Of a stretch of 64,000 bases of DNA, positions 1 to 64,000 are shown in pieces. The stretch comes from Candidatus Woesebacteria bacterium GW2011_GWB1_39_12 (GTDB taxonomy: Bacteria > Patescibacteriota > Microgenomatia > UBA8517). Position numbers and translations under genes: made by a program. The first letter of the stretch is position 1; the number at the start of each line of letters is the position of its first letter. A model generated the notes under the pieces. It was not told the DNA's origin. It was given only the letters and a program-made list of their open reading frames with translations, and ran no database searches. The stretch spans positions 3,698 to 67,697 of the forward strand of contig LBWB01000005.1 in assembly GCA_000993405.1 (NCBI GenBank), written 5' to 3'.

Positions 1-709
1 CACCATCCATGTTGATAGCGTCTCGGGCATTACAGGTTCGCATCATGTAAGCCAGTTCACGAAGGGTTACTCCCTCGCTATAGCCAGGTTGCCTTCCATC
101 AACCACAATAAGAATTAAGGTGTTGTTGCCTGTTAGGCCAACGCTTGTCCTGGGATGTAAATGTACACAATCTTGGGGTCTAGAAGGATTACAGGTAATA
201 TAATTTTGAGCTACTTCGCCAACTCTAACAATTCCGTTTGAACCGGATATTGCATCCCACAAAGGGTCCCCCCCTCTTCCCCAAAATCTGACTTCATTAG
301 CCTCCGAAATAAAAAAAGATGGTTCAGGAGAAGGATCCGAGTACTGGTCTCCTTGGGATGCGGCCAGCCCCGCTGGATCAGTAAGACTCCAGTGTAGATC
401 TCCATTAATGGCAACATCAGATCCATAAGTTGACAGAAAGGAAGAAGTGGTTCTGCCGAGCCCTTCTCTAGGCGTAACCATCAGGTCTATATTTGGATTA
501 TTTAAATCGATCTTAACAACGTACCAAGTTAGGGTTCTGGGTGAGCTGGCGGTAAATCTTCTGTAGGTTATCCCGTCAGAAATTTGTTGAAAGTCGACAT
601 TGCAGTTAAAATCAGGACCCGTTGATTGGGCTTTTGAGGTTTTGGGAAGGACAAATAGAGCAAAAACAATTAATAATAATGTAAACAACATTTTTTCGGT
701 TAGTTTCAT
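1..709 (-). CDS. Phosphodiester glycosidase family protein; N-terminal part, continues beyond window start
   Basis: Hand translation from the ATG at 709 gives an uninterrupted frame running off position 1. Signal peptide MKLTEKMLFTLLLIVFALFVLPKTSKA, then ...TSVGLTGNNTLILIVVDGRQPGYSEGVTLRELAYMMRTCNARDAINMDG. This is the typical core of the phosphodiester glycosidase (NAGPA-like) domain. It is missing from the ORF track only because it runs off the edge. Confidence 0.65.
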   Translation of the reverse strand, partial: MKLTEKMLFTLLLIVFALFVLPKTSKAQSTGPDFNCNVDFQQISDGITYRRFTASSPRTLTWYVVKIDLNNPNIDLMVTPREGLGRTTSSFLSTYGSDVAINGDLHWSLTDPAGLAASQGDQYSDPSPEPSFFISEANEVRFWGRGGDPLWDAISGSNGIVRVGEVAQNYITCNPSRPQDCVHLHPRTSVGLTGNNTLILIVVDGRQPGYSEGVTLRELAYMMRTCNARDAINMDG

Positions 710-710
710 A

Positions 711-1895
711 TTACCTTTCTAGTTCGTCCGGCACCAAAGTTTGTTGTAACAAATCAGATAGTTCAAACGATTCTTGCATATGGGCGAAAAACAGTTCAGC
801 CGGCCTTTGGTTTGAAAGAAAAACATTGGTTAAATAAAGACCCGGACTGATAATTTGATAAGGCGACGTCTGGGCTTCAACCTCGCCTTTCCGATCCTCA
901 GTAGAGGAAAAAGGAATGTAGGGGAAAAGTCTGCCAAGAGCCTGAGTTAATCTGACTCTTGTTCTTGAGGACGGATAACAAAAACGAGGATCTGTACCGG
1001 ATCCACAACCAACAATCTGGTTGTGTCTTTCAACACCCGCTCTTGATTGTTCAAAAAGCCTGTCGGTTATCTGACTATCCCAGGCAAGAAGTTTTTTTAG
1101 AGGACCCGAATAATCTACAATTTTTCTTATGCCCTCTTCTGTATTCGGATCAGGGGGGTCGTATTCGGCTCTTCCGTTAATACCATTTAAGTACCAGCTT
1201 ATATATTCATTTACTTTGGCGGGATTGTCCAGACTATCTGGCATGATCTCAGGAGGTTGTTCCTGACTGTTAACTACAAGCTCGGTATTCCCCATAATGG
1301 GTAGATATGCTTCCTGCAAGTCGATAGCGATATTTTTTTGTCTGTTTATGCTGAAACGACATGTTTCTCTATAGAAACCGTCTGGGCTGGCTCCGAAATT
1401 TATAGTGCAGTCTGCGCTGATTGGATTTCCTTCGAAGGTAAGGGTTGTGGCGGCTCCGGTCTCATAAAGATGCTCAGCAATAATCTCTAGTCTGTCGTAG
1501 ACCAAAAGATCGTTTCCGCAGAAAAGAGCTATATCAGCAACGTTTTGGTTGCAAGGGCTTGCTTGGTAGGGTCTCAGAGAATGAAATTCTGTCGGGCGGA
1601 CCTGGTTGCAGGGTACATAAGGAGGGGGGATTGGACCCCGGGTTGGAGTAGGTGTATTAGTAACAGTAGGTATTGGGGTATTTGTGGGTCCGTCGTCACC
1701 AGCTGCATGGCAAAAACAGTCTCCTGTCCTTTCATCTACTCCGCAGACTTGATTACTTCTGCAACTATCATCAAAACGATGGCAGGGAGGACTATTGCCT
1801 TCACACTCTTGTGCCTTAATGTTCTTCGTTAATATTAAAAAGTTGAGGGCAAAAATAGATGTAACTAAAAGTGTTTTAACAATCCTTATGGGCAT
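711..1895 (-). CDS. Secreted hypothetical protein: signal peptide, Cys-rich N-terminal module, Pro/Thr-rich linker, ~300-aa C-terminal domain of unknown function
   Basis: ORF 711..1955. The likely start is the internal ATG at 1895 (MPIRIVKTLLVTSIFALNFLILTKNIKAQ reads as a signal peptide). Cys-rich segment ECEGNSPPCHRFDDSCRSNQVCGVDERTGDCFCH, then linker TNTPIPTVTNTPTPTRGPIPPP. Confidence 0.55.
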   Translation of the reverse strand: MPIRIVKTLLVTSIFALNFLILTKNIKAQECEGNSPPCHRFDDSCRSNQVCGVDERTGDCFCHAAGDDGPTNTPIPTVTNTPTPTRGPIPPPYVPCNQVRPTEFHSLRPYQASPCNQNVADIALFCGNDLLVYDRLEIIAEHLYETGAATTLTFEGNPISADCTINFGASPDGFYRETCRFSINRQKNIAIDLQEAYLPIMGNTELVVNSQEQPPEIMPDSLDNPAKVNEYISWYLNGINGRAEYDPPDPNTEEGIRKIVDYSGPLKKLLAWDSQITDRLFEQSRAGVERHNQIVGCGSGTDPRFCYPSSRTRVRLTQALGRLFPYIPFSSTEDRKGEVEAQTSPYQIISPGLYLTNVFLSNQRPAELFFAHMQESFELSDLLQQTLVPDELER

Positions 1896-1941
1896 GATCC
1901 AGTTTAGCATAATTGCTTTTGACGTGGATAGAAGAACGAAC

Positions 1942-2223
1942 TTAGGGTGGAACAATACGAAAGTTGGTGACGTCGGCTCCGGTAAAAACTCCGATGAAGC
2001 GTAGAATTAGGTAGCTTAGGGCAACGAGTGCTATGCCACCTATTGCATAAGTCAATGTTTTTTTAGCAGATTCCAGGCTTTTGGGGTCACCTCCAGAAGT
2101 GATAAATTTGAAGCCTCCCAGTAAAAGCATGATAAAAAGAAGTATTCCGGCTAGACCCAAAAGAGCCGCAATCACTCTTTCAAACATCCCCTCGAAGCTT
2201 TGTAAAGTGGCAGGTTCGCCCAT
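1942..2223 (-). CDS. Pilin-like small membrane protein, TrbC/VirB2-like 'T4SS pilin' family; paralog 1 of 8
   Basis: 93 aa, two TM segments flanking the motif FITSGGDPKSLESAKKTL...AIGGIALV. The motif is shared by all eight tandem paralogs. Confidence 0.6.
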   Translation of the reverse strand: MGEPATLQSFEGMFERVIAALLGLAGILLFIMLLLGGFKFITSGGDPKSLESAKKTLTYAIGGIALVALSYLILRFIGVFTGADVTNFRIVPP

Positions 2224-2337
2224 AAGTTTTTATATACTTACAGTTTAGCGAAGAATTTGTATAAGGGCAATAAGGACTGTTCTTTCATTAAAAAACCCCG
2301 ACAAGCGGGGTTTACTCCAAATTAGTATTACTTTCTA

Positions 2338-2682
2338 TTATGGTGCCTGAGCATTCGGAATATTAAGAGAAAGTATATTGATTCCGAAGAACAAGTTTAC
2401 AAGATTGATTATTGCCCACGCTGCAAAAACTATAACTAGACCGATTAGAGCTGCTGTAATTTGACCTCGTGCTGCTTCTGTTTGTCCTTTGTCTCCACCG
2501 GAGGTGATGTATCTTATTCCTCCCCAAACTAGCATGAAGAAGAAGATAAGGGCTGCAATAACCAGGACAAGAACAATTAAAGCAGAGATAATATTTGCAA
2601 TCGTAATGTCATTGAGTCCTGCAAATTGCCCTCCAGGAGTAATGTTTATTGCTTGAGCGTAGACCGGTGAAAGTAATGTCAT
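2338..2682 (-). CDS. Pilin-like small membrane protein (TrbC/VirB2-like), paralog 2
   Basis: 114 aa. YITSGGDKGQTEAARGQITAALIGLVIV between hydrophobic segments. Confidence 0.6.
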   Translation of the reverse strand: MTLLSPVYAQAINITPGGQFAGLNDITIANIISALIVLVLVIAALIFFFMLVWGGIRYITSGGDKGQTEAARGQITAALIGLVIVFAAWAIINLVNLFFGINILSLNIPNAQAP

Positions 2683-2767
2683 GTTGATGTTTTTATTATG
2701 TGATTATTCAAAATCCTTTGTCAAGTACCAGTTTTGAAATCAAATACTTGTTTAATCAATTTATACT

Positions 2768-3373
2768 TCAGGGATTCCTGCATTCCCAACCAGGATCCCT
2801 GCATGTCAGTGTTCCACACTCACCGCCTACTGAAACCCAGCCTCCTGAAGTACATCTGTAACAACCACCCGCAAAAGTGCGTCTTCCCACACTGTCTGTG
2901 ACTGCATAATATCCAGAACACGAACCGCCACATGGACAAGCGGTGTTACCTCCAGACGGAGCAGATCCGCCATCTCCACCTCCGTCCCCACCCCCACCTT
3001 GTGGACAAATTAGTGTTGACGCAAAGCCTATATCAAACGCCCCGATTCTTACTCGCCTCAGACCTATTCCGAAAAAGCACTCGACCAGGTTAAGAATGGC
3101 GAAAAAGGCAAGAAGTATGATAACTCCGACAAGTGCGCTTGTTATACGGCTCCTTGCTTGCTCCAAGCGCATTTTGTCTCCACCAGAGGTTATCCATTGT
3201 ATTGCACCAACAATTAGTATAAATACGAAAACAATTGCGCCTATTACAAATCCGAGGCCGATTAATGCGGGAATGAGTCTGCCAAGAAATTCAGCACCAC
3301 TGGTAAATCCAAGGTCTATGGCCGGATTTCTGATGTTTTGGGCAAGTAATTGTTGTGAAATTAATGGATTCAT
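2768..3373 (-). CDS. Pilin-like protein with a C-terminal Gly/Cys-rich extracellular extension, paralog 3
   Basis: 201 aa. WITSGGDKMRLEQARSRITSALVGVIILL core, then GGGGDGGGDGG...CPCGGSCSGYY...CYRCTSGG...CGTLTCRDPGWEC. Confidence 0.6.
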   Translation of the reverse strand: MNPLISQQLLAQNIRNPAIDLGFTSGAEFLGRLIPALIGLGFVIGAIVFVFILIVGAIQWITSGGDKMRLEQARSRITSALVGVIILLAFFAILNLVECFFGIGLRRVRIGAFDIGFASTLICPQGGGGDGGGDGGSAPSGGNTACPCGGSCSGYYAVTDSVGRRTFAGGCYRCTSGGWVSVGGECGTLTCRDPGWECRNP

Positions 3374-3393
3374 AACACAAATTATCTAAAAAG

Positions 3394-3873
3394 CTATTGA
3401 CAGATACCAGCGAAACAACCTTCGGCTGGAGAATTACAACAGACATCTCCTACGCCACAACTTCCACCGCTTATTATGCATCCAGGGGGACCAATAGGAC
3501 TTCCACCGGCTCCAAGTCTTATTCTTTGAATCATTTCCCCGATGTCTAAAATATTATTTATTCCCAATAAAGTCGTAATCAGATCCATTATAAACATGGC
3601 TGCTATGACGACGACTAACCCGATGACGCCTGTTGTAATCTTTCTTCTTGCATCCTCAAAAGCCCCCTTGTCTCCGCCGGAACCAATTATGCCTATTGCT
3701 CCTGTTATGAGTATGAACATGAAGTAGATTGCTGCGATTACGGTCATTAGACCAATCGTTGTTGATAGCACGTCGGCTAAAAGCCGGACGGCGTTACTCC
3801 CGATGCCGATATTTCCTATTCCCGTTAAGGGGCCTCCGACAGGGTTTGATCTTTGAGCTAAAAGATTTCTCAT
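3394..3873 (-). CDS. Pilin-like protein with a C-terminal Cys-rich tail, paralog 4
   Basis: 159 aa. IIGSGGDKGAFEDARRKITTGVIGLVVV core. C-terminus GCIISGGSCGVGDVCCNSPAEGCFAGICQ. Confidence 0.6.
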   Translation of the reverse strand: MRNLLAQRSNPVGGPLTGIGNIGIGSNAVRLLADVLSTTIGLMTVIAAIYFMFILITGAIGIIGSGGDKGAFEDARRKITTGVIGLVVVIAAMFIMDLITTLLGINNILDIGEMIQRIRLGAGGSPIGPPGCIISGGSCGVGDVCCNSPAEGCFAGICQ

Positions 3874-4217
3874 TGTGGTGAAAAGAATTGGAGTTGCAAT
3901 ATTGCGTTCGCATCGCCGAAAAGAATTTGTCCTACAATTCCGGCAATAACAAAAGCACCAGCAGCTATGACCAATCCTATTATGCTTTGAGTAATTTTTG
4001 CGGTCGCATCCGCAATTCTTTTGGGATCTCCGCCTGCGGATAAATATGCGTAGCCCGCCATGATCAAATTAAAAACGGTAAATATTCCTGCTCCGACAAT
4101 GAGAGTTCTTAGAATTATGTTTAAAAGTATTTGCAGCCCTGAAATGCTCCCGCTATTGAAGCGACTGAGAAATTGAGGCGGACTGACAGTACCCCATCTA
4201 TTTTGTGCTATATTCAT
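3870..4217 (-). CDS. Pilin-like small membrane protein, paralog 5
   Basis: 115 aa. YLSAGGDPKRIADATAKITQSIIGLVIA. Overlaps the stop of the upstream gene by 4 nt, which suggests an operon. Confidence 0.55.
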   Translation of the reverse strand: MNIAQNRWGTVSPPQFLSRFNSGSISGLQILLNIILRTLIVGAGIFTVFNLIMAGYAYLSAGGDPKRIADATAKITQSIIGLVIAAGAFVIAGIVGQILFGDANAILQLQFFSPQ

Positions 4218-4230
4218 ATTTAGATTTAAT

Positions 4231-4551
4231 CTAACCCAATATAGTTATTCCTAAAGTAGCCTCTATAAATCTGACTATTAAAAATGCCGCTACAACTAGT
4301 ATAAATCCAATTATCCCGGCTGTCATTATCTGCATTGCCTGCTGTTGTTTTTGGGGATTGCCGGCGCCTGTTATCATCTGAAATCCTGCAAAAATAAAAA
4401 GGAAAAGAAGAATTACGCCGGCAACAACTATAGCGTTTGAGGCAATTATTGAGACGAGTTGTCCAAGATCGGTAATTTCGGTAAGAAAACCTCCCCCACC
4501 AAGTCTTCCGAAAAAAACATCTCCTATATTAAAAGCTAAATTTGAGTTCAT
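4231..4551 (-). CDS. Pilin-like small membrane protein, paralog 6
   Basis: 106 aa. MITGAGNPQKQQQAMQIMTAGIIGFILV. Confidence 0.55.
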   Translation of the reverse strand: MNSNLAFNIGDVFFGRLGGGGFLTEITDLGQLVSIIASNAIVVAGVILLFLFIFAGFQMITGAGNPQKQQQAMQIMTAGIIGFILVVAAFLIVRFIEATLGITILG

Positions 4552-4877
4552 GTCGAGCCGAAAATGTTTAAAATAGGATCCAAACTAAAAATCCTGGCTA
4601 TGAGTCTGACCACCCAATAGGCCGTAAACATAATCAAAAAACCGACAACCGCATAAGTAATTTTTTGTTGACCAGATGCAACTGCCTTAGGGTCCCCCTG
4701 AGAGGTAAGTATTTGAAATCCGCCCAAAATTACGTAAATTAAAATTAGAAAACCCGCTATTCCGAAAATATAGGGAATTAGTCGGTAAATTATATGGCCT
4801 ATCGAAAAAGGACTACCACCTCCCGGAGCCAGTTCCGGTAGGGTAACTCTTATTAATTCGCGAAAATCTATTGGCAT
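4548..4877 (-). CDS. Pilin-like small membrane protein, paralog 7
   Basis: 109 aa. ILTSQGDPKAVASGQQKITYAVVGFLIM. Confidence 0.55.
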   Translation of the reverse strand: MPIDFRELIRVTLPELAPGGGSPFSIGHIIYRLIPYIFGIAGFLILIYVILGGFQILTSQGDPKAVASGQQKITYAVVGFLIMFTAYWVVRLIARIFSLDPILNIFGST

Positions 4878-5902
4878 TATTGATTTCCAAATCCCGGAAT
4901 TTGTAGAATTTGGACTCCGATAAATCTTAACAAATAGGCTCCGAAGAGAAGTAAAACTAATCCCATGATGGCCGCAGTCAGTAGTTCCTTGCCGGCCTGA
5001 ACCCTTTGAGGATTCCCGGCTGAGGTAATAATCAAAAAGCCCGCATAAATCATTAAGACGAATGCAATGCCTCCCGCAAGCCCCATTCCCCAGCGAAGAA
5101 GGAAACTAGTAAAACCCTGGGTGTCTTCAACAGGAATACAACCTACTGCAGTACAGATACCCCCGAGGTTAGAATTTGTCGAACCAGTACAAGCGCCAGA
5201 ATCCACGGGATCACAGAAAATTGCTAGATTAGACCCCCCAATTGATGCTTGTGCGGCTTGACAGATTCTGGGTGTTCCTGGGCCGCTTGCGCGACAGTAC
5301 CCGCAGGCACTATCACAGTCTTCGTGTTCAAGACAAGGTTGTCCACAAGCCACACCACCTGGTGGGTTATTATTGACTACACATTGACATTCTAATGGGC
5401 CTCTTCCTCCACCTCTTACATCTTGTACACAAGGACTCCCACAGCCTCCCCTATAAATAAGTTCAGTACAACTCATCCAGTCAGTTGGACACCCAGCGTT
5501 TGTTGGTGGAATGCAGCAATTGCCTACTGTATCGCTTGTAGTTCTGCAGATTGTTGGAGTACCTCCTTCATCTTCGCATAAGGTGCCTGATCCGTAACTT
5601 CTACAATCTCCTCCACTCGGACACGGTTCTGCTGTAAGGATACAAGGATTGTTGACATCTGCTCTACACTCATCAGCATCCTCATCAACATTTCCGCTGT
5701 GAGTTGCGCAGACAGAGTCGTCGACGCCATACCCAGTTCCACAAGTATCGGTGTTTTCATTGGGCTGGCAACGTTGTGAAACCGGTCCTACCGGTACTGG
5801 AACGCAGTCGAATGTTTGGGCAAAGGCTTTTTGTGGTTTTAAAAAGGCAAAAACAAATAATACTAAACTAAAAGCAATAGCTATAGATAAAATCCTTTTC
5901 AT
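4877..5902 (-). CDS. Secreted Cys-rich protein with a C-terminal pilin-like domain, paralog 8
   Basis: ORF 4877..6001. The likely start is the ATG at 5902 (signal peptide MKRILSIAIAFSLVLFVFAFLKPQKAFA). About 230 aa with more than 30 Cys (CVPVPVGPVSQRCQPNEN...CQCVVNNNPPGGVACGQPCLEHEDCDSACGYC). C-terminus IITSAGNPQRVQAGKELLTAAIMGLVLL. Confidence 0.6.
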   Translation of the reverse strand: MKRILSIAIAFSLVLFVFAFLKPQKAFAQTFDCVPVPVGPVSQRCQPNENTDTCGTGYGVDDSVCATHSGNVDEDADECRADVNNPCILTAEPCPSGGDCRSYGSGTLCEDEGGTPTICRTTSDTVGNCCIPPTNAGCPTDWMSCTELIYRGGCGSPCVQDVRGGGRGPLECQCVVNNNPPGGVACGQPCLEHEDCDSACGYCRASGPGTPRICQAAQASIGGSNLAIFCDPVDSGACTGSTNSNLGGICTAVGCIPVEDTQGFTSFLLRWGMGLAGGIAFVLMIYAGFLIITSAGNPQRVQAGKELLTAAIMGLVLLLFGAYLLRFIGVQILQIPGFGNQ

Positions 5903-5974
5903 TAATTTTAGTCTAGCACAAAAACTATTTGTCAAAAAGTCTATGCCGACTTTGCTGGTATAATTAAAAACAAC

Positions 5975-7723
5975 ATGAGTAGAACAAAGAACAAAGAACA
6001 AAGAACAAAGACAACATTCTTTAATTTGTTTTTATATTTTCTCTTTTTGTTATTTTTTTTACTAATCACTAGTCACTATTCACTATTCACTGTCTCCGCC
6101 GAACCCAACTGTGATTCTCCCGGACCCGGGGACATTGACTTTTGTTTACAAAAGATCGAGCAGGAGATAAATGCATTAAAGCCGGCCCAGGAATACAACA
6201 AAAAAGAACTTTCGGATTTGAGGATACAAATTGCTGGTTTAGAAAAGAGAATTGTCGGACTTTCAAACCAACTCGAGGTGACCCAAAAAGATATAGAAAA
6301 AAGAGAGGAAGACCTGGCCTATGCAGAGGAAATTTTTGTCGAAAAAACAAAAAATCATTATAAGTTTTTAAGAATTTATGATCCTCTTTTGCCCTTCCTA
6401 TCCTCAAGCGATGCTTCTTCCGCTTTCAGAGAAATAGCTTTTCGCCAAAAAGCAGCCAAAGAGGATATTAAAACAATGGAAAAGTATGGAGAGGATCTTC
6501 TGGGCCTAAAAAATGACAAGGCAAATCTGGAGAAAAATAAGACAAACCTTTCAACGCTTCGCTCGCAAGTCAGTCAAAGGGCTCAGTTTCTGGCAGGAGA
6601 AGTTGAAAAGACGGAAAAATATTTAGCAACCTTGTCTGCAAAGCAGGAAGAGCTTTTGGCTCTTAAAGCCGGAGGTTTTCAGACTTCTGTCGGAGATACT
6701 CCTCCTACATTGGAACCCTGTTCGGGTCCTCCCGGATCATCTAATTTCTGCGACCCGGGCGTAAGGCCGGCTTTTGCTGCATTTTCTTTCGGAGCCCCCC
6801 ACAGAACCGGAATGAGTCAGTACGGAGCTTTTGGGCGAGCAAAACAAGGTCAGTCGGCAGAAGCCATTTTATCCGCCTATTATCAAGGGGCCGAACTTAA
6901 TAAAGGATATCCGGTTCCGGCTACAATCGGAGTTTCCGGCTACGGAAGAGTCTCTTTTGAAGACAATTATCTTTTGGGAATTTATGAGGTTCCAGAAAGG
7001 TGGGGAAATGAAGGTGGTTTTGAAGCCTTGAAAGCTCAAGCTGTTGCGGCAAGAAGCTATGCATTGGCAGTAACCAATAATGGAGCCGGTACAATCTGCA
7101 CAACCGAAGCTTGTCAGGTTTACAAACCACAATTGAAAAGCGGCAAATGGGCAGAAGCCGTCCGTGCAACGCGTGGTTGGGTAATGATGAAAGGGGGTGT
7201 GCCCGCAACAACTTATTACGCATCAACTTCGGGCGGTTTTACTATTTCGCAGTGGGGCTGGTCCGGCATAAAAGACGCAAAAGATGGCGATTGGCCGAAT
7301 GCCTCTTATGAGAAAATCTCAGCTTCTCCATGGTTTTACAAAGCCTGGTACAGGAATCGTGCGGGGGCTACATGCGGTAGGAGTAACCCATGGTTAAAAA
7401 GCGAAGAACTGGCAGATATCATAAACGCTTGGCAAGTTTTGTATAAAGGAGGAGGCGACGTTTCGCGTGTTTCTCCTCTTGATACAAGCTGTTGGAACGG
7501 AAACCCGTATTCAATGGGCGAACTTGCGGGGGTTGGAGGATATAATTCGGTTTCAAGTGTTTCGGTTACTTATTCAAACTCAGGTTCAACCCAGAGCTTA
7601 AATTTTTCCACGAACAAGGGATCCGTCAGTATGTCCGGTGAGGAATTTAAAAAGGCGTTTAATTTAAGAGCCCCAGGATATATTGGATTAAAAAGTAGTT
7701 TGTTTAATATAGAGAAGCTCTAA
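5975..7723 (+). CDS. SpoIID/LytB-domain protein with an N-terminal TM segment and a coiled-coil region
   Basis: 582 aa. Central coiled coil. C-terminal FEALKAQAVAARSYALAV...TTEACQVY matches the SpoIID/LytB amidase-enhancer domain. The N-terminus is encoded by a gaacaaa x4 heptamer repeat. Confidence 0.7.
   Translation: MSRTKNKEQRTKTTFFNLFLYFLFLLFFLLITSHYSLFTVSAEPNCDSPGPGDIDFCLQKIEQEINALKPAQEYNKKELSDLRIQIAGLEKRIVGLSNQLEVTQKDIEKREEDLAYAEEIFVEKTKNHYKFLRIYDPLLPFLSSSDASSAFREIAFRQKAAKEDIKTMEKYGEDLLGLKNDKANLEKNKTNLSTLRSQVSQRAQFLAGEVEKTEKYLATLSAKQEELLALKAGGFQTSVGDTPPTLEPCSGPPGSSNFCDPGVRPAFAAFSFGAPHRTGMSQYGAFGRAKQGQSAEAILSAYYQGAELNKGYPVPATIGVSGYGRVSFEDNYLLGIYEVPERWGNEGGFEALKAQAVAARSYALAVTNNGAGTICTTEACQVYKPQLKSGKWAEAVRATRGWVMMKGGVPATTYYASTSGGFTISQWGWSGIKDAKDGDWPNASYEKISASPWFYKAWYRNRAGATCGRSNPWLKSEELADIINAWQVLYKGGGDVSRVSPLDTSCWNGNPYSMGELAGVGGYNSVSSVSVTYSNSGSTQSLNFSTNKGSVSMSGEEFKKAFNLRAPGYIGLKSSLFNIEKL
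5982..6093. repeat. Two degenerate heptamer tandem arrays: (gaacaaa)x4 at 5982-6009 and (tcactNt)x4 at 6066-6093
   Basis: Read directly from the sequence. Both lie in the 5' end of the CDS starting at 5975. Confidence 0.8.
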
Positions 7724-7890
7724 AGAGCTGAAATCCTAAGTACTAAATTCGAAATCCTAAACAATATTTAAAAAAATAACCAATTTATATTCATAAATTG
7801 TCAAATTTTCAAATTCTCAAAACGTTAAGGATTTTGTATTTAAGTAATTTGGATTTGTTTAGAGTTTAGAAATTGGGATTTAGTATTTGT

Positions 7891-7916
7891 CAACTCAAAT
7901 GTTATAATTTGAGTTG
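7891..7916 (+). promoter_or_regulatory. Perfect 9-bp inverted repeat (caactcaaa/tttgagttg) flanking a TATAAT box, 2 nt upstream of the ATG of the 7919 gene
   Basis: caactcaaatgttataatttgagttg. TATAAT lies at 7903-7908. The nearby TTGTCA at 7887-7892 gives only a 10-nt spacer, so the -35 assignment is uncertain. Candidate operator/promoter with a very short or leaderless 5' UTR. Confidence 0.35.
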
Positions 7917-7918
7917 AG

Positions 7919-8581
7919 ATGCCTGATGTATTTGTTTCAAAAGAAAAGACAAAATCTTCTAAGCCGAAGTCGATTATTACTAAACCTAAAGGACCTGAAA
8001 GGCATAATCTTCCCGGCCATACTCATAATCCTTTAGCCGCCTTTTGCTACTACCCGGATTATGTGAAGTTTGTCAGCGAAGATCCCGAGGAAAAGGTGGT
8101 TTTACTTTTACGCCGGCATCCGATAACCAACGTAAAATGGATACTTCCCGCATTTCTGATGGTATTAGCACCTTCTTTTTTCCCCGTAATTTTGCCTTAC
8201 GATCTTTTACCAGCAGGTTTTCGGATTATATTCCCACTTGTTTGGTATCTTATAACCTCGGCTTTCATCCTCGAGGAATTTTTGAGCTGGTTTTTCCACG
8301 TTAATATTGTAACCGATGAAAGAATTGTTGAGGTTGATTTTTTTAACCTCGTTTCAAGAGAAATAACCGACGCTAATATAGATCAGATTCAGGATGTTAC
8401 TCCGCGTGTTGTAGGAGCAGTAAGAACATTTTTTAACTTCGGTGATGTGGTGATACAGACGGCAGCCGCGGTTCCCTTGATTAATTTTGAGGCTGTTCCA
8501 AATCCGGACAAAGTAGCCAGAATATTAAGAGAATCACGTATCGAGGAGGAGCAGGAAAAATTGGAAGGAAGGGTTAGATAA
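7919..8581 (+). CDS. YdbS-like bacterial PH domain (bPH_2) membrane protein
   Basis: 220 aa. LLLRRHPITNVKWILPAFLMVLAPSF, two TM helices, then ...VTDERIVEVDFFNL...NFGDVVIQTAAA, which is typical of PF03703-type proteins. Confidence 0.6.
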   Translation: MPDVFVSKEKTKSSKPKSIITKPKGPERHNLPGHTHNPLAAFCYYPDYVKFVSEDPEEKVVLLLRRHPITNVKWILPAFLMVLAPSFFPVILPYDLLPAGFRIIFPLVWYLITSAFILEEFLSWFFHVNIVTDERIVEVDFFNLVSREITDANIDQIQDVTPRVVGAVRTFFNFGDVVIQTAAAVPLINFEAVPNPDKVARILRESRIEEEQEKLEGRVR

Positions 8582-8582
8582 T

Positions 8583-8807
8583 ATGCAAGATTTTGGAAGT
8601 ATTGCACCCTCTATCTTTATTCTTATAAAAATTGCTGTTTGGATTTTTCTTTTTACGTATGTTCTATTTTCCGGAGTTGTCATAAAACAAGTTCGTGTTA
8701 TGACGCAGACTTTGGAAGTAGGCTTTGAAAAACCGATAAAACTCATTGCGCTTGTTCACTTTATTGTCTCTCTCACCGTTTTTATTTTAGCCCTTATTAT
8801 TCTTTAA
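8583..8807 (+). CDS. Small hypothetical membrane protein
   Basis: 74 aa, two predicted TM segments. Start overlaps the stop of the upstream gene. Confidence 0.45.
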   Translation: MQDFGSIAPSIFILIKIAVWIFLFTYVLFSGVVIKQVRVMTQTLEVGFEKPIKLIALVHFIVSLTVFILALIIL

Positions 8808-8825
8808 GATAAAGTGTCTTAGCTT

Positions 8826-8851
8826 ATGAACTGGTTTCAAAACCAGTTCAT
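8826..8851 (+). terminator. Perfect 12-bp inverted repeat (atgaactggttt / aaaccagttcat) downstream of the 8583..8807 gene
   Basis: Seen in sequence. No T-tract follows, so it could be a Rho-independent-like hairpin or a protein-binding palindrome. Confidence 0.35.
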
Positions 8852-8908
8852 ATAACCTAGTGTAAGCTCTCAAAACGAGCCTAGAAGGCGAGTTTTGAAA
8901 CAGGTTCT

Positions 8909-10762
8909 ATGCCTTTTGAGATCATCTCGGCAAAACTTACGGGTAATCCCGACGCAGCAGGTTGGGCTCAAATTTATGAATTCAGTCCAGACGACGAAGA
9001 GAAATATAAGCTTAGAGGGAAACTTTTTGCGGTAATTTCCACTTCAACAAAAGAGGTTGGAATGGATACGGTTCTTGCAGGGAGAGAAGTTTTGTCACGC
9101 CTTCATGAAGAATATTTTGGAGAAACTTCAGGAAGTTCTTTTTCAAGACTGAAAATCTCTGTTGAGAAAGTTATAAACGAATTTTCTTCGTGGGAAGATA
9201 TTCAAATTGCCTGCGTTTCTTATGTTAATAATGTTTTTAACGTGGCTGCCGGTGGTGGGGCGCGGATTGTTGTTTTGAGACAAGGCGACCTGTCAACCAT
9301 TCTTCAAAGTCAATCTGGGGAAGTTCAGATAGCGTCTGGTATTCCCAAAGAAGGTGATTTTGTCATTTTGGCTACTAGTCAATTTTTCAATAGATTTTCA
9401 CAGGGGGTTCTTAAGGGGGCAATTCAAGGAAGAGATCCAAAAGAAGTCGTTGAAGTTCTTGCGCCAATTATTCATTCAGGAGGTTTAACAGGTAGTCTCG
9501 GTGCAAGTTTTTTAAAAGTAGTAACGCTTGCACCAAAATTTGACCAAGCTCCTGCAGGTAATAGAATCGAACCCACAGAAATGTTTTCCCAAGGAGTTAA
9601 AAATATTTCTGGATTATTCAAAGGATTGAAAGCAAGAGCCGTTTATGTTCGAAATGTTGGAGACGAAAAAGTGCCGCCAAAAAAGAGGGTTTTGGCGAGC
9701 ATAGGCGCAGTTCTTCTTATAACTTTAGTCGTTAGCATTTTTTTTGGAATTAGACAAAAAAGAAACAATGATTTACAAAAGGAGTTTGAGGAAAATTTTT
9801 CGGTAGCGGTGCATGAATTAGATGAAGCCGAAACCCTTTATTCTTTGAATCCGGATCGAGCAAGAGATCTTTTTTACGGGGCAAGAGAAAAAGTTTTGGG
9901 TTTATCGAAAGAGAATTTTAAGGAGGAGGAGGTTGCCGAACTTAAAAAAAAGATCGAGGAGGGGGGAAGAAAGATCTTGGGTGAACACACTCAGGAGCCA
10001 TTAACTTTTGTTGATCTTGGGCTCTTAAGTCAGGGATTTGACGGAGATAGTTTAGTCTTTTCTGATGGAAAAGTTTTTGTTTTCGACAAAGAGGGAAAAA
10101 GAATTGTAAGTGTTGAGATTAAATCCAAACGAGCGGAGGTGATTGCCGGAACAAATCTTCTTGGTAAGGCCGAGGCAATTGCCGTCTACTCGGACAGAGT
10201 CTTTACTATTACTCCGGAGGGCATTTTCGAAATTTTTGAAAATAGCAAAAAGGTGATTGAAGCAGAATGGGACGGAGAAATCTTGGCATACTCATATGCA
10301 GGTAACTTTTATGTCCTTGAGAAAAGTGGTTCTGTAATTTGGCGCTACGCCGGCAGCGAAAATGGTTTTTCGGCAAGGCGAAACTGGCTAACAGAAAGCG
10401 TGGTTGTTGATTTGACCGATGCCAAACAAATTGTAATAAATGGTTCGATTTGGGTTTTAAAGGACGATGGCGAGGTTGTTAAACTGACTTTAGGAAATTT
10501 ACAGGCGTTTGGTCTTAAGAATGTTGCTCCCGACGTCGATAAAGCCGACGCAATTTTTGTCAGTGAAGAGACCGAAGATTTTTATGTTTTAGAAAGTGAT
10601 GGCGGCCGAGTCGTTGTTGTAAATAAAGACGGAGAATATAAAGCACAATATCTGTCAGATCAAATAAAGAACGCAAGATCTCTTGTGGTGTCAGAAGAAG
10701 AGAAGAAGTTAATTCTTCTTACCGGAAACAAACTTTTTTCAATTGATCTTGAACATTTATAA
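8909..10762 (+). CDS. Membrane protein: cytoplasmic PP2C-like, possibly degenerate N-terminal domain; single TM; extracellular beta-propeller-like repeats
   Basis: 617 aa. N-terminal NVAAGGGARIVVLRQG and GDFVILATSQFF resemble PP2C motifs, but the catalytic Asp residues are not evident. TM VLASIGAVLLITLVVSIFFGI. C-terminal repeated blades (VFVFDKEGK, FYVLEKSGSVIW, IWVLKDDGEVV, FYVLESDGGRVVVV). Confidence 0.45.
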   Translation: MPFEIISAKLTGNPDAAGWAQIYEFSPDDEEKYKLRGKLFAVISTSTKEVGMDTVLAGREVLSRLHEEYFGETSGSSFSRLKISVEKVINEFSSWEDIQIACVSYVNNVFNVAAGGGARIVVLRQGDLSTILQSQSGEVQIASGIPKEGDFVILATSQFFNRFSQGVLKGAIQGRDPKEVVEVLAPIIHSGGLTGSLGASFLKVVTLAPKFDQAPAGNRIEPTEMFSQGVKNISGLFKGLKARAVYVRNVGDEKVPPKKRVLASIGAVLLITLVVSIFFGIRQKRNNDLQKEFEENFSVAVHELDEAETLYSLNPDRARDLFYGAREKVLGLSKENFKEEEVAELKKKIEEGGRKILGEHTQEPLTFVDLGLLSQGFDGDSLVFSDGKVFVFDKEGKRIVSVEIKSKRAEVIAGTNLLGKAEAIAVYSDRVFTITPEGIFEIFENSKKVIEAEWDGEILAYSYAGNFYVLEKSGSVIWRYAGSENGFSARRNWLTESVVVDLTDAKQIVINGSIWVLKDDGEVVKLTLGNLQAFGLKNVAPDVDKADAIFVSEETEDFYVLESDGGRVVVVNKDGEYKAQYLSDQIKNARSLVVSEEEKKLILLTGNKLFSIDLEHL

Positions 10763-10809
10763 TTTTAGGTTGATTTTATGTCAAACTCCGAGTATAATAC
10801 AGGCTGTTT

Positions 10810-11169
10810 GGGGACGATCGGTTTCGACGGGAAATGTACTTTAAAATCTGCAAGCAAAGTTTGACCCACACTTTTCAAAAGAGGTCAAAAAGAATAATTG
10901 CTAACAAAAGCGATTATGACTTCGACTACGCTTATTTAAGCTAAGTTGAATGCTCACCGGCCTTGTTTCTCAACCGAGCTGGATGGGTATAAACCTGTTG
11001 AGATGCGGAAAGTATGAGTGGTTTTATATACTTTCCTAAGACTTAAAACCAAACTCTCAACTCTTTCTTTAGTTTTAATGTTGAGAATTAAAAATTTAAG
11101 CTAAATAAGCTTGTAGAAGATTTTAAATTCATTTTTCGGACGAGGGTTCGATTCCCTCCGTCTCCACCA
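10810..11169 (+). ncRNA. ssrA: tmRNA (SsrA)
   Basis: 5' GGGGACGATCGGTTTCGACGGG matches the canonical tmRNA 5' end. 3' GGACGAGGGTTCGATTCCCTCCGTCTCCACCA is a tRNA-like T-arm plus acceptor plus encoded CCA. Acceptor pairing GGGGACG/CGTCTCC. By analogy with the E. coli resume region, the tag ORF is GCT AAC AAA AGC GAT TAT GAC TTC GAC TAC GCT TAT TTA AGC TAA = (A)NKSDYDFDYAYLS. smpB lies immediately downstream on the opposite strand. Confidence 0.85.
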
Positions 11170-11172
11170 AAT

Positions 11173-11607
11173 TTACTTGAGCTTTTCTCGAAGCTCTTGT
11201 TCCATTTCTCTTTGAATATCCTTTTTCTTAATACTTTCCTTTTTTTCAAACTTTCTTTTCGATTTTGCCAGAGCAAGCTCAATCTTGGCAAGATTTCCTT
11301 TTGTATAAATTTTTGTCGGGACAAGAGTCAACCTTTTTTGTTTTATCTTCGTTTGAATGGAAATAATTTGGTCTTTGTGAAGAAGGAGTTTTCTGGTTCT
11401 GGTCGATGAATAGTCCTTTTTTCCCTCGACCGGTATGTTTGCGTTGACTAGATAGATTTCGCGGTCAATAATTTTTGCAAAAGAATCCGATAAATTTACG
11501 TGCCCACCCCTTACGGCTTTTGCTTCAGCGCCCAATAAAGATATTCCCGCCTCGATTCTTTCGAAGAGATTATAATTAAACTTAGCCTTTTTATTTACAA
11601 TTTGCAT
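11173..11607 (-). CDS. smpB: SsrA-binding protein SmpB
   Basis: ORF 11173..11670. The likely start is the ATG at 11607 (MQIVNKKAKFNYNLFERIEAGISLLGAEAKAVRGG...RKLLLHKDQI...LTLVPTKIYTKGNLAKIELALAKSK). Matches the conserved SmpB core. A heptamer repeat array sits at and upstream of the start. Confidence 0.85.
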   Translation of the reverse strand: MQIVNKKAKFNYNLFERIEAGISLLGAEAKAVRGGHVNLSDSFAKIIDREIYLVNANIPVEGKKDYSSTRTRKLLLHKDQIISIQTKIKQKRLTLVPTKIYTKGNLAKIELALAKSKRKFEKKESIKKKDIQREMEQELREKLK

Positions 11608-11616
11608 AATAATATA

Positions 11617-11658
11617 GTGCAAAGTACAAAGAGCAAAGAACAAAGGAGTAAGCGAGTA
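11617..11658. repeat. Degenerate heptamer tandem array (gtgcaaa gtacaaa gagcaaa gaacaaa ggagtaa gcgagta), 6 units
   Basis: Read directly. Located at the 5' end of, or upstream of, smpB. Confidence 0.8.
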
Positions 11659-11714
11659 AGATTTTCCCATGCGCTTTGTCCTATGAACTTTGTGCTAGTT
11701 TATTTTACTCTTAA

Positions 11715-12383
11715 ATGGACTTAATTAGCTTAATATTTCCAAAAACGTGTTTAGGATGTGGTAGAGAAGGGAAATATATTTGTCAATCGTGTATTAATAA
11801 ACTTGTACTCCTTAAGCAGTTATGTCCTTATTGCGAGAAGGCGTCAACCGACGGGGTTACACATATTAAGTGTCTAAAGAAACTTCGACTTAGCGGCGTT
11901 TTTTCAATATGGCCATACGAGGGAGTGATTCGGACTGCGATTTTAAAGCTCAAATATAAATTTGCCAAGGAGATTGCGAAAGAACTCTCAGAATACATGG
12001 CAAATTACCTTAAAAACCAACCGATATTTCCGAAAAACTTGACACTTACACCGATTCCTCTTTATTTCCTCAGAGAAAACTTTCGCGGATTTAATCAAAG
12101 CGAACTTGTTGGTGAACCTTTAACAAAGAAGATGGGCTGGGATTTTAATTCTGATATTCTTATTCGGAAAAGGTTTCGCCGCCCCCAAACCGAGCTTAAA
12201 GGGAAAGAGCGACGAAGGAATATAAAAGGAGTTTTTTCTATGAATCCCAGCTACAAACTACAAACTACCAGCTACATACTTTTCGACGATGTCTATACCA
12301 CGGGTTCGACTCTCAAAGAAGCTGCGAAAGTATTAAAGCGAAACGGAGCGAAAGAAGTTTGGGGGTTAACAATCGCAAGATAA
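11715..12383 (+). CDS. comF: ComF family protein (phosphoribosyltransferase domain with N-terminal Cys4 zinc finger)
   Basis: 222 aa. CLGCGREGKYICQSCINKL...CPYCEK zinc ribbon. C-terminal PRTase motif ILFDDVYTTGSTLKEAAKVLKRNGAKEVWGLTIAR. Confidence 0.8.
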   Translation: MDLISLIFPKTCLGCGREGKYICQSCINKLVLLKQLCPYCEKASTDGVTHIKCLKKLRLSGVFSIWPYEGVIRTAILKLKYKFAKEIAKELSEYMANYLKNQPIFPKNLTLTPIPLYFLRENFRGFNQSELVGEPLTKKMGWDFNSDILIRKRFRRPQTELKGKERRRNIKGVFSMNPSYKLQTTSYILFDDVYTTGSTLKEAAKVLKRNGAKEVWGLTIAR

Positions 12384-12390
12384 ATAGGGA

Positions 12391-12807
12391 TTAGCGATAA
12401 GGACCGTAATATTTCAGTGATTCAGGATATTTTGAGCGTGCGACAAAGAAAATATTCCAGACTGGATCGGTCAATAACCATATTCCCTCTGTCGATAAAT
12501 TGGTTTCTTTGCCTTTTTCATAAATGATATTTACAACGTCTTGTTTAATCTGTTTGATCTCTAGTTTTTTATATGGAAACAATGGGGACTTCACGCACGA
12601 AGCATAAAGTAGATCAGACCAATCAATACATTTATCTAATTCAGTAGCTATCCATTCTTGATAGTTAAAATTTTTAGCAAACTGGGTTTTATCTTCAACG
12701 TCGGGAATTATCCGGAGGAGAAGTAACGATTTTATGGTAAGTGCAACACTTACTACTAAACCAACCGTAAGAGTAAAAAATAAAATCTTCTTGAATTTCT
12801 CTTTCAC
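12391..12807 (-). CDS. Hypothetical membrane-anchored protein
   Basis: 138 aa, N-terminal TM or signal anchor. No recognisable motif. Confidence 0.45.
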   Translation of the reverse strand: MKEKFKKILFFTLTVGLVVSVALTIKSLLLLRIIPDVEDKTQFAKNFNYQEWIATELDKCIDWSDLLYASCVKSPLFPYKKLEIKQIKQDVVNIIYEKGKETNLSTEGIWLLTDPVWNIFFVARSKYPESLKYYGPYR

Positions 12808-12898
12808 AATTTTAGCATAACAATAATTAACCAGAATTTCTAATGGAGTGGAAGATTAAGTGTACTAGCAAGAGAATTATTTGAAGCAAATGTATTTG

Positions 12899-12983
12899 CG
12901 GAGGGTACAGGATTCGAACCTGTGTAGGGATTTCTCCCTCGAGTTTTCGAAACTCGCGCAATTGTCCACTCTGCCAACCCTCC
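12899..12983 (-). tRNA. tRNA-Ser (anticodon CGA)
   Basis: Reverse complement GGAGGGTTGGCAGAGTGGACAATTGCGCGAGTTTCGAAAACTCGAGGGAGAAATCCCTACACAGGTTCGAATCCTGTACCCTCCG. Cloverleaf with anticodon loop TTCGAAA, a long variable arm, T-loop GGTTCGAAT. No CCA encoded. Confidence 0.85.
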
Positions 12984-13112
12984 TCGTCGGAACTAGCTTC
13001 GCTTTCCGCAAACCGCTTACGCTTTTTGCTTTACGCTTCGCTGTTCCTCCTCTCAAAATTTCTTGAAGAAATTTTGTATCTTCAAATTCCAAAGGGGTAT
13101 ATCTTTGATGGG

Positions 13113-13185
13113 TGCACCTGGGAGGAATCGAACCTCCAACCTCTTAGTCCGCAACCAAGCGTTCTATCCATTGAACTACAGGTGC
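13113..13185 (-). tRNA. tRNA-Arg (anticodon reads GCG)
   Basis: Reverse complement GCACCTGTAGTTCAATGGATAGAACGCTTGGTTGCGGACTAAGAGGTTGGAGGTTCGATTCCTCCCAGGTGCA. Standard 73-nt cloverleaf, anticodon loop TTGCGGA. Confidence 0.75.
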
Positions 13186-13195
13186 GAATATAACG

Positions 13196-13263
13196 AGCAC
13201 TTGTAGCGAGATCGACAAGGTTCTGAGCGGAGCTCAGGTTCTTATCCATTGAACTACAGGTGC
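13196..13263 (-). pseudogene. Degenerate tRNA-like partial duplicate: 5' half identical to the adjacent tRNA-Arg, aberrant anticodon and T arms
   Basis: Reverse complement GCACCTGTAGTTCAATGGATAAGAAC CTGAGCTCCGCTCAG AACCTTGTCGATCTCGCTA CAAGTGC. The first 25 nt are identical to the tRNA at 13113-13185. The anticodon region is replaced by a CCTGAGC-TCC-GCTCAGG hairpin, and the T arm does not fold canonically. Confidence 0.4.
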
Positions 13264-13320
13264 AAGTACATAATTTTACCAGATTTGAAGCCAAAAATCT
13301 TCTTAGGTTAAAGAAGGGGC

Positions 13321-13899
13321 TTAGGAGATTTTTTTTGAAACCCAGTCTGAAGCTTTATCCATTCTCGTGGGAGCTGCTTCCTCCTCAGGAATATAAAGAG
13401 AAAGGGACTTTTTAATTTTATCCTTATCGCTATCGTTAATTACCAACTCTAACCTTCCCGGAACTACCAGTGTTTCCAAGATCAATAAATCAGTATTCAA
13501 GCGTTTTGTAAACCAAAAACGAGTGAAAAGCTCCCAATCGTTTCTTCTGTCAGCAACTTTTATTCCCTTGTTGGTAACGGCGTATTCGATCGTTTCCGGT
13601 TCCACTGTTGACAAAATATAAAACAAAAAGACCAAAGCGATCAAAAGCACAACAGGCATTGCACCTTCAACAATAAAAAGAATAAATCCAAAAATAGAAG
13701 CAATAACAATTAACCTTACCCAGAATTCCCTCTCTCTTTTCTTAAAAGCTCTTGCCGGTGCCTTCCAGGAAAAAAGCAATTTTTCCGGTTCGGGTCTTGG
13801 AGGAAGTGGGGATTGAACAGGCTGTTGGGGGGTAGCTTGTTGGGTCGCTTGAGGAGAAGGAGCTTGATTACTTTTCTGATTGGGCATATCTAAAATCAT
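13321..13899 (-). CDS. Hypothetical membrane protein: Q/P-rich N-terminus, two TM segments, C-terminal domain of unknown function
   Basis: 192 aa. No recognisable motif. Confidence 0.5.
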   Translation of the reverse strand: MILDMPNQKSNQAPSPQATQQATPQQPVQSPLPPRPEPEKLLFSWKAPARAFKKREREFWVRLIVIASIFGFILFIVEGAMPVVLLIALVFLFYILSTVEPETIEYAVTNKGIKVADRRNDWELFTRFWFTKRLNTDLLILETLVVPGRLELVINDSDKDKIKKSLSLYIPEEEAAPTRMDKASDWVSKKIS

Positions 13900-13964
13900 T
13901 ATACATACTTGGTTAACAGCTTTTCAATAAGCCTTTATCGGTGATATAATCTCAACTGCAAGGA

Positions 13965-14047
13965 GGAGTCGCCTAGTGGTCGATGGCAGAGGTTTGCTAA
14001 ACCTCGATCCGCAGGGGTCACGTGGGTTCGAATCCCACCTCCTCCGC
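13965..14047 (+). tRNA. tRNA-Ser (anticodon GCT)
   Basis: GGAGGAGTCGCCTAGTGGTCGATGGCAGAGGTTTGCTAAACCTCGATCCGCAGGGGTCACGTGGGTTCGAATCCCACCTCCTCCG. Anticodon loop TTGCTAA, long variable arm. A 16-nt copy of its 3' end (gaatcccacctcctcc + ACCA) recurs at 14113-14132. Confidence 0.85.
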
Positions 14048-14136
14048 TCGTTTTACTCGCGGAGTCGTTGGGATTTGATAGCGCACAAGTAAAGTATTTC
14101 ATGCTTTGCACGGCGAATCCCACCTCCTCCACCAAT

Positions 14137-14604
14137 ATGTTAGACAAAAATACTGTTTTAGTTTCCGCTGCGTGTGTCTATAGAGACGTAAAAGGAAAGC
14201 CTCGCTGGTTTTTTATTAAACAGACGGAAGTTGATGGTTGGGAAATTCCCAAGGTTTTGGTAAGAAAAGGAGAATCATCTGTTAGAGCGGTTCTTAGGTT
14301 GATGGGAGAAAAAGGCGGCATGAGTACAAGGGTTTTGGAAGAAGCAGGAAGGGCCGGCGGAGTAACAACTATTAATGGAAGAAGTTTACCCCAGAGACAT
14401 ATTTATTATTTGATGATGGCCAAGTCTTTGGCAAATGAGACAATCGGATTTTCTGAGTGTCTGTGGCTTGAATATTCCAAAGCGGTAAAAAAGGTTAACT
14501 CTAAAAGAGATAAAACGATGTTAAAAGCCGCTAGAGAAACTTTGGAAAAATGGAAAAAGGAAAACCAGAAAAGGAGAAATGGTTTGACATTTGAAGCTTC
14601 ATGA
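14137..14604 (+). CDS. NUDIX-fold protein with a degenerate Nudix box (possibly inactive)
   Basis: ORF 14068..14604. The upstream extension overlaps a tRNA-derived repeat, so the likely start is the ATG at 14137 (MLDKNTVLVSAACVY...). The segment GESSVRAVLRLMGEKGG aligns to the Nudix box but lacks the conserved EE. Confidence 0.5.
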   Translation: MLDKNTVLVSAACVYRDVKGKPRWFFIKQTEVDGWEIPKVLVRKGESSVRAVLRLMGEKGGMSTRVLEEAGRAGGVTTINGRSLPQRHIYYLMMAKSLANETIGFSECLWLEYSKAVKKVNSKRDKTMLKAARETLEKWKKENQKRRNGLTFEAS

Positions 14605-15104
14605 TGCGCGAGTTTTCCGCCGGGGGCGTTGTTTTTAAAAAAGCGAAAAGTAAAGTTTTATGGTTGGTAGCAAAGTCTTCTCCCAGCAAAAAATATCCTG
14701 GAGATATCTACAGACTTCCTAAGGGTTGGGTTGACGATGAAGAAAACGGTAAAAGGCCCGGACCACTTTCAAGGGGAGAAAAAAAGTTAACAGAAGATGA
14801 ACTTCGAAGTACCGCAGTAAGAGAAGTACAGGAAGAAGGAGGAGTAGAAGCCGAAATTATAAAAAAAATCGGAACAGAAAGATTTTTTTATACAAAAGAA
14901 GGAGAACGTATTTTGAAATTTGTTACTTTTTATCTGATGAAGTGGAGGAAGGATTTAGCTACCGGTCCGGGTTTTGAAACCGAAAAAGTTGAGTGGTTGG
15001 ATTACGAAGAAGCTCGAAAAAGACTTACCCATTCCGGAGAGAAAAAGATGCTGGATAAAGCAAAACAGAGTTTAGATCAAGGTTTACAAGAAAGTTTGGT
15101 ATAA
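14601..15104 (+). CDS. NUDIX hydrolase
   Basis: 167 aa. GGVVF...LPKGWVDDEE...Nudix box G-x5-E-x7-REVQEEGGV intact (REUxEExGU signature). Confidence 0.8.
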   Translation: MMREFSAGGVVFKKAKSKVLWLVAKSSPSKKYPGDIYRLPKGWVDDEENGKRPGPLSRGEKKLTEDELRSTAVREVQEEGGVEAEIIKKIGTERFFYTKEGERILKFVTFYLMKWRKDLATGPGFETEKVEWLDYEEARKRLTHSGEKKMLDKAKQSLDQGLQESLV

Positions 15105-15133
15105 TGTAGCGTTTGGATTATTTAGAGTATTAA

Positions 15134-15220
15134 GGAGAGGTGCGAGAGCGGTTTAATCGGTACGATTGGAGATCGTATGTGATCGCAAGGTCACCGAGGG
15201 TTCGAATCCCTCCCTCTCCG
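15134..15220 (+). tRNA. tRNA-Ser (anticodon GGA)
   Basis: GGAGAGGTGCGAGAGCGGTTTAATCGGTACGATTGGAGATCGTATGTGATCGCAAGGTCACCGAGGGTTCGAATCCCTCCCTCTCCG. Anticodon loop TTGGAGA, long variable arm. Confidence 0.85.
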
Positions 15221-15301
15221 CTCACCTTCGTTTTGCTTGATTTAGAACCTTTCCAGTGCTATTATAGGACGTTTAATACTTTTTAGGACTTACTCAAATT
15301 T

Positions 15302-16114
15302 ATGAGAATAGAAGGTCAAACTAATACCAACCCCATTCGAGAGACTCTTGATTATTGGGGAAGACATCCGCGCGATGTCATTTTCAGGATTGCTCCCGCT
15401 TTTGTACTTTTTCTAGCGGGTTGCCGAGGGGGGAGGGGACAAATATCAAACGAAGAACTGCAAGCCACCCTTTCCGCAGGATTTGCCCAGGCTACAGAAG
15501 TTATGAAGACAGCACAGGTGGAAGCAACCGCTCTGGTTGGTGAAGGCCAGGCAGAAGCAACTCGGTTGGCCAGAACGCCAACACCTTCAAAAACTCCGAC
15601 GCCAAATTCAACAGTTGTGGCTTTGCAAGGCACAATTGCGTCTTTTCAAACCCAAGCAGCCGAAAGTTTGCCGACACTTACTCCGATCCCAAGTAAACCG
15701 GTCGAAGTCGCAACCCAGGAACTAGGTTTGACAGCGACACCAACTGAACCGGTTCTCCGGTTTTTCGTCTTGGATGATAATTCAGTTACCGAGGAAATCA
15801 GGGAAAAAACTGTTGCCTTGTTAAAAAGGCTCTTCCCCGATGCTGAGGTGGTTGGATTTGAAACCTGTACTACAGAGTTGAGAGATGGTCAATGGTCAGG
15901 CGGGGTTGCGGACCATACAATTAATGGAGTTCAGTCTGCGGGTCCAGATTGTGTAAAGGATATTCTGGAAGAAAATCCTGGTGCAACTATCGTCGGTTAT
16001 ACTCAGGGGCAAAGGGAGATGAATGAGATGATACGTGCTGGGTCGGTTGTTGTTTGTTGGAAACCAGATTCTAATTGCGTCATTGATGCATTAGACGAAT
16101 CTCTTAACAAATAG
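15302..16114 (+). CDS. Hypothetical lipoprotein/secreted protein with a Pro/Thr-rich linker
   Basis: 270 aa. Lipobox-like LFLAGC. TPTPSKTPTPNS linker. Visibly more GC-rich than its neighbours. Confidence 0.5.
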   Translation: MRIEGQTNTNPIRETLDYWGRHPRDVIFRIAPAFVLFLAGCRGGRGQISNEELQATLSAGFAQATEVMKTAQVEATALVGEGQAEATRLARTPTPSKTPTPNSTVVALQGTIASFQTQAAESLPTLTPIPSKPVEVATQELGLTATPTEPVLRFFVLDDNSVTEEIREKTVALLKRLFPDAEVVGFETCTTELRDGQWSGGVADHTINGVQSAGPDCVKDILEENPGATIVGYTQGQREMNEMIRAGSVVVCWKPDSNCVIDALDESLNK

Positions 16115-16216
16115 GAAAGGATAGACTTTAGTTTATTTTAGAATGTTTTTTTAGGTCCTAAATCCGAACTTCCCCCCACTAACCGCTAAATTCATTTTTA
16201 TGCTATATTACTAGAT

Positions 16217-16450
16217 ATGAATAAGAATCTTCTTAAACTAGCTACAATTCTTTTTTTATTGTCCACTTTTATAATTATCTTCCCAAAGAAAGTTTATGCC
16301 TATGTTGATCCGGGAACCGGGAGTTATTTTTTGCAGATAGTTGTTGGTGTTTTGCTGGGAGGACTTTTTTCAGTTAAACTCTTCTGGAAGAATGTCAAAA
16401 ATACGTTTTCGAGAAAAAAACAAAGCAAAGAAACTTCCGAGCCGAATTAA
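16217..16450 (+). CDS. Small hypothetical membrane/secreted protein
   Basis: 77 aa. Signal peptide MNKNLLKLATILFLLSTFIIIFPKKVYA plus one TM segment. Confidence 0.45.
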   Translation: MNKNLLKLATILFLLSTFIIIFPKKVYAYVDPGTGSYFLQIVVGVLLGGLFSVKLFWKNVKNTFSRKKQSKETSEPN

Positions 16451-17807
16451 TCATTCCGCCTCATTCCGCGACCCAAGCGGATCCATCTTTACTCATGATA
16501 ATGAAATTTATCGAAGAGTAAACAAAATCTACAAACCTCAGTACGAGTATCTTTTGTCATCCGGCCTTTATAAAAGGCTGGTAAAAGATGGACTTCTGAT
16601 TCCTCATGAAGAAGTAAATTTGGAGAAGATCAAAGTTTACAAGATCATCAAGCCGATAAAAATTCCCTTCATATCTTACCCCTATGAATGGTGTTTTAGT
16701 CAGCTCAAAGATGCAGCCATTTTAACTTTGAAAATTCAAAAAATTGCCCTGGAATTTGGAATGACCTTAAAAGATGCCAGTGCTTTTAATGTCCAGTTTT
16801 TGAACGGGAAACCAATACTTATTGATAGTCTTTCTTTTGAAAAATATAAGCCCGGTGCTCCATGGGTTGCCTATAGACAATTTTGTCAACACTTTCTCGC
16901 ACCCCTTAGTTTAATAGTCTACAAAGACGTTCGTTTAAATCAGCTCTCAAGAATTTACATCGACGGGATTCCTTTAGATTTGGTTGTGTCTATCTTGCCT
17001 TGGCGTGTTTTATTAAAATCCAACTTATTTATTCATTTGTATCTCCATGCCAAAAGCCAAAAAGCTTTTGCAGATAAATTTTTAAATCCAAAAAAACACA
17101 AAGTTAGCCTTAATTCTTTAAGAGGACTAATAGAAAGTTTGGAGAAGACAATAAAAGACTTAACACTTAAGACAAAGGGTAGTACTTGGAGCAACTATCA
17201 AGATACTTGGAATTACAGCAAAATTGCATACGAAGATAAAAAGAGAATTATAAAAAAGTATTTAATAAAGGCTAAGCCAAAAGGTGTTTGGGACCTGGGT
17301 GCAAACATGGGAGATTTTAGTAGAATTGCATCATCACTAGGAGCTTATGTTATATCTATCGATAATGACGCCTTAGTCATTGAGAGAAATTACCTTTCGT
17401 CTAAAAAAAAGGGGGAAGAAAAAATACTTCCTCTGGTCATTGACCTGACTAATCCCAGTCCTAAAATTGGTTGGGAGAATAAAGAGAGAGAAAGCTTTCT
17501 AGAAAGAGGGTCGACAGACTGCTTATTGGCTTTGGCTTTGATTCATCACTTAGCAATTTCGAACAATCTAAGTTTCGAAATGATTGCTAGTTCCTTTTCC
17601 AAATTATGTAGATTTCTTTTAATTGAGTTTGTTCCCAAAGATGATTCGCAGGTAAAAAAACTTCTTAGGACACGAGAAGATATTTATGGTTATTATTCAA
17701 AAGATAATTTTGAGAAGGTTTTTGCCAAGTATTTTGAAAAGCTAGACCAATCTAAACTAAAGAAGACAAATAGAGTTATATATTTTTATAAGAGAAAGGG
17801 AAGGTAG
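16392..17807 (+). CDS. Class I SAM-dependent methyltransferase-domain protein with an N-terminal domain of unknown function
   Basis: ORF 16341..17807. A plausible ATG at 16392 gives MSKIRF... Motif I VWDLGANMGDFSRIASSLGAYVISIDND in the C-terminal third. The exact start is uncertain because the ORF overlaps the small ORF upstream. Confidence 0.55.
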   Translation: MSKIRFREKNKAKKLPSRINHSASFRDPSGSIFTHDNEIYRRVNKIYKPQYEYLLSSGLYKRLVKDGLLIPHEEVNLEKIKVYKIIKPIKIPFISYPYEWCFSQLKDAAILTLKIQKIALEFGMTLKDASAFNVQFLNGKPILIDSLSFEKYKPGAPWVAYRQFCQHFLAPLSLIVYKDVRLNQLSRIYIDGIPLDLVVSILPWRVLLKSNLFIHLYLHAKSQKAFADKFLNPKKHKVSLNSLRGLIESLEKTIKDLTLKTKGSTWSNYQDTWNYSKIAYEDKKRIIKKYLIKAKPKGVWDLGANMGDFSRIASSLGAYVISIDNDALVIERNYLSSKKKGEEKILPLVIDLTNPSPKIGWENKERESFLERGSTDCLLALALIHHLAISNNLSFEMIASSFSKLCRFLLIEFVPKDDSQVKKLLRTREDIYGYYSKDNFEKVFAKYFEKLDQSKLKKTNRVIYFYKRKGR

Positions 17808-17810
17808 GTT

Positions 17811-19346
17811 ATGAAGAATAAAGTTTATTATCCGTTTATTCTCGCGTTGTTTCCTGTTTTCTTTCTTTATTCCTTTAACGTAGGCGAGGTAAAGTTTAGT
17901 GAAATTTTGCCGTCTTTATTTACTGTTTTAGGATTTAGCCTTTTTTTGTATTTAGTTTTTTACCTGATATTCAAAAAAAGTAGTGAGAAGTCGGCGCTTG
18001 CAACTTTCTTTATTCTTTTTCTAATCTTTTCTTATGGTCATATAGCAAGCGTAGTCTATCCGTTTCATAAGGATTATTATCAAATAAGCGATTTGTATCT
18101 AATAACCCTTTGGATAGTTTTAATTGCTCTTGTTATCTTTTGGGTTGGCCAGCTCAAGAAGGACTTAAAAAGGATCAATGTTTTTTTGAGCTTAGTCAGT
18201 TTAGTGCTGATTATTTTTCCTTTAGTTAATATTGGTTTCTTTCAGTTAAAAAATTCTCTAAATCAAAAAAAGTCAGAGATGCGAACTCCCCAAAAGACGC
18301 TTGAAGCGGGGGGAGAAAGTCTGGTGCAGAATGAAAACTTGCCTGATATTTATTACATAATCTTGGATAGATATGCGAGTAAAGAAATTTTGAAAGAAAG
18401 ATATGGCTTTGACAACAGCAAATTCATAAGAGATCTTCGCTCAAAAGGGTTTTATGTAGCCGAAAAATCATTTGCAAATTATCCAAAGACTGCTCATTCC
18501 TTGGCTTCGTCTTTAAACATGGACTATCTGAATTTTGGGTCAGAATCAGGTAATAATTGGAGGCCTATTTTTGATATGCTTAAAGACTATAAAGCCTGGA
18601 GTTTGTTGAAAGAAAGAGGTTATAAATTTATTCATATGGGTTCTTGGTGGCAACCAACTAGTGAGAATTCTTATGCAGACGAGAATATTAACATATATCC
18701 TCTGCCGGAGTTTTCGCTTGTCCTTTATAAGACTACTTTTTTTTATCCTCTGGGTAAAATTGCGGGTATTTTTAATGAAAGACTTATTCAATATCAGAGA
18801 GTTAAACTACAATTCGAGAAGCTGGAGAGTATTTCTCAGGATTCCGATCCTACTTTCGTCTTTGTGCACTTCTTGGTTCCTCATGACCCATATGTATTCA
18901 ACGAAGATGGAAGTTTTGTTTCCGAGACAGAGGAGACAAGAACAAGCGAGAATGACAAGTACATAAATCAGGTAAAGTTTGTTAACTCCAAGCTTATTAA
19001 CTTTATTGATAAAACTTTAAACGGACAGAGTAAATCTATAATTATTTTGCAAAGCGACGAAGGTCCGCATCCTGAAAGACACGAGCTTGACCCCTTGGGA
19101 TTTAATTGGAATGAGGCAACAAACGAGGAGCTCAAGCTTAAAATGGGGATATTTAATGCCTACCTTTTTCCGGGTGTTGACAAAAGTGTGTTTTATTCAA
19201 GTATTACCCCGGTTAATTCATTTAGACTTTTATTCAATAGTTATTTTGGGACAGACTATGATATTTTGGAAGACAGAGCCTTTGTCTTCGAGGATTACAA
19301 CCACCCTTTTAAGTTTTACGACGTGACAGACAAATTAAGAAACTAG
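17811..19346 (+). CDS. LtaS-like / sulfatase-family membrane transferase (N-terminal polytopic membrane domain, extracytoplasmic alkaline-phosphatase-superfamily domain)
   Basis: 511 aa, about 5 N-terminal TM helices. DIYYIILDRYASKE, HFLVPHDPYVF and IILQSDEGPHPE resemble sulfatase / phosphoglycerol-transferase motifs. Confidence 0.55.
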   Translation: MKNKVYYPFILALFPVFFLYSFNVGEVKFSEILPSLFTVLGFSLFLYLVFYLIFKKSSEKSALATFFILFLIFSYGHIASVVYPFHKDYYQISDLYLITLWIVLIALVIFWVGQLKKDLKRINVFLSLVSLVLIIFPLVNIGFFQLKNSLNQKKSEMRTPQKTLEAGGESLVQNENLPDIYYIILDRYASKEILKERYGFDNSKFIRDLRSKGFYVAEKSFANYPKTAHSLASSLNMDYLNFGSESGNNWRPIFDMLKDYKAWSLLKERGYKFIHMGSWWQPTSENSYADENINIYPLPEFSLVLYKTTFFYPLGKIAGIFNERLIQYQRVKLQFEKLESISQDSDPTFVFVHFLVPHDPYVFNEDGSFVSETEETRTSENDKYINQVKFVNSKLINFIDKTLNGQSKSIIILQSDEGPHPERHELDPLGFNWNEATNEELKLKMGIFNAYLFPGVDKSVFYSSITPVNSFRLLFNSYFGTDYDILEDRAFVFEDYNHPFKFYDVTDKLRN

Positions 19347-19349
19347 ACG

Positions 19350-20885
19350 TTAGTACTCGTAGATAGTAGCTTTATCATTTTCAAAAATCTTTTTGAGAAA
19401 TGGGTATCTTAAATTGCTAGCTCCTCCCTTTTTAGTAATTTCCTTTTCCTCGCTTGACCAGACAATATATTTTATTTCTTCTTCTTGCAAGAAGTTTTTT
19501 GCCTCCTCTTCCATCATTTGATTTGCATAAAATTTTGACATTACCTTGATCTTGTCCTGGGAATTTGGAGTCTGATAGTAGTGACCGAAATAGACTCTAC
19601 TACCTGTGTTGGCTGGAATAATATTTCCCATAAAGTATGCAGAAAGAACTCCAACGCCCTTTTTTGTATTTTTATTCAAAAAACTAACTAAATCGTATTC
19701 TTCTTTAGCCACATATGACCAATTACTAATTTCTCCTCCTACCCCAAAGGCCATTGCAAAACGGGCGCTTAGGATAATAAATGTTGTTGTTGGAAGTAGG
19801 ATAACCAGTAAAAAAACAAGGGATTTTTTTCTAGTCTTAAAGAACAAAGAAAAATCCTTTAGCTGGCTAAGAACAAGTAAAGTTGCTGGGAAGAAAAGAG
19901 CTCGAAGGTAATATCGGGCAAATCCTGTCGGCAGATAAGAAAGGATTATACTTAGCAGAAACCAGGTATTTAGAAAAATTAAATGTTCACTCCATTTTCT
20001 TTTTAAAAAAAATTGCATAAGTAAAAATGTGCTTAAAATTCCATATCCCAAAAAAAGTGAGATGGGATTTGGGGTGGGGAGGTTGGGCGAGAAGACACCT
20101 TTAAAAGCCGTTGAGGAGAGAAGGTGTAAGGAATATAGAATACCAGGCGGTAAGCTCAAAGCAATTGGCAGAAAAATATTTTTTATGGGTTGGACGCTTT
20201 TTCTTTTTCTGGCAAGGAACAATGCGTAAATAAAAAAGATAAGATAAAAACTTAGAAGATAAAAGGGATAAATAAAGGCAAGTACGCCTAGTGCTAACCC
20301 ACTTAGTGAAAGGTATTTAAGAGAATTCCTCTTTTGTCCTAGGAAGTAGAAAGAAAGAGATATTAAATAAAATGAAATAGCTAGCGCTTCATGAGCGCGT
20401 TGAAAAGTTGAGGCAAAAGTGAATGGAGTCATGGTGATATCAGGAAGAAATACCTTTGGATAAAATAGCCAGCCGAATCCTCCTGCAAGAGGAATTAAAA
20501 ATAAAGCTGCGTTGATGCCTTTCCGTTTGAGAAAAGCTTGCGAAACCCGATAGATGGTTAGCATTAAAACACCTCCAGCAATAACTGTTGAGATATTAAA
20601 TATCAGGAAAGGATTAGTAGACGGAAATAAGACCCCCAAAAGTGTATAAAGAGGATAAAGGACTATTGGTTTATGGGGCATGGTTGTATAAGCGTTTTGG
20701 AATTTAAGTCCGTGGGTTTGCGACCAGCGGATTGCCGAAACATAGACGTTTATATCCCAGGGATCAAACCATGAAACTTGTCCCAAATAAACTTTATCTT
20801 TTGGCGGATTTATATATCCGTAAAAGTTTGGGAAGTTATATAGGAATAAAACCAACAATGTTATTAAAATTGCCCCCCGCTTCAT
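19350..20885 (-). CDS. Large polytopic membrane protein, putative GT-C-type glycosyltransferase / glycopolymer assembly protein
   Basis: 511 aa with 10 or more predicted TM helices. Family not identifiable by eye. Confidence 0.4.
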   Translation of the reverse strand: MKRGAILITLLVLFLYNFPNFYGYINPPKDKVYLGQVSWFDPWDINVYVSAIRWSQTHGLKFQNAYTTMPHKPIVLYPLYTLLGVLFPSTNPFLIFNISTVIAGGVLMLTIYRVSQAFLKRKGINAALFLIPLAGGFGWLFYPKVFLPDITMTPFTFASTFQRAHEALAISFYLISLSFYFLGQKRNSLKYLSLSGLALGVLAFIYPFYLLSFYLIFFIYALFLARKRKSVQPIKNIFLPIALSLPPGILYSLHLLSSTAFKGVFSPNLPTPNPISLFLGYGILSTFLLMQFFLKRKWSEHLIFLNTWFLLSIILSYLPTGFARYYLRALFFPATLLVLSQLKDFSLFFKTRKKSLVFLLVILLPTTTFIILSARFAMAFGVGGEISNWSYVAKEEYDLVSFLNKNTKKGVGVLSAYFMGNIIPANTGSRVYFGHYYQTPNSQDKIKVMSKFYANQMMEEEAKNFLQEEEIKYIVWSSEEKEITKKGGASNLRYPFLKKIFENDKATIYEY

Positions 20886-20925
20886 ACTGGTAAAATTGTA
20901 AACTAAGCTAACGACATATTACCAG

Positions 20926-22551
20926 TTGAGAAATCTGAAAAAGGTTATGCTTACGAGAAAATTTAGAGGTTTTGCGGACAGGAAATTATTTCTGTTTTTT
21001 TGGGTCCTTTTATTCATAGCTTTTTGTTCAAAGGCGTTTATCTTCTTGGACCCGGATTTTGGTTGGAGGATAAAGGCCGGAGAAATTTATTTAAATTCCG
21101 GCATTCCTGAAACTGACCCCTTTTCATATACAATGTCCGCTTTTCCTTGGGTGGATCACGCCTGGAGTCAGTCGCTTCTTTTTTATTTTATATATTCAAA
21201 GCTTGGTTATTTTGGGCTAGCGCTTCTCGAATCACTTCTTGCGATTTTGGGTCTTTATTTAATTTCTTTTAGCTTTGGTAAGCCAATTTTGAGTAAAGAA
21301 ATTCTCAAAAATCTGGGATTTTATATAAATACGAGGTTTTTAAAACCTTTCTTTTTTGAATTGTCTTACGAAAAGCTGGGGCTATTCTTAAGTTTCCCTG
21401 TTCTTTTAGGGGCCTCAATATTTTTTACCTTTTTTGGTATTCGAGCCCAAACAGTCAGCTGGCTAATGATGTCCTTTTTGGTTCTTATTCTCTTTAAATC
21501 AAATTTGGGAAAAGCCAAATATATTATTCCACCACTTTTTCTTTTCTGGGCCAATCTTCACGGAAGTTTTTTGATGGGTCTAACCACATTTTTTATTTTT
21601 TTATTTTTAAAATCTGTAAGAACCAAAAAAGCGTTGATTAGCGAATGGACAATTTTAATTGTAAGCATTTTGCTAACATTTATTAACCCTTATGAAGGTG
21701 GAATTTGGAAAGAGGCATTTTCTTCCATTTCAGATACAAAACTTCGTTTTAGCATAGTCGAGTGGATGCCGGCACTTATGATGCTTGACTTGGCAATAGT
21801 TTCTTTTATAGGAATTTCGTTCAGTCTTTTTGTGAAATATAGGAAGAAGCTAAGGCTCGAGGAAACCGGATTATATATATTCTTTTTGACCTCGGCATTA
21901 CTGTCAAGAAGACACCTGCCTTTATTTGTAATTATTGCTATTCCGGTTACGGTTAAGACAATCAATTTTCTTTTGGAAGATGCAAAGAAAGTAAAGAAAG
22001 GGCAAGAGAGATTTACAAAGTTTTATAAAACGCTCTGGTTAACCAGCCTTATAATTTTCTTTATCCAAGCCATTTTTGCATTTCGTGAGGCTGGTTACTT
22101 AGGCTATGGCGGTTTTTATCCAAAGGAGGCCGTTTCTTATCTAAATGAAAATTTGCCTCGAGGTGAGATTTTCTCAGAATATGGTTGGGGGGGATATTTA
22201 ATTTGGAAATTGCCGCAAAAAAAAGTATTTGTTGATGGCAGAATGCCATCTTGGAGATGGGACGAGCCAGATAATGCTGGATTAACTTCAGCCTTTGATA
22301 CTTATAACGAAGTACTGTCGGGGAAGGTTGACTATAGAAAAGTATTTGAAAGATATGATGTCGAAGTTGTACTTTGGAGTAAACCTAAAGAAGAAGACAA
22401 ACTGGATGATCTGACCGAGAAACTTGAAGGGTTCCTTTCGGTTTTCGGATGGGAGACAAGCGATTTTGATCTTTTGCAGGCTTTAGAGCAAGATGGTTGG
22501 GTGAAAGTATACGAAGATGAAGTGGCGGTTTTATATAAAAGCCCTCGTTAA
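20926..22551 (+). CDS. Large polytopic membrane protein with a C-terminal soluble domain, putative envelope glycopolymer biosynthesis
   Basis: 541 aa with 10 or more TM helices. Divergently transcribed from the previous gene across a 40-nt spacer that contains the 7-bp inverted repeat ctggtaa/ttaccag. Confidence 0.4.
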   Translation: MRNLKKVMLTRKFRGFADRKLFLFFWVLLFIAFCSKAFIFLDPDFGWRIKAGEIYLNSGIPETDPFSYTMSAFPWVDHAWSQSLLFYFIYSKLGYFGLALLESLLAILGLYLISFSFGKPILSKEILKNLGFYINTRFLKPFFFELSYEKLGLFLSFPVLLGASIFFTFFGIRAQTVSWLMMSFLVLILFKSNLGKAKYIIPPLFLFWANLHGSFLMGLTTFFIFLFLKSVRTKKALISEWTILIVSILLTFINPYEGGIWKEAFSSISDTKLRFSIVEWMPALMMLDLAIVSFIGISFSLFVKYRKKLRLEETGLYIFFLTSALLSRRHLPLFVIIAIPVTVKTINFLLEDAKKVKKGQERFTKFYKTLWLTSLIIFFIQAIFAFREAGYLGYGGFYPKEAVSYLNENLPRGEIFSEYGWGGYLIWKLPQKKVFVDGRMPSWRWDEPDNAGLTSAFDTYNEVLSGKVDYRKVFERYDVEVVLWSKPKEEDKLDDLTEKLEGFLSVFGWETSDFDLLQALEQDGWVKVYEDEVAVLYKSPR

Positions 22552-22593
22552 TTTTCATCCTTTCTTCGGTTTTATTTGATATAATGAAATAAG

Positions 22594-24393
22594 ATGGCAG
22601 ATCAGGTTGATGAGGTAAAGTCAAAAATAGATATAGTATCTTTAATTTCTGAGTACGTTGAGCTTAAGCGCGCGGGCAGAAATTATAAAGCTTTATGCCC
22701 TTTTCACTCCGAAAAGTCCCCTTCGTTTATGGTTTCACCCGAACTCCAGATTTTCAAATGTTTTGGGTGTCAAAAAGGTGGCGATGCTATAACCTTTTTA
22801 CAAGAATATGAAGGAATGGATTTTCCCGAAGCCTTAAAATTTTTAGCCGAAAGGGTTGGGGTAAAGCTTATTAGAGAAAATTTTGTCGGTAAAGACAATA
22901 AAGAAAGGTTATATGAAATAAATTCTCTCGCGTCTCGCTTCTACCATTATATTTTACTCAATCACAATGCAGGGAAAATTGCTCTTGATTATTTAAAAAA
23001 TGAGCGGGGGGTAAAGCTTGATACGATAAAAACTTTCCAGATAGGTTATTCTCCCGATACCCCTCTTGCTTTTAAGAAATATTTAGTGGAAAAGAAAAAA
23101 ATTTCACTGAAGGAACTGGAGAAGGTAGGACTTATTTATAGCAAAAATGGAGTTGCTTTTGATAGATTTCGGGGAAGGATTATTTTTCCTTTACACGACC
23201 ACAGAGGTAATATTGTTGGTTTTTCGGGCAGAGTTCTTCCGGAAGCACGTAATGATATTGCAAAATATATTAATTCGCCCGAGACCGAAATTTATCACAA
23301 GTCAAAAATTCTTTTTGGCTTACAGTTTACAAAAGGCGAGATTAAAAAAGAAAAAGAAGCTGTTATTGTGGAAGGAGAGCTCGACGCCATCTCGTCGTGG
23401 CAAGTCGGAATAAAAAATATTGTTGCGATTAAAGGTTCGGCACTAACCGATGAGCAGGTAAGACTTTTGGGTAGATTTACTCAAAAACTGATCTTGGCGC
23501 TTGACACCGATTTTGCAGGCAATGAGGCAGCGAGGCGCGGATTTGAAACTGCCGAGAAGCTAGGTTTTGATATCAAGGTTGCAAAACTTTATGGATTCAA
23601 AGATCCGGATGAGGCTGCTCGCAAGGATCCCGAGAAGCTAAAGGAAAGTTTGACAAAAGCAAAAGACGTCTGGGATTTTATTATCGACTTAATATTTGAG
23701 CGTTATCCGAGCCTAAACGGAAGCGATAAGGCAAAAATAAGTAGGGAAATAATTCCGATACTCTCGGACATAAAGGATAAAATTGTTCAAGCTCATTATA
23801 TAGACATTGTGGCTAGAAAACTTGGAGTTTCTTTGGAAGTCGTTTCAGAACAAGTGAATAAGGTTGTTGGGGAAGAAGTTGAAAAACCGAAGCTTGAGAT
23901 ATTAGTAAAGCCCCAAGCGAAAATGCGGCGTGAGCTTTTAGAAGAGAGATTCTTGGCAATCGTCTTTCGCTATGATCCCAGAATTCTTCTTAAGAATACG
24001 CGACTTATCAAGTTAATACAAACGCCTTTGGCAAAAAGAATTGTAGAGGAGTTTAAATCTTTTTCTAAAAAGCATGCTGACTTTGATCCATCACTTTTTG
24101 CCTCTTTACTGCCGGGTGAACTTGTCGACGGCTACGTTGATTTGATACTAAAGGATATAAAAGGCTTGGATCCTGAAAATCCTGAGAGAATGGAAAAAGA
24201 GATTGTTCTTATCGAGAAGGAGTTAAGCGTACTTGATGTCAAAGAAAAGCTGGAAGAAGTTTCATTACAGATTGGCGATTTGGAGGAATTGAAAGACCTG
24301 AAGATGGTAAAAAGGAAGGAAGAAGAATTTGGGGAATTAACAAAAAAGCTAAATGAACTTGAGCACAAGAATTTTAAGGGTATAATTCTTTAG
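22594..24393 (+). CDS. dnaG: DNA primase DnaG
   Basis: 599 aa. CHC2 zinc finger CPFHSEKSPSFMVSPELQIFKCFGCQKGGDAITF. TOPRIM region EGELDAIS...DTDFAGNEAA. Followed by rpoD, the classic operon arrangement. Confidence 0.9.
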   Translation: MADQVDEVKSKIDIVSLISEYVELKRAGRNYKALCPFHSEKSPSFMVSPELQIFKCFGCQKGGDAITFLQEYEGMDFPEALKFLAERVGVKLIRENFVGKDNKERLYEINSLASRFYHYILLNHNAGKIALDYLKNERGVKLDTIKTFQIGYSPDTPLAFKKYLVEKKKISLKELEKVGLIYSKNGVAFDRFRGRIIFPLHDHRGNIVGFSGRVLPEARNDIAKYINSPETEIYHKSKILFGLQFTKGEIKKEKEAVIVEGELDAISSWQVGIKNIVAIKGSALTDEQVRLLGRFTQKLILALDTDFAGNEAARRGFETAEKLGFDIKVAKLYGFKDPDEAARKDPEKLKESLTKAKDVWDFIIDLIFERYPSLNGSDKAKISREIIPILSDIKDKIVQAHYIDIVARKLGVSLEVVSEQVNKVVGEEVEKPKLEILVKPQAKMRRELLEERFLAIVFRYDPRILLKNTRLIKLIQTPLAKRIVEEFKSFSKKHADFDPSLFASLLPGELVDGYVDLILKDIKGLDPENPERMEKEIVLIEKELSVLDVKEKLEEVSLQIGDLEELKDLKMVKRKEEEFGELTKKLNELEHKNFKGIIL

Positions 24394-24397
24394 TGAC

Positions 24398-24736
24398 ATG
24401 GCAAAGAAAGAGACAGCTGATTTAATTAAAAAAGGAAGAGACCAGGGTTTTCTAACTCAAGATGATATATTGGAGGTTTTTCCCAACGCAGAAGAAAACT
24501 TGACCGAGCTTGACGATCTTTATGACAAACTCTTGGCAGAAAGCATTGACGTATTTGAGTCGGTTGAAGCTGAAGAAATGGATTCCGATGAGAAAGCGAA
24601 AGAAAAGCTCGAGCGGGAAATTGAGATTTTATCAAAGCTGGGTGGCGCCGAATCAACCGATCCGGTCTCAGTCAAATCTTCGTCTGGTCGTTTCAATAGC
24701 CAAAAAATATATCGGCCGCGGGCTATCTCTTCTTGA
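24398..24736 (+). pseudogene. rpoD: RNA polymerase sigma-70 (RpoD) N-terminal fragment: region 1.1 through the start of region 1.2; frame breaks after ...STDPV
   Basis: [44 protein letters not shown] aligns to sigma-70 region 1.1. STDPV begins region 1.2, after which the frame diverges to [12 protein letters not shown]...*. The remainder of rpoD continues in the +1 frame. Confidence 0.6.
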
Positions 24737-25367
24737 TCTTATCCAAGAAGGTAATCAGGGTTTAATAAGAGCGGTTGAAAAATATGATTGGAGAAAAGGT
24801 TTTAAATTTTCTACTTATGCTACCTGGTGGATTCGTCAGGCAATAACCCGGGCGATTGCAGATCAGGCTCGAACCATAAGAATTCCGGTACACATGGTTG
24901 AGACGATTAATAAACTTTATAGAATCAGCAGGCGTCTGATGCAAGAGTTGGGTCGGGAACCGACCGCCGAAGAGATCGCAGAAGAGGCGGAACTGGATGC
25001 CGACAGAGTTAGGGAAATTTTTAAAATTGCCCAGGAAGTAACCTCGCTCGAGGCTCCTGTCGGAGAGGACCAGGAGAGTTTCCTGGGAGATTTTATTCCT
25101 GATGAAAGCCAGCTTTCTCCGGTTGATGCCGCATCAAAACAACTCTTGAAGAATCATCTCGACGAGGTTTTGGCGACTCTTTCTGACAGGGAAGCGAGGG
25201 TTTTAAAGTTAAGATTTGGTCTGGAGGGAAATAAGCAAATGACTTTGGAAGAGGTTGGGAAGGTTTTCGGGGTAACCCGTGAGCGCATTCGTCAAATTGA
25301 AGCAAAAGCACTGCGTAAGCTAAAGCATCCCAGTCGACGAAAGAAACTTCAGGATTATTTGGAGTAA
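24510..25367 (+). CDS. rpoD: RNA polymerase sigma-70 factor RpoD, regions 2-4 (reading frame continues from the upstream fragment after an apparent deletion/frameshift)
   Basis: [81 protein letters not shown]...[41 protein letters not shown] is near-identical to primary sigma factors. Sigma-like sequence begins at about 24679. The annotated ATG at 24510 is not a biological start. Confidence 0.75.
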
Positions 25368-25394
25368 CCTTTGCCAAGTAGTAAACTGACTAAG

Positions 25395-26501
25395 ATGCCT
25401 GCCTTTATTAAAAGATTTCTTTTGGTTTTGTTGTTTGCACTTTCATTTTCTACCGGTCTTTTTGCGAGTTATTTTTACTTAAACTTTTCCAAAGTTTTTA
25501 TTAAAACTCCCAAAGATGTTTCGCTTGAAGATAACGCTTCTAGCAATTTACCTGACGGAACATACAACATTCTTTTATTAGGCTACGGAGGAGCAGGACA
25601 CGACGGCGGGAATTTGTCCGATGTAATCATTGTCGTAAACATTAATCCCGAAAGAAAAAAGTTGACCTTGATATCAATTCCTAGGGATCTGTGGGTCGAA
25701 ATACCGGTACGGTCCGATATAAAGGAAAAATATAAAATTAATGCGGCCTATGCAATTGGAAGTGACGATAAAAAGTACCCCCTTAAAGAACCACAATATA
25801 AAGGCGAAACTGGCGCCGGTGTAATGGCCAAAAAGGTAGTTACAGAATCGATTGGTTTGCCAATTCACTATTTTCTAGCAGTGGATTTTGAAAGTTTTAA
25901 AAAGATAGTTGATACTTTGGGAGAGATAGAGGTTGATGTTCCTGTAACATTTGATGATTACTTTTACCCGATAAAAGGGCGGGAAAACGATACCTGCGGA
26001 AAGTCGGCAGCAGAAATTGCCAGACTTCATGGGCTTTATTCAGACACAGAACTTCATCACCAGTTTGAGTGTCGTTATGAACATATCCATTTTGATTCAG
26101 GCAAAGTAAAAATGGATGGCGAGACCTCTTTAAAATTCGTCCGCTCCCGGGCGTCGGCCCAGCATGGAGGAGACTTTGCCAGAAGTCAACGCCAGCAGGC
26201 AGTTTTGGTGGCTATGAAAAGTAAACTTATTTCAATTTATGCGGCCAGAAAGATTGATGAGCTGTTTAATGAGTTTGGAAATCTGGTTAGGACTGATTTG
26301 GACACTTCAGCAGTAAAAGATTTGTCAAAAATTTTGGGAAAGCCTGAAGATTATAAAATTTCTTTTATAGGGCTTAACGAAGACAATGTTCTGCTTGCTT
26401 CAAAAAGTCTGGACGGCCAGTTTATATTAATACCCAAGGAGGGCGAGGGAGTATTGACAGGAGTGCACAAATTTATATTCGATGAATTGAATAAAAACTA
26501 A
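25395..26501 (+). CDS. LytR-CpsA-Psr (LCP) family cell-envelope glycopolymer transferase
   Basis: ORF 25371..26501 begins at TTG. ATG at 25395 (MPAFIKRFLLVLLFALSF, TM anchor). NILLLGYGGAGHDGGNLSDVIIVVNINPERKKLTLISIPRDLWVEIP matches the LCP signature. Confidence 0.75.
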   Translation: MPAFIKRFLLVLLFALSFSTGLFASYFYLNFSKVFIKTPKDVSLEDNASSNLPDGTYNILLLGYGGAGHDGGNLSDVIIVVNINPERKKLTLISIPRDLWVEIPVRSDIKEKYKINAAYAIGSDDKKYPLKEPQYKGETGAGVMAKKVVTESIGLPIHYFLAVDFESFKKIVDTLGEIEVDVPVTFDDYFYPIKGRENDTCGKSAAEIARLHGLYSDTELHHQFECRYEHIHFDSGKVKMDGETSLKFVRSRASAQHGGDFARSQRQQAVLVAMKSKLISIYAARKIDELFNEFGNLVRTDLDTSAVKDLSKILGKPEDYKISFIGLNEDNVLLASKSLDGQFILIPKEGEGVLTGVHKFIFDELNKN

Positions 26502-26514
26502 AGAGACACTTCAC

Positions 26515-26637
26515 TTAGCGTAATTTTTTCAAAAGAAAAACACCGAGTAAAACCAGGTCGACAAAAACTACAACCCATGTAAGAAATCCAAGAAAACCAT
26601 ATCCATTCATCATTCCTGAATATCCCCATCCCATCAT
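26515..26637 (-). CDS. Candidate small hydrophobic peptide (~40 aa), not in the ORF track
   Basis: Strong SD GGAGGTGA 7 nt upstream of ATG. Translation MMGWGYSGMMNGYGFLGFLTWVVVFVDLVLLGVFLLKKLR. Confidence 0.3.
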   Translation of the reverse strand: MMGWGYSGMMNGYGFLGFLTWVVVFVDLVLLGVFLLKKLR

Positions 26638-26709
26638 ATCTATCACCTCCAAAACTGGCCAGCGGCCTAAATTAAGTATAGCAGAAGATTAGGAAATTAT
26701 GTGTTACTT

Positions 26710-27135
26710 TTACATAGATGCCTGGAGCATGCCGACGCGGTTGCCTTCGGTGTCTTTAAGCATGATAAATTTCCCGATACCTGGGATATCCATCACCTTA
26801 CCAACTATTTTTCCACCCGACTTTTTGACAATTTCTATGTGTTTTTCGAGATTGTCTACCGAGATTACCAAATGTGGCGTGTTACCGTATGGGCCTTTTG
26901 GATAAAAGCCTCCGTTTATTGCACCTTTCTTTTTGTGCATTTGGTTTTTGTCCACCGGAGAAGTAGTTGCCAAAACATAACTTCCCATTTTGGGGAGGTA
27001 CTGCATATCCCACCCAAAAACGTTCGAATAAAATTTACTTAACCGTTTGGGATTAGAGTATGGCATCTCGAAGTGGACAACAGGATTCATTTTCGACGTA
27101 AAAGTTATTCTAAATAAATCGATAAGTTTTATCAA
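26710..27135 (-). CDS. VOC-family (glyoxalase/bleomycin-resistance fold) protein
   Basis: 141 aa. MNPVVHFEMPYSNPKRLSKFYSNVFGW...HLVISVDNLEKHIEIVKKSGGKIVGKVMDIPGIGKFIMLKDTEGNRVGM. The start may be the internal M at 27090. Confidence 0.65.
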   Translation of the reverse strand: MIKLIDLFRITFTSKMNPVVHFEMPYSNPKRLSKFYSNVFGWDMQYLPKMGSYVLATTSPVDKNQMHKKKGAINGGFYPKGPYGNTPHLVISVDNLEKHIEIVKKSGGKIVGKVMDIPGIGKFIMLKDTEGNRVGMLQASM

Positions 27136-27143
27136 GAAGTAAT

Positions 27144-27689
27144 TTAAAGTTTAGTAACATCAGAAAGCTCAACTCTGACCAGTTTTGTCATCTTTTCTGT
27201 TCTCACATATCCAAGAGCATCAACATCTGGGTCATAAAGCTCAACCATATCCTCAACAGGTCGTTCAAAAATTCTTACACCTTTTATTTTTTTGCCAGTA
27301 AACAGAGATTCTTTGAGTTTTTTATAGTCTTCAGGTTCTAAATAAAAGTCTACATCTCCGACTTGATGGCGATAAGGATCTGGCCTTCTTATATAGAGGT
27401 AAGTATAGATGGTTTCCGGCACATCGCCTTTAGCTGGAATAACAATTGGTTTAAGTAGGCGGAAATACTTTTGATTCCAGTTATCAGATGCTTCTGTCAT
27501 TTCCTTGCGCAGTTTGGTGAGAAAATTGAATTCATCGTCATAATGACAAAATATACCAATATTTCCGGCGTTTTGAAGATAATGTCCAAACGTTTGTTTG
27601 CAAAGTTTATAACATTCGAAATGAACATGCTTGATAGCTTCAAACAACTTTTCTTTGCTTTTTATTGGACTGAATCGGTACAGTTTCAT
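27144..27689 (-). CDS. Hypothetical protein
   Basis: 181 aa, no recognisable motif. Confidence 0.5.
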   Translation of the reverse strand: MKLYRFSPIKSKEKLFEAIKHVHFECYKLCKQTFGHYLQNAGNIGIFCHYDDEFNFLTKLRKEMTEASDNWNQKYFRLLKPIVIPAKGDVPETIYTYLYIRRPDPYRHQVGDVDFYLEPEDYKKLKESLFTGKKIKGVRIFERPVEDMVELYDPDVDALGYVRTEKMTKLVRVELSDVTKL

Positions 27690-27754
27690 ACTTGAAGTAT
27701 ATCAGTTTCGGGAGAATGTTGAGGCGAATTTACCGAAGCACTCGCTTAATAAAG

Positions 27755-28159
27755 CTAGGTCTTGGAGTCTATTTGTCCAAAGTCAAGCGCTATGCAAGGT
27801 TCGTCACCAATTACCCAAGCGTCATGTCCTGATTGAACCTCAAAAGCCTCTCCCGGACCAACAGAGACTTCTTGGCCGTCGGCAGTCCGGGTGCACATTC
27901 GACCTGATATAACATAACCAATATGCGCTTCGGAACTCTTACCGGTCTCCTTCCCTACAAGTTCGGACCATCTCCAACCAGGTAAATATTTCCCTCGACC
28001 AATAAAAACCGAGTCCAGAATTACCACTGTCCGTTCGCTTCCATCCAGAAAAGTCCACGATTTTTCACCGTTATCCAAATTCTTTACAACAATTCCTGTC
28101 ATATTTTGGATTATAACAGGTTGGGGGGAAATTTGAGGCAAAGTTGACGAAGCGCTCAC
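27755..28159 (-). CDS. Cupin-domain protein
   Basis: 134 aa. HIGYVISGRMCTRTADGQEVSVGPGEAFEVQSGHDAWVIGDEPCIALDF fits a cupin beta-barrel. Confidence 0.55.
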   Translation of the reverse strand: MSASSTLPQISPQPVIIQNMTGIVVKNLDNGEKSWTFLDGSERTVVILDSVFIGRGKYLPGWRWSELVGKETGKSSEAHIGYVISGRMCTRTADGQEVSVGPGEAFEVQSGHDAWVIGDEPCIALDFGQIDSKT

Positions 28160-28824
28160 TTGGTCTTGAAAATTTCCTTTTTAAGACTCCTCGCCAGTTT
28201 TAAATAAAAGTTCTCCATATCTTTTCTTTCTAAAGGAACCAGAAGTTTAGGGATATCTTTATAGATAACTGCCTCGGTGAACGATTGTCCGAGTTGTATA
28301 GGATCAATTGGCCAGTCGAATTTTGCTCGAGCTAGGTCAATCAGTTTTCGCAAGGAATAATTTTCTTTCTTCATAATAAAATAGATATCTACGAAATCTC
28401 TTTCTCTTGGTTTAGTTGAAATGGTGTGGATTTTGTTTGCGGCGATGTCTTCTAAGCTATCAACCGCTAAGCCGTGCCATTTTTTACCTTTGTTAATCCT
28501 GGGAAATGGGTAGTAATTAAAATCGACTTTTAATTCATTTGTTAACAATTTCAGCGTATAGGAGTGCAGACCTAGATATCTTCGATGAGTTATTTTTTTG
28601 GCTTTTAGTTTTTTTCCGGCAATCCCGACAAATTTATTAATGCTTGGTAAATGAATCTCTTTTTCGCTGAATAAATCGATGTCTTGTGATTCGCGATGCT
28701 TGAGATAAATTTCTGAAAGAACAGTACCACCTGTCCAGTAGAAGTTTTTTAAAAGATATGGCTCTTTTAGGACAAGTGCCAAAAAGTTTTTTTGATGTTT
28801 TTTGAGGACGGTTTTTTCCTCCAT
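28156..28824 (-). CDS. Nucleotidyltransferase AbiEii/AbiGii-family toxin (type IV TA / abortive infection)
   Basis: 222 aa. FYWTGGTVLSEIYLKHRESQDIDLFSEKEI matches the family's GGTAL...R.SEDIDL signature. Confidence 0.65.
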   Translation of the reverse strand: MEEKTVLKKHQKNFLALVLKEPYLLKNFYWTGGTVLSEIYLKHRESQDIDLFSEKEIHLPSINKFVGIAGKKLKAKKITHRRYLGLHSYTLKLLTNELKVDFNYYPFPRINKGKKWHGLAVDSLEDIAANKIHTISTKPRERDFVDIYFIMKKENYSLRKLIDLARAKFDWPIDPIQLGQSFTEAVIYKDIPKLLVPLERKDMENFYLKLARSLKKEIFKTK

Positions 28825-29018
28825 AACAGATACTCTAGGTATATTTTTGTATTTGGATCAATCCTCTCTTTTATTTTCGGCCAGGCGTGTTTTACTTCGC
28901 TCTCATCGAGTTTTTCTCCGTCTAAGCCGTAATTGATAAGCTGAGTTAACCTCCACAGACGGTATTCTTCGGGATTTTCATTTTTGAACTTTTTTTCGTC
29001 GATCGACCAGTTAATCAT
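28767..29018 (-). CDS. Small protein overlapping the AbiEii start; possible cognate antitoxin-like partner
   Basis: 83 aa. 58-nt overlap with the toxin gene, an operon arrangement. No HTH recognisable. Confidence 0.4.
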   Translation of the reverse strand: MINWSIDEKKFKNENPEEYRLWRLTQLINYGLDGEKLDESEVKHAWPKIKERIDPNTKIYLEYLLWRKKPSSKNIKKTFWHLS

Positions 29019-29085
29019 GTTGTAATTATATCATTTTCGGAGGATAAAATTGGAAGAAGCATTTCGTACTTAGAAATCTTTTCTG

Positions 29086-29114
29086 CCTTGCTCATTCCTG
29101 CATAGCGCGGGGGG
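29086..29114. repeat. Copy 1 of a ~30-nt direct repeat ccttgctcattSctgcatagcgcgggg; copy 2 lies at 30477-30503
   Basis: About 30 of 32 positions identical between the two copies, with extended similarity about 15 nt further 5'. Each copy lies just 3' of a minus-strand gene stop and upstream of the next minus-strand gene. Confidence 0.75.
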
Positions 29115-29128
29115 TGGTCATATTAGGA

Positions 29129-29488
29129 CTATTCGTATGACTGTTTTATCCAATCAATCAACCCTTTGTCAATATCTTTGGACTCCTTTATGTCTACAAA
29201 ATAAGCCCACCTTTGTTTTTGAAAATGCTTAACTTTATTAATTCGAGGGCTTTTAAATTGTTTTCTTGCAACAAATTCGACAATAATCTTTGATGTTTGA
29301 ATCCGCAATGCTGCAAAGACAAGGGTGTGTATCAAGCCAATGTAGGCTTTGCCGATTTTGTATTCAAAGTCGATCTCTTTGACCAATTTGGTAGTCAGGT
29401 CGTCAAATAAAGGCTTCATATTCACTCTCTCACCACGAAAGTGATAATCAAGCGGATAGGAAGATTGTTTGTTAATCTTAACAGTCAT
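29129..29488 (-). CDS. Hypothetical protein
   Basis: 119 aa, no recognisable motif. Confidence 0.5.
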   Translation of the reverse strand: MTVKINKQSSYPLDYHFRGERVNMKPLFDDLTTKLVKEIDFEYKIGKAYIGLIHTLVFAALRIQTSKIIVEFVARKQFKSPRINKVKHFQKQRWAYFVDIKESKDIDKGLIDWIKQSYE

Positions 29489-29609
29489 AATTGAAGTATA
29501 GCAAAGCCCTCACTTAATCGAGTCAAAGCATCTGGGTTATTTGGATGAGGTTGCCGAAGGCGCCGTCGGTTACCCGAAAGTAATTTAACATTTCCCTAGG
29601 CAGGTATAC

Positions 29610-30338
29610 TCAGAACTGATGTTTTTCAAGATAGCTTACACAGTCACCTTGATTTTTGAAAGCTGGATTATTGAACGTTTTCCAACTACTGTTTTTACAC
29701 TGAACTCTACCAATTGGTGGACCAACTATTGAGTCCGATGTAAGAGTAAAATCATCAAAACTCCCACCACCATTACCACTGTTAAGTCCAGATAGACCTA
29801 TTCGGTTTGAAGTAGTCGCTATGTGAGTTAAGATATATACATCGTTCAAATATATTGCTAATTCTCCAGAAAGACTGTTTGTCTCAACTCTCATTGTATA
29901 CCATATCGTCCGGGTAGAAATTGAAGTAAGTGGGTAATCATAGTAATCATAACGCTGTGCTGTTCCTTCGGACTCAATAACTCTAAGGATATTTGCATCG
30001 GGATAAATTAGAACATCTATCCAATTATTTTCATCGATATACCATACAGTAATTCCAGCGTAACCGTTATCATGAAATAGTATTTTTGTCTCAACGGACT
30101 GGTCAGATAGGGAATAATTGCCCACCAGAAATTTATAATGGTCACGACCATTGTCTTCAATTAAAACACCATCAGTAACTCGCCAGTTTCCTAAACTGCA
30201 CCAAGTGCATGGCTTGGCTGAAATCCATCCGATAGTATCTTCATCATTAAAGTTATCAAAAAACTTGCCAGCGTAAGCAGGAGTAACGGCTAATCCGAAT
30301 AAGATTACTAATACAATCACTAGGCATATTTTTTTCAT
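29610..30338 (-). CDS. Secreted protein with a concanavalin/LamG-like jelly-roll fold
   Basis: 242 aa. Signal peptide MKKICLVIVLVILFGLAVTPAYA. FDNFNDEDTIGWISAK...GNWRVTDGVLIEDN resembles DUF1080/LamG-type lectin-fold domains. Confidence 0.4.
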   Translation of the reverse strand: MKKICLVIVLVILFGLAVTPAYAGKFFDNFNDEDTIGWISAKPCTWCSLGNWRVTDGVLIEDNGRDHYKFLVGNYSLSDQSVETKILFHDNGYAGITVWYIDENNWIDVLIYPDANILRVIESEGTAQRYDYYDYPLTSISTRTIWYTMRVETNSLSGELAIYLNDVYILTHIATTSNRIGLSGLNSGNGGGSFDDFTLTSDSIVGPPIGRVQCKNSSWKTFNNPAFKNQGDCVSYLEKHQF

Positions 30339-30476
30339 ATCTAAAGTATACCAGTTTAGGTATGTACAAGCTTAAGAAACCAAAGTCTTCTTGAATGAGG
30401 CTAAAATGCTACAATTTCTCATCTCTTTTTCACCGCCTTACTCTGGTAAAAGTTTTCTATAGAAGAAGACCTTTTT

Positions 30477-30503
30477 CCTTGCTCATTGCTGCATAGCGCG
30501 GGG
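30477..30503. repeat. Copy 2 of the direct repeat ccttgctcattgctgcatagcgcggg
   Basis: See the copy at 29086-29114. Confidence 0.75.
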
Positions 30504-30541
30504 AGTAGTTTTCGGCGGGAGATACAGTTCTTTTTGACAAT

Positions 30542-31705
30542 TCAGACGAATGCTGGTTCAGGAGGAATCGTGGTAACAGTTGCGGGTACAGGACTGTCAA
30601 CTTCAGACCTGTACGCTTTTTTACTAATATTTTCAGAGGCTGATCTTTTTACCAGTTCTTTGACTATTATTCTAATTAACTTTTTAGCCTCAATTTCATT
30701 CACTTTTGACGAAGTGTTCCAATCAAGCCCCGGTCCTGTATTACCTTCCAGAAAATAGATGTTTTTATTATTGCTGATTATAAAATCTAAAGAATATAAA
30801 GAGCTGTCATTCCCCAAAACTTTTGTAATCTCTTTTGAAAGGTTTGTTATTCCTTGCGGAATTTCTCTTTTTGAAACATAAATTAGACAACCGCCTCTAT
30901 GTTCATTGCATCGAAAGCCCCCCCGTTTAGCAATTCTTATATAAGTTTGTATGATTTTCCCTCCCAAAAAAATAAGACGTATGTCTGTCGGAGAAAAAGA
31001 ATCGTGGTATCTGAACCCTTTATCAAATTTGATAAAAGGCTGAAGTATAAAAGTTTTGGAACTTTTTTTCACAATTCTTACAATACTCTTCAAATTATTT
31101 TTTTTGAATTTAAAAACACTCCTTCCGCCTGCGCCAAATCTGTCTTTCATTATAATTTCGTCGGAAAAGTCCTCGCGGTGGGGATGGTTGCTTTTTATCT
31201 GTTCGAGAGTTTTACAAGCGCTTTTGACACTTTTAAGAGTATTTTTTTTAATACTCACCGTTGGAATGGAGAATTGATGGAGTTTTTTATAAGTTTCGTA
31301 TTTGTCAAAAAAAAGATCGAAAAGATATGGAGAATTAAAGGGTTTAACTTTTTCGGAAGAAAACAAAAGATCTCGACTGTCTTTAATTCTCTTGTTCACA
31401 GGTGAAAATTTATCGAAAATTAATTTTGAGTAACCCGCCTTTTTTACCTTAATCCACTTACTTTTGTCAAAAAGCCAGTAACTTTTGCATTTGCCGGCAC
31501 CGATTACGCCGGCGGAAGTAGTAAAAGCTGCTTTTAAGCCATTCTTTTGGCAGATTTCTAAAAAAAATCCGTATACAATATTGTAACTTTCGCTATTCGA
31601 ACCCTTAGCAAAAGGAAGCACTACACCGTTTTTTAAAGTAGAGGCGCTGGTGGCAAGTTTTTCTGTGTATACAATTAGAATATCAAACAGTTCACTTTCC
31701 ATCAA
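30542..31705 (-). CDS. ATP-grasp domain protein
   Basis: 387 aa. IMKDRFGAGGRSVFKFK...FILQPFI...DIRLIFLGGKIIQTYIRIAKRGGFRCNEHRGG fits an ATP-grasp ligase fold (RimK/YheC-D-like). Confidence 0.5.
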   Translation of the reverse strand: MMESELFDILIVYTEKLATSASTLKNGVVLPFAKGSNSESYNIVYGFFLEICQKNGLKAAFTTSAGVIGAGKCKSYWLFDKSKWIKVKKAGYSKLIFDKFSPVNKRIKDSRDLLFSSEKVKPFNSPYLFDLFFDKYETYKKLHQFSIPTVSIKKNTLKSVKSACKTLEQIKSNHPHREDFSDEIIMKDRFGAGGRSVFKFKKNNLKSIVRIVKKSSKTFILQPFIKFDKGFRYHDSFSPTDIRLIFLGGKIIQTYIRIAKRGGFRCNEHRGGCLIYVSKREIPQGITNLSKEITKVLGNDSSLYSLDFIISNNKNIYFLEGNTGPGLDWNTSSKVNEIEAKKLIRIIVKELVKRSASENISKKAYRSEVDSPVPATVTTIPPEPAFV

Positions 31706-32892
31706 ACGAATGTTAACGCGTTTCCTTTTTTATTGGCTCTTCCTGTTCTTCCGATACGGTGAATGTAGTCCTCATAGGTTTCGGGAAGATCGTAGTTAAT
31801 AACGTGAGTGACATCTTTGATATCAAGTCCGCGTGATGCAATGTCTGTAGCAAGGAGTACTTGTACCTTATTGTTTTTGAAAAGCTCCAGCGCCTTCCGT
31901 CTTTGGCCTTGGGATTTATTGCCATGGATAGTTGCAACTGTTACTCTTCGCTCAACTAAAGCGCTTGCAACCCTGTCTATTCCTCGTTTTGTTCTGCCAA
32001 ATACCAGGACTTTTTCAAATTCCCTATTAGTCAAGAGTTCGTCAAGCACGTCAATTTTATCCCGACCGTTTAACTTCACAATATCCTGGTTTACGCTTGC
32101 GGGAGTGGGTTGGGATTTAAGAGAAATAACCAAAGGATCACGGGCAAAATCGCTCATAATTTTTTGTACCTTTTCCGGTAATGTGGCGGAGAAAAAGAGA
32201 GAATGCCGCTCTCGAGAAAGTTTTGAGACAATATATCTAACGTCCACGATGAAGCCCATATCAAGCATCCGGTCTACTTCATCTAGGACAATACTTCTGA
32301 ACGAGTTGAAATCCAGCTGTCTTCGGCTTTCTAAGTCCTTTAATCTTCCGGGGGTTCCCACTACAAAATGAGGACTTCTTCTTAGTTTGTGAATTTGACT
32401 ACCGATACCGACTCCGCCGATACAAATAACTGACTCTATATGAGTTCCTCTTGCCAGATCTGTTAATTCCTGTTCGACTTGGATAGCCAATTCTCGTGTT
32501 GGAGTGACAATAAGAACCTTTTCGCGATCATTTTTTAATATCTTGTCGATGAGCGGGATTAAGAATGTTGCTGTTTTGCCGGTACCCGTATTTGCAATAC
32601 CTACAACATCCTTTCCGTCAAGGATAGGGAGGATGGCCGCGTCTTGTATGGGGGTAAGAACTTTATAGCCTTTGAGAGAGATATTTTGTTTCAGAATGGA
32701 GTGAATTTGAAAATCCGAAAAAGAATGGGTTGGAGTAAATTCTTCAATGGAAAATTCTGCGGCATCGTGAATGAACATGGCCGGGTTGTAAGAAGGAGTA
32801 CTTCTTCCTCCACGAGGGAAATGTCCATTTCCACGATTGCCAAATGAATTACCCCGTCTATTAAAAAGTCTGCGATGATTTTGTCTAAACAT
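31702..32892 (-). CDS. DEAD-box ATP-dependent RNA helicase
   Basis: 396 aa. Q-motif region, GIANTGTGKTATF (motif I), PTRELA, VLDEVDRMLDMGF (motif II), SAT, HGNKSQGQRRKALELF, HRIGRTGRANKKG (motif VI). Confidence 0.9.
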   Translation of the reverse strand: MFRQNHRRLFNRRGNSFGNRGNGHFPRGGRSTPSYNPAMFIHDAAEFSIEEFTPTHSFSDFQIHSILKQNISLKGYKVLTPIQDAAILPILDGKDVVGIANTGTGKTATFLIPLIDKILKNDREKVLIVTPTRELAIQVEQELTDLARGTHIESVICIGGVGIGSQIHKLRRSPHFVVGTPGRLKDLESRRQLDFNSFRSIVLDEVDRMLDMGFIVDVRYIVSKLSRERHSLFFSATLPEKVQKIMSDFARDPLVISLKSQPTPASVNQDIVKLNGRDKIDVLDELLTNREFEKVLVFGRTKRGIDRVASALVERRVTVATIHGNKSQGQRRKALELFKNNKVQVLLATDIASRGLDIKDVTHVINYDLPETYEDYIHRIGRTGRANKKGNALTFV

Positions 32893-33315
32893 GTGTGTTT
32901 AAAATCGATCAAAACAATAAAACTGCTCAACTAGTTACGTATTATTGAAGAAGATGAAAAGATACAGGAAGAAAAATAAAATAATTGGGGTACCTTTACC
33001 TATCTAAATTCAAAATATGTTAAAAATTAAGCAGATCTATTGCTTCGATCTGCTCTCACAAAGTGTACTATATCACAAATATCCTAAAAGTCCAGCAAAG
33101 ACCATTACTCGACAACAACTTGATCAGTTACGCCTTTTTCCCCAACTATGAATTTTCTCTTGATGGCCTTAGAAATAACAACTTTCCGGTGTTAACAAAA
33201 GACACGTTCAATATTGATTGATAGATTCTCAAATATAAGCATAAATCCCCTTGCGCCCTGACTCTGAGGTTCTTAGACTAAAACTTTAGCCCTGACATAA
33301 ACAACTTTGTCAACT

Positions 33316-33570
33316 TCATCTTTGTAAGGGCGGCTGGCCTCCGCCAGCTGGTGGATTTTGTTGTTGTCCTTGGGGAGGTTGCTGCCCTCCAGTTGGAGGA
33401 GGGGAACCCTGGGGTTGTCCACCCTGTTGCCCTGGTTGTTGAACTCCCCCTTGAGGGGTTCCTTGGTTTTTGGGAACAATATTTCTTCCAAGATAGAAAC
33501 CGACTACTCCAGCAACTAAAAGTCCAATCATCACCCAAGTTAAAATTAAAGCCTTGCCGGCCGTCGACAT
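33316..33570 (-). CDS. Small membrane protein with a Gln/Pro/Gly-rich low-complexity tail
   Basis: SD AGAGGTGA precedes the ATG at 33570 (MSTAGKALILTWVMIGLLVAGVVGF...QQPGQQGGQPQGSPPPTGGQQPPQGQQQ). Confidence 0.45.
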   Translation of the reverse strand: MSTAGKALILTWVMIGLLVAGVVGFYLGRNIVPKNQGTPQGGVQQPGQQGGQPQGSPPPTGGQQPPQGQQQNPPAGGGQPPLQR

Positions 33571-33730
33571 TTTTGTCACCTCTTTTAAAGCTAACAGGAA
33601 AAGAAAACAAAGTCAAAAAATATGTTAGATATTCCCCAGACTTTTTTGGCCCCCCCTGATTGACATGTTCCCTTCGGTTTAACTCAGGGTAAACAGGAAC
33701 AAGAAAATTTAGACCCTTAGCGAGCCACGG

Positions 33731-33982
33731 TCAACGATGAAGGCAACCGGCCCAACAACAAGGTCGGCGCTTCCCGTCTATAAGCTCCTCACGTACTCGT
33801 TCGACATGATTTCTTCTCGTCTCTAGTTTCTTGACGGAAGTGGTCCAGCAAATCCATTCATTACGTGCCAGCGGAGTAAGACCATTCCAAGCCGCCAATA
33901 CAGCTGGACTAGAAGTAAGTACCTTTCGCAAGTCAATCGGAACTTTATGTACTACACCAGTGGCGATTTCATTTTTAGCCAT
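33731..33982 (-). CDS. Hypothetical small protein (YdeI/OmdA-like?)
   Basis: 83 aa ending ...ERVREELIDGKRRPCCWAGCLHR. Family assignment uncertain. Confidence 0.4.
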   Translation of the reverse strand: MAKNEIATGVVHKVPIDLRKVLTSSPAVLAAWNGLTPLARNEWICWTTSVKKLETRRNHVERVREELIDGKRRPCCWAGCLHR

Positions 33983-34072
33983 GTTGCTTATTTTACCATT
34001 CTTTTTTCTTCTTTGGTTTTGGCTCCACCCGGCAGAAAATACGAGAACCTACTATGCTAGTATATAGAATAC

Positions 34073-34285
34073 ATGAAGCTAACCAATGACAGATACACAA
34101 TTTTCTTAGGCACTAAGAATTTCACTGAACGTTATTATAAAGATAAAAACGGGTGGCTGAAGGTATCCGCACGAGGTAAAGAATTTCGGATGACAGCAGA
34201 ACAAGTTCTAAATCATCTTTTACCAGCACTTTCTGGCATTAAATCAAACCTTAAAATCAAAGTAGAATATAATAAAGAGCCTTAG
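34073..34285 (+). CDS. Hypothetical small protein
   Basis: 70 aa, isolated ORF with no clear SD. Confidence 0.3.
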   Translation: MKLTNDRYTIFLGTKNFTERYYKDKNGWLKVSARGKEFRMTAEQVLNHLLPALSGIKSNLKIKVEYNKEP

Positions 34286-34428
34286 GTATAAATATATTCA
34301 GCTCGCCAAGTGGGACGACCTGTGGTGAGCAATGCCGTACCATTTCAGACAAGCAGAATGGTTTGAAATTGTCGACACTCCTGATCTTATTCAAACCCCG
34401 ATTCATTCGAAGGAGTGAACAAACTTGT

Positions 34429-35052
34429 TTATTCTACAGATTTGGAAATTTTTGTGAGACCGTAGTTGACGGCCTGCTCAAGTTTATCTGGCGACATACT
34501 GCAGCTTTTCGAATCCGTATCGTTAATAAAGTCCTCCCATTTGCTAATCCACTCGCCATCGCCAAGAGCGTTAAGTTCCTGGATGATATTTGTCTTATCT
34601 GTTGCACTAAAACAGTTCGGAGGCTGTTTTCCAAAGGTTGACATCATCATGGATGCGGTACGTGCGATATTGGGAATATCGTCGGTAGCTACCTGCAGTT
34701 TGCTAAGTGTGTCTTTTGTTGATGCAAGTTCTTCTTCGCCAGTTTTCAATTTAAGATTGAGGATTTCGACTTCTTTTGCAAGGTCTGTGCTTTTGTAGAA
34801 AATCAAGTCTTTTTCGAGTTGCACACTTTTTTCTTTTGACTGAGCCAGGTTATTTATTGTGGTTGTTAAATCAGATGAGAGAGACTGGTTTTTCATAAAG
34901 AGAAAGCCTGTTCCAACCACTCCTACTATTGCAATTACTCCTGTTAAAACAAGAACGATGCGGGTTTTTGAAGGGGAAGGGATTGATACATTCTTTTGAG
35001 CCTGAGTTACGGTTTGAGACTGATTGGCGGGGACAGTTTCCATTAATTTCAT
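34429..35052 (-). CDS. Membrane-anchored coiled-coil protein, hypothetical
   Basis: 207 aa. N-terminal TM RIVLVLTGVIAIVGVVGTGFLF, then a coiled-coil region. Confidence 0.5.
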   Translation of the reverse strand: MKLMETVPANQSQTVTQAQKNVSIPSPSKTRIVLVLTGVIAIVGVVGTGFLFMKNQSLSSDLTTTINNLAQSKEKSVQLEKDLIFYKSTDLAKEVEILNLKLKTGEEELASTKDTLSKLQVATDDIPNIARTASMMMSTFGKQPPNCFSATDKTNIIQELNALGDGEWISKWEDFINDTDSKSCSMSPDKLEQAVNYGLTKISKSVE

Positions 35053-35222
35053 TTTTACACAAAAGCCAAGAAAGAATCAAGGAGTGGAGGATATTTATCT
35101 CCATTTCGAGGGTTATATTAAGTATCAACTGGTTTACACTGAGCCCTTCTACTTCGATCAGGATAAACTTGCCGAAGTGCTCCACTTTTTGGATACTATC
35201 CGAATGCTTAACTACTTGGATA

Positions 35223-35585
35223 TTATCCCGCCCTCGTACCATTGGGAACCATTTTCTCAGGAATCGCTAGAACAGGAGTGATTTTGTCAGCATATCCAAT
35301 ATCAAATAACATTCCTTCTGATAGCTCGCCCATCATTTCCTTAGGCTCAAGGTTTACCACGAATAAGGCCTGTTTTCCTTCTATCTCCTGAGGGTTTGCC
35401 CGTTCGTTTTTGAGTCCAACAAGAATCTTACGTTTATGATCTCCAAAATTAACAATAAGTCTTACTAGTTTGTCTGAATTTTCGATATCTTCAACTGCCT
35501 CTATTGTTCCGACTCGGATATCCAACTTTTCTAGATCCTCGAATTTAATGAGTGGTTTTATTGGTGCAACTTTTATAAGTGACAT
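35223..35585 (-). CDS. tRNA-binding domain protein (CsaA/Trbp111-like, EMAP/MetRS C-terminal-type OB fold)
   Basis: 120 aa. DIRVGTIEAVEDIENSDKLVRLIVNFGDHKRKILVGLKN...LEPKEMMGELSEGMLF matches the tRNA-binding OB-fold domain. Confidence 0.7.
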   Translation of the reverse strand: MSLIKVAPIKPLIKFEDLEKLDIRVGTIEAVEDIENSDKLVRLIVNFGDHKRKILVGLKNERANPQEIEGKQALFVVNLEPKEMMGELSEGMLFDIGYADKITPVLAIPEKMVPNGTRAG

Positions 35586-35602
35586 AATTTTTGTGATATG
35601 TT

Positions 35603-35923
35603 TTAGGACGAGAGAATGATAAAAGGTTTATGACGATTTTTGGGATTAAATCTCCTATATATTACTGAAGAGTTTTGCGCATCTACGGTAATAAGATAGC
35701 CATCCTTATTAACATGTGGATACGTACGTCCTGATTTATGTCCGCTATCAAATCGTTCCGCTACCAATGTTGCATAATTTAGACTTTTAGTTCCGCGTCC
35801 TGAGATAAAGTTAGGGAATTGAATGTTCAGAAAGAGATTAGAGAAAGAAAAAGTTCCATTTTTTATATTCTTGAATGAGCTCATACCCAATTCAGAAAGT
35901 GTTTTAGTTTTTCTCCTCTTCAT
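35603..35923 (-). CDS. Hypothetical protein
   Basis: 106 aa. Confidence 0.4.
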   Translation of the reverse strand: MKRRKTKTLSELGMSSFKNIKNGTFSFSNLFLNIQFPNFISGRGTKSLNYATLVAERFDSGHKSGRTYPHVNKDGYLITVDAQNSSVIYRRFNPKNRHKPFIILSS

Positions 35924-36047
35924 ATAATGTTAAATATTGGTTCGGATAAAATCAACTTGGCTCGAGAAATGGTCACAATTTCGGACAACTGACTGGGTAA
36001 ATTACCTTGAATACCCAGAATACGCAACTAAGGAAGTTAATCGATTC

Positions 36048-36947
36048 CTAAACCTTAGTTAAGATATTTTGAGGCTTACCTGCTACAAAAGCTTCGATAT
36101 TCTGCACCGCTATTTCGGCACCATTTACAAGCGCTTGTTTAGACGACCAGGCAATGTGAGGAGTTACTAGCACCTTTGGATTACTCAGGGCTTTCTGATA
36201 GAACTCGTTAGTTGTATCGCCAAACTTTTCTGGATCGCAGTCTATTGCAGCGCCTCCCACAATTCCGTTATCAATCGATTTGAGCAACCCATCCAGGTCA
36301 TAAGTGTATCGTCTGACAAAGGACACAAAGTAAGCACTCTTTTTAAGCGACATAAAGAACTTTTCATCAAGTAAGTTTTTACTTGTAGAGTTGCAATTGA
36401 GGGCGTTAATCACTAAGTCAGCATCGGCGGCTTTGGCAATTAAATCGTCACCTCGTTCAAAGAAGCTGACTTTCATACCCAAAGCCTCACAAGGAATAGC
36501 AATCTTAGAGCCTATGCTTCCTTTGCCGACAATAAGCACTTTCTTTTCATTCAAGCTCTCATGAACTTCGACAGAGATGGTTTTGTCAGCCCTTACTAAG
36601 GGAATAAACTTACGAAACAAGGCAAGGGTCATGAACATCACCCACTCGATAATTGATGGTCTATTGCCACCTTGTGAATTAGCAACTACTACGCCTTTCT
36701 TTTTTAGCTCTTTAGAGTTGAATACACCAAGTTCGACATAGGGATAAGTCACAAAAATATCTTTTAATTTGGGTAAGCTATCGAGCAGGAACGCACCGTC
36801 ACTATAAAGAACATCAGCCCCATAAGTTTGCTTAACTAAGTCATCAGAACTTGACGGACTGGAAAGATAATTAACCTCACCTAGCGCTTCAAGCCGTGCC
36901 TTTTGTTTGTCTGTTGGATTGGCTCCTAATACTACAATTTTTGTCAT
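36048..36947 (-). CDS. D-isomer-specific 2-hydroxyacid dehydrogenase (NAD-binding)
   Basis: 299 aa. VLIVGKGSIGSKIA (GxGxxG), GGAAIDC, TPHIAWSS are signatures of the D-2-hydroxyacid dehydrogenase family. Confidence 0.8.
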   Translation of the reverse strand: MTKIVVLGANPTDKQKARLEALGEVNYLSSPSSSDDLVKQTYGADVLYSDGAFLLDSLPKLKDIFVTYPYVELGVFNSKELKKKGVVVANSQGGNRPSIIEWVMFMTLALFRKFIPLVRADKTISVEVHESLNEKKVLIVGKGSIGSKIAIPCEALGMKVSFFERGDDLIAKAADADLVINALNCNSTSKNLLDEKFFMSLKKSAYFVSFVRRYTYDLDGLLKSIDNGIVGGAAIDCDPEKFGDTTNEFYQKALSNPKVLVTPHIAWSSKQALVNGAEIAVQNIEAFVAGKPQNILTKV

Positions 36948-36967
36948 ATAGATTTATATTACACCAA

Positions 36968-37351
36968 TTATATTTTTTGTTGGTTCTTCGCAGCTAATTT
37001 GGAATCAGTGACATTCCCAGTGTTTAGCGTTACTTTTGGCTCGATTAAGACTATGTGAACTTCTTCTTTTGCTTCGGGTTTATGCTCGATTGGGTGCGGA
37101 ATTATGACAAACTCGCCCTCGTTTATTTCCACATCTCTGTCTCTGAAGTGAATTGTCAACCGACCTTTAATCACCAAAAACAGCTCGTCTTCACTTTCGT
37201 GGTGATGCCAGACAAATTCTCCTTTGAGTTTTACTACCTGAACCTTATGGTCATTCAACTCACCAACGATTTTGGGATTCCAGTATTCCTTGAAAAGAGA
37301 CAGTTTATCGGCGATATTGACTACTTTTACGGTATCACTGATGTTTTTCAT
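36968..37351 (-). CDS. Cupin-domain protein
   Basis: 127 aa. WHHHESEDELFLVIKGRLTIHF...GEFVIIPHPIEHKPEA fits a cupin fold. Confidence 0.6.
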   Translation of the reverse strand: MKNISDTVKVVNIADKLSLFKEYWNPKIVGELNDHKVQVVKLKGEFVWHHHESEDELFLVIKGRLTIHFRDRDVEINEGEFVIIPHPIEHKPEAKEEVHIVLIEPKVTLNTGNVTDSKLAAKNQQKI

Positions 37352-37391
37352 ATCTTGTTTATTATAACAAAATTAGCCGATTTGTTCTTTC

Positions 37392-37760
37392 TCAAAGTTT
37401 GTATCTCGGATCCAACAAAGTGCAAATTGCCAGAAATACGAGCAAATATAAAATGCCGCCAATAACTAACTTTTCTAAAAAAGATACCTGCCTTCTTCTT
37501 ATTATCTTGGGTATAGCGATTAATAGAAAAGCCTCGATGACAAACGAAAGACCGCCAAGACCATAATAAAAAATTATCTGGAGTGGTTTAGATAGAAACG
37601 AAATGTCTTCTTTTACATCACCGAAAAGATCAAGTGGTGTAGAGATCTTCAAAATGTCTTGGGTTATATCCTTCAGAAAGTGGACAAGAATGAAAATATA
37701 CAGGAACGGAAGAAGTAGTCTCCAGATGTTAAAGACTGATTTGATCTGTTTAATTTTCAT
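37392..37760 (-). CDS. Hypothetical membrane protein
   Basis: 122 aa, 3-4 TM helices. Confidence 0.45.
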   Translation of the reverse strand: MKIKQIKSVFNIWRLLLPFLYIFILVHFLKDITQDILKISTPLDLFGDVKEDISFLSKPLQIIFYYGLGGLSFVIEAFLLIAIPKIIRRRQVSFLEKLVIGGILYLLVFLAICTLLDPRYKL

Positions 37761-37779
37761 AATTTCAATCCCAAAGCTC

Positions 37780-38064
37780 CTATGGCAATATGGTTGCTAA
37801 AAACCAAAGTGGTAAGGAAAACACAACCAAAGCACCCAATAAGCCAAGTCTATCTCTTTTCAAAACCACCAACGACCCCACAATACCCAGAAGGTCTAAA
37901 GGATAGGTTACATAATTACAGTATGGCTTGCACCACAGATGAGGTCTATGGAGAATGTTGGTAAATGAACTGTGTAACCCAAAAACTTGTAGAGTATCCC
38001 TGATTAGGTGATAAACCGAAGCAAGAAAAATAACAATAAATACCAATTTCAAGAATTTGCTCAT
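37780..38064 (-). CDS. Hypothetical membrane protein
   Basis: 94 aa, 2-3 TM helices. Overlaps the upstream gene by 4 nt. Confidence 0.45.
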   Translation of the reverse strand: MSKFLKLVFIVIFLASVYHLIRDTLQVFGLHSSFTNILHRPHLWCKPYCNYVTYPLDLLGIVGSLVVLKRDRLGLLGALVVFSLPLWFLATILP

Positions 38065-38534
38065 AGGATAAACCAGCGAGAAACTTGCTGTGTATACCTG
38101 ACATAGTCCTCCCCATACCTCGCTTTTAATATGGGTTCTTCAACTCTAATCAGGTAAATATGAAGTCCTACCGCCCCGATAAGAAATAACCCCAACAACA
38201 TTATGTGCCCAAGAGAAAGAAACAAGCCCAAGTATATAAGCGCATGAGCTACATAAATCGGATTCCTTGTGAATTTATACACGCCTTTAATCACCAACTT
38301 TTTAGGAGGTTCTGTCAGCATAGGAGTCCCTCTACCGTGGAGCTTAAATGTTAAACTCGCAATTAAAGCAAGTAATACGCCACCTACGGTAAGCACGTAG
38401 CCCAGCGATTTCAGAACTCCAAAGTCAATTTGGGGTAAGTTAAGCGCAGTATTTATATAAGCAAAACTCAGTGGAAGAAGCACCCATAACAGTAGAATAG
38501 CGAACAAACCAAATAAAAAGGATTTGAACTTCAT
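38061..38534 (-). CDS. Isoprenylcysteine carboxyl methyltransferase (ICMT)/phospholipid methyltransferase family membrane protein
   Basis: 157 aa. VYKFTRNPIYVAHALIYLGLFLSLGH matches the family's RNPxY...G motif. Confidence 0.65.
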   Translation of the reverse strand: MKFKSFLFGLFAILLLWVLLPLSFAYINTALNLPQIDFGVLKSLGYVLTVGGVLLALIASLTFKLHGRGTPMLTEPPKKLVIKGVYKFTRNPIYVAHALIYLGLFLSLGHIMLLGLFLIGAVGLHIYLIRVEEPILKARYGEDYVRYTQQVSRWFIL

Positions 38535-38588
38535 CTTAGCAACAAGTATACCTCTTCCTACTGAAAAATTGTATAATTAAGTTGAGTT

Positions 38589-38777
38589 ATGCCGAAGAAA
38601 AACACGACTTTACCAAAATTGTTAACTATCCGCCAAGCAGCGGAGATTTTGAATGTCCATGTGGAGACACTGAGACGATGGGATAAAAGCGGAAAGTTGA
38701 AGGCTACCCGAATCAACGAGCGTGGTGATAGGCGCTATGACCCAAGAGATATCGAAAAAATCTTAAATAACAAATAA
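38589..38777 (+). CDS. Excisionase/MerR-type helix-turn-helix DNA-binding protein
   Basis: 62 aa. LLTIRQAAEILNVHVETLRRWDKSGKLKATRINERGDRRYDPRDIEKI is typical of the excisionase-family HTH. Directly precedes the 1134-aa ORF with a 4-nt gap. Confidence 0.7.
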   Translation: MPKKNTTLPKLLTIRQAAEILNVHVETLRRWDKSGKLKATRINERGDRRYDPRDIEKILNNK

Positions 38778-38781
38778 ATCT

Positions 38782-41700
38782 ATGAGCGACCTTCTTGGAG
38801 GAAAATTAGATAATTCAGAGATTAAAAAGGAGATCGGCAAATCCTCCTTCTCTACTGGGTATAAACCATCCAGTCAACTAATCAATGATACTCTTGAACA
38901 ACTTTGGTTTCATGATTTTTACAATAGTTTTATATCCGACGAGGTTTATCTTAGCTACCTACTTAGTTACCTGAATCAAATTAAGCCTCGCAAATTTGAC
39001 CGATATGAGTTCTATAAATATTTCTTTGATCAAATTGAGAAAAAACTAAGTGCAAGGAAAATCCTACAGCAAATTGCACTCACATTTGAAAAGCTACAAA
39101 GCGATGCTATCCCCCCAGAGGAATACAATTCCCTCTTACAACAGGTAAATGCTCCGACAGACACATTTAGTGCCTCCTGGATGGACACATGCCATTTAGG
39201 AAAAGTTAAAAAAAGAGACGAGAAGAAATTATTTATTTGGGAGCATCATACCCTTACTGAGTTTTTAGTCGCCGAATATTTACTTGAAGGCGAGGATGTC
39301 TTAGGAGAATTTCAAAAACTGGCAATTCTAAAGCAAGAAGGCATAACTGCTTTTAAGCCGTCATGGTCTGGTGTTTTGCGCTTCCTTATTGAATCTAAAA
39401 AAGGCTTAGAAGTCAGCGCCTGGCTGATCAGTTTCTTAGAAAAACATCCAGATGACCTTGATGATAATCTAGCAGAACTTCTCGTTTACGAGCTGGCAAA
39501 CCAAACTTCAAAGATCAAGAAAAGAGTTTTTAATCTTGTTTACAACTCTTATTTTGAAAAAGTTACCTGGATACCTGTTAGGGCAAGAGTTCGCTTATCT
39601 AAATTTGTCGATAAACAATCATATAAAAGGCTAAAAACCGATATTAAAGTTTGGGCAAACAAGACTGAAACTTTTGTGCGGAGGGGTAATGTTGTCTCAA
39701 TAATAGAAGGTATATTAAAGGACAAAAATAAAATCGTCGATGCTACAGAGAAAAAATTCTGGCTCACAAAACTAGTAGAGTTTGCTAATAATCCCAACGA
39801 TGACGGCAATGGTGTTCTCCAAAGACACAGCTTGGGAGCATTAGCACAATTTGAAGACGAGAGCATAATCTCTAAGGTCTCGCAGAAATGTTTCGAGGAA
39901 ACACGAGACTCGTTGGTAAGAAATGAATTTATACAGTTTTGTATTGACACGAATCCTAACTCTAAAGAAGCTATCGATTACTTTGTAAAAGACATCTCTA
40001 GTATTTACTCCCGCCACGGGCTTTACAGGATTACAACCCAAGAAGCAATTGAGTATTTACTATCCAAAATCGCCGAAGACACCAGTTTTCTTAGGGAGTT
40101 TTTAGATAAGGAAAGTGTTTTCGACAAAGACGGTAGTGACAGGCGGCTTCTTAAAAATATTAAAAAGCGCATCAATACTAAGGTGATCCAATTATTAAAA
40201 AAGATTATTTTTACGGTTCTTCGTATCACTGATTATTATCATGAAGGGCAATCTAGTCTTCTGCGTCAAATAATTCAGCTAATCAACGAGCATGATCCAC
40301 GCTATCTCTTTGAGATCTTGACAGATATAAAAAGTGAAAAGGATGAACAAAAAATAGACAGGCTTTTCTGGGATTCAAGAGATTTATTGGCATTGTTGCT
40401 AACCAAAGACAATGTCAAAGAATATTTCGATTTTTTGAAAGATTTTCCAGATAGAACAAAGAGGGATACTCAATTTGTCGTATATAGCGCAAAACGATTG
40501 AACGGAGAAATCGGAGAAGCGACTTATCAAGAAGCAGTGAAACTAAAATTGGTTGAAAAAGTTGATGAAAGAAGCTCGAAAAAATACTTCGAAAAACAAG
40601 AGAGGCAAAGAAAACAGAAGGTCTACACGAATTTTCTTCATCAGCTTGAGCCAGAACCAGGCAAATTTCAGACTGGCGTCTTTGAATATTTTATTCAAAA
40701 CAAGGAAGAGATTCAGAAACAATGGAAAAAGAAAGATAAGCAAAAACTGCTGAAACTGGCAGTTAAAGTTTGCCTTCAAAAAATTAATCCTCGTCAATTT
40801 CGAGTAACTTTAGCAAATAAGGGCGAAGGGAATAACCAGTTTACATGGAGCACACCCGCTTCCTATTACGGAGACCTGCTCAATGCGGTTAAAGAATTAG
40901 CACCAGAAGAAATCAAAAAGCATAGACAGAATATTATTGACTTTATTCCCTACGAGTTTGATACCTCAGCTACTTTAGATTTTATAGAACAAGTAAACGA
41001 TACTGACCTTGCCTGGGTAAATCAGGTCATGAGTGATCAAAACGACCACCGTCGTTATCTTATACCACAAACTTATATTTATCTGGTAGGAGAGTATGCA
41101 AAACGCCGTTGTAAATTGGATACCGTAAAACCAATTCTGAAATCATTTATAACCGATCCCGATATTCGGGACTATACCCGCCGTTCAGCTTTAGAAAATT
41201 TAGCTCATTTCATAGACAGCTCAGATAAAGTGACTAAGAAGTTCCTCAAGGATATTTTTACAAAATCAAGTGACCAAGAGCTCGTCGAGATTGCTAATGG
41301 CTTGTTAATAACTGTATATGAAGACGAGAAAGCCATTAATTGGCGTTTTGAAAAGCTAAAAAAACCGCTGGAATTTAACAGAGAGGATGTCGAAGGTCAA
41401 GCTCATTCGGTTGGGGCAGTAGAAGAAGAACTCATGAGAATGTCGTCAGCAAAACCATTAATGGACTTGCGTGACGAAAAGTATTTACCCAAATTTTTGG
41501 ATTTACTTGACTACTCATTTAAGTTTACTGAAAAAAAAGATAACAAAAAGTATTGGGAATATGTCAACTATCTCTGGCGAACAGTTACAGAATTCGTAGA
41601 CAAATTAAAAGAAAAGGGGTCATTTATACCCCTTATGGAACTAGAAAACTGGGTTGAGGAACACTCTCAATATGAGAACATTAACTGGTTTGAGGCACGA

Positions 41701-42186
41701 ATAAAGGAAATCAAGAGAAATTATCTCAACCTTGTTCATCCTTTCGATAAACTTGTGGACGGCGTGGAGGAACTCAACAAGATTGGTGTGCCTGCCGCAT
41801 CAATAGCTTATTTTCTATTCAAAGCACAATTAGTAGAGTCAAGATTGCGAGATCTTATTTTGGGAATAAATTACTTCCTTGAAAAGGCAAATAACAAATT
41901 GCCAATCTACAGGAAACTGAATCACGAAAATAAAAAAAGACTTAAAAATTCAACATTAAGCCAATTGTGTGACGAGCTGAACTGTTACCAAAGCCAACTG
42001 GTTGAGAAGTTAAAGAATAAGCTAAGTCAATTTTCTACCGAAAGGAATAAATTTAATCACGAACTATATAATCAGAACAAAGATATTCGTGACCTAAGTG
42101 AAGAAGCTAAAAAATACACAAAATTTGCTGAAGAAAGCCTAGATTTAATACACTCAGTTTGGGAAGAAATTTTGACTATCAGGTAA
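38782..42186 (+). CDS. Large (1134 aa) alpha-helical protein of unknown function with a possible C-terminal HEPN-like motif
   Basis: No P-loop found. Long helical-repeat (HEAT-like) middle region. The C-terminal ~130 aa contain ...SQFSTERNKFNHELYNQ..., i.e. R-N-x3-H, the HEPN RNase signature pattern. In an operon with the upstream HTH gene and inside the putative integrated element. Confidence 0.5.
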   Translation: MSDLLGGKLDNSEIKKEIGKSSFSTGYKPSSQLINDTLEQLWFHDFYNSFISDEVYLSYLLSYLNQIKPRKFDRYEFYKYFFDQIEKKLSARKILQQIALTFEKLQSDAIPPEEYNSLLQQVNAPTDTFSASWMDTCHLGKVKKRDEKKLFIWEHHTLTEFLVAEYLLEGEDVLGEFQKLAILKQEGITAFKPSWSGVLRFLIESKKGLEVSAWLISFLEKHPDDLDDNLAELLVYELANQTSKIKKRVFNLVYNSYFEKVTWIPVRARVRLSKFVDKQSYKRLKTDIKVWANKTETFVRRGNVVSIIEGILKDKNKIVDATEKKFWLTKLVEFANNPNDDGNGVLQRHSLGALAQFEDESIISKVSQKCFEETRDSLVRNEFIQFCIDTNPNSKEAIDYFVKDISSIYSRHGLYRITTQEAIEYLLSKIAEDTSFLREFLDKESVFDKDGSDRRLLKNIKKRINTKVIQLLKKIIFTVLRITDYYHEGQSSLLRQIIQLINEHDPRYLFEILTDIKSEKDEQKIDRLFWDSRDLLALLLTKDNVKEYFDFLKDFPDRTKRDTQFVVYSAKRLNGEIGEATYQEAVKLKLVEKVDERSSKKYFEKQERQRKQKVYTNFLHQLEPEPGKFQTGVFEYFIQNKEEIQKQWKKKDKQKLLKLAVKVCLQKINPRQFRVTLANKGEGNNQFTWSTPASYYGDLLNAVKELAPEEIKKHRQNIIDFIPYEFDTSATLDFIEQVNDTDLAWVNQVMSDQNDHRRYLIPQTYIYLVGEYAKRRCKLDTVKPILKSFITDPDIRDYTRRSALENLAHFIDSSDKVTKKFLKDIFTKSSDQELVEIANGLLITVYEDEKAINWRFEKLKKPLEFNREDVEGQAHSVGAVEEELMRMSSAKPLMDLRDEKYLPKFLDLLDYSFKFTEKKDNKKYWEYVNYLWRTVTEFVDKLKEKGSFIPLMELENWVEEHSQYENINWFEARIKEIKRNYLNLVHPFDKLVDGVEELNKIGVPAASIAYFLFKAQLVESRLRDLILGINYFLEKANNKLPIYRKLNHENKKRLKNSTLSQLCDELNCYQSQLVEKLKNKLSQFSTERNKFNHELYNQNKDIRDLSEEAKKYTKFAEESLDLIHSVWEEILTIR

Positions 42187-42483
42187 GAAATAAACAATGT
42201 TGACTTATTGACCAGCGCGTTAGCCCCCGTGTTGACTTTGTAGGCGCTTTCGTGCTTGAAGTGGCATCTGATTACCTTATGTTAGCTTCAGAAGCCTCGT
42301 TGGGGATTTGTTGCAGGAGTCTGCAGTAGTTCTGGGAGGACTCCTTAACCTCCATACTTGATTGGGCTAGCCTGGAGAGTTTCCTGGTAAAACCAGTATA
42401 TTTCTAGCGTCAGAACCAATAAGTAATTTAACTCAATAACAATAAAAATTCAACTTCACTTGATATTTCTCTCTTTTCTATTG

Positions 42484-43257
42484 TTACTTCGGCGCTTGTC
42501 CGTTCAGCTCGTTTGAATAGACGATCACTTGCCCTCCGTTAGTGATGGTTAAGCTCAGGCTTCCGCCTGTGCTGTTTCGCCATCCGAAGAAGTAGTTGAT
42601 CTTGCTGCCTCCGCCGTCCTTTATGTTCGTCATTTCAGGATCGAGTTTTAGGCTTGTCAGGTCTACTCCGAGGATATTTTTATGATCTTCGATAAACTTC
42701 TCGGCTACCTTCTGGGCTTGCGCCTGAGTGTAGCGGGGAGTGTAGTCGTATTCCGCTTGCGGATCAAACCAACGACTGCCATCTGAGTTCGTTCCCCATC
42801 TGCTACCTTCCCATGCTTCTGCCCTCACTGAGACGATGTAATTCGTCTTTGGGTCTATCGTGAAGCCTCCAAGCTTGGCATTATAATGCTCGTTCTTGGG
42901 ATTGTTATAATCGGTGCCTTCAAAGGTGCTGCAGATAAAATCCACAGCAACTGACTTATCACCAAGAAACTCTTTGATATTGGCGACTGCCTTTGCCCTC
43001 TGGTCTTCTGGTCGGGCTGTCAGTTGGCAGTATTCTTTGTAGGCATCTTTATGCGCCTGGCTCTCAGCATTCTTATTTGTGTTCATCGCCTCTACTAACT
43101 GGGCGATTCTCGTCGCTTTGGCATCAGTTGACAATGTCGGGGCAACTTTTGATTGATTTATTAAACGAGGGATTAGGATGATAACCAGAAGCGCAACTAC
43201 TGCTAAAAGTAAAATAGCGGGAAGAAAACGAGATTTATTTTTATTTGTCATATTCAT
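42484..43257 (-). CDS. Membrane-anchored extracytoplasmic protein, hypothetical
   Basis: 257 aa. N-terminal TM LPAILLLAVVALLVIILIP. Strong SD GAGGAGGTGA. Confidence 0.55.
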   Translation of the reverse strand: MNMTNKNKSRFLPAILLLAVVALLVIILIPRLINQSKVAPTLSTDAKATRIAQLVEAMNTNKNAESQAHKDAYKEYCQLTARPEDQRAKAVANIKEFLGDKSVAVDFICSTFEGTDYNNPKNEHYNAKLGGFTIDPKTNYIVSVRAEAWEGSRWGTNSDGSRWFDPQAEYDYTPRYTQAQAQKVAEKFIEDHKNILGVDLTSLKLDPEMTNIKDGGGSKINYFFGWRNSTGGSLSLTITNGGQVIVYSNELNGQAPK

Positions 43258-43550
43258 TTTTCACCTCCTCTCGGGTATAAATTGATAATTTAGCCTTGAG
43301 TGTTGCATGTTAACTTCGCTTAAGGGAGATTGTCAAATCAAACAAAAAGCTCCCCCCAGCGATGGCTTGCGCCACCTGCCACCCTTTCGGATGACAGCCT
43401 CGACAGCGCTCTAGGGAGAGCTTGTTGCTGTCGAGGACTTCTTCATGCCATGCCCCTTGCGGAGTTTAGGCAATGTGCTTATATTGTAACAATTTTAGGC
43501 TAATTTTTATATAATGATCATATCCATTGATACTGTCCTATAAATGGAAA

Positions 43551-44252
43551 ATGACAATGAAAATGAATATTGCAAAACAACAAGCTATAGCAAAAATCTG
43601 GTTAGTGCTACAAGAAATCCAAGAAAAAGTGGAGCTTACAAACGATGTGGATGCAGCGATCAATTTACCAGTAATCCCAACAAAACAATATTACAGGGAG
43701 TTTAGGAAAATATTCGGGGAGGAAGTCGATGACGAATATATTTGCCAGGAGAGGGTCGGAATCTTAAACGGTCTAGAGAAAAGAGACTTAATCATGTGGG
43801 AGGACGAATTCCCAGGAATGATACGCTTCACAACTACCCATTTATATGACGATTATTACAAGGAAATCGAGAAGCAATACACACAGATCGATTCAACTGT
43901 AAGTGAGCAACAAAATATTCTTCAATGGCAGGAACTTAAATTGGATCTCTCAAAAGGAACTCTGCAATATAAAAATAGCCCACCCATAGATGTATCTCCA
44001 AGCGAAGAAGAGATTATGTTTTTAGCGGTCCTGATGAGAGCCAAGAGAATAGTTGAGTATGTCGAGATTGCAAGAGAACTAAAAATGAACTGTTATCACC
44101 AAGGAGTGACCAACGAAGATCTCGCAAGAAATGTGCAGTATCTAAGGCGGGATATTGTGCCAGTTTTAGAAAAAATAGGCATGCCCCGAAGTGAAATAAA
44201 GAGAATGATTGTCTCAATCAGAAACAAGGGTTACAAACTCCGCACAAAATAG
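43551..44252 (+). CDS. Putative transcriptional regulator with a C-terminal OmpR/PhoB-type winged-helix DNA-binding domain
   Basis: ORF 43527..44252 begins at TTG. ATG at 43551. C-terminal SPSEEEIMFLAVLMRAKRIVEYVEIARELKM...NVQYLRRDIVPVLEKIGMPRSEIKRMIVSIRNKGYKLRT matches the Trans_reg_C pattern (...VSxRNKGYKL). Confidence 0.5.
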   Translation: MTMKMNIAKQQAIAKIWLVLQEIQEKVELTNDVDAAINLPVIPTKQYYREFRKIFGEEVDDEYICQERVGILNGLEKRDLIMWEDEFPGMIRFTTTHLYDDYYKEIEKQYTQIDSTVSEQQNILQWQELKLDLSKGTLQYKNSPPIDVSPSEEEIMFLAVLMRAKRIVEYVEIARELKMNCYHQGVTNEDLARNVQYLRRDIVPVLEKIGMPRSEIKRMIVSIRNKGYKLRTK

Positions 44253-44356
44253 TCGTCTCCCAACCCGCAAAACTCCTCGTAAGATCGTAAATTCTTCCTA
44301 GACAAGCCCGTGGCAACTTGCTACTGATTCCCCAAGAATATGGGTAGCTATCAATT

Positions 44357-44623
44357 TTGATAACTATCACTATGACGCAGCAAGAACTAAACAACGATTA
44401 CTATTCAACCAACGACCTTTCTTTGGCTACCACCCTCTCCCTTTGGTGTCCTATTGAAGATATTGACCGTTCTAATCCCCGCAAGGCATTTTTTATCTTC
44501 CGAAAAACTTCTGAACTGGAAAAGCTAATTGACCAGTATTTCCGAAACGAAATCAAGATTTCACCGCAAGTTTATTTCAACCAGTTGCGGGTTATTAAAG
44601 CTCGGCTCTATGCCAACGAATAA
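44357..44623 (+). CDS. Small protein resembling the DUF5659 family
   Basis: 88 aa. YSTNDLSLATTLSLWCPIEDIDRSNPRKAFFIFRKTSELEKLIDQYFRNEIKISPQVYFNQLRVIKARLY matches the S-T-x-D-L-x-L-A pattern and length of DUF5659-type proteins. Confidence 0.4.
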   Translation: MITITMTQQELNNDYYSTNDLSLATTLSLWCPIEDIDRSNPRKAFFIFRKTSELEKLIDQYFRNEIKISPQVYFNQLRVIKARLYANE

Positions 44624-44779
44624 CTATGATAAGCAGAAACCTATTATTAGAACTAAAACAAATTTTAGAAGAAGATTTCAACTTAAAGTTAAGTTTGGAG
44701 CAAGTGATGGAAATAGGCACGATTTTATTGGCATATGTCGAAACTTTATTAAAAATCGAATCAGCTAGTAAAGGAGGGG

Positions 44780-45025
44780 TTGAACATGCTTGATAAAGAT
44801 ATAGAAAAACTAAATTCACAAACAGTCAACAAAGACGACCATATCATAGTTGCAGTTCGAAGACTATATATTCAAGAGTTTGTAGAGGCTAACTATGGGA
44901 GGGAGCTAACTGAGGCAGAGTTGGAAGAATTAACCTGGTTAGTTTGGGAAAACGATTGGGAGTTAATGCAGTGGCTCGACAAGGCAATAAGGCAAATTAT
45001 CGAGGAGGCAAAACAGAAAAAGTAA
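44780..45025 (+). CDS. Hypothetical small acidic protein
   Basis: 81 aa. RBS-like AAGGAGGGG upstream. Confidence 0.5.
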   Translation: MNMLDKDIEKLNSQTVNKDDHIIVAVRRLYIQEFVEANYGRELTEAELEELTWLVWENDWELMQWLDKAIRQIIEEAKQKK

Positions 45026-45040
45026 AAAATAAGAATAACT

Positions 45041-45394
45041 ATGACAATCACTATTAACGACATAACAGCCAAAATCAAATTATTAAAATCAGAAACCATT
45101 CTTGCTCAGGCAACGCTTGTCCTCTTCGATGTTTGGAAAGAGCATGGCTGGAAAGTTTTGAGGTCAGATAGACTGCACCCAAAGTTCCAAGAGCCGATCT
45201 GGTTTCAAGCTCCTAGTTATAAATTTTTAGGCAAGTGGAACGAGATTGTTTTTATAGACAACAGCAAGTTGTTTGATGAAGTCATCGAAAAAATATATGA
45301 CGCTTATTGCCTCGCTAGGAGTAAAAACCCTAACCAGGGCAAGGAGGACGAAATCGTAACTGAGGAGGTAAATATAGATGACATTAACTTATAA
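45041..45394 (+). CDS. Hypothetical protein
   Basis: 117 aa. Confidence 0.45.
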   Translation: MTITINDITAKIKLLKSETILAQATLVLFDVWKEHGWKVLRSDRLHPKFQEPIWFQAPSYKFLGKWNEIVFIDNSKLFDEVIEKIYDAYCLARSKNPNQGKEDEIVTEEVNIDDINL

Positions 45395-45498
45395 AACCAA
45401 TAGTAACTATATAGGGACTTATAAAGGGATTTTTACAGTAACAGTTTTTCCCTTTAAGAGGAAATGTATTTATATAAGTTACTATAACTAATTTAACT

Positions 45499-46071
45499 AT
45501 GAATATCGTTACATCAAAAATACCAGGAGAACGAGCAAAACAATACGCCGCTTGGCTTCTGTATTGTGAAGTTGGAAGCCTCGAAAAAACGCTCAAAGTG
45601 TGGGAAAGAATTCAAGGACAGAATGATACCGAAATGATACCAATTTTGGGAGTTTACATGGGTAAACCTGTTGGTCTGGCAACCCTCAAGCGTTGGTCTA
45701 GCCGCTACAACTGGAAAGAGCGGACTGAGCTGAAAAACACCGAAGATCTGGAAGATATGAGATTTCAATTTAAGAAAATAAAACAAACGAGAGCGTATAA
45801 AATTGCCATTTTATTAGACAGGGTTCTTGACAGATTGAGTCGGCAGCTGGATCAAGGAATGTATGTCAGCACAAGAGATCTTTATACCCTTTGGAAGATG
45901 CACCGAGTCGAAGAAGGATTGAGTATCGGAAACTACCAGGTTATTACTTATCAGCAACCACCCGCAGAACCAAAAAGTCCTGAAGAAATAGAACTAGATA
46001 AGCAAATAGAAGAAGCGGTTGATCAATTCCATAAAAATAAACATAAGGATGATCAGCCTACCATTACTTGA
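45499..46071 (+). CDS. Hypothetical protein (possible HTH-containing element protein)
   Basis: 190 aa. Immediately upstream of the recombinase. Confidence 0.45.
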   Translation: MNIVTSKIPGERAKQYAAWLLYCEVGSLEKTLKVWERIQGQNDTEMIPILGVYMGKPVGLATLKRWSSRYNWKERTELKNTEDLEDMRFQFKKIKQTRAYKIAILLDRVLDRLSRQLDQGMYVSTRDLYTLWKMHRVEEGLSIGNYQVITYQQPPAEPKSPEEIELDKQIEEAVDQFHKNKHKDDQPTIT

Positions 46072-46117
46072 TATTGCCAAACAATTTGTTTATGTTCTGT
46101 GTTGAACAAAAATTATT

Positions 46118-47704
46118 ATGAAAACTGCCATATTCTGCCGAGTAAGCAGTAAAGAACAGGAAGAAACAGGCTACTCCCTGCCAGCGCAGGAGAAATTCTT
46201 ACGAGAGTATGCCGACAAACAAGGCTTAGAAGTCGCCAAGGTCTTCGCCGTTTCAGAGTCTGCAGCAGGCAAGGTCCAAAGGAAGATCTTTATTGAGATG
46301 ATTGCTTATGTCCGCAAGCACGACATCCCCACAATTATTGTAGAAACAACTGACCGTCTAACCAGGAACTTTGCCGATGTTCCCACTATCGACTTATGGA
46401 TTACTGAGAACGAGGATCATCAAGTCCACCTGGCAAAAGAAGGCTGCATTCTCCACAACACCTCCCGCTCCCACGAGTGGTTTATGTGGCGGGTAAAGGT
46501 GGCAACCGCTGAATACTATGTCCGACTCCTCTCGGAAAATGTAAAGAAGGGGCAAAAGGAAAAGATCGCCCAGGGATGGTTACCAACCAAACCGCCTAAT
46601 GGCTATAAAACCATCGGAGATACAGGACACAAAATCCATGTTGTTGACGAAGATACCGCGCCCTTTGTGAGGAAAATGTTTGATCTGTATATTACAGGCA
46701 ATTATTCAATCAAACGGCTCTCCAAAAAGATGTATGCCGAAGGGATGCGATCCCAATTGGGGCATAAACTCCCGCATAGTCGCATTCACACCTTGTTGCG
46801 CGATCCTTTTTATATCGGCAAAATGAGATGGCAAGATAACATTTATGAGGGTAAACAGCAGCCGTTAATCACCGTCGAGCAATTTAATAAAGTCCAGACC
46901 ATGCTTAAAAGCAGAACTACCCCTAAATACCGCAAGCATAACTTCCTCTTCCGAGGTCTGATCAAATGCGCTGGCTGCCACAACTCAATTACTTTTGAAA
47001 CGGCTAAGGGTCATATTTACGGTCACTGCAACCATTATCACGAATGCCCACAAACAACCTGGGTTAAGGAATACGAAGTCGAAGACCAGCTTTTAGAAGG
47101 GTTTGAAACCTTAAAAATCAAAAACAGCCGTATAGTCGGATGGCTGAAGAAGGCACTCAAGGAAAGTCACCAGGACGAGATCGAATACCACAACAACACC
47201 GTAGGCGAACTTGAAACCCGCTACGAGGCGGTTCAGAAGCGGATGGACAAGTTATACGACGACAAGCTAGACGAAAAGATTGCTCCAGAGTTCTACAACA
47301 GGAAATTCAAACAGTATTCAGACGAGAAAGATGAAATAACGGAATCGATAAAGAAACACGCCCAGGCAAGCACAGGCTACATTAACTTAGGGGTGAATAT
47401 CTATGAACTCTCCCAAAGAGCCAAAGAACTATACCTGAAAGCCAAGGCTAAAGGCATGATAGACGAGCAAAGAGCCTTAATCCGATTTATCTTTGCCACC
47501 TTAACGGTTGATGGGGAAAAATTAAGCTACACCTATTCCAAGACCTTCAAAATCCTCTCCGAGGCAGTCGCAGAAACAAATGGTCCGAAAGTGGGAAAAA
47601 TTGACGACTTAGAAAATGGAAAATTCGAACTTACAAAAAAGCCCGACAATTCAACACAAAAGGACGCTTTGTTGCCTCTGCGTCCCATCTGGCTCCTCGG
47701 GTAG
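46118..47704 (+). CDS. Large serine recombinase (resolvase-family catalytic domain, recombinase domain, zinc ribbon)
   Basis: 528 aa. MKTAIFCRVSSKEQ (catalytic Ser). Recombinase-domain core. CAGCHNSITFE...HCNHYHEC zinc ribbon. C-terminal coiled coil. The last 15 nt overlap the 3' end of tRNA-Asn on the opposite strand. Confidence 0.85.
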   Translation: MKTAIFCRVSSKEQEETGYSLPAQEKFLREYADKQGLEVAKVFAVSESAAGKVQRKIFIEMIAYVRKHDIPTIIVETTDRLTRNFADVPTIDLWITENEDHQVHLAKEGCILHNTSRSHEWFMWRVKVATAEYYVRLLSENVKKGQKEKIAQGWLPTKPPNGYKTIGDTGHKIHVVDEDTAPFVRKMFDLYITGNYSIKRLSKKMYAEGMRSQLGHKLPHSRIHTLLRDPFYIGKMRWQDNIYEGKQQPLITVEQFNKVQTMLKSRTTPKYRKHNFLFRGLIKCAGCHNSITFETAKGHIYGHCNHYHECPQTTWVKEYEVEDQLLEGFETLKIKNSRIVGWLKKALKESHQDEIEYHNNTVGELETRYEAVQKRMDKLYDDKLDEKIAPEFYNRKFKQYSDEKDEITESIKKHAQASTGYINLGVNIYELSQRAKELYLKAKAKGMIDEQRALIRFIFATLTVDGEKLSYTYSKTFKILSEAVAETNGPKVGKIDDLENGKFELTKKPDNSTQKDALLPLRPIWLLG

Positions 47705-47764
47705 GATTCGAACCTACGACCTTTCCCTTAACAGGGGACCGCGCTACCACTGCGCCACCGAGGA
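47690..47764 (-). tRNA. tRNA-Asn (anticodon GTT)
   Basis: Reverse complement TCCTCGGTGGCGCAGTGGTAGCGCGGTCCCCTGTTAAGGGAAAGGTCGTAGGTTCGAATCCTACCCGAGGAGCCA. Canonical cloverleaf, anticodon loop CTGTTAA, CCA encoded. Confidence 0.85.
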
Positions 47765-47798
47765 ATGATTTTAAAGCAGTGACATTATAGCAAAGAAT

Positions 47799-48113
47799 TT
47801 AGCCTCTGGGTAGCTTGATTAAACCTGCGTGAATTTCTCTATGGCAGTTTGCACAAACTAATAAACATTTGTGTATTTCCTTAACTATCATCTTCCAACT
47901 TTTTGTCATATCCCTGACATTTAAGGCAAATAGCTTTTTCTTTTCATTAATATGATGAAAATCGAGTGCGCCGGAATATTTTTTGTAACCACAAACTTGA
48001 CATTCTCCACCACCTTCCTGAACGGCTAATTCCTTGAGATGCCTTCTTCTTTTAGCTACTGCATCTGCTAAATACCTTGCTCGATCTCTATACTTTCGGG
48101 TATCTTTTGCCAC
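47799..48113 (-). CDS. HNH endonuclease
   Basis: 104 aa. CQVCGY...LDFHHINEKK...LVCANCHREIH, an HNH motif with two Cys pairs. Confidence 0.75.
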   Translation of the reverse strand: MAKDTRKYRDRARYLADAVAKRRRHLKELAVQEGGGECQVCGYKKYSGALDFHHINEKKKLFALNVRDMTKSWKMIVKEIHKCLLVCANCHREIHAGLIKLPRG

Positions 48114-48154
48114 AATTCAGTATTAACCAAATTAAACCCGAAGTCAAGTAGAAT

Positions 48155-48775
48155 TTACCCACTGAAGTCTTGACGCGGCAACATACTCTGGGTATTTAAC
48201 TTGTTTCCAAATTGGTATTTTTTATTTAAAGATATGGCTAATTCTGTTATTGTGAAACCGAGAGGTATGAAGATAAGGGTACTTGCTAATTGATTTTTCA
48301 AGAAAGGTAGTGCGTAAAAATAAGACATTAAAAGCCCTGCCAAATTTTTAGCGTACATATTTCCAAGAAGCCAGACGCCGAAATTAGTCCAGAGGTAGAA
48401 AAAAATATTTGCGGAAAATCCGATAGAGGTTAGCGAAAAAATATTAGATATTTTTTCGGTGATTGGTGATCTGTGATTGGTGATTAGTTTTTTTAAGATA
48501 GAACTTGCTAAAAAAGCAGGGATTAGAAAACCGCTCCAAGTGAAAAGAAAGATGTTTGAATTTCCGATAACCAGGTCTGAGAGGGAAATAATTGCAAAAG
48601 TTAACCAGAAAGATTCTTTCTTGCCAAAATAGAACGACGATAAGATCATGGTCGCGGTTATTAATTCAACATTTGGTCCCAGGTCGAAAGCGATTCTTTC
48701 GGAGATAGCGATAAGAAATAAAAGAGTAAGTACTAAGTATTTTGTATTAAGTATTTTGTATATAGGATTTTTCAT
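48155..48775 (-). CDS. Polytopic membrane protein, possible ECF-transporter S-component-like
   Basis: 206 aa with 5-6 TM helices. Translationally coupled to the upstream DUF4430-like gene by a 4-nt overlap. Contains a tgattgg-type heptamer repeat at 48460-48487. Confidence 0.4.
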   Translation of the reverse strand: MKNPIYKILNTKYLVLTLLFLIAISERIAFDLGPNVELITATMILSSFYFGKKESFWLTFAIISLSDLVIGNSNIFLFTWSGFLIPAFLASSILKKLITNHRSPITEKISNIFSLTSIGFSANIFFYLWTNFGVWLLGNMYAKNLAGLLMSYFYALPFLKNQLASTLIFIPLGFTITELAISLNKKYQFGNKLNTQSMLPRQDFSG

Positions 48776-49200
48776 TCAGGTTTGATATATTGCCACTCAA
48801 CAACGTCACCAGGTTTTAATTTATAAAGGTCCGCCGCGACAGTTCCTGATTCTCCATTTATAAAATAAATCCAGGCTTTCTCAGCGGAAGATTCGTAACC
48901 GTTAATTGATTTTACGAATATTCCAAAGTCATACTGCTCGGTAACAAGGGCTATGTTCTCCTTTTCAGATATGGTTTTTAGTAGGCTGAAGGCGGTTAAG
49001 TCTTGGGGCGCATCTAATTCGTAATTTGAAGCATTATTTTCTCCATAGTCGATTGTCAATTTTGCATTCTGTAAATTTACTTCAGGCGTAGGAGAAATCT
49101 CTGGTGTTTTGATTGGCTGAGATTTGGGAGTTAAAAGCAAAAAAGCAGATATGATTACGCCTGCGGAAGCTAGAATGAAAAGGAAGAATTTCTTGTTCAT
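48772..49200 (-). CDS. DUF4430-like secreted protein
   Basis: 142 aa. Signal peptide. ...FGIFVKSINGYESSAEKAWIYFINGESGTVAADLYKLKPGDVVEWQYIKPE matches the DUF4430 C-terminal pattern (W.Y.VNG......G......L..GD.V.W.Y). Confidence 0.55.
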   Translation of the reverse strand: MNKKFFLFILASAGVIISAFLLLTPKSQPIKTPEISPTPEVNLQNAKLTIDYGENNASNYELDAPQDLTAFSLLKTISEKENIALVTEQYDFGIFVKSINGYESSAEKAWIYFINGESGTVAADLYKLKPGDVVEWQYIKPE

Positions 49201-49239
49201 GGTTTTTTCCTACCTCGGGATACTTCAAAGCCGCTAGTT

Positions 49240-49330
49240 TTCCGACTATACGGTTGCGGTACAGTGCCGGAATTCCCGCCTCGACTCGCGTTAATTGTCG
49301 ACGCGAGGCAGGTCACCGGACTTCCTTTAA
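49240..49330 (-). promoter_or_regulatory. GC-rich structured leader upstream of the DUF4430-ECF-S-like operon; candidate riboswitch-like element
   Basis: ggttgcggtacagtgccggaattcccgcctcgactcgcgttaattgtcgacgcgaggcaggtcaccggacttcc stands out against the AT-rich background and has multiple stem-forming segments (GCCTCG...CGAGGC, TCGCG...CGCGA). The minus-strand transcript contains AGTCCGGTGACCTGCC and GGGAATTCCGGCACTGT, which loosely resemble cobalamin-riboswitch blocks but in non-canonical order. Confidence 0.3.
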
Positions 49331-49405
49331 CACGGTTTTGTTTATTTACAATAGTTACCTCTTGATAAAATTGCAAGCACTATTTTTGTGTTATTATGAA
49401 TTTAT

Positions 49406-49927
49406 ATGCTCGAAAAAGTTTTGCATGCCAGAGGTTCATATCTAAGAGACGCCGTTTTTTCTGCAAGTGACGGGGTTATTACCACTTTTGCTGTTGTTGC
49501 AGGATCAACCGGGGCAGCGCTTGGTGCAAATGTTGTCATTATTTTGGGTTTTGCTAACCTTTTGGCTGATGGTTTTTCGATGGCCTCAGGGACCTATCTC
49601 GGAGTCAAAAGTGAAATAGAATTTGAAAAGGCAGAAGGCGATAAACACGCATCCGAAGCAAGTCCTTTTAAACAAGGGTTGGTTACTTTTTTATCTTTTA
49701 ACTTTGCAGGCCTTATTCCTCTTTTTCCTTACATTCTCAATATTAGGCCCCGTTTTTATACTTCACTTTTTTTGGTATTTTTTGCCATGTTTGTAATAGG
49801 GGCTATAAAAGGTAAATATACAAGGAAGAGTAGGGTTCGTTCTGGGGTCGAAATGCTTTTGATAGGGGGTTTTGCTGCTTTTGTTGCTTATGGGGTTGGG
49901 TTTTTGATTGACAGATACATGATCTAA
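49406..49927 (+). CDS. VIT1/CCC1-family (DUF125) iron/manganese transporter-like membrane protein
   Basis: 173 aa. FSASDGVITTFAVVAGSTGAALG...LADGFSMASGTYLGVKSE matches VIT-family signatures. Confidence 0.75.
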   Translation: MLEKVLHARGSYLRDAVFSASDGVITTFAVVAGSTGAALGANVVIILGFANLLADGFSMASGTYLGVKSEIEFEKAEGDKHASEASPFKQGLVTFLSFNFAGLIPLFPYILNIRPRFYTSLFLVFFAMFVIGAIKGKYTRKSRVRSGVEMLLIGGFAAFVAYGVGFLIDRYMI

Positions 49928-49953
49928 AAGGGTACTCGAGGAGGTGAGATATT

Positions 49954-50128
49954 TATGAGTAGTAAGGATGTAAAGATGTATTCACAGGTTTTAATGGGTG
50001 GAGCGGTTGTTGCGATTTTCCTTTCAGCCCTGGGCTACATGGGAACCGATATATGGCTTGCTTCAACCCAGTGGCTTCTGGTTGCCGCGGTTCTTGCGCT
50101 TTTTGGAGTTTATTTAAAAATGAAATAA
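49954..50128 (+). CDS. Small membrane protein (~57 aa), not in the ORF track
   Basis: SD GAGGAGGTGA before ATG. MSSKDVKMYSQVLMGGAVVAIFLSALGYMGTDIWLASTQWLLVAAVLALFGVYLKMK has two TM helices. End coordinate approximate. Confidence 0.45.
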
Positions 50129-50223
50129 GTACGGATTAAAGTGGGTACGGAAATTGTGCGGAGAATATGCGGGAATATTGATTGGGTTTGACACATAGTA
50201 ATAAAAGTGCTATTTTATTTTCA

Positions 50224-50721
50224 ATGAAAAGAAGGGATATAGTAATAGGGATTTTGATTTTAGTAATAGTTGCAGGGGTAATTTACTGGAGGCAAAGAAC
50301 CAGTCCCAGCGAAGAAATGAGAGTCCCTGAAACTTTGTCCTTGGAGGATACTCTTGAGGAAAAGTTTAAAATAGAAATACCCGAAGACGTTGACAAGGCA
50401 GAACTAAAAGACGTCACAGGAGGAAGTGCTTCGGCAATTGCCATAAGGAAATTTGAAAACAATAAATTCACCCACAGTATTTTGGCAGATTTACCCGATC
50501 CAGAAGCCGGTTCCTTTTATGAGGGATGGCTGGTGAGAGGAGAAGAAGGATCAGACAACTTTTCTTCTTTTTCAAGCGGCAGAATGAGACTTGCAAAAGG
50601 CGGTTGGATGCTTGAATTTGAATCATCTACCGACTATTCCGACTACAACAAAGTTGTTGTAACTAGCGAAAAAGTTGCAGACAAAACCCCGGAAAAGCAC
50701 ATCCTGGAAGGTAGTTTCTAA
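50224..50721 (+). CDS. Membrane-anchored extracytoplasmic hypothetical protein
   Basis: ORF 50182..50721. The likely start is MKRRDIVIGILILVIVAGVIYW (ATG at 50224). Confidence 0.5.
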   Translation: MKRRDIVIGILILVIVAGVIYWRQRTSPSEEMRVPETLSLEDTLEEKFKIEIPEDVDKAELKDVTGGSASAIAIRKFENNKFTHSILADLPDPEAGSFYEGWLVRGEEGSDNFSSFSSGRMRLAKGGWMLEFESSTDYSDYNKVVVTSEKVADKTPEKHILEGSF

Positions 50722-50782
50722 GTTTTTCTTCAATTATTTCTTTTTGTGGTCTGGGAGATTTGTTTATGATATCCTATTCTGG

Positions 50783-51511
50783 ATGAAGAGTTTAACAGCC
50801 AGTTTTATTATCGGTCTTTTTATTTTGTTATTATCATCATCTAATGCGAACGCTTCATTATTGGTAGTTAAAAAGGACGGAGAAGTCACCTGGAATGTAC
50901 TTTCGGAAGAGGATACTGCTCTTGGCATACCCACTCATTCTTATTTGGAGGTAAAGAAGGCGGGGGAGGTAACACCTTCCTCTACGTCAGTAATAACTCT
51001 TAGCAAAAAGAACGATAAAATTAGTCTTTTTGTGGACTCCGGCAATGAAAAGAGGGAACTCGACGTCACAAATTGGCAGGAAGACCTTTTGGAAATTGAA
51101 GAAAGAGCAGAAGTTCAAAAATTAAAAATTAATTTAAATGAAGGGAAATTTAGTCTTGAACAAAAAGGTATTATCGCAGTAACAGATTATCCCTTGACCA
51201 TTGATTCAAAGAGTGCAGAACTTTCTCTGGTTACACCAAGCGGAGAACGATTTGTTTCTATCTTTCCGCTTGAGGCGGTCGAGGCCGTATTACGAACAAA
51301 ACTGATAACCAAAGCCGTCAATCCCAAAATCGAAATAGTAGAAAAGGAAAGGGAGTTACAGTATATAATTTCCGGGGAAAAGGTCTTTAATATTTTAGGG
51401 ATTTATGAATACTCTATTCCGATAACTTCGTATATTTCAGCTTCAACCGGAGAAATTTTATCTGTTGATTCGCCAACTTGGTTTAAATATGTAAAATTTT
51501 TATTTGTATAG
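50783..51511 (+). CDS. Secreted hypothetical protein
   Basis: ORF 50675..51511. The likely start is ATG at 50783 (MKSLTASFIIGLFILLLSSSNANA, signal peptide). Confidence 0.5.
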   Translation: MKSLTASFIIGLFILLLSSSNANASLLVVKKDGEVTWNVLSEEDTALGIPTHSYLEVKKAGEVTPSSTSVITLSKKNDKISLFVDSGNEKRELDVTNWQEDLLEIEERAEVQKLKINLNEGKFSLEQKGIIAVTDYPLTIDSKSAELSLVTPSGERFVSIFPLEAVEAVLRTKLITKAVNPKIEIVEKERELQYIISGEKVFNILGIYEYSIPITSYISASTGEILSVDSPTWFKYVKFLFV

Positions 51512-51514
51512 GGG

Positions 51515-52006
51515 GTGATTTGTTTGGAACAAGAAATACAAAAGTCTGCAGGCAGTAAAAAAGGTTTATTAATTGTGGTGGTTCTAGTAGTAGTTTTGGG
51601 TTTGGGTGGTTATTTAGTTTTGTCCGGTCAGAAAAAGACACAGGAGAATTCAAGCCCGGAAGTTACTGAAGGACAAGAAGGATTTGCGGCTACTTCCGAA
51701 GATTTGCAAAAATCTGGCGTCTCCGAGTCGGCAAGAGAAGTTAGTGTTGAGGGGAATGAATATTCTTTTTCTCCTGAATCACTTAGTTTAAATAAAGGTG
51801 AACGAGTCCGATTAACTTTCAAAAATACAGGAAAATTACCGCATAATCTAACGATAGAAGGGCTCGGAATTTCATCTAAAACAATTTCGGGAGGAGCGAG
51901 CGACACGATTGAATTTACGGCGACTGAGGCCGGGATCTTTAATTTTTACTGTTCTGTCGGAAATCACAGGGGTTTGGGAATGGAAGGGAGCTTGGAGGTG
52001 AAGTAA
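51515..52006 (+). CDS. Cupredoxin (plastocyanin/azurin-like blue copper protein), membrane-anchored
   Basis: GTG start. N-terminal TM. Type-1 copper ligand pattern LPHNLTIEGLG...FYCSVGNHRGLGM (His, Cys, His, Met). Confidence 0.75.
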   Translation: MICLEQEIQKSAGSKKGLLIVVVLVVVLGLGGYLVLSGQKKTQENSSPEVTEGQEGFAATSEDLQKSGVSESAREVSVEGNEYSFSPESLSLNKGERVRLTFKNTGKLPHNLTIEGLGISSKTISGGASDTIEFTATEAGIFNFYCSVGNHRGLGMEGSLEVK

Positions 52007-52008
52007 AG

Positions 52009-52257
52009 TTGCAAATAACTATTTACTCAACAACAACGTGTCCTTATTGTAAGATGCTCAAAGATTATTTGAGCGAAAAAAACTTTGCATTTACTGAAAA
52101 ATTGGTTGATCAGGACGACGCGGCTCGAGATGAAATGGCCGGAATCTCTGGAGGATTTCTGGGGGTTCCGTTTACTTTGGTTGTGAAGGATGATGGTTTA
52201 AAAGAAACAATAATAGGTTTTGACAAAAACAGACTGGATAAAGTTTTGGGAATATGA
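52009..52257 (+). CDS. Glutaredoxin/NrdH-like thioredoxin-fold protein
   Basis: 82 aa. IYSTTTCPYCKMLKDYL, a CPYC active site. Confidence 0.8.
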   Translation: MQITIYSTTTCPYCKMLKDYLSEKNFAFTEKLVDQDDAARDEMAGISGGFLGVPFTLVVKDDGLKETIIGFDKNRLDKVLGI

Positions 52258-52913
52258 TTTTTGTTAACTTCAAAACATACGAACAAGGAACCGGGGCAGA
52301 CGCAATAAGACTGGTCAAGATTTTGGAGGAAGTTGCCCACGCGTCCCAAATAAAGATTATTCCTGTTGTTCAGGCGGCTGATGTTCGAGAGATGGTTGCA
52401 ACGACCCAACTTGAGGTTTGGTCTCAGCATGTAGATCCGGTCGAATTCGGTGCTCATACAGGTTTTATCCTAGCCGAAGCCGTAGTTGAAGATGGGGCAA
52501 GTGGAACTTTTTTGAACCACTCTGAACACAAGTTTTCAGATTTTGGGACTCTTGAAAAAGCTCACGCAAGAGCCCTCGAAGTTGGATTAAAAACGCTTAT
52601 TTTCGCAGGAAATTTAAGTGAACTTAAACTTATTCTTAAACTTAATCCTACCTTCGCTTCTTATGAACCACCGGAATTGGTCGGAAGCAAGACAACTTCT
52701 GTTGCACAATCGAAACCTGAAGCGATAGCAGAGGCAGTCGAGATAACCAAAGCCAAGGGGTTGCCTCTTATAGTTGGAGCAGGAATAAAATCAAGAGAAG
52801 ATGTTAGAAAAAGTTTGGAGTTGGGGGCAGTTGGAGTGGCAGTTGCTTCTGATATTGTTACAGCCAAAGATCCGAAAGAAGAAATTTTGGATTTAGTAGA
52901 AGGATTTGAGTAA
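52254..52913 (+). CDS. tpiA: Triosephosphate isomerase, archaeal-type
   Basis: 219 aa. IFVNFKTYEQGTG...FLNHSEHKF...YEPPELVGSKTTSVAQSKPE...LIVGAGIKSREDV...LGAVGVAVAS aligns to the short archaeal-type TIM family (VNFKTY, NHSE, EPPELIG, GAGI). Confidence 0.7.
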   Translation: MIFVNFKTYEQGTGADAIRLVKILEEVAHASQIKIIPVVQAADVREMVATTQLEVWSQHVDPVEFGAHTGFILAEAVVEDGASGTFLNHSEHKFSDFGTLEKAHARALEVGLKTLIFAGNLSELKLILKLNPTFASYEPPELVGSKTTSVAQSKPEAIAEAVEITKAKGLPLIVGAGIKSREDVRKSLELGAVGVAVASDIVTAKDPKEEILDLVEGFE

Positions 52914-52983
52914 ATTAACATTGCTAGATGGCTAGATAGTTATATGGTTAAAAAGAGCTATCTAACCATTTAACTATTTAACC

Positions 52984-53436
52984 ATGATAATTTATCTTGG
53001 TTCTGATCACCGAGGGTTTGCCTTAAAGGAAAAAATTTCCAAATGGTTGTTTGAATGGGAATATAAATTTGAAGATATGGGGGCGGACCATTTGGATACA
53101 GAAGACAACTACACGATTTATGCTGAAAGAGTGGCATCAATGGTTGTAAGAGACAAAGATAAGGCAAGAGGTATTCTTCTTTGTGGGAGTGGTGTAGGAG
53201 TTGATGTTGTTGCGAATAAATTTGACGGGGTAAGAGCATCAATCGGAAAGAGCGTTGAACAAGTTAAGGCAGGCAGAAATGACGACGATATGAATGTCCT
53301 GGTTATTGCAGCGGATTATACGAAAGAAGAGGAAGTAAAAGAAATGCTGAAGGCGTTTTTGGAAACTGAATTTTCAGGCAAGACGAGATTTAAAAAGAGA
53401 CTTCAGGATATAGAAAAGATCGAAGCGAATAATTAA
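52984..53436 (+). CDS. rpiB: Ribose-5-phosphate isomerase B (RpiB/LacA/LacB family)
   Basis: 150 aa. IIYLGSDHRGFALKEKI...ILLCGSGVGVDVVANKFDGVRAS. Confidence 0.85.
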   Translation: MIIYLGSDHRGFALKEKISKWLFEWEYKFEDMGADHLDTEDNYTIYAERVASMVVRDKDKARGILLCGSGVGVDVVANKFDGVRASIGKSVEQVKAGRNDDDMNVLVIAADYTKEEEVKEMLKAFLETEFSGKTRFKKRLQDIEKIEANN

Positions 53437-53437
53437 T

Positions 53438-54454
53438 ATGGAACTTCCAAAATTGTCGGACTTAGATGTTTCTGGAAAAAGAGTAATCGTTAGGATGGAT
53501 TTGGATGTGGATGATGACTACACAAGGCTGGAATTTGCGGAAGAAACGCTTGATTATCTGGTAAAAAAGATGGCCAGACTCATAATAATCGGCCATAAGG
53601 GTAGGCCCGAAGGAGAGAAGTTACCCGAATTGTCGCTTGCGTCGCTTGCAGATGTTCTCGGGGGAGTTGTGGGTGAGAAAGTTAATTTTTTCCATGACAC
53701 TGTTGGGTACGAAGTTGAGAAAAGAGCAAAAATGTTGGGGGAAGGCGAGATTTTACTTCTAGAAAATTTGAGATTTGAAGCTGGTGAGGAAAAAAATGAT
53801 GACGCCTTTTCCAAAAACTTAGCTTCAATTGGCGAGATTTATATCAACGAAGCATTTGCTGTGTCACACCGCGAACATGCTTCAATTGTAGGTCTTCCGA
53901 AACTATTACCTCATGCTTCCGGTTTTCGTTTCGAGAAAGAGGTGGAAAACTTAAACAAAGTTTTGGAAAATCCCAAAAGGCCAGTTGTTTTGGTTATTGG
54001 TGGAATCAAAGAAGATAAAGTCGAGTATATAAAAAGCTTCATTAAAATTGCCGATAAAATACTTGTTGGGGGGAGGCTTCCGATATTATTTGGCGAGGAA
54101 AATCCTGACCCAAGTAAAGTCATTATGGGTCAGCTTATTCCCGATAAAGAAGATATAACGATTCATACAATAGAGCGCTTTAAGGAAGAAATTGCAAAAG
54201 CCGGGACAATAGTTGTTGCCGGGGTTCAGGGTAAATACGAAGACGAAGGTCATCGTCAAGGAACACTGGAAGTATTTAATGCAATCGTAGTATCTTCAGC
54301 GTTTAAAGTTGCGGGAGGAGGAGACGCCGAAGCAGCGATAACTGAATTTGGACTGAATGACAAGTTTGACTGGATTTCGGTTGGCGGCGGCGCAATGCTT
54401 GAGTACCTTGTTCAGGGAACTCTACCGGGTATAGACGCTCTTCTTAATAGATAA
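53438..54454 (+). CDS. pgk: Phosphoglycerate kinase (short form)
   Basis: 338 aa. DLDVSGKRVIVRMDLDV, LLLENLRFEAGEEKNDDAFSKNLASIGEIYINEAFAVSHREHASIVGLP, VLVIGGIKEDKVEYI, GGGDAEAAI, ISVGGGAMLEYLVQGTLPGIDAL. Confidence 0.85.
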   Translation: MELPKLSDLDVSGKRVIVRMDLDVDDDYTRLEFAEETLDYLVKKMARLIIIGHKGRPEGEKLPELSLASLADVLGGVVGEKVNFFHDTVGYEVEKRAKMLGEGEILLLENLRFEAGEEKNDDAFSKNLASIGEIYINEAFAVSHREHASIVGLPKLLPHASGFRFEKEVENLNKVLENPKRPVVLVIGGIKEDKVEYIKSFIKIADKILVGGRLPILFGEENPDPSKVIMGQLIPDKEDITIHTIERFKEEIAKAGTIVVAGVQGKYEDEGHRQGTLEVFNAIVVSSAFKVAGGGDAEAAITEFGLNDKFDWISVGGGAMLEYLVQGTLPGIDALLNR

Positions 54455-54477
54455 AGACTGTTTTGTTTTTAAAGGAT

Positions 54478-54501
54478 GTAAGAGTAACAGTAAGAGTGAG
54501 A
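54478..54501. repeat. Degenerate hexamer tandem array (taagag taacag taagag tgagag) immediately upstream of the 54504 start codon
   Basis: Read directly. Confidence 0.7.
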
Positions 54502-54503
54502 GT

Positions 54504-54854
54504 ATGTTTAGATTTCAAACATTGGAGGTTTGGAAAAAGGCTGTGGACTTTGCTGATTTAATGATTGAAATTGCGGATGCATTACCTCAAAAATATCAGT
54601 TTTCATTTGGTGACCAATTAAGACGTGCCGGATTATCTGTGCCTAATAATATAGCAGAAGGGAATGGAAGGAAATTTAAAAAAGAAGCAAGCCATTTGTA
54701 TAATATTTCTAAGGGATCACTTTATGAATGTATAAATATATTGGTAATTTTAAACAAAAGAAATCTCATTAATTGGAAGAAATTTAATCGTGAATATATC
54801 TATAAACTTGCAGAAGAAATTGCGAAGATGCTAACAGGTTTAATGAAAAAATAG
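54504..54854 (+). CDS. Four-helix-bundle protein (the family often found in 23S rRNA intervening sequences)
   Basis: 116 aa. FRFQTLEVWKKAVDF...QFSFGDQLRRAGLSVPNNIAEGNGRKFKKEASHLYNISKGSLYEC matches the TIGR02436-type 'four helix bundle protein' signature. Inserted between pgk and gap. Confidence 0.8.
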   Translation: MFRFQTLEVWKKAVDFADLMIEIADALPQKYQFSFGDQLRRAGLSVPNNIAEGNGRKFKKEASHLYNISKGSLYECINILVILNKRNLINWKKFNREYIYKLAEEIAKMLTGLMKK

Positions 54855-54894
54855 GTTGTAATTTTTTATATTTACTCTTACACTTACTATTAGT

Positions 54895-56001
54895 ATGGTC
54901 AAGGTGGGAATAAATGGTTTTGGGAGAATCGGAAGGATTGCCTTCAGAATTGCGCTCCTTAAGCACACTTCAGAAGTGGAGGTTGCCGTAATTAATACCT
55001 CCGGATCGATGGAGGTGGATGGTTGGGCACATTTAACAAACTTCGATACTATGTATCGAAGATTCGAGTTCAAAGTGCAAAGTGAAAAGGTCAAAGATGC
55101 GAAGGAAACTACGGATGAGGATCCATTAATCGGTTATCTGTTAGTCGGCGAAAAAAATATAAAAGTTCCCATTTTGGCTCAAAAGGATCCAGCCAAGATT
55201 CCTTGGGGAAAGTATGGAGCTGATGTTGTAATTGAATCAACCGGGAAGTTTACGACAGAAGAAGATGCCAAAAAGCATGCAGTTGGCGGAGCAAAAAGAG
55301 TTGTAATTTCGGCTCCTGCAAAGGGAGGAAATGTTGGAACATACGTTATCGGGGTTAACGAGTACAAAGGCGAAGCTGAGGTTATAAATAATGCTTCCTG
55401 TACGACAAATTGTGTTGCGCCGGTTGCTGCAGTAATGCATTCTGCTTTTGGAATCGAAAAGGCAGCCATGACTACATCTCACTCTTATACCGACGATCAA
55501 AACTTACAGGACGGTTCGAGCCACGATCTAAGAAGGGCTAGGGCTGCAGCTATGAACATAGTTCCAACTACAACCGGGGCGGCTGTTGCAACAACTGAAA
55601 CAATACCTGAACTTAAAGGAATTTTCGATGGGATGGCACTCCGGGTTCCCACCGCAACAGGTTCGATAACGGATTTTGCATTTGTAGTTAAGAAAAACGT
55701 GACCGTAGAAGAAGTAAATAATGCTTTTAAAAAAGCAAGCGAGAACGCTATTTATAAAGGAATTTTGGCTGTAACCGACGAACCGCTTGTGTCCTCTGAC
55801 ATCATTGGTCGTGATGAATCTGCAATTGTCGATCTTTCTCTTACTCAAGTTGTCGGCGGAAACTTGGTTAAAGTTTTTGCTTGGTATGACAACGAGTGGG
55901 GGTATGCGAATAGACTCATTGAACAGGTAATTAGAGTAGGGCAAAGGTTGGATAGTAATAAAGCTCCAAGTGATCCAATAACACTTTCGTTTAAACAGTA
56001 A
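54895..56001 (+). CDS. gap: Glyceraldehyde-3-phosphate dehydrogenase
   Basis: 368 aa. MVKVGINGFGRIGRIAFR, SCTTNCVAP (catalytic Cys), WYDNEWGY. Confidence 0.9.
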   Translation: MVKVGINGFGRIGRIAFRIALLKHTSEVEVAVINTSGSMEVDGWAHLTNFDTMYRRFEFKVQSEKVKDAKETTDEDPLIGYLLVGEKNIKVPILAQKDPAKIPWGKYGADVVIESTGKFTTEEDAKKHAVGGAKRVVISAPAKGGNVGTYVIGVNEYKGEAEVINNASCTTNCVAPVAAVMHSAFGIEKAAMTTSHSYTDDQNLQDGSSHDLRRARAAAMNIVPTTTGAAVATTETIPELKGIFDGMALRVPTATGSITDFAFVVKKNVTVEEVNNAFKKASENAIYKGILAVTDEPLVSSDIIGRDESAIVDLSLTQVVGGNLVKVFAWYDNEWGYANRLIEQVIRVGQRLDSNKAPSDPITLSFKQ

Positions 56002-56019
56002 AGATTGGAGGCGAGGTAA

Positions 56020-56262
56020 ATGAAAATAAATCAGGAAAATAACATCTTAAAAAATTTATCAGGTTATGGCAAATTATCAGTTATTTTAGGAATAATATCT
56101 ATTATTTCAATTCAAACTGTATTTATTACTACTGCAATTATAGTTGGACTTTTGACGTTCTTTTATTCTAGAAAGACGGGAAATAAAAGTGCTGCAAAAT
56201 GGGGGATAGCGGGCGCGATATTAGGATTAATAGGTCTCCTGTGGGGACTTGCTCCTATATAA
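56020..56262 (+). CDS. Small membrane protein, hypothetical
   Basis: 80 aa, two TM helices. Confidence 0.5.
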   Translation: MKINQENNILKNLSGYGKLSVILGIISIISIQTVFITTAIIVGLLTFFYSRKTGNKSAAKWGIAGAILGLIGLLWGLAPI

Positions 56263-56275
56263 TAATTATAAGTTT

Positions 56276-56755
56276 ATGGCGGTTTTTACTCCCAAAGGTA
56301 GAAACGATTCGCACATTTTTGACTATTCGGAAATTACCAACCAAATCATTATTGGTTCTGATTTATGTAAAGGTGGAGTGTGTCTTATCCATGGAGAGGA
56401 ATTTAAAAGATTGGGGGTTCAGATAGAAATAAATTTGAGTCAGGAAAATAATGAATTGCCTCCGAAAGATATAGAAACTTATCTTTGGATCCCAGTTGTG
56501 GATGGATATTCTCCTACGGTTGGACAGCTGGAAATTGGAACATGTTTAATGGATACCGCAATTTCCCAGGGTAAAAAAGTTTTTGTTCATTGTAAAAACG
56601 GACATGCCAGAAGCCCCACCTTGGTTGCAGCTTATCTGATAAAACATCAAGGGATGAGTGTTGAAGACGCACTAAAACTGATTAACGAAAAACGTCCCGA
56701 GTCGCACATCGAAAAATCCCAAAGGAAAGTTCTGGAAGAATTTGCAGCAAAATGA
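56276..56755 (+). CDS. Dual-specificity (Cys-based) protein phosphatase
   Basis: ORF 56249..56755 begins at TTG. ATG at 56276. VFVHCKNGHARSPTLVAAYLI is the HCxxGxxRS/T catalytic loop. Confidence 0.75.
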   Translation: MAVFTPKGRNDSHIFDYSEITNQIIIGSDLCKGGVCLIHGEEFKRLGVQIEINLSQENNELPPKDIETYLWIPVVDGYSPTVGQLEIGTCLMDTAISQGKKVFVHCKNGHARSPTLVAAYLIKHQGMSVEDALKLINEKRPESHIEKSQRKVLEEFAAK

Positions 56756-57408
56756 TACAAATTATTCCCTCTATTCTGACAAACAACCCGAACGAATTAC
56801 AGGAAAAGCTTACCCTTTGTGAAGGTCTGGTAGAGAGAGTTTCAATCGATATTATTGACGGGAAGTTTGCAGACAATAAAACAATTGACCCCATCATATT
56901 ATTTGATCTGGATACAAGTTTGAAAATCGACTACCAACTAATGGTTTATGAACCCGTTAATTGGATTGAAAGGTGCGTAAGAGGTCAAGCAGATAGGATA
57001 ATAGGACACATTGAGCAGATGAGCGATCAGGTTGAATTTGTAGGTAAGGTTCAGGAGGTTGGTTTATCTATTGGACTTGCGCTTGATATTGAGACGAGTG
57101 TTGCAAAGATTGACCCGACAATTCTAACTAATCTTGATGTTGTCTTGGTGATGAGTGTAAAAGCGGGCTTTGGGGGTCAGGAATTTGACAAACGAGCTAT
57201 TAACAAAATAAGAGAGCTTGACGAGATACGCGCGAGGGATGATTCGCCCTATAGAATTCAAGACGACGGTGGTATAACTTTGGAAAGTATTTATAATGTG
57301 CATAAGATTGGAGTCGATGAAGTTTCAATTGGCAGAAAACTGTTTGATGGAGATTTAGCAAAAAATCTGGCTAAATTTCAGAAAGCAGCACACAATATAA
57401 AGCAATAG
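56752..57408 (+). CDS. rpe: Ribulose-phosphate 3-epimerase
   Basis: 218 aa. IIPSILT...IDIIDGKF, VLVMSVKAGFGGQEF, DDGGI are RPE TIM-barrel signatures. Confidence 0.75.
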   Translation: MIQIIPSILTNNPNELQEKLTLCEGLVERVSIDIIDGKFADNKTIDPIILFDLDTSLKIDYQLMVYEPVNWIERCVRGQADRIIGHIEQMSDQVEFVGKVQEVGLSIGLALDIETSVAKIDPTILTNLDVVLVMSVKAGFGGQEFDKRAINKIRELDEIRARDDSPYRIQDDGGITLESIYNVHKIGVDEVSIGRKLFDGDLAKNLAKFQKAAHNIKQ

Positions 57409-57476
57409 CTATATAGTTAAATGGTTAAATAGTTTTTTAGCCATTCAGCTATATAACAATTTAACTATTTTTTATT

Positions 57477-58106
57477 ATGGATGATCATCTACCAAAGCCA
57501 CTAATAAAAAATATTGCTTTTTTTGGTGATTCACACATTCCTGAGGAGAATCCTGTCTATGAGGACGCATATGAAATCGCCAAAACGTTGGCAGAAGAAG
57601 GGTTTACTATTGTCGATGGAGGAGGGCCGGGTGTAATGGACGCTGCAACGAAGGGAGCGGAAGCAGCTAATGGTGAAACTATTGCGGTTACCTTTTATCC
57701 AAAAGATGCCCCCGGTTTTGAGGGAAGGTACGTAGGTAATATTGTCGATAAAGAAATAAAAACAACAAATTATATTGATAGGATGTTTAAGCTTATGGAA
57801 CATGCCGATCTCTATATAATTTTTAAGGGAGGATCAGGTACTATAAGTGAGTTTGGGACGGCTTGGGTTTTGGCAAAACTTTATTATGGACATCATAAAC
57901 CCTTCATTCTTTATGGAAATTTTTGGCACGAAGTTATATCAGTCATTAAAAAAAATATGTTAATAGATGAAACCGAGCTGGGCGTATTTCGTATAGTAAG
58001 TAAAAAAGAGGATATTGTCCCAGCAATAAAGTTGTTCGAAGAAGAGATGAAAAAGGTAAAACACGAGCACGAAAAGAACCACGAAGGCAAGGCATATATG
58101 AAATAA
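57477..58106 (+). CDS. LOG-family (TIGR00730) Rossmann-fold nucleotide-binding protein
   Basis: 209 aa. IAFFGDSH...DGGGPGVMDAATKGA...GGSGTISEF. Confidence 0.75.
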   Translation: MDDHLPKPLIKNIAFFGDSHIPEENPVYEDAYEIAKTLAEEGFTIVDGGGPGVMDAATKGAEAANGETIAVTFYPKDAPGFEGRYVGNIVDKEIKTTNYIDRMFKLMEHADLYIIFKGGSGTISEFGTAWVLAKLYYGHHKPFILYGNFWHEVISVIKKNMLIDETELGVFRIVSKKEDIVPAIKLFEEEMKKVKHEHEKNHEGKAYMK

Positions 58107-58958
58107 ATGGATTATTCGATTGAAGAACTTCAAACAAAAGCTAACGACATAAGACAAGACATTATAAAAATGCTTCTTGAGGCAGGGAGCGGGCATTCTG
58201 CGGGACCTCTGGGAATGGCGGATGTTTTTACCGCTTTGTATTTCGGGGGAGTAATGGACTACGACCCTAAAAATCCGAAATGGGAAGAGCGCGACAGATT
58301 AATTCTTTCAAATGGTCATATCTGTCCGGTTTTGTATGCAACACTAGCTCACGCAGGATATTTTCCACATGAGGAATTGATGACTTTAAGGAAACTAGGG
58401 AGCCGACTTCAGGGACATCCGGAAAGAGAAAGATTGCCGGGAATTGAAACAACATCAGGTCCTCTTGGATCGGGGTTGGCCCAAGCTTCGGGTTATGCAT
58501 ACGCTTCTCGGATGGATTCTAAAAAGTTCAGAGTTTTTTGCTTAACAAGCGACGCAGAACATCAGGAAGGTAATCACTGGGAGGCAGTAGCTTTTGCCGG
58601 GAAATATAATCTGTCGAATTTAACTGCTTTCGTTGACAGAAACAATATTCAGATATCGGGTTTTACCGAAGATGTAATGCCGCTTGAGCCTTTGAAAGCA
58701 AAATATGAAGCCTTTAACTGGAACGTTTTAGAAGTTGACGGACACAATATTGAGGCGATTATTGACGCCGTTAATATGGCAAAAGCAATAGCCGAAAACC
58801 CGACTGTAATAATCTGCCACACGATTCCCGGAAAAGGAGTTGATTTTATGGAAGGAAAGTGGGAATGGCATGGTAAGGCACCGAATCCTGAAGAAGCTAA
58901 AAAAGCATTAAACGAATTAAGAACTTTGCAAGGAAAGATTAAAAGTGAACATGAATAA
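58107..58958 (+). CDS. tktA: Transketolase, N-terminal subunit (split tkt)
   Basis: 283 aa. GSGHSAGPLGMADVFTALYF (TPP-binding), SNGHICPVLYA, TTSGPLGSGLAQASG, DAEHQEGNHWEA. Confidence 0.85.
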   Translation: MDYSIEELQTKANDIRQDIIKMLLEAGSGHSAGPLGMADVFTALYFGGVMDYDPKNPKWEERDRLILSNGHICPVLYATLAHAGYFPHEELMTLRKLGSRLQGHPERERLPGIETTSGPLGSGLAQASGYAYASRMDSKKFRVFCLTSDAEHQEGNHWEAVAFAGKYNLSNLTAFVDRNNIQISGFTEDVMPLEPLKAKYEAFNWNVLEVDGHNIEAIIDAVNMAKAIAENPTVIICHTIPGKGVDFMEGKWEWHGKAPNPEEAKKALNELRTLQGKIKSEHE

Positions 58959-58963
58959 TTTTA

Positions 58964-58992
58964 GGCACTAGGCATTAGCGACTAGGCACTAG
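58964..58992. repeat. Degenerate heptamer tandem array (ggcacta ggcatta gcgacta ggcacta)
   Basis: Read directly. Lies in the intergenic region between the two tkt subunit genes. Confidence 0.75.
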
Positions 58993-59035
58993 TTAAAAAT
59001 GCTAAGGTCAAAATTGCGTTGTTGATTAAAATTGT

Positions 59036-59290
59036 ATGTTTAAGGCTAAAGCGTTTGTAGTAATTCAAATTCTATTATTATCATTTTCAATTATTGGATT
59101 GTTAATGTGGGATTTTGGTTTTTTTGAAGGGATGTTTGGTTGCTTCTATTGTCCCCCTGGGGCGCGATGTATTTTCGGCGTAAATATAATTTGTTCAGTT
59201 GTTGGTAAGTTTATTTTTATTATATTTGGAGCTTTATGGGTTATTTATTCAATCATATATTTAAGCAAACAATCTATTCATAGAGAATAG
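59036..59290 (+). CDS. Small Cys-containing membrane protein inserted between the split transketolase genes
   Basis: 84 aa, 3 TM helices. CFYCPPGARC. Confidence 0.45.
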   Translation: MFKAKAFVVIQILLLSFSIIGLLMWDFGFFEGMFGCFYCPPGARCIFGVNIICSVVGKFIFIIFGALWVIYSIIYLSKQSIHRE

Positions 59291-59301
59291 TAATAATATA
59301 T

Positions 59302-60363
59302 TTGAATATGCTTAACAAGGAGCTAAAGTTATCAGACAAGATTTTTTCTAAAGAAATTGATAAGGTTCCGACGAGGAATGGGTACGGAGAGGGGTTAGTG
59401 GAGGCAGGAGAGAAAGATGAGAGAGTTGTGGTTTTGAGCGCTGATGTTGGGGAATCGACACGAGCATTTTACTTCAAGGAGAAATTTCCTGAAAGATATA
59501 TCGAAGTTGGTGTTGCCGAGCAGGCAATGGCAACAATCGCTGGCGGAATGGTAAATTACGGCAAAATTCCCTTTATTTCTTCCTACGCGACCTTTTCTCC
59601 CGGAAGGAATTGGGAACAAATAAGAACAACAATTGCCTTAAATGACGTACCGGTAAAGATTGCAGGAGCTCATGCGGGTATCTCCGTTGGCCCTGACGGA
59701 GCAACACACCAGGCACTTGAAGACATTGCAATTATGCGGGCAATGCCGAATATGATTGTTATTGCTCCTTGTGATTCCATTGAAACAAAAAAAGCTACTA
59801 TTGAAGCCGCAAAAAACGGAAAACCGACATATATTCGTTTCGCCCGAGAAGCGACACCTGTTTTTACTACCGAAGACACACCTTTTGAGATAGGGAAGGC
59901 GCTCATCCTGTGGGACTCGCTTAAAATTTCCAATTTCCAAATTCCAATTTCCAATGAAATTCAAAATTCAAAATTCAAAATTCAAAATTCTTGCGCAATC
60001 ATTGCTTGTGGTCCTCTGGTTTACGAAGCGCTACTTGCGGCCAAGGAACTGGAAGAGCAAGAGATTGGCGCGATTGTAGTTAATTGTCATACGATTAAAC
60101 CTATTGATGAAGAAACAATAATTTCAGCTGCCAAAAAATGCGGCGCGGTTGTTACAGTTGAGGAACATCAGGTAATCGGAGGCTTAGGAGGAGCTGTTGC
60201 GGAAGTTTTAGCTAGAAATTATCCGACCCCCATGGAATTTATCGGCATGCCTGACTCTTTTGGTGAATCAGGTGACCCAGACGAACTTTTAGAGAAGTAT
60301 GGAATGAAGTCAAAAGACATAGTCGAGGCAGTAAAGAAAGTTATAAGAAGAAAACAAAATTAA
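59302..60363 (+). CDS. tktB: Transketolase, C-terminal subunit (split tkt) with an in-frame low-complexity insertion
   Basis: 353 aa. Pyrimidine-binding and C-terminal domains (GEGLVEAGEKDERVVVLSADVGEST, ISVGPDGATHQALEDIAIMRAMPNM). The insertion SLKISNFQIPISNEIQNSKFKIQNS is encoded by the heptamer repeats at 59924-59990. Confidence 0.85.
   Translation: MNMLNKELKLSDKIFSKEIDKVPTRNGYGEGLVEAGEKDERVVVLSADVGESTRAFYFKEKFPERYIEVGVAEQAMATIAGGMVNYGKIPFISSYATFSPGRNWEQIRTTIALNDVPVKIAGAHAGISVGPDGATHQALEDIAIMRAMPNMIVIAPCDSIETKKATIEAAKNGKPTYIRFAREATPVFTTEDTPFEIGKALILWDSLKISNFQIPISNEIQNSKFKIQNSCAIIACGPLVYEALLAAKELEEQEIGAIVVNCHTIKPIDEETIISAAKKCGAVVTVEEHQVIGGLGGAVAEVLARNYPTPMEFIGMPDSFGESGDPDELLEKYGMKSKDIVEAVKKVIRRKQN
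59924..59990. repeat. Heptamer tandem repeats (aatttcc x4 then aattcaa x3-4) inside the tkt C-subunit CDS
   Basis: Read directly. 63-67 nt; the reading frame is preserved. Confidence 0.8.
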
Positions 60364-61319
60364 TTTGATAACTTGACTTCTGTTTTTCTTTTTTTCAGCC
60401 ACCTTCTAAGAAATATATATATAGCCAGGACTGGAACCCAGATGACTGTGTAGACTCCGACCCATATCGCAAAAGTTGCGATATTTCTTAAGAACCCAAT
60501 GAGAGATCGCACTGCCAGTTTAAAGATTACGCCAGGCCTGAAGGTCTCGCTTGGTTGGTATGGAAGCGCAATTTCATCGGTTGAAATATAAATTGTAAGT
60601 TTTGCAAGCTCGGCGTTTTTCTCCAAAGCATCTTGCTGACCTTTTAATGTATCAATTTGATTTTGGTAAGAAAGAACTTGCTGTGTCAGATTGGTAATAT
60701 CAGTTATTTGGGTTGCTTGATCAAGAATAGTCTCTAATCTCGCTTTTGTTCGTTCAATCTGGGCAATGCGGGTATCGATATCGATATATTGATCCGTAAC
60801 GTCGTGCCCCACTAAATTTTCCGAAACAACCTTTACGGACAACGAATGGAAATATTTCAGCGAGTCTTCCAAGTCTCTCGATGGAACTCTCACAATAACC
60901 GTAGCAGTGGGCGCGTCCTGAGGATTGGAAACATTTGAAGAAACCATATAACCACCTTTTTGTTGAGCATAGGAAACGATTTTATTTCGGACATCGGTAA
61001 CATCCTTCACAAGAAGTGAAAGACTTGACTCTTGTACGACAAGTCTGTCTTTAACGTCGGGTTGTGGTGCATAGTCTTGTTGATACTGTGGCATAAGAGA
61101 AGGCGACGAGATTCCTGCTGCAGGAGCGTCGAAAGAGCCACCGGGTGAAATACCAACAGTACCACCACTTCCGTATTGACTTTTGGATGTATTTGGAATG
61201 TCCAATGAAAGAATATTTACGCCAAAAAAGACTTTAAATAAGTTTAAAAGAAGATAGACAACAACAAGGAGAGCAATGGTCAAAAACCTATTTCGCTTTA
61301 CCCACTCAACTACTTTCAT
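60360..61319 (-). CDS. DUF4349-like membrane protein (N-terminal TM, coiled coil, C-terminal TM)
   Basis: 319 aa. The architecture and coiled-coil centre (QYIDIDTRIAQIERTKARLETILDQA...) fit DUF4349. Confidence 0.5.
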   Translation of the reverse strand: MKVVEWVKRNRFLTIALLVVVYLLLNLFKVFFGVNILSLDIPNTSKSQYGSGGTVGISPGGSFDAPAAGISSPSLMPQYQQDYAPQPDVKDRLVVQESSLSLLVKDVTDVRNKIVSYAQQKGGYMVSSNVSNPQDAPTATVIVRVPSRDLEDSLKYFHSLSVKVVSENLVGHDVTDQYIDIDTRIAQIERTKARLETILDQATQITDITNLTQQVLSYQNQIDTLKGQQDALEKNAELAKLTIYISTDEIALPYQPSETFRPGVIFKLAVRSLIGFLRNIATFAIWVGVYTVIWVPVLAIYIFLRRWLKKRKTEVKLSN

Positions 61320-61416
61320 TAGTTAGATTATGGATCTTTGAGAAGATGTGTGTCAATGATTTAAGTAATCCTAATCAGTAAATTCAAAAGCTATAGCCCT
61401 GAGTCAAATCGAAAGG

Positions 61417-62349
61417 TTATAACCCTGAGCCTAGTCGAAGGGTGGAGAGGATTTGATTAAAAATTTCTTCATTTTTTATATTAGGCGTATTCGGACCAAG
61501 ATTATATAAAGTAAACCTGTAAGTATTAGAATTGTTATATAGAAAAATATGTCGGCCGAAATCCATACAACATCCGCCATAGGTTTGAAAAGCAGGTTTT
61601 CCGGCAATTAATATTTGCTTTTCGAATTTGTAATCATCACTGGTTTTTTGAGTACATTGGGTGGGTGTTTGTGAACTACATGAATTCATGAATGATTGAA
61701 ATGTTTCTAATGCGTCATCTTCAGTTATTACGAGAGAATTGTTTTTTTCAACCTTGATCCAAATAATTCCTGGACTTGTAGTGCTGTCAGCACTGACATC
61801 TGGAGGTAAAAATGACACAAAATCGTAAGATATACTATTACTTTCTTTGAACGTCCACGAAGACGGATATTTTACTTCATAGGTATATTTTGCATTTTTG
61901 TAGGTTTTCCAATCTTCCGGAATAATATTATCCGAATTACTTGATTGATTACCCTCAATTTCCAGAAGTTTTTGTTCTTCTTCTGAGAGTGGTTGGATGA
62001 ACTCTTTATTGTCTTTTGTAACACATACCGCGGGATAGCTTTCGCGGATAATACTCCCTTTGGTTTTTGTGCAGTCTTCAAAATTTTGCGGGATTTTTGG
62101 TTTGTTAACCTTTTGGTAGGCAATGAAAAAGGCGGCGCCAAAAAGAAAAATCATTAGGAATGTCGATAAGCCCATGGAGACAACCGGCGAAGTAAATATT
62201 TTTACAAACCAATCAGAACTTTTCTTACTACCGGTGATCGTCAGATCTTCCTGCAAGATGACATCGTTTAGGTCCTGACTCTTATTTTGTGTGGGGGGGG
62301 GCATAAGTTTCTTGATTCTCATTATCATATAAAAGATTAAGAGTTTCAA
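61417..62349 (-). CDS. Membrane-anchored extracytoplasmic hypothetical protein
   Basis: 310 aa. TM FLMIFLFGAAFFIAY. Confidence 0.5.
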   Translation of the reverse strand: MKLLIFYMIMRIKKLMPPPTQNKSQDLNDVILQEDLTITGSKKSSDWFVKIFTSPVVSMGLSTFLMIFLFGAAFFIAYQKVNKPKIPQNFEDCTKTKGSIIRESYPAVCVTKDNKEFIQPLSEEEQKLLEIEGNQSSNSDNIIPEDWKTYKNAKYTYEVKYPSSWTFKESNSISYDFVSFLPPDVSADSTTSPGIIWIKVEKNNSLVITEDDALETFQSFMNSCSSQTPTQCTQKTSDDYKFEKQILIAGKPAFQTYGGCCMDFGRHIFLYNNSNTYRFTLYNLGPNTPNIKNEEIFNQILSTLRLGSGL

Positions 62350-62379
62350 CGCGAGTAGAGTTTATGGTAAATTGGAAGT

Positions 62380-63399
62380 ATGAATATTGATGTTCTTAAG
62401 TCTACCGCCAAAGAACTTGTCGCTCCTGGGAAGGGAATTTTAGCGGCTGACGAAAGCACTGGTTCGATTAAAAAGAGATTTGATGCAGTTAGTGTTGAAT
62501 CAACTCCCGAAAACCACAGAATATATAGACAGCTTATATTTAAGACTGAAGGAATCGAGGAATATATCTCTGGAGTCATTATGTTTGACGAAACAATTCG
62601 TCAGTTGACCGACGATGGAGTTCCATTCCCTAAATCTTTGCAAGATAGAGGTATTATTCCCGGAATAAAAGTTGATACTGGTGCAAAAGATATGGCGAAT
62701 TTCCCGGGAGAAAAAATTACGGAAGGCCTTGATGGACTTCGCGAAAGACTTACCGAATATAAAGAAATGGGCGCACGATTCACAAAATGGAGAGCTGTTA
62801 TTGCAATCGGTGATGTTATACCGATTAAGACTTGTATCGAATCAAATGCCGAAGCTTTGGCGCGTTTTGCAGCTCTTTCTCAAGAGGCCGATCTTGTGCC
62901 AATAGTTGAACCCGAAGTTTTAATGGATGGAAACCATGATATTAAAAAAAGTGAGGAAGTTACTTACAAGACATTGAAATCGGTTTTTGCCAAGCTATCT
63001 GAACATAGAGTTGATTTCTCGGGAATGTTATTAAAGCCTAATTGGATTCATCCTGGAAAAGAAAGTGGTCAGGAGGCTGTCGATGATGAAATTGCAGAGA
63101 CAACTCTTCGCGTATTTAAAGATGTGATTCCTGTCGAGGTCCAGGGAATAGTTTTTCTTTCAGGAGGAGATTCACCCGAAGAATCAACGGGTCACCTTAA
63201 TGCATTGAATAAAATGGGGGACGCGCCGTGGCAGATATCGTTTTCCTTTGGAAGAGCCCTTCAAAAACCCGTGTTAGAAAAATGGGGAGGGAAAAGTGAA
63301 AATGTTGAGAATGCACAGAAAGAATTTTATAAAAGAGCTAAACTTAATTCATTAGCAAGAAGTGGAAAGTATGAGAAGGAGATGGAGAAAGAGGATTAA
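62380..63399 (+). CDS. fba: Fructose-bisphosphate aldolase, class I (Schiff-base, eukaryote-type)
   Basis: 339 aa. GKGILAADESTGSIKKRF, IVFLSGGDSPEEST and LLKPNW are near-identical to class I aldolase signatures. Confidence 0.85.
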   Translation: MNIDVLKSTAKELVAPGKGILAADESTGSIKKRFDAVSVESTPENHRIYRQLIFKTEGIEEYISGVIMFDETIRQLTDDGVPFPKSLQDRGIIPGIKVDTGAKDMANFPGEKITEGLDGLRERLTEYKEMGARFTKWRAVIAIGDVIPIKTCIESNAEALARFAALSQEADLVPIVEPEVLMDGNHDIKKSEEVTYKTLKSVFAKLSEHRVDFSGMLLKPNWIHPGKESGQEAVDDEIAETTLRVFKDVIPVEVQGIVFLSGGDSPEESTGHLNALNKMGDAPWQISFSFGRALQKPVLEKWGGKSENVENAQKEFYKRAKLNSLARSGKYEKEMEKED

Positions 63400-63464
63400 T
63401 AGCTAGATGGTTATATGGTTAAATTGTTATATTGTTAACTGTTTTGCCATTTAGCAATATAGCC

Positions 63465-64000
63465 ATGCAGCAATTAGAATTATTATCAGTAGGTGACGTT
63501 ACTTGGGACGTGTTTTTGTCTCCTACGGAGTCGGAAGCTTTGTGTACGCTCAAGGAAAGGGAGTGTTATATATGTTTTACATTTGGAGAAAAGATTCCCG
63601 TAAAATCCATAGATTATTCTTTGGGTGGTAATGCGGCCAATAACGTAGTTGGAGCAAGACGCTTGGGGGTAAGATCTGGTCTGGTTACAACTTTGGGAGG
63701 AGATAGTACGGGTAATCTAATTGTCGAAAGACTAGAAAAAGAAGGGGTGGATATGGATTATGTTATTCAACAACCCATGGCAGGATCAAATTTTTCGACA
63801 GTCATAAACTATGCTGGCGAACGAACGATATTTACTTATCACGCACCCCGTTCTTATGAATTTCCAGTCCATCTTCCGGTAACTCCTTGGGTTTATCTAA
63901 CTTCCATGGGGGAAGCATTCCAGCCTTTTTACAATCACTTTGTGGATTTTATACATAAAAATTCCACCATAAAACTTGCTTTCAACCCGGGAAGTAGACA
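63465..64000 (+). CDS. PfkB-family carbohydrate kinase (ribokinase/fructokinase-like), N-terminal part; continues beyond window
   Basis: ATG at 63465. LLSVGDVTWDVFL...LGGNAANNVVGARRLGVRSGLVTTLG is the PfkB N-terminal signature. Confidence 0.7.
   Translation, partial: MQQLELLSVGDVTWDVFLSPTESEALCTLKERECYICFTFGEKIPVKSIDYSLGGNAANNVVGARRLGVRSGLVTTLGGDSTGNLIVERLEKEGVDMDYVIQQPMAGSNFSTVINYAGERTIFTYHAPRSYEFPVHLPVTPWVYLTSMGEAFQPFYNHFVDFIHKNSTIKLAFNPGSR

Follow-up and report, generated by a model that had tools for sequence, protein, structure and literature searches.

The window analyzed here, a 64,000-nucleotide stretch of one contig from Candidatus Woesebacteria, contains a small HTH gene, a 3.4-kb gene encoding a 1134-aa protein (the large protein), a large serine recombinase gene, and a tRNA-Asn gene (Table 1). 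The HTH and large genes are separated by 4 nt and form an apparent single operon. This arrangement, together with a C-terminal R-N-x3-H motif in the long ORF, had been noted in a preliminary description of the sequence and is confirmed by our analysis. The large protein is identical to a Candidatus Woesebacteria protein annotated only as "hypothetical protein." Searches of Pfam, NCBIfam, PADLOC, and PDB sequences with the large protein returned zero matches, and it matched no housekeeping family.

Table 1. Features of the operon and its carrier element, in window coordinates.
Feature	Position	Strand	Match or detail
62-aa MerR/HTH_17 excisionase-family DNA-binding protein	38589..38777	+	Pfam and NCBIfam matches; PADLOC mad1 5.5e-13
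1134-aa large protein, NACHT-less STAND-like sensor-effector	38782..42186	+	KKQ98032.1 / UniRef100_A0A0G0M3Z6
Large protein residues 1-205: helical domain, then winged-helix-like domain	38782..39396	+	
Large protein residues 208-960: HEAT/ARM-like alpha-solenoid	39403..41661	+	
Large protein residues 987-1134: C-terminal four-helix module, probable HEPN-type RNase effector (predicted)	41740..42183	+	
Key residues of the tail			Q1016; E1019-x3-R1023 (nt 41836-41850); R1088 (nt 42043-42045); N1089; H1093 (nt 42058-42060)
Large serine recombinase (context: carrier element of the operon)	46118..47704	+	Pfam Resolvase, Recombinase, Zn_ribbon_recom
tRNA-Asn(GTT), 3' end overlapping the recombinase stop	47690..47764	-	ARAGORN and Rfam

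The recombinase is 81% identical to that of locus L001 and lies at the far end of a block of ~9 kb that is collinear with L001 from the HTH gene onward. The HTH gene is the first gene both of the operon and of the shared block. An overlap between recombinase and tRNA genes is also seen in L012, L016, and L019, and the tRNA-Asn probably marks where the element integrated and where it ends on the right. We looked for the tRNA-Asn end duplicated elsewhere and for long terminal repeats of the element, without a convincing result. Homologues of the large protein have a patchy distribution and occur in variable mobile-element and defence neighbourhoods, where adjoining genes include restriction-modification (R-M) systems, PycTM, GmrSD, AbiE, OLD, Abi_C, SNase, and conjugation genes. 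These neighbours lie on serine-recombinase elements that integrate at tRNA genes. The earlier proposal that the large protein is cargo of a mobile element holds, and defence-gene neighbourhoods are indeed seen. A scan of viral contigs found no relatives.

The core of the large protein (residues 1-985) shares homology with NACHT-clade STAND proteins over the region downstream of their NTPase, namely a helical domain, a winged helix, and a HEAT-like solenoid. Residues 1-205 correspond to the NACHT helical and winged-helix subdomains located after the NTPase; the winged-helix-like domain has beta-hairpins at residues 140-153 and 182-191 and a HHTLTEFLVAEYL helix at residues 156-168. The alpha-solenoid that follows is presumed to be a ligand-sensing or scaffold region. 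The large protein has the helical and winged-helix domains followed by a repeat-type sensor that characterize STAND/NACHT proteins, minus the NTPase. The Walker A/B domain is wholly absent from the large protein and from ~95 family representatives, and the absence of a P-loop reported previously is borne out by a search for GxxxxGK[ST] in the large protein. Relatives that do carry GEPGxGK[TS] and LDGLDEV align to it only from the end of the NTPase domain onward, and ~175 residues are therefore absent. The missing P-loop is the most interesting feature of the protein, since it means that the core derives from a NACHT/STAND protein and has shed the NTPase, a point overlooked in the preliminary description. 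The N-terminus and length are kept across the ~95 representatives, and W42, D45, H155, H156, and E160 are invariant.

We find that the core is coupled to exchangeable tails, TIR and other effectors alternating with the C-terminal module, which the preliminary description also missed. Among 99 homologues, the core (query residues 1-985) is present in all 99. The tail varies: some homologues have it, some lack it, and some carry a different one. Residues 987-1134 are an interchangeable terminal module: homologues either lack it or have in its place a TIR domain fused to the core, or a downstream gene, translationally coupled, for TIR or other domains. TIR is fused to the core in P0041, P0078, L017, and L035; in L026 (3.4e-11) and L043 it is the product of a downstream, overlapping gene. 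The tail of P0091 is homologous to the downstream gene of L019. In a tree of the core, the tail forms are interleaved. Core-only forms in the loci examined have TIR, transmembrane, or other proteins as partners, and none lies beside a free-standing HEPN-like gene. PD-(D/E)xK tails were also considered in NACHT-bearing relatives; their PD…ExK motif was seen by eye only, Pfam gave no support, and the assignment is tentative.

The C-terminal ~150 aa constitute a discrete module, probably a HEPN-type RNase effector. HEPN domains are recognized by an Rx4-6H motif with a polar residue (N/D/H) directly after the R (PMC3710099). The tail carries such a motif (R1088-N-K-F-N-H1093) and, upstream of it, an Ex3[KR] motif (E1019-S-R-L-R1023). 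Every one of the fused homologues (24/24) retains both the R and the H, and free-standing relatives do so in 91/92 and 92/92 cases, respectively, as the check proposed earlier had called for. N immediately follows the R in 21/24 fused homologues and 60/92 free-standing relatives. The E of the second motif is found in 24/24 fused and 87/88 free-standing sequences, the K/R at +4 in 24/24 and 75/88, and the two motifs co-occur in 72/85 free-standing relatives.

Known HEPN families were not recovered with the module itself. At E <= 10, neither the query module nor the 24 fused homologues gave a HEPN-family match, and Pfam scans produced coiled-coil noise only. PDB profile searches with two alignments of the module (A1 and A3) retrieved only GCN4-like or designed bundles, and a Foldseek search of the C-terminal model against the PDB gave no significant match. 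The commonest matches of the free-standing relatives, which mostly lie on contigs too short for informative context, are DUF3644, RiboL-PSP, Cthe2314, and MAE_28990, all under Pfam gathering scores (best 2.3e-4). Together with the tail module, these ~95 relatives form a group outside Pfam coverage. Of the suggestion that the C-terminus is HEPN-like, the discrete module and the conserved R and H stand; the predicted four-helix fold is HEPN-compatible, but a fold search alone cannot separate HEPN from generic bundles.

An intact motif is no guarantee of RNase activity, since the HEPN domain of AbiA is inactive in vitro despite an intact R-x-H motif. The tail might likewise be a noncatalytic HEPN-like fold that serves in dimerization or in nucleic-acid or ligand binding, with killing (if any) residing elsewhere. 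We consider this unlikely. Conservation of R, H, and E is near-absolute, and the N after R is also conserved, across fused and free-standing forms at 20-40% identity; this pattern is what marks an active site, not an interface. Furthermore, the module fills the slot occupied by TIR effectors in paralogues, and the large protein has no other candidate catalytic domain. It is very improbable that the large protein is a nonimmune HEAT-repeat scaffold or housekeeping protein, or the decaying remnant of a NACHT gene, as might be supposed from its lack of a recognizable enzymatic Pfam domain and from its best whole-protein structural matches, which are generic HEAT/ARM proteins. Since the family has a patchy distribution among variable mobile-element and defence neighbourhoods, a conserved N-terminus, length, and invariant residues, and swappable effector tails, neither a pseudogene nor a core cellular role is compatible with the evidence.

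The relation between the HTH gene and the large gene bears on another alternative, that the two form a toxin-antitoxin or addiction pair stabilizing the element, in which the HTH protein neutralizes or represses a HEPN toxin. The close spacing in an apparent single operon and the location on an integrative element agree with such a pairing, as does the same adjacency in L039 (91% identity) and L010 (69% identity). However, adjacency is confined to these three loci. In L001 (72% identity) and L031, the HTH homologue lies 5 kb upstream of the large gene, before other defence genes (R-M in L001), and it is absent from L003, L004, L006, L008, L012, L013, and other loci examined, some of which carry unrelated XRE-type HTH genes. 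TIR-bearing and core-only relatives also lack such a partner. HEPN toxins of toxin-antitoxin systems have MNT nucleotidyltransferases as partners, and the locus contains no MNT gene, so it shows neither a type II nor a type VII (HEPN-MNT) antitoxin arrangement. Because the HTH gene adjoins the large gene in the closest relatives alone, and in other loci stands before different defence genes, a toxin-antitoxin pairing is not supported, and we regard it as decidedly unlikely. Nor is the dedicated two-gene system of HTH regulator or antitoxin plus effector envisaged initially supported. The HTH protein is probably not dedicated to the large protein as a partner; it more likely regulates transcription of the cargo or acts as a recombination directionality factor. 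A promoter and terminator scan gave nothing decisive; by eye only, an extended -10 sequence, TGTATAAT, can be seen 11 nt before the HTH start.

Comparison with known systems places the large protein near several of them. In Avs/bNACHT proteins the effector is N-terminal, whereas here it is C-terminal and the P-loop NTPase domain has been lost as a whole; the large protein matched no PADLOC Avs/bNACHT model. A precedent exists in Dsr1 and a HEPN-containing protein, defence proteins without an NTPase that have taken over sensors of the Avs7 type (PMC13581612). Like the large protein, these couple a STAND-type sensor to a SIR2 or HEPN-like effector with no NTPase between them (PMC13581612). Unlike them, the large protein retains NACHT helical and winged-helix subdomains besides the sensor; no sequence relation to them is detectable, as none of the Dsr models in PADLOC matched. 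The iSTAND proteins of MoxR-vWA ternary systems are also STAND-derived, do not hydrolyze NTP, and have variable effectors, but they keep an inactivated NTPase domain, which is deleted here, and act with MoxR and vWA partners (PMC7159879). Membership of iSTAND was rejected for the large protein, which has no Pfam iSTAND match; MoxR/vWA genes are absent from the neighbourhoods examined. With HEPN RNases (AbiD/F/J Abi_C, RiboL-PSP-HEPN, DUF3644/EC042_2821, HepT, and Csm6) the tail shares the R-[N]-x3-H motif, here predicted to close helix 3, and E-x3-[KR] in a helix before it. It also shares mobile and R-M contexts and fusion to STAND proteins, and its predicted fold of four helices over ~130-150 aa is compatible with theirs, although it matches no family above threshold. 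The HTH protein resembles mad1 and controller-type HTH proteins, matching mad1 over its full length and being encoded by the first gene of a defence cassette. Unlike in MADS, mad2-mad8 are absent here; mad1 is itself dispensable in MADS and described as a "widespread regulator."

In PADLOC, this mad1 match of the HTH was the only one in the operon, and NACHT- and TIR-bearing relatives were without a match except for a TIR-level match to the candidate PDC-S66. Because no family member, including the NACHT-bearing relatives, matches a defence family of PADLOC with experimental validation, we infer a defence role from architecture and neighbourhood. Most likely, the product of the large gene is a bacterial immune sensor, so far unannotated, of NLR/STAND descent that has lost its ATPase and carries a swappable tail, probably a HEPN-type RNase. 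We think it fairly likely that the large protein is a single-chain abortive-infection-type sensor-effector, carried as cargo by a ~9-kb serine-recombinase element at tRNA-Asn in Candidatus Woesebacteria. In such a protein, the solenoid would recognize an invader-derived molecule, and ligand binding might relieve autoinhibition and/or drive self-association without a nucleotide switch. Self-association would bring two C-terminal HEPN domains together, so that R1088 and H1093, aided by E1019 and N1089, could form a metal-independent RNase site. Cleavage of cellular or invader RNA at this site would then stop growth. The 62-aa HTH protein, co-transcribed with the large gene, would be a generic head-of-cassette regulator or possibly the excision factor of the element, and would act neither as antitoxin nor as a partner that the large protein requires.

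In animals, plants, fungi, and bacteria, NLR/STAND receptors have a central place in innate immunity, and a nucleotide-driven switch is regarded as central to their function. Effector swapping is a hallmark of immune proteins. The family described here has kept a NACHT-associated scaffold, lost the P-loop, and retained effector swapping, and would thus offer a natural test of sensing and activation by this scaffold in the absence of NTP. More tentatively, these proteins may represent a widespread NLR-derived receptor family, found mainly in Patescibacteria, in which a helical, winged-helix, and solenoid scaffold without a nucleotide switch is coupled directly to interchangeable effectors, fused or split (a new HEPN clade, TIR, membrane proteins, and nuclease-like domains). 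If so, STAND-type pattern recognition and effector activation would be possible without NTP binding or hydrolysis, and ultra-small CPR genomes would invest in NTPase-less receptors on tRNA-targeting serine-recombinase islands. Text searches of the literature found almost nothing on the immune repertoires of Patescibacteria/CPR, to which our analysis contributes a candidate family of defence proteins and a HEPN-like clade that Pfam does not cover.

Family members that carry a name in their source are all called "hypothetical" or "uncharacterized"; the sole other name, a generic domain label, belongs to a distant NACHT-bearing relative.

The 1134-aa protein (hereafter the query) is most likely an NLR-like sensor-effector without an NTPase, and its tail (residues 987-1134) belongs to a HEPN-like clade missed by current libraries. 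Both its gene and the small HTH gene exist where the preliminary description had placed them, separated by 4 nt. The HTH product matches MerR_1 (1.1e-12) and HTH_17 (6.7e-12) in Pfam and exceeds the cutoff of the NCBIfam excisionase-family domain model TIGR01764 (33.5 vs 28.8 bits), in agreement with its earlier excisionase/MerR-type assignment. The query, identical to KKQ98032.1 (UniRef100_A0A0G0M3Z6; "hypothetical protein", Candidatus Woesebacteria, Patescibacteria/CPR), has no match in Pfam, NCBIfam, PADLOC or PDB sequences. As described, it lacks a P-loop: no Walker A motif was found.

A search of 5.8 billion proteins recovered 99 homologues. The most distant (P0096-P0099; E 1e-45 to 1e-73), together with nine genome loci, encode proteins of 1330-1370 aa. 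Most of these have an N-terminal Walker A motif, GEPGxGK[TS] (degenerate in two loci), all have a Walker B motif, LDGLDEV, and they give weak NACHT, NPHP3_N, AAA_16 and nSTAND3 matches. Aligned jointly with these relatives, the query family starts exactly at the end of their NTPase core and is then collinear with them through the helical domain and the winged-helix motif, where WEHHTLTEFLVAEYL of the query stands opposite FENTEFQEYLAAKE of the NACHT-bearing relatives. The full-length AlphaFold model (pLDDT 88.2, pTM 0.76) resolves four regions, among them the long HEAT-like helical stretch noted earlier, here an all-alpha solenoid. Because the alignment starts past the NTPase and the modeled regions fit, the query is, by alignment and predicted structure, a STAND/NACHT derivative whose nucleotide-binding domain has been lost, leaving a NACHT-less STAND-like scaffold. 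Truncation could also explain a missing NTPase, but about 95 representatives agree in start, length and invariant N-terminal residues (W42, D45, H155, H156, E160), which rules out such an artefact. No recurrent P-loop gene adjoins family members in the inspected neighborhoods, and neither the family nor its NACHT-bearing relatives match PADLOC models. The C-terminal domain conserved in P0096-P0099 carries a PD…ExK-like signature (RPDFLV…VLEIKL) and has no Pfam match; its assignment as a nuclease, judged by eye, is tentative.

All family members share the core (residues 1-985), as mapped across the 99 homologues, while their C termini differ. The query-type C-terminal ~150 aa occur in about 23 members. 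A few others, 1168-1208 aa long, carry another tail; in P0041, P0078, L017 and L035 this tail is a TIR domain. About 60 members are core-only, stopping at ~1000 aa. In every core-only case inspected, the next gene lies on the same strand, encodes 222-345 aa and overlaps or directly adjoins the stop codon of the core gene. These genes look like split effectors, and the fused tail of P0091 is homologous to the separate downstream gene of L019. In a rough neighbor-joining tree of the core, several clades mix HEPN-type, TIR-type and core-only forms. The variable tails and this interleaving indicate an effector slot that has been repeatedly exchanged, fused and split, including interchange with TIR. 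An exchangeable effector slot is typical of prokaryotic immune proteins.

Source-named family members are all called hypothetical or uncharacterized, the sole other name being a generic domain label on a distant NACHT-bearing relative. The few homologues with organism names are from Patescibacteria (Moraniibacteriota, Curtissbacteria), the exception being a distant NACHT-bearing relative in Marinifilum; Roizman-, Levyi- and Shapirobacteria are represented among the genome loci. Close homologues also occur on MAG contigs labeled "uncultured Gammaproteobacteria/Pseudomonadales" (L009-L011, L014, L016, L017, L021, L031). These bins may be mislabeled, since their gene content and nearest named relatives are patescibacterial. 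In L044 (3-2518) the large gene is broken: P0100 (245 aa) represents its 3' fragment, and a partial ORF upstream can be aligned with query residues 301-820. The break is due to a frameshift/pseudogene or to an assembly error.

The HEPN reading originated from ERNKFNHELYN near the C terminus (residues 1087-1097), with the caveat that it rested on one short motif. That caution was warranted: R-x4-H occurs once in the query and 0.93 times in shuffled sequences of its composition, and because this equals chance expectation the motif alone has no weight. Conservation had been proposed as a check. All 24 fused homologues keep both R1088 and H1093, at module identities down to 37%. When 1.84 billion proteins were searched with a profile of the module, 96 representatives emerged, almost all of them free-standing and 160-200 aa long. 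The free-standing relatives retain R (91/92), H (92/92), N after R (60/92), and the E1019 (87/88) and Q1016 (82/88) positions. HEPN domains are characterized by Rx4-6H, in which N, D or H follows R and which is placed at the end of helix 3, together with a second acidic residue within Ex3[KR] (Anantharaman et al. 2013, PMC3710099). E1019 lies within E-x3-[KR], which accompanies R-x4-H in 24/24 fused and 72/85 free-standing modules, and in predicted models R-x4-H sits at the C-terminal end of helix 1072-1097, directly before the last helix. The tail is thus a discrete module with active-site-like conservation, but no HEPN family is matched above threshold: Pfam HEPN matches of free-standing relatives all fall below it, the 24 fused modules have none at all, and a Foldseek search with the module's model gave no significant match. 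On balance, the original observation holds and its interpretation is partly supported. A HEPN fold is probable. RNase activity is somewhat favored; a HEPN can carry the motif without being catalytic, as AbiA illustrates. About 95 free-standing representatives (P0100-P0194; L040 84-1783) share Q-x2-E-x3-[KR], T-L-G and R-N-x3-H motifs, and no Pfam family covers them above threshold. In the case of P0101, the gene overlaps one for a type I R-M specificity subunit.

We infer a defense function for the large protein. The solenoid would bind an invader-derived ligand, and binding would cause derepression and/or oligomerization without NTP; two HEPN modules might then dimerize into a composite R/H RNase site, with RNA cleavage leading to cell arrest. 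The closest precedent for an NTPase-less query is reuse of the Avs7 sensor in NTPase-less Dsr1 and in a HEPN-containing protein (PMC13581612). iSTAND differs, as it keeps an inactivated NTPase and needs MoxR and vWA partners (PMC7159879). Published NTPase-less reuse of STAND sensors limits the novelty of the large protein; loss of the nucleotide switch in a Patescibacteria setting is of interest to specialists.

The pairing of the HTH with the large gene as regulator/antitoxin did not hold up. Only the window, L039 (91% identity) and L010 (69%) have an HTH homologue directly 5' of the large gene. In L001 and L031 it is 5 kb upstream, directly before other genes (a nuclease/methyltransferase pair in L001; a methyltransferase homologue and two further genes in L031), with the large gene further down the cassette. 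All other loci examined lack it, some having unrelated XRE-type HTH genes nearby (L003, L016, L020, L026). In PADLOC it matches mad1 best. This gene opens the MADS operon, can be deleted with hardly any effect on defense, and is treated by the MADS authors as a widespread regulator. We conclude that the HTH is a head-of-cassette regulator or possibly an excision factor, the latter in view of its excisionase-family signature and of its location at the element end away from the recombinase. It is neither an antitoxin nor an obligate partner.

Features of the window, the query and homologous loci
Feature	Location	Strand	Details
HTH gene	window 38589-38777	+	62 aa, MerR/HTH_17 DNA-binding domain
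Large gene	window 38782-42186	+	1134 aa
Helical region	query 11-136		AlphaFold model
Beta-hairpin/helix winged-helix-like unit	query 140-204		AlphaFold model
All-alpha solenoid	query 208-960		AlphaFold model
Separate four-helix module	query 987-1132		AlphaFold model
PD…ExK-like domain	L023, L025, L028, L030, L032, L033, L036-L038		C-terminal ~200 aa of large ORFs
Gene 3' of core-only homologue	L026 10937-11974		TIR protein, 3.4e-11
Gene 3' of core-only homologue	L043 4070-4738		TIR_2 2.4e-4; BLAST homology to fused TIR tails
Gene 3' of core-only homologue	L014 6841-7518		E-C-K-N motif (PD-(D/E)xK-like?), faint Mrr_cat match
Gene 3' of core-only homologue	L016 11012-11770		E-C-K-N motif (PD-(D/E)xK-like?), faint Mrr_cat match
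Gene 3' of core-only homologue	L008 10961-11734		C-terminal transmembrane helix
Gene 3' of core-only homologue	L021 3564-4337		C-terminal transmembrane helix
Gene 3' of core-only homologue	L019 10867-11730		no assigned type
Gene 3' of core-only homologue	L020 8293-8964		no assigned type
LOOT RNA (RF03000)	window 43361-43472	-	Rfam 74.9 bits, gathering score 46.4
DUF5659 gene	window 44357-44623	+	88 aa, 82% identity to L001 homologue
Large serine recombinase and tRNA-Asn	window 46118-47764		recombinase 3' end inside tRNA-Asn (47690-47764)
Recombinase/tRNA-Asn 3'-end overlap	L012 7198-8841
Recombinase/tRNA-Asn 3'-end overlap	L016 3877-5467
Recombinase/tRNA-Glu 3'-end overlap	L019 3335-4907
Neighbors of homologue	L001		ResIII/TnsA-like and N6_N4 methyltransferase pair, PycTM
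Neighbors of homologue	L003		PLD, VirB4/TraC/TrbC conjugation genes
Neighbors of homologue	L004		EcoRI methylase, GmrSD-HNH
Neighbors of homologue	L006		AbiEi/AbiEii, methyltransferase, OLD-family nuclease
Neighbors of homologue	L012		Abi_C fragment
Neighbors of homologue	L013, L020, L043		type I and IIG R-M genes
Neighbors of homologue	L043		SNase

The window and L001 share a collinear block: HTH, large gene (72% identical proteins), a minus-strand gene of 257/290 aa, the DUF5659 gene, two small genes and a large serine recombinase (81% identical). Flanks of the block are unrelated between the two; those of the window contain ordinary-looking cellular genes (left: cupin, 2-hydroxyacid dehydrogenase, PEMT-like methyltransferase; right: DUF6580, DUF4430, VIT1). 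In the window and three other loci, the 3' end of the recombinase gene overlaps that of a tRNA. The collinearity, this overlap and the cellular flanks identify the operon as cargo of a ~9-kb tRNA-integrating element, bearing out the proposal that a mobile element carries the module. A second att copy did not turn up in the window, and a scan of viral contigs found no relatives of the large protein. The neighbors of homologues place the family in a mobile/defense context. The recurring recombinase/tRNA overlap suggests a family of tRNA-targeting serine-recombinase islands carrying defense cargo.

L031 and L036 likewise have a DUF5659 gene close to the large gene. The LOOT RNA precedes the minus-strand 257-aa gene (42484-43257) by ~100 nt, and the region around it (43145-43470) shares 80% identity with L001 12298-12622. 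A 98-nt intergenic stretch (35955-36052), without an Rfam match at gathering threshold, is 87% identical to L001 545-642 despite different genes on either side; it may mark an element boundary or represent a small RNA or a conserved small ORF. Elsewhere in the window, and unrelated to the large gene, positions 10810-15221 hold a tmRNA (tag ANKSDYDFDYAYLS) followed by a tRNA-Ser (x3) and tRNA-Arg cluster.
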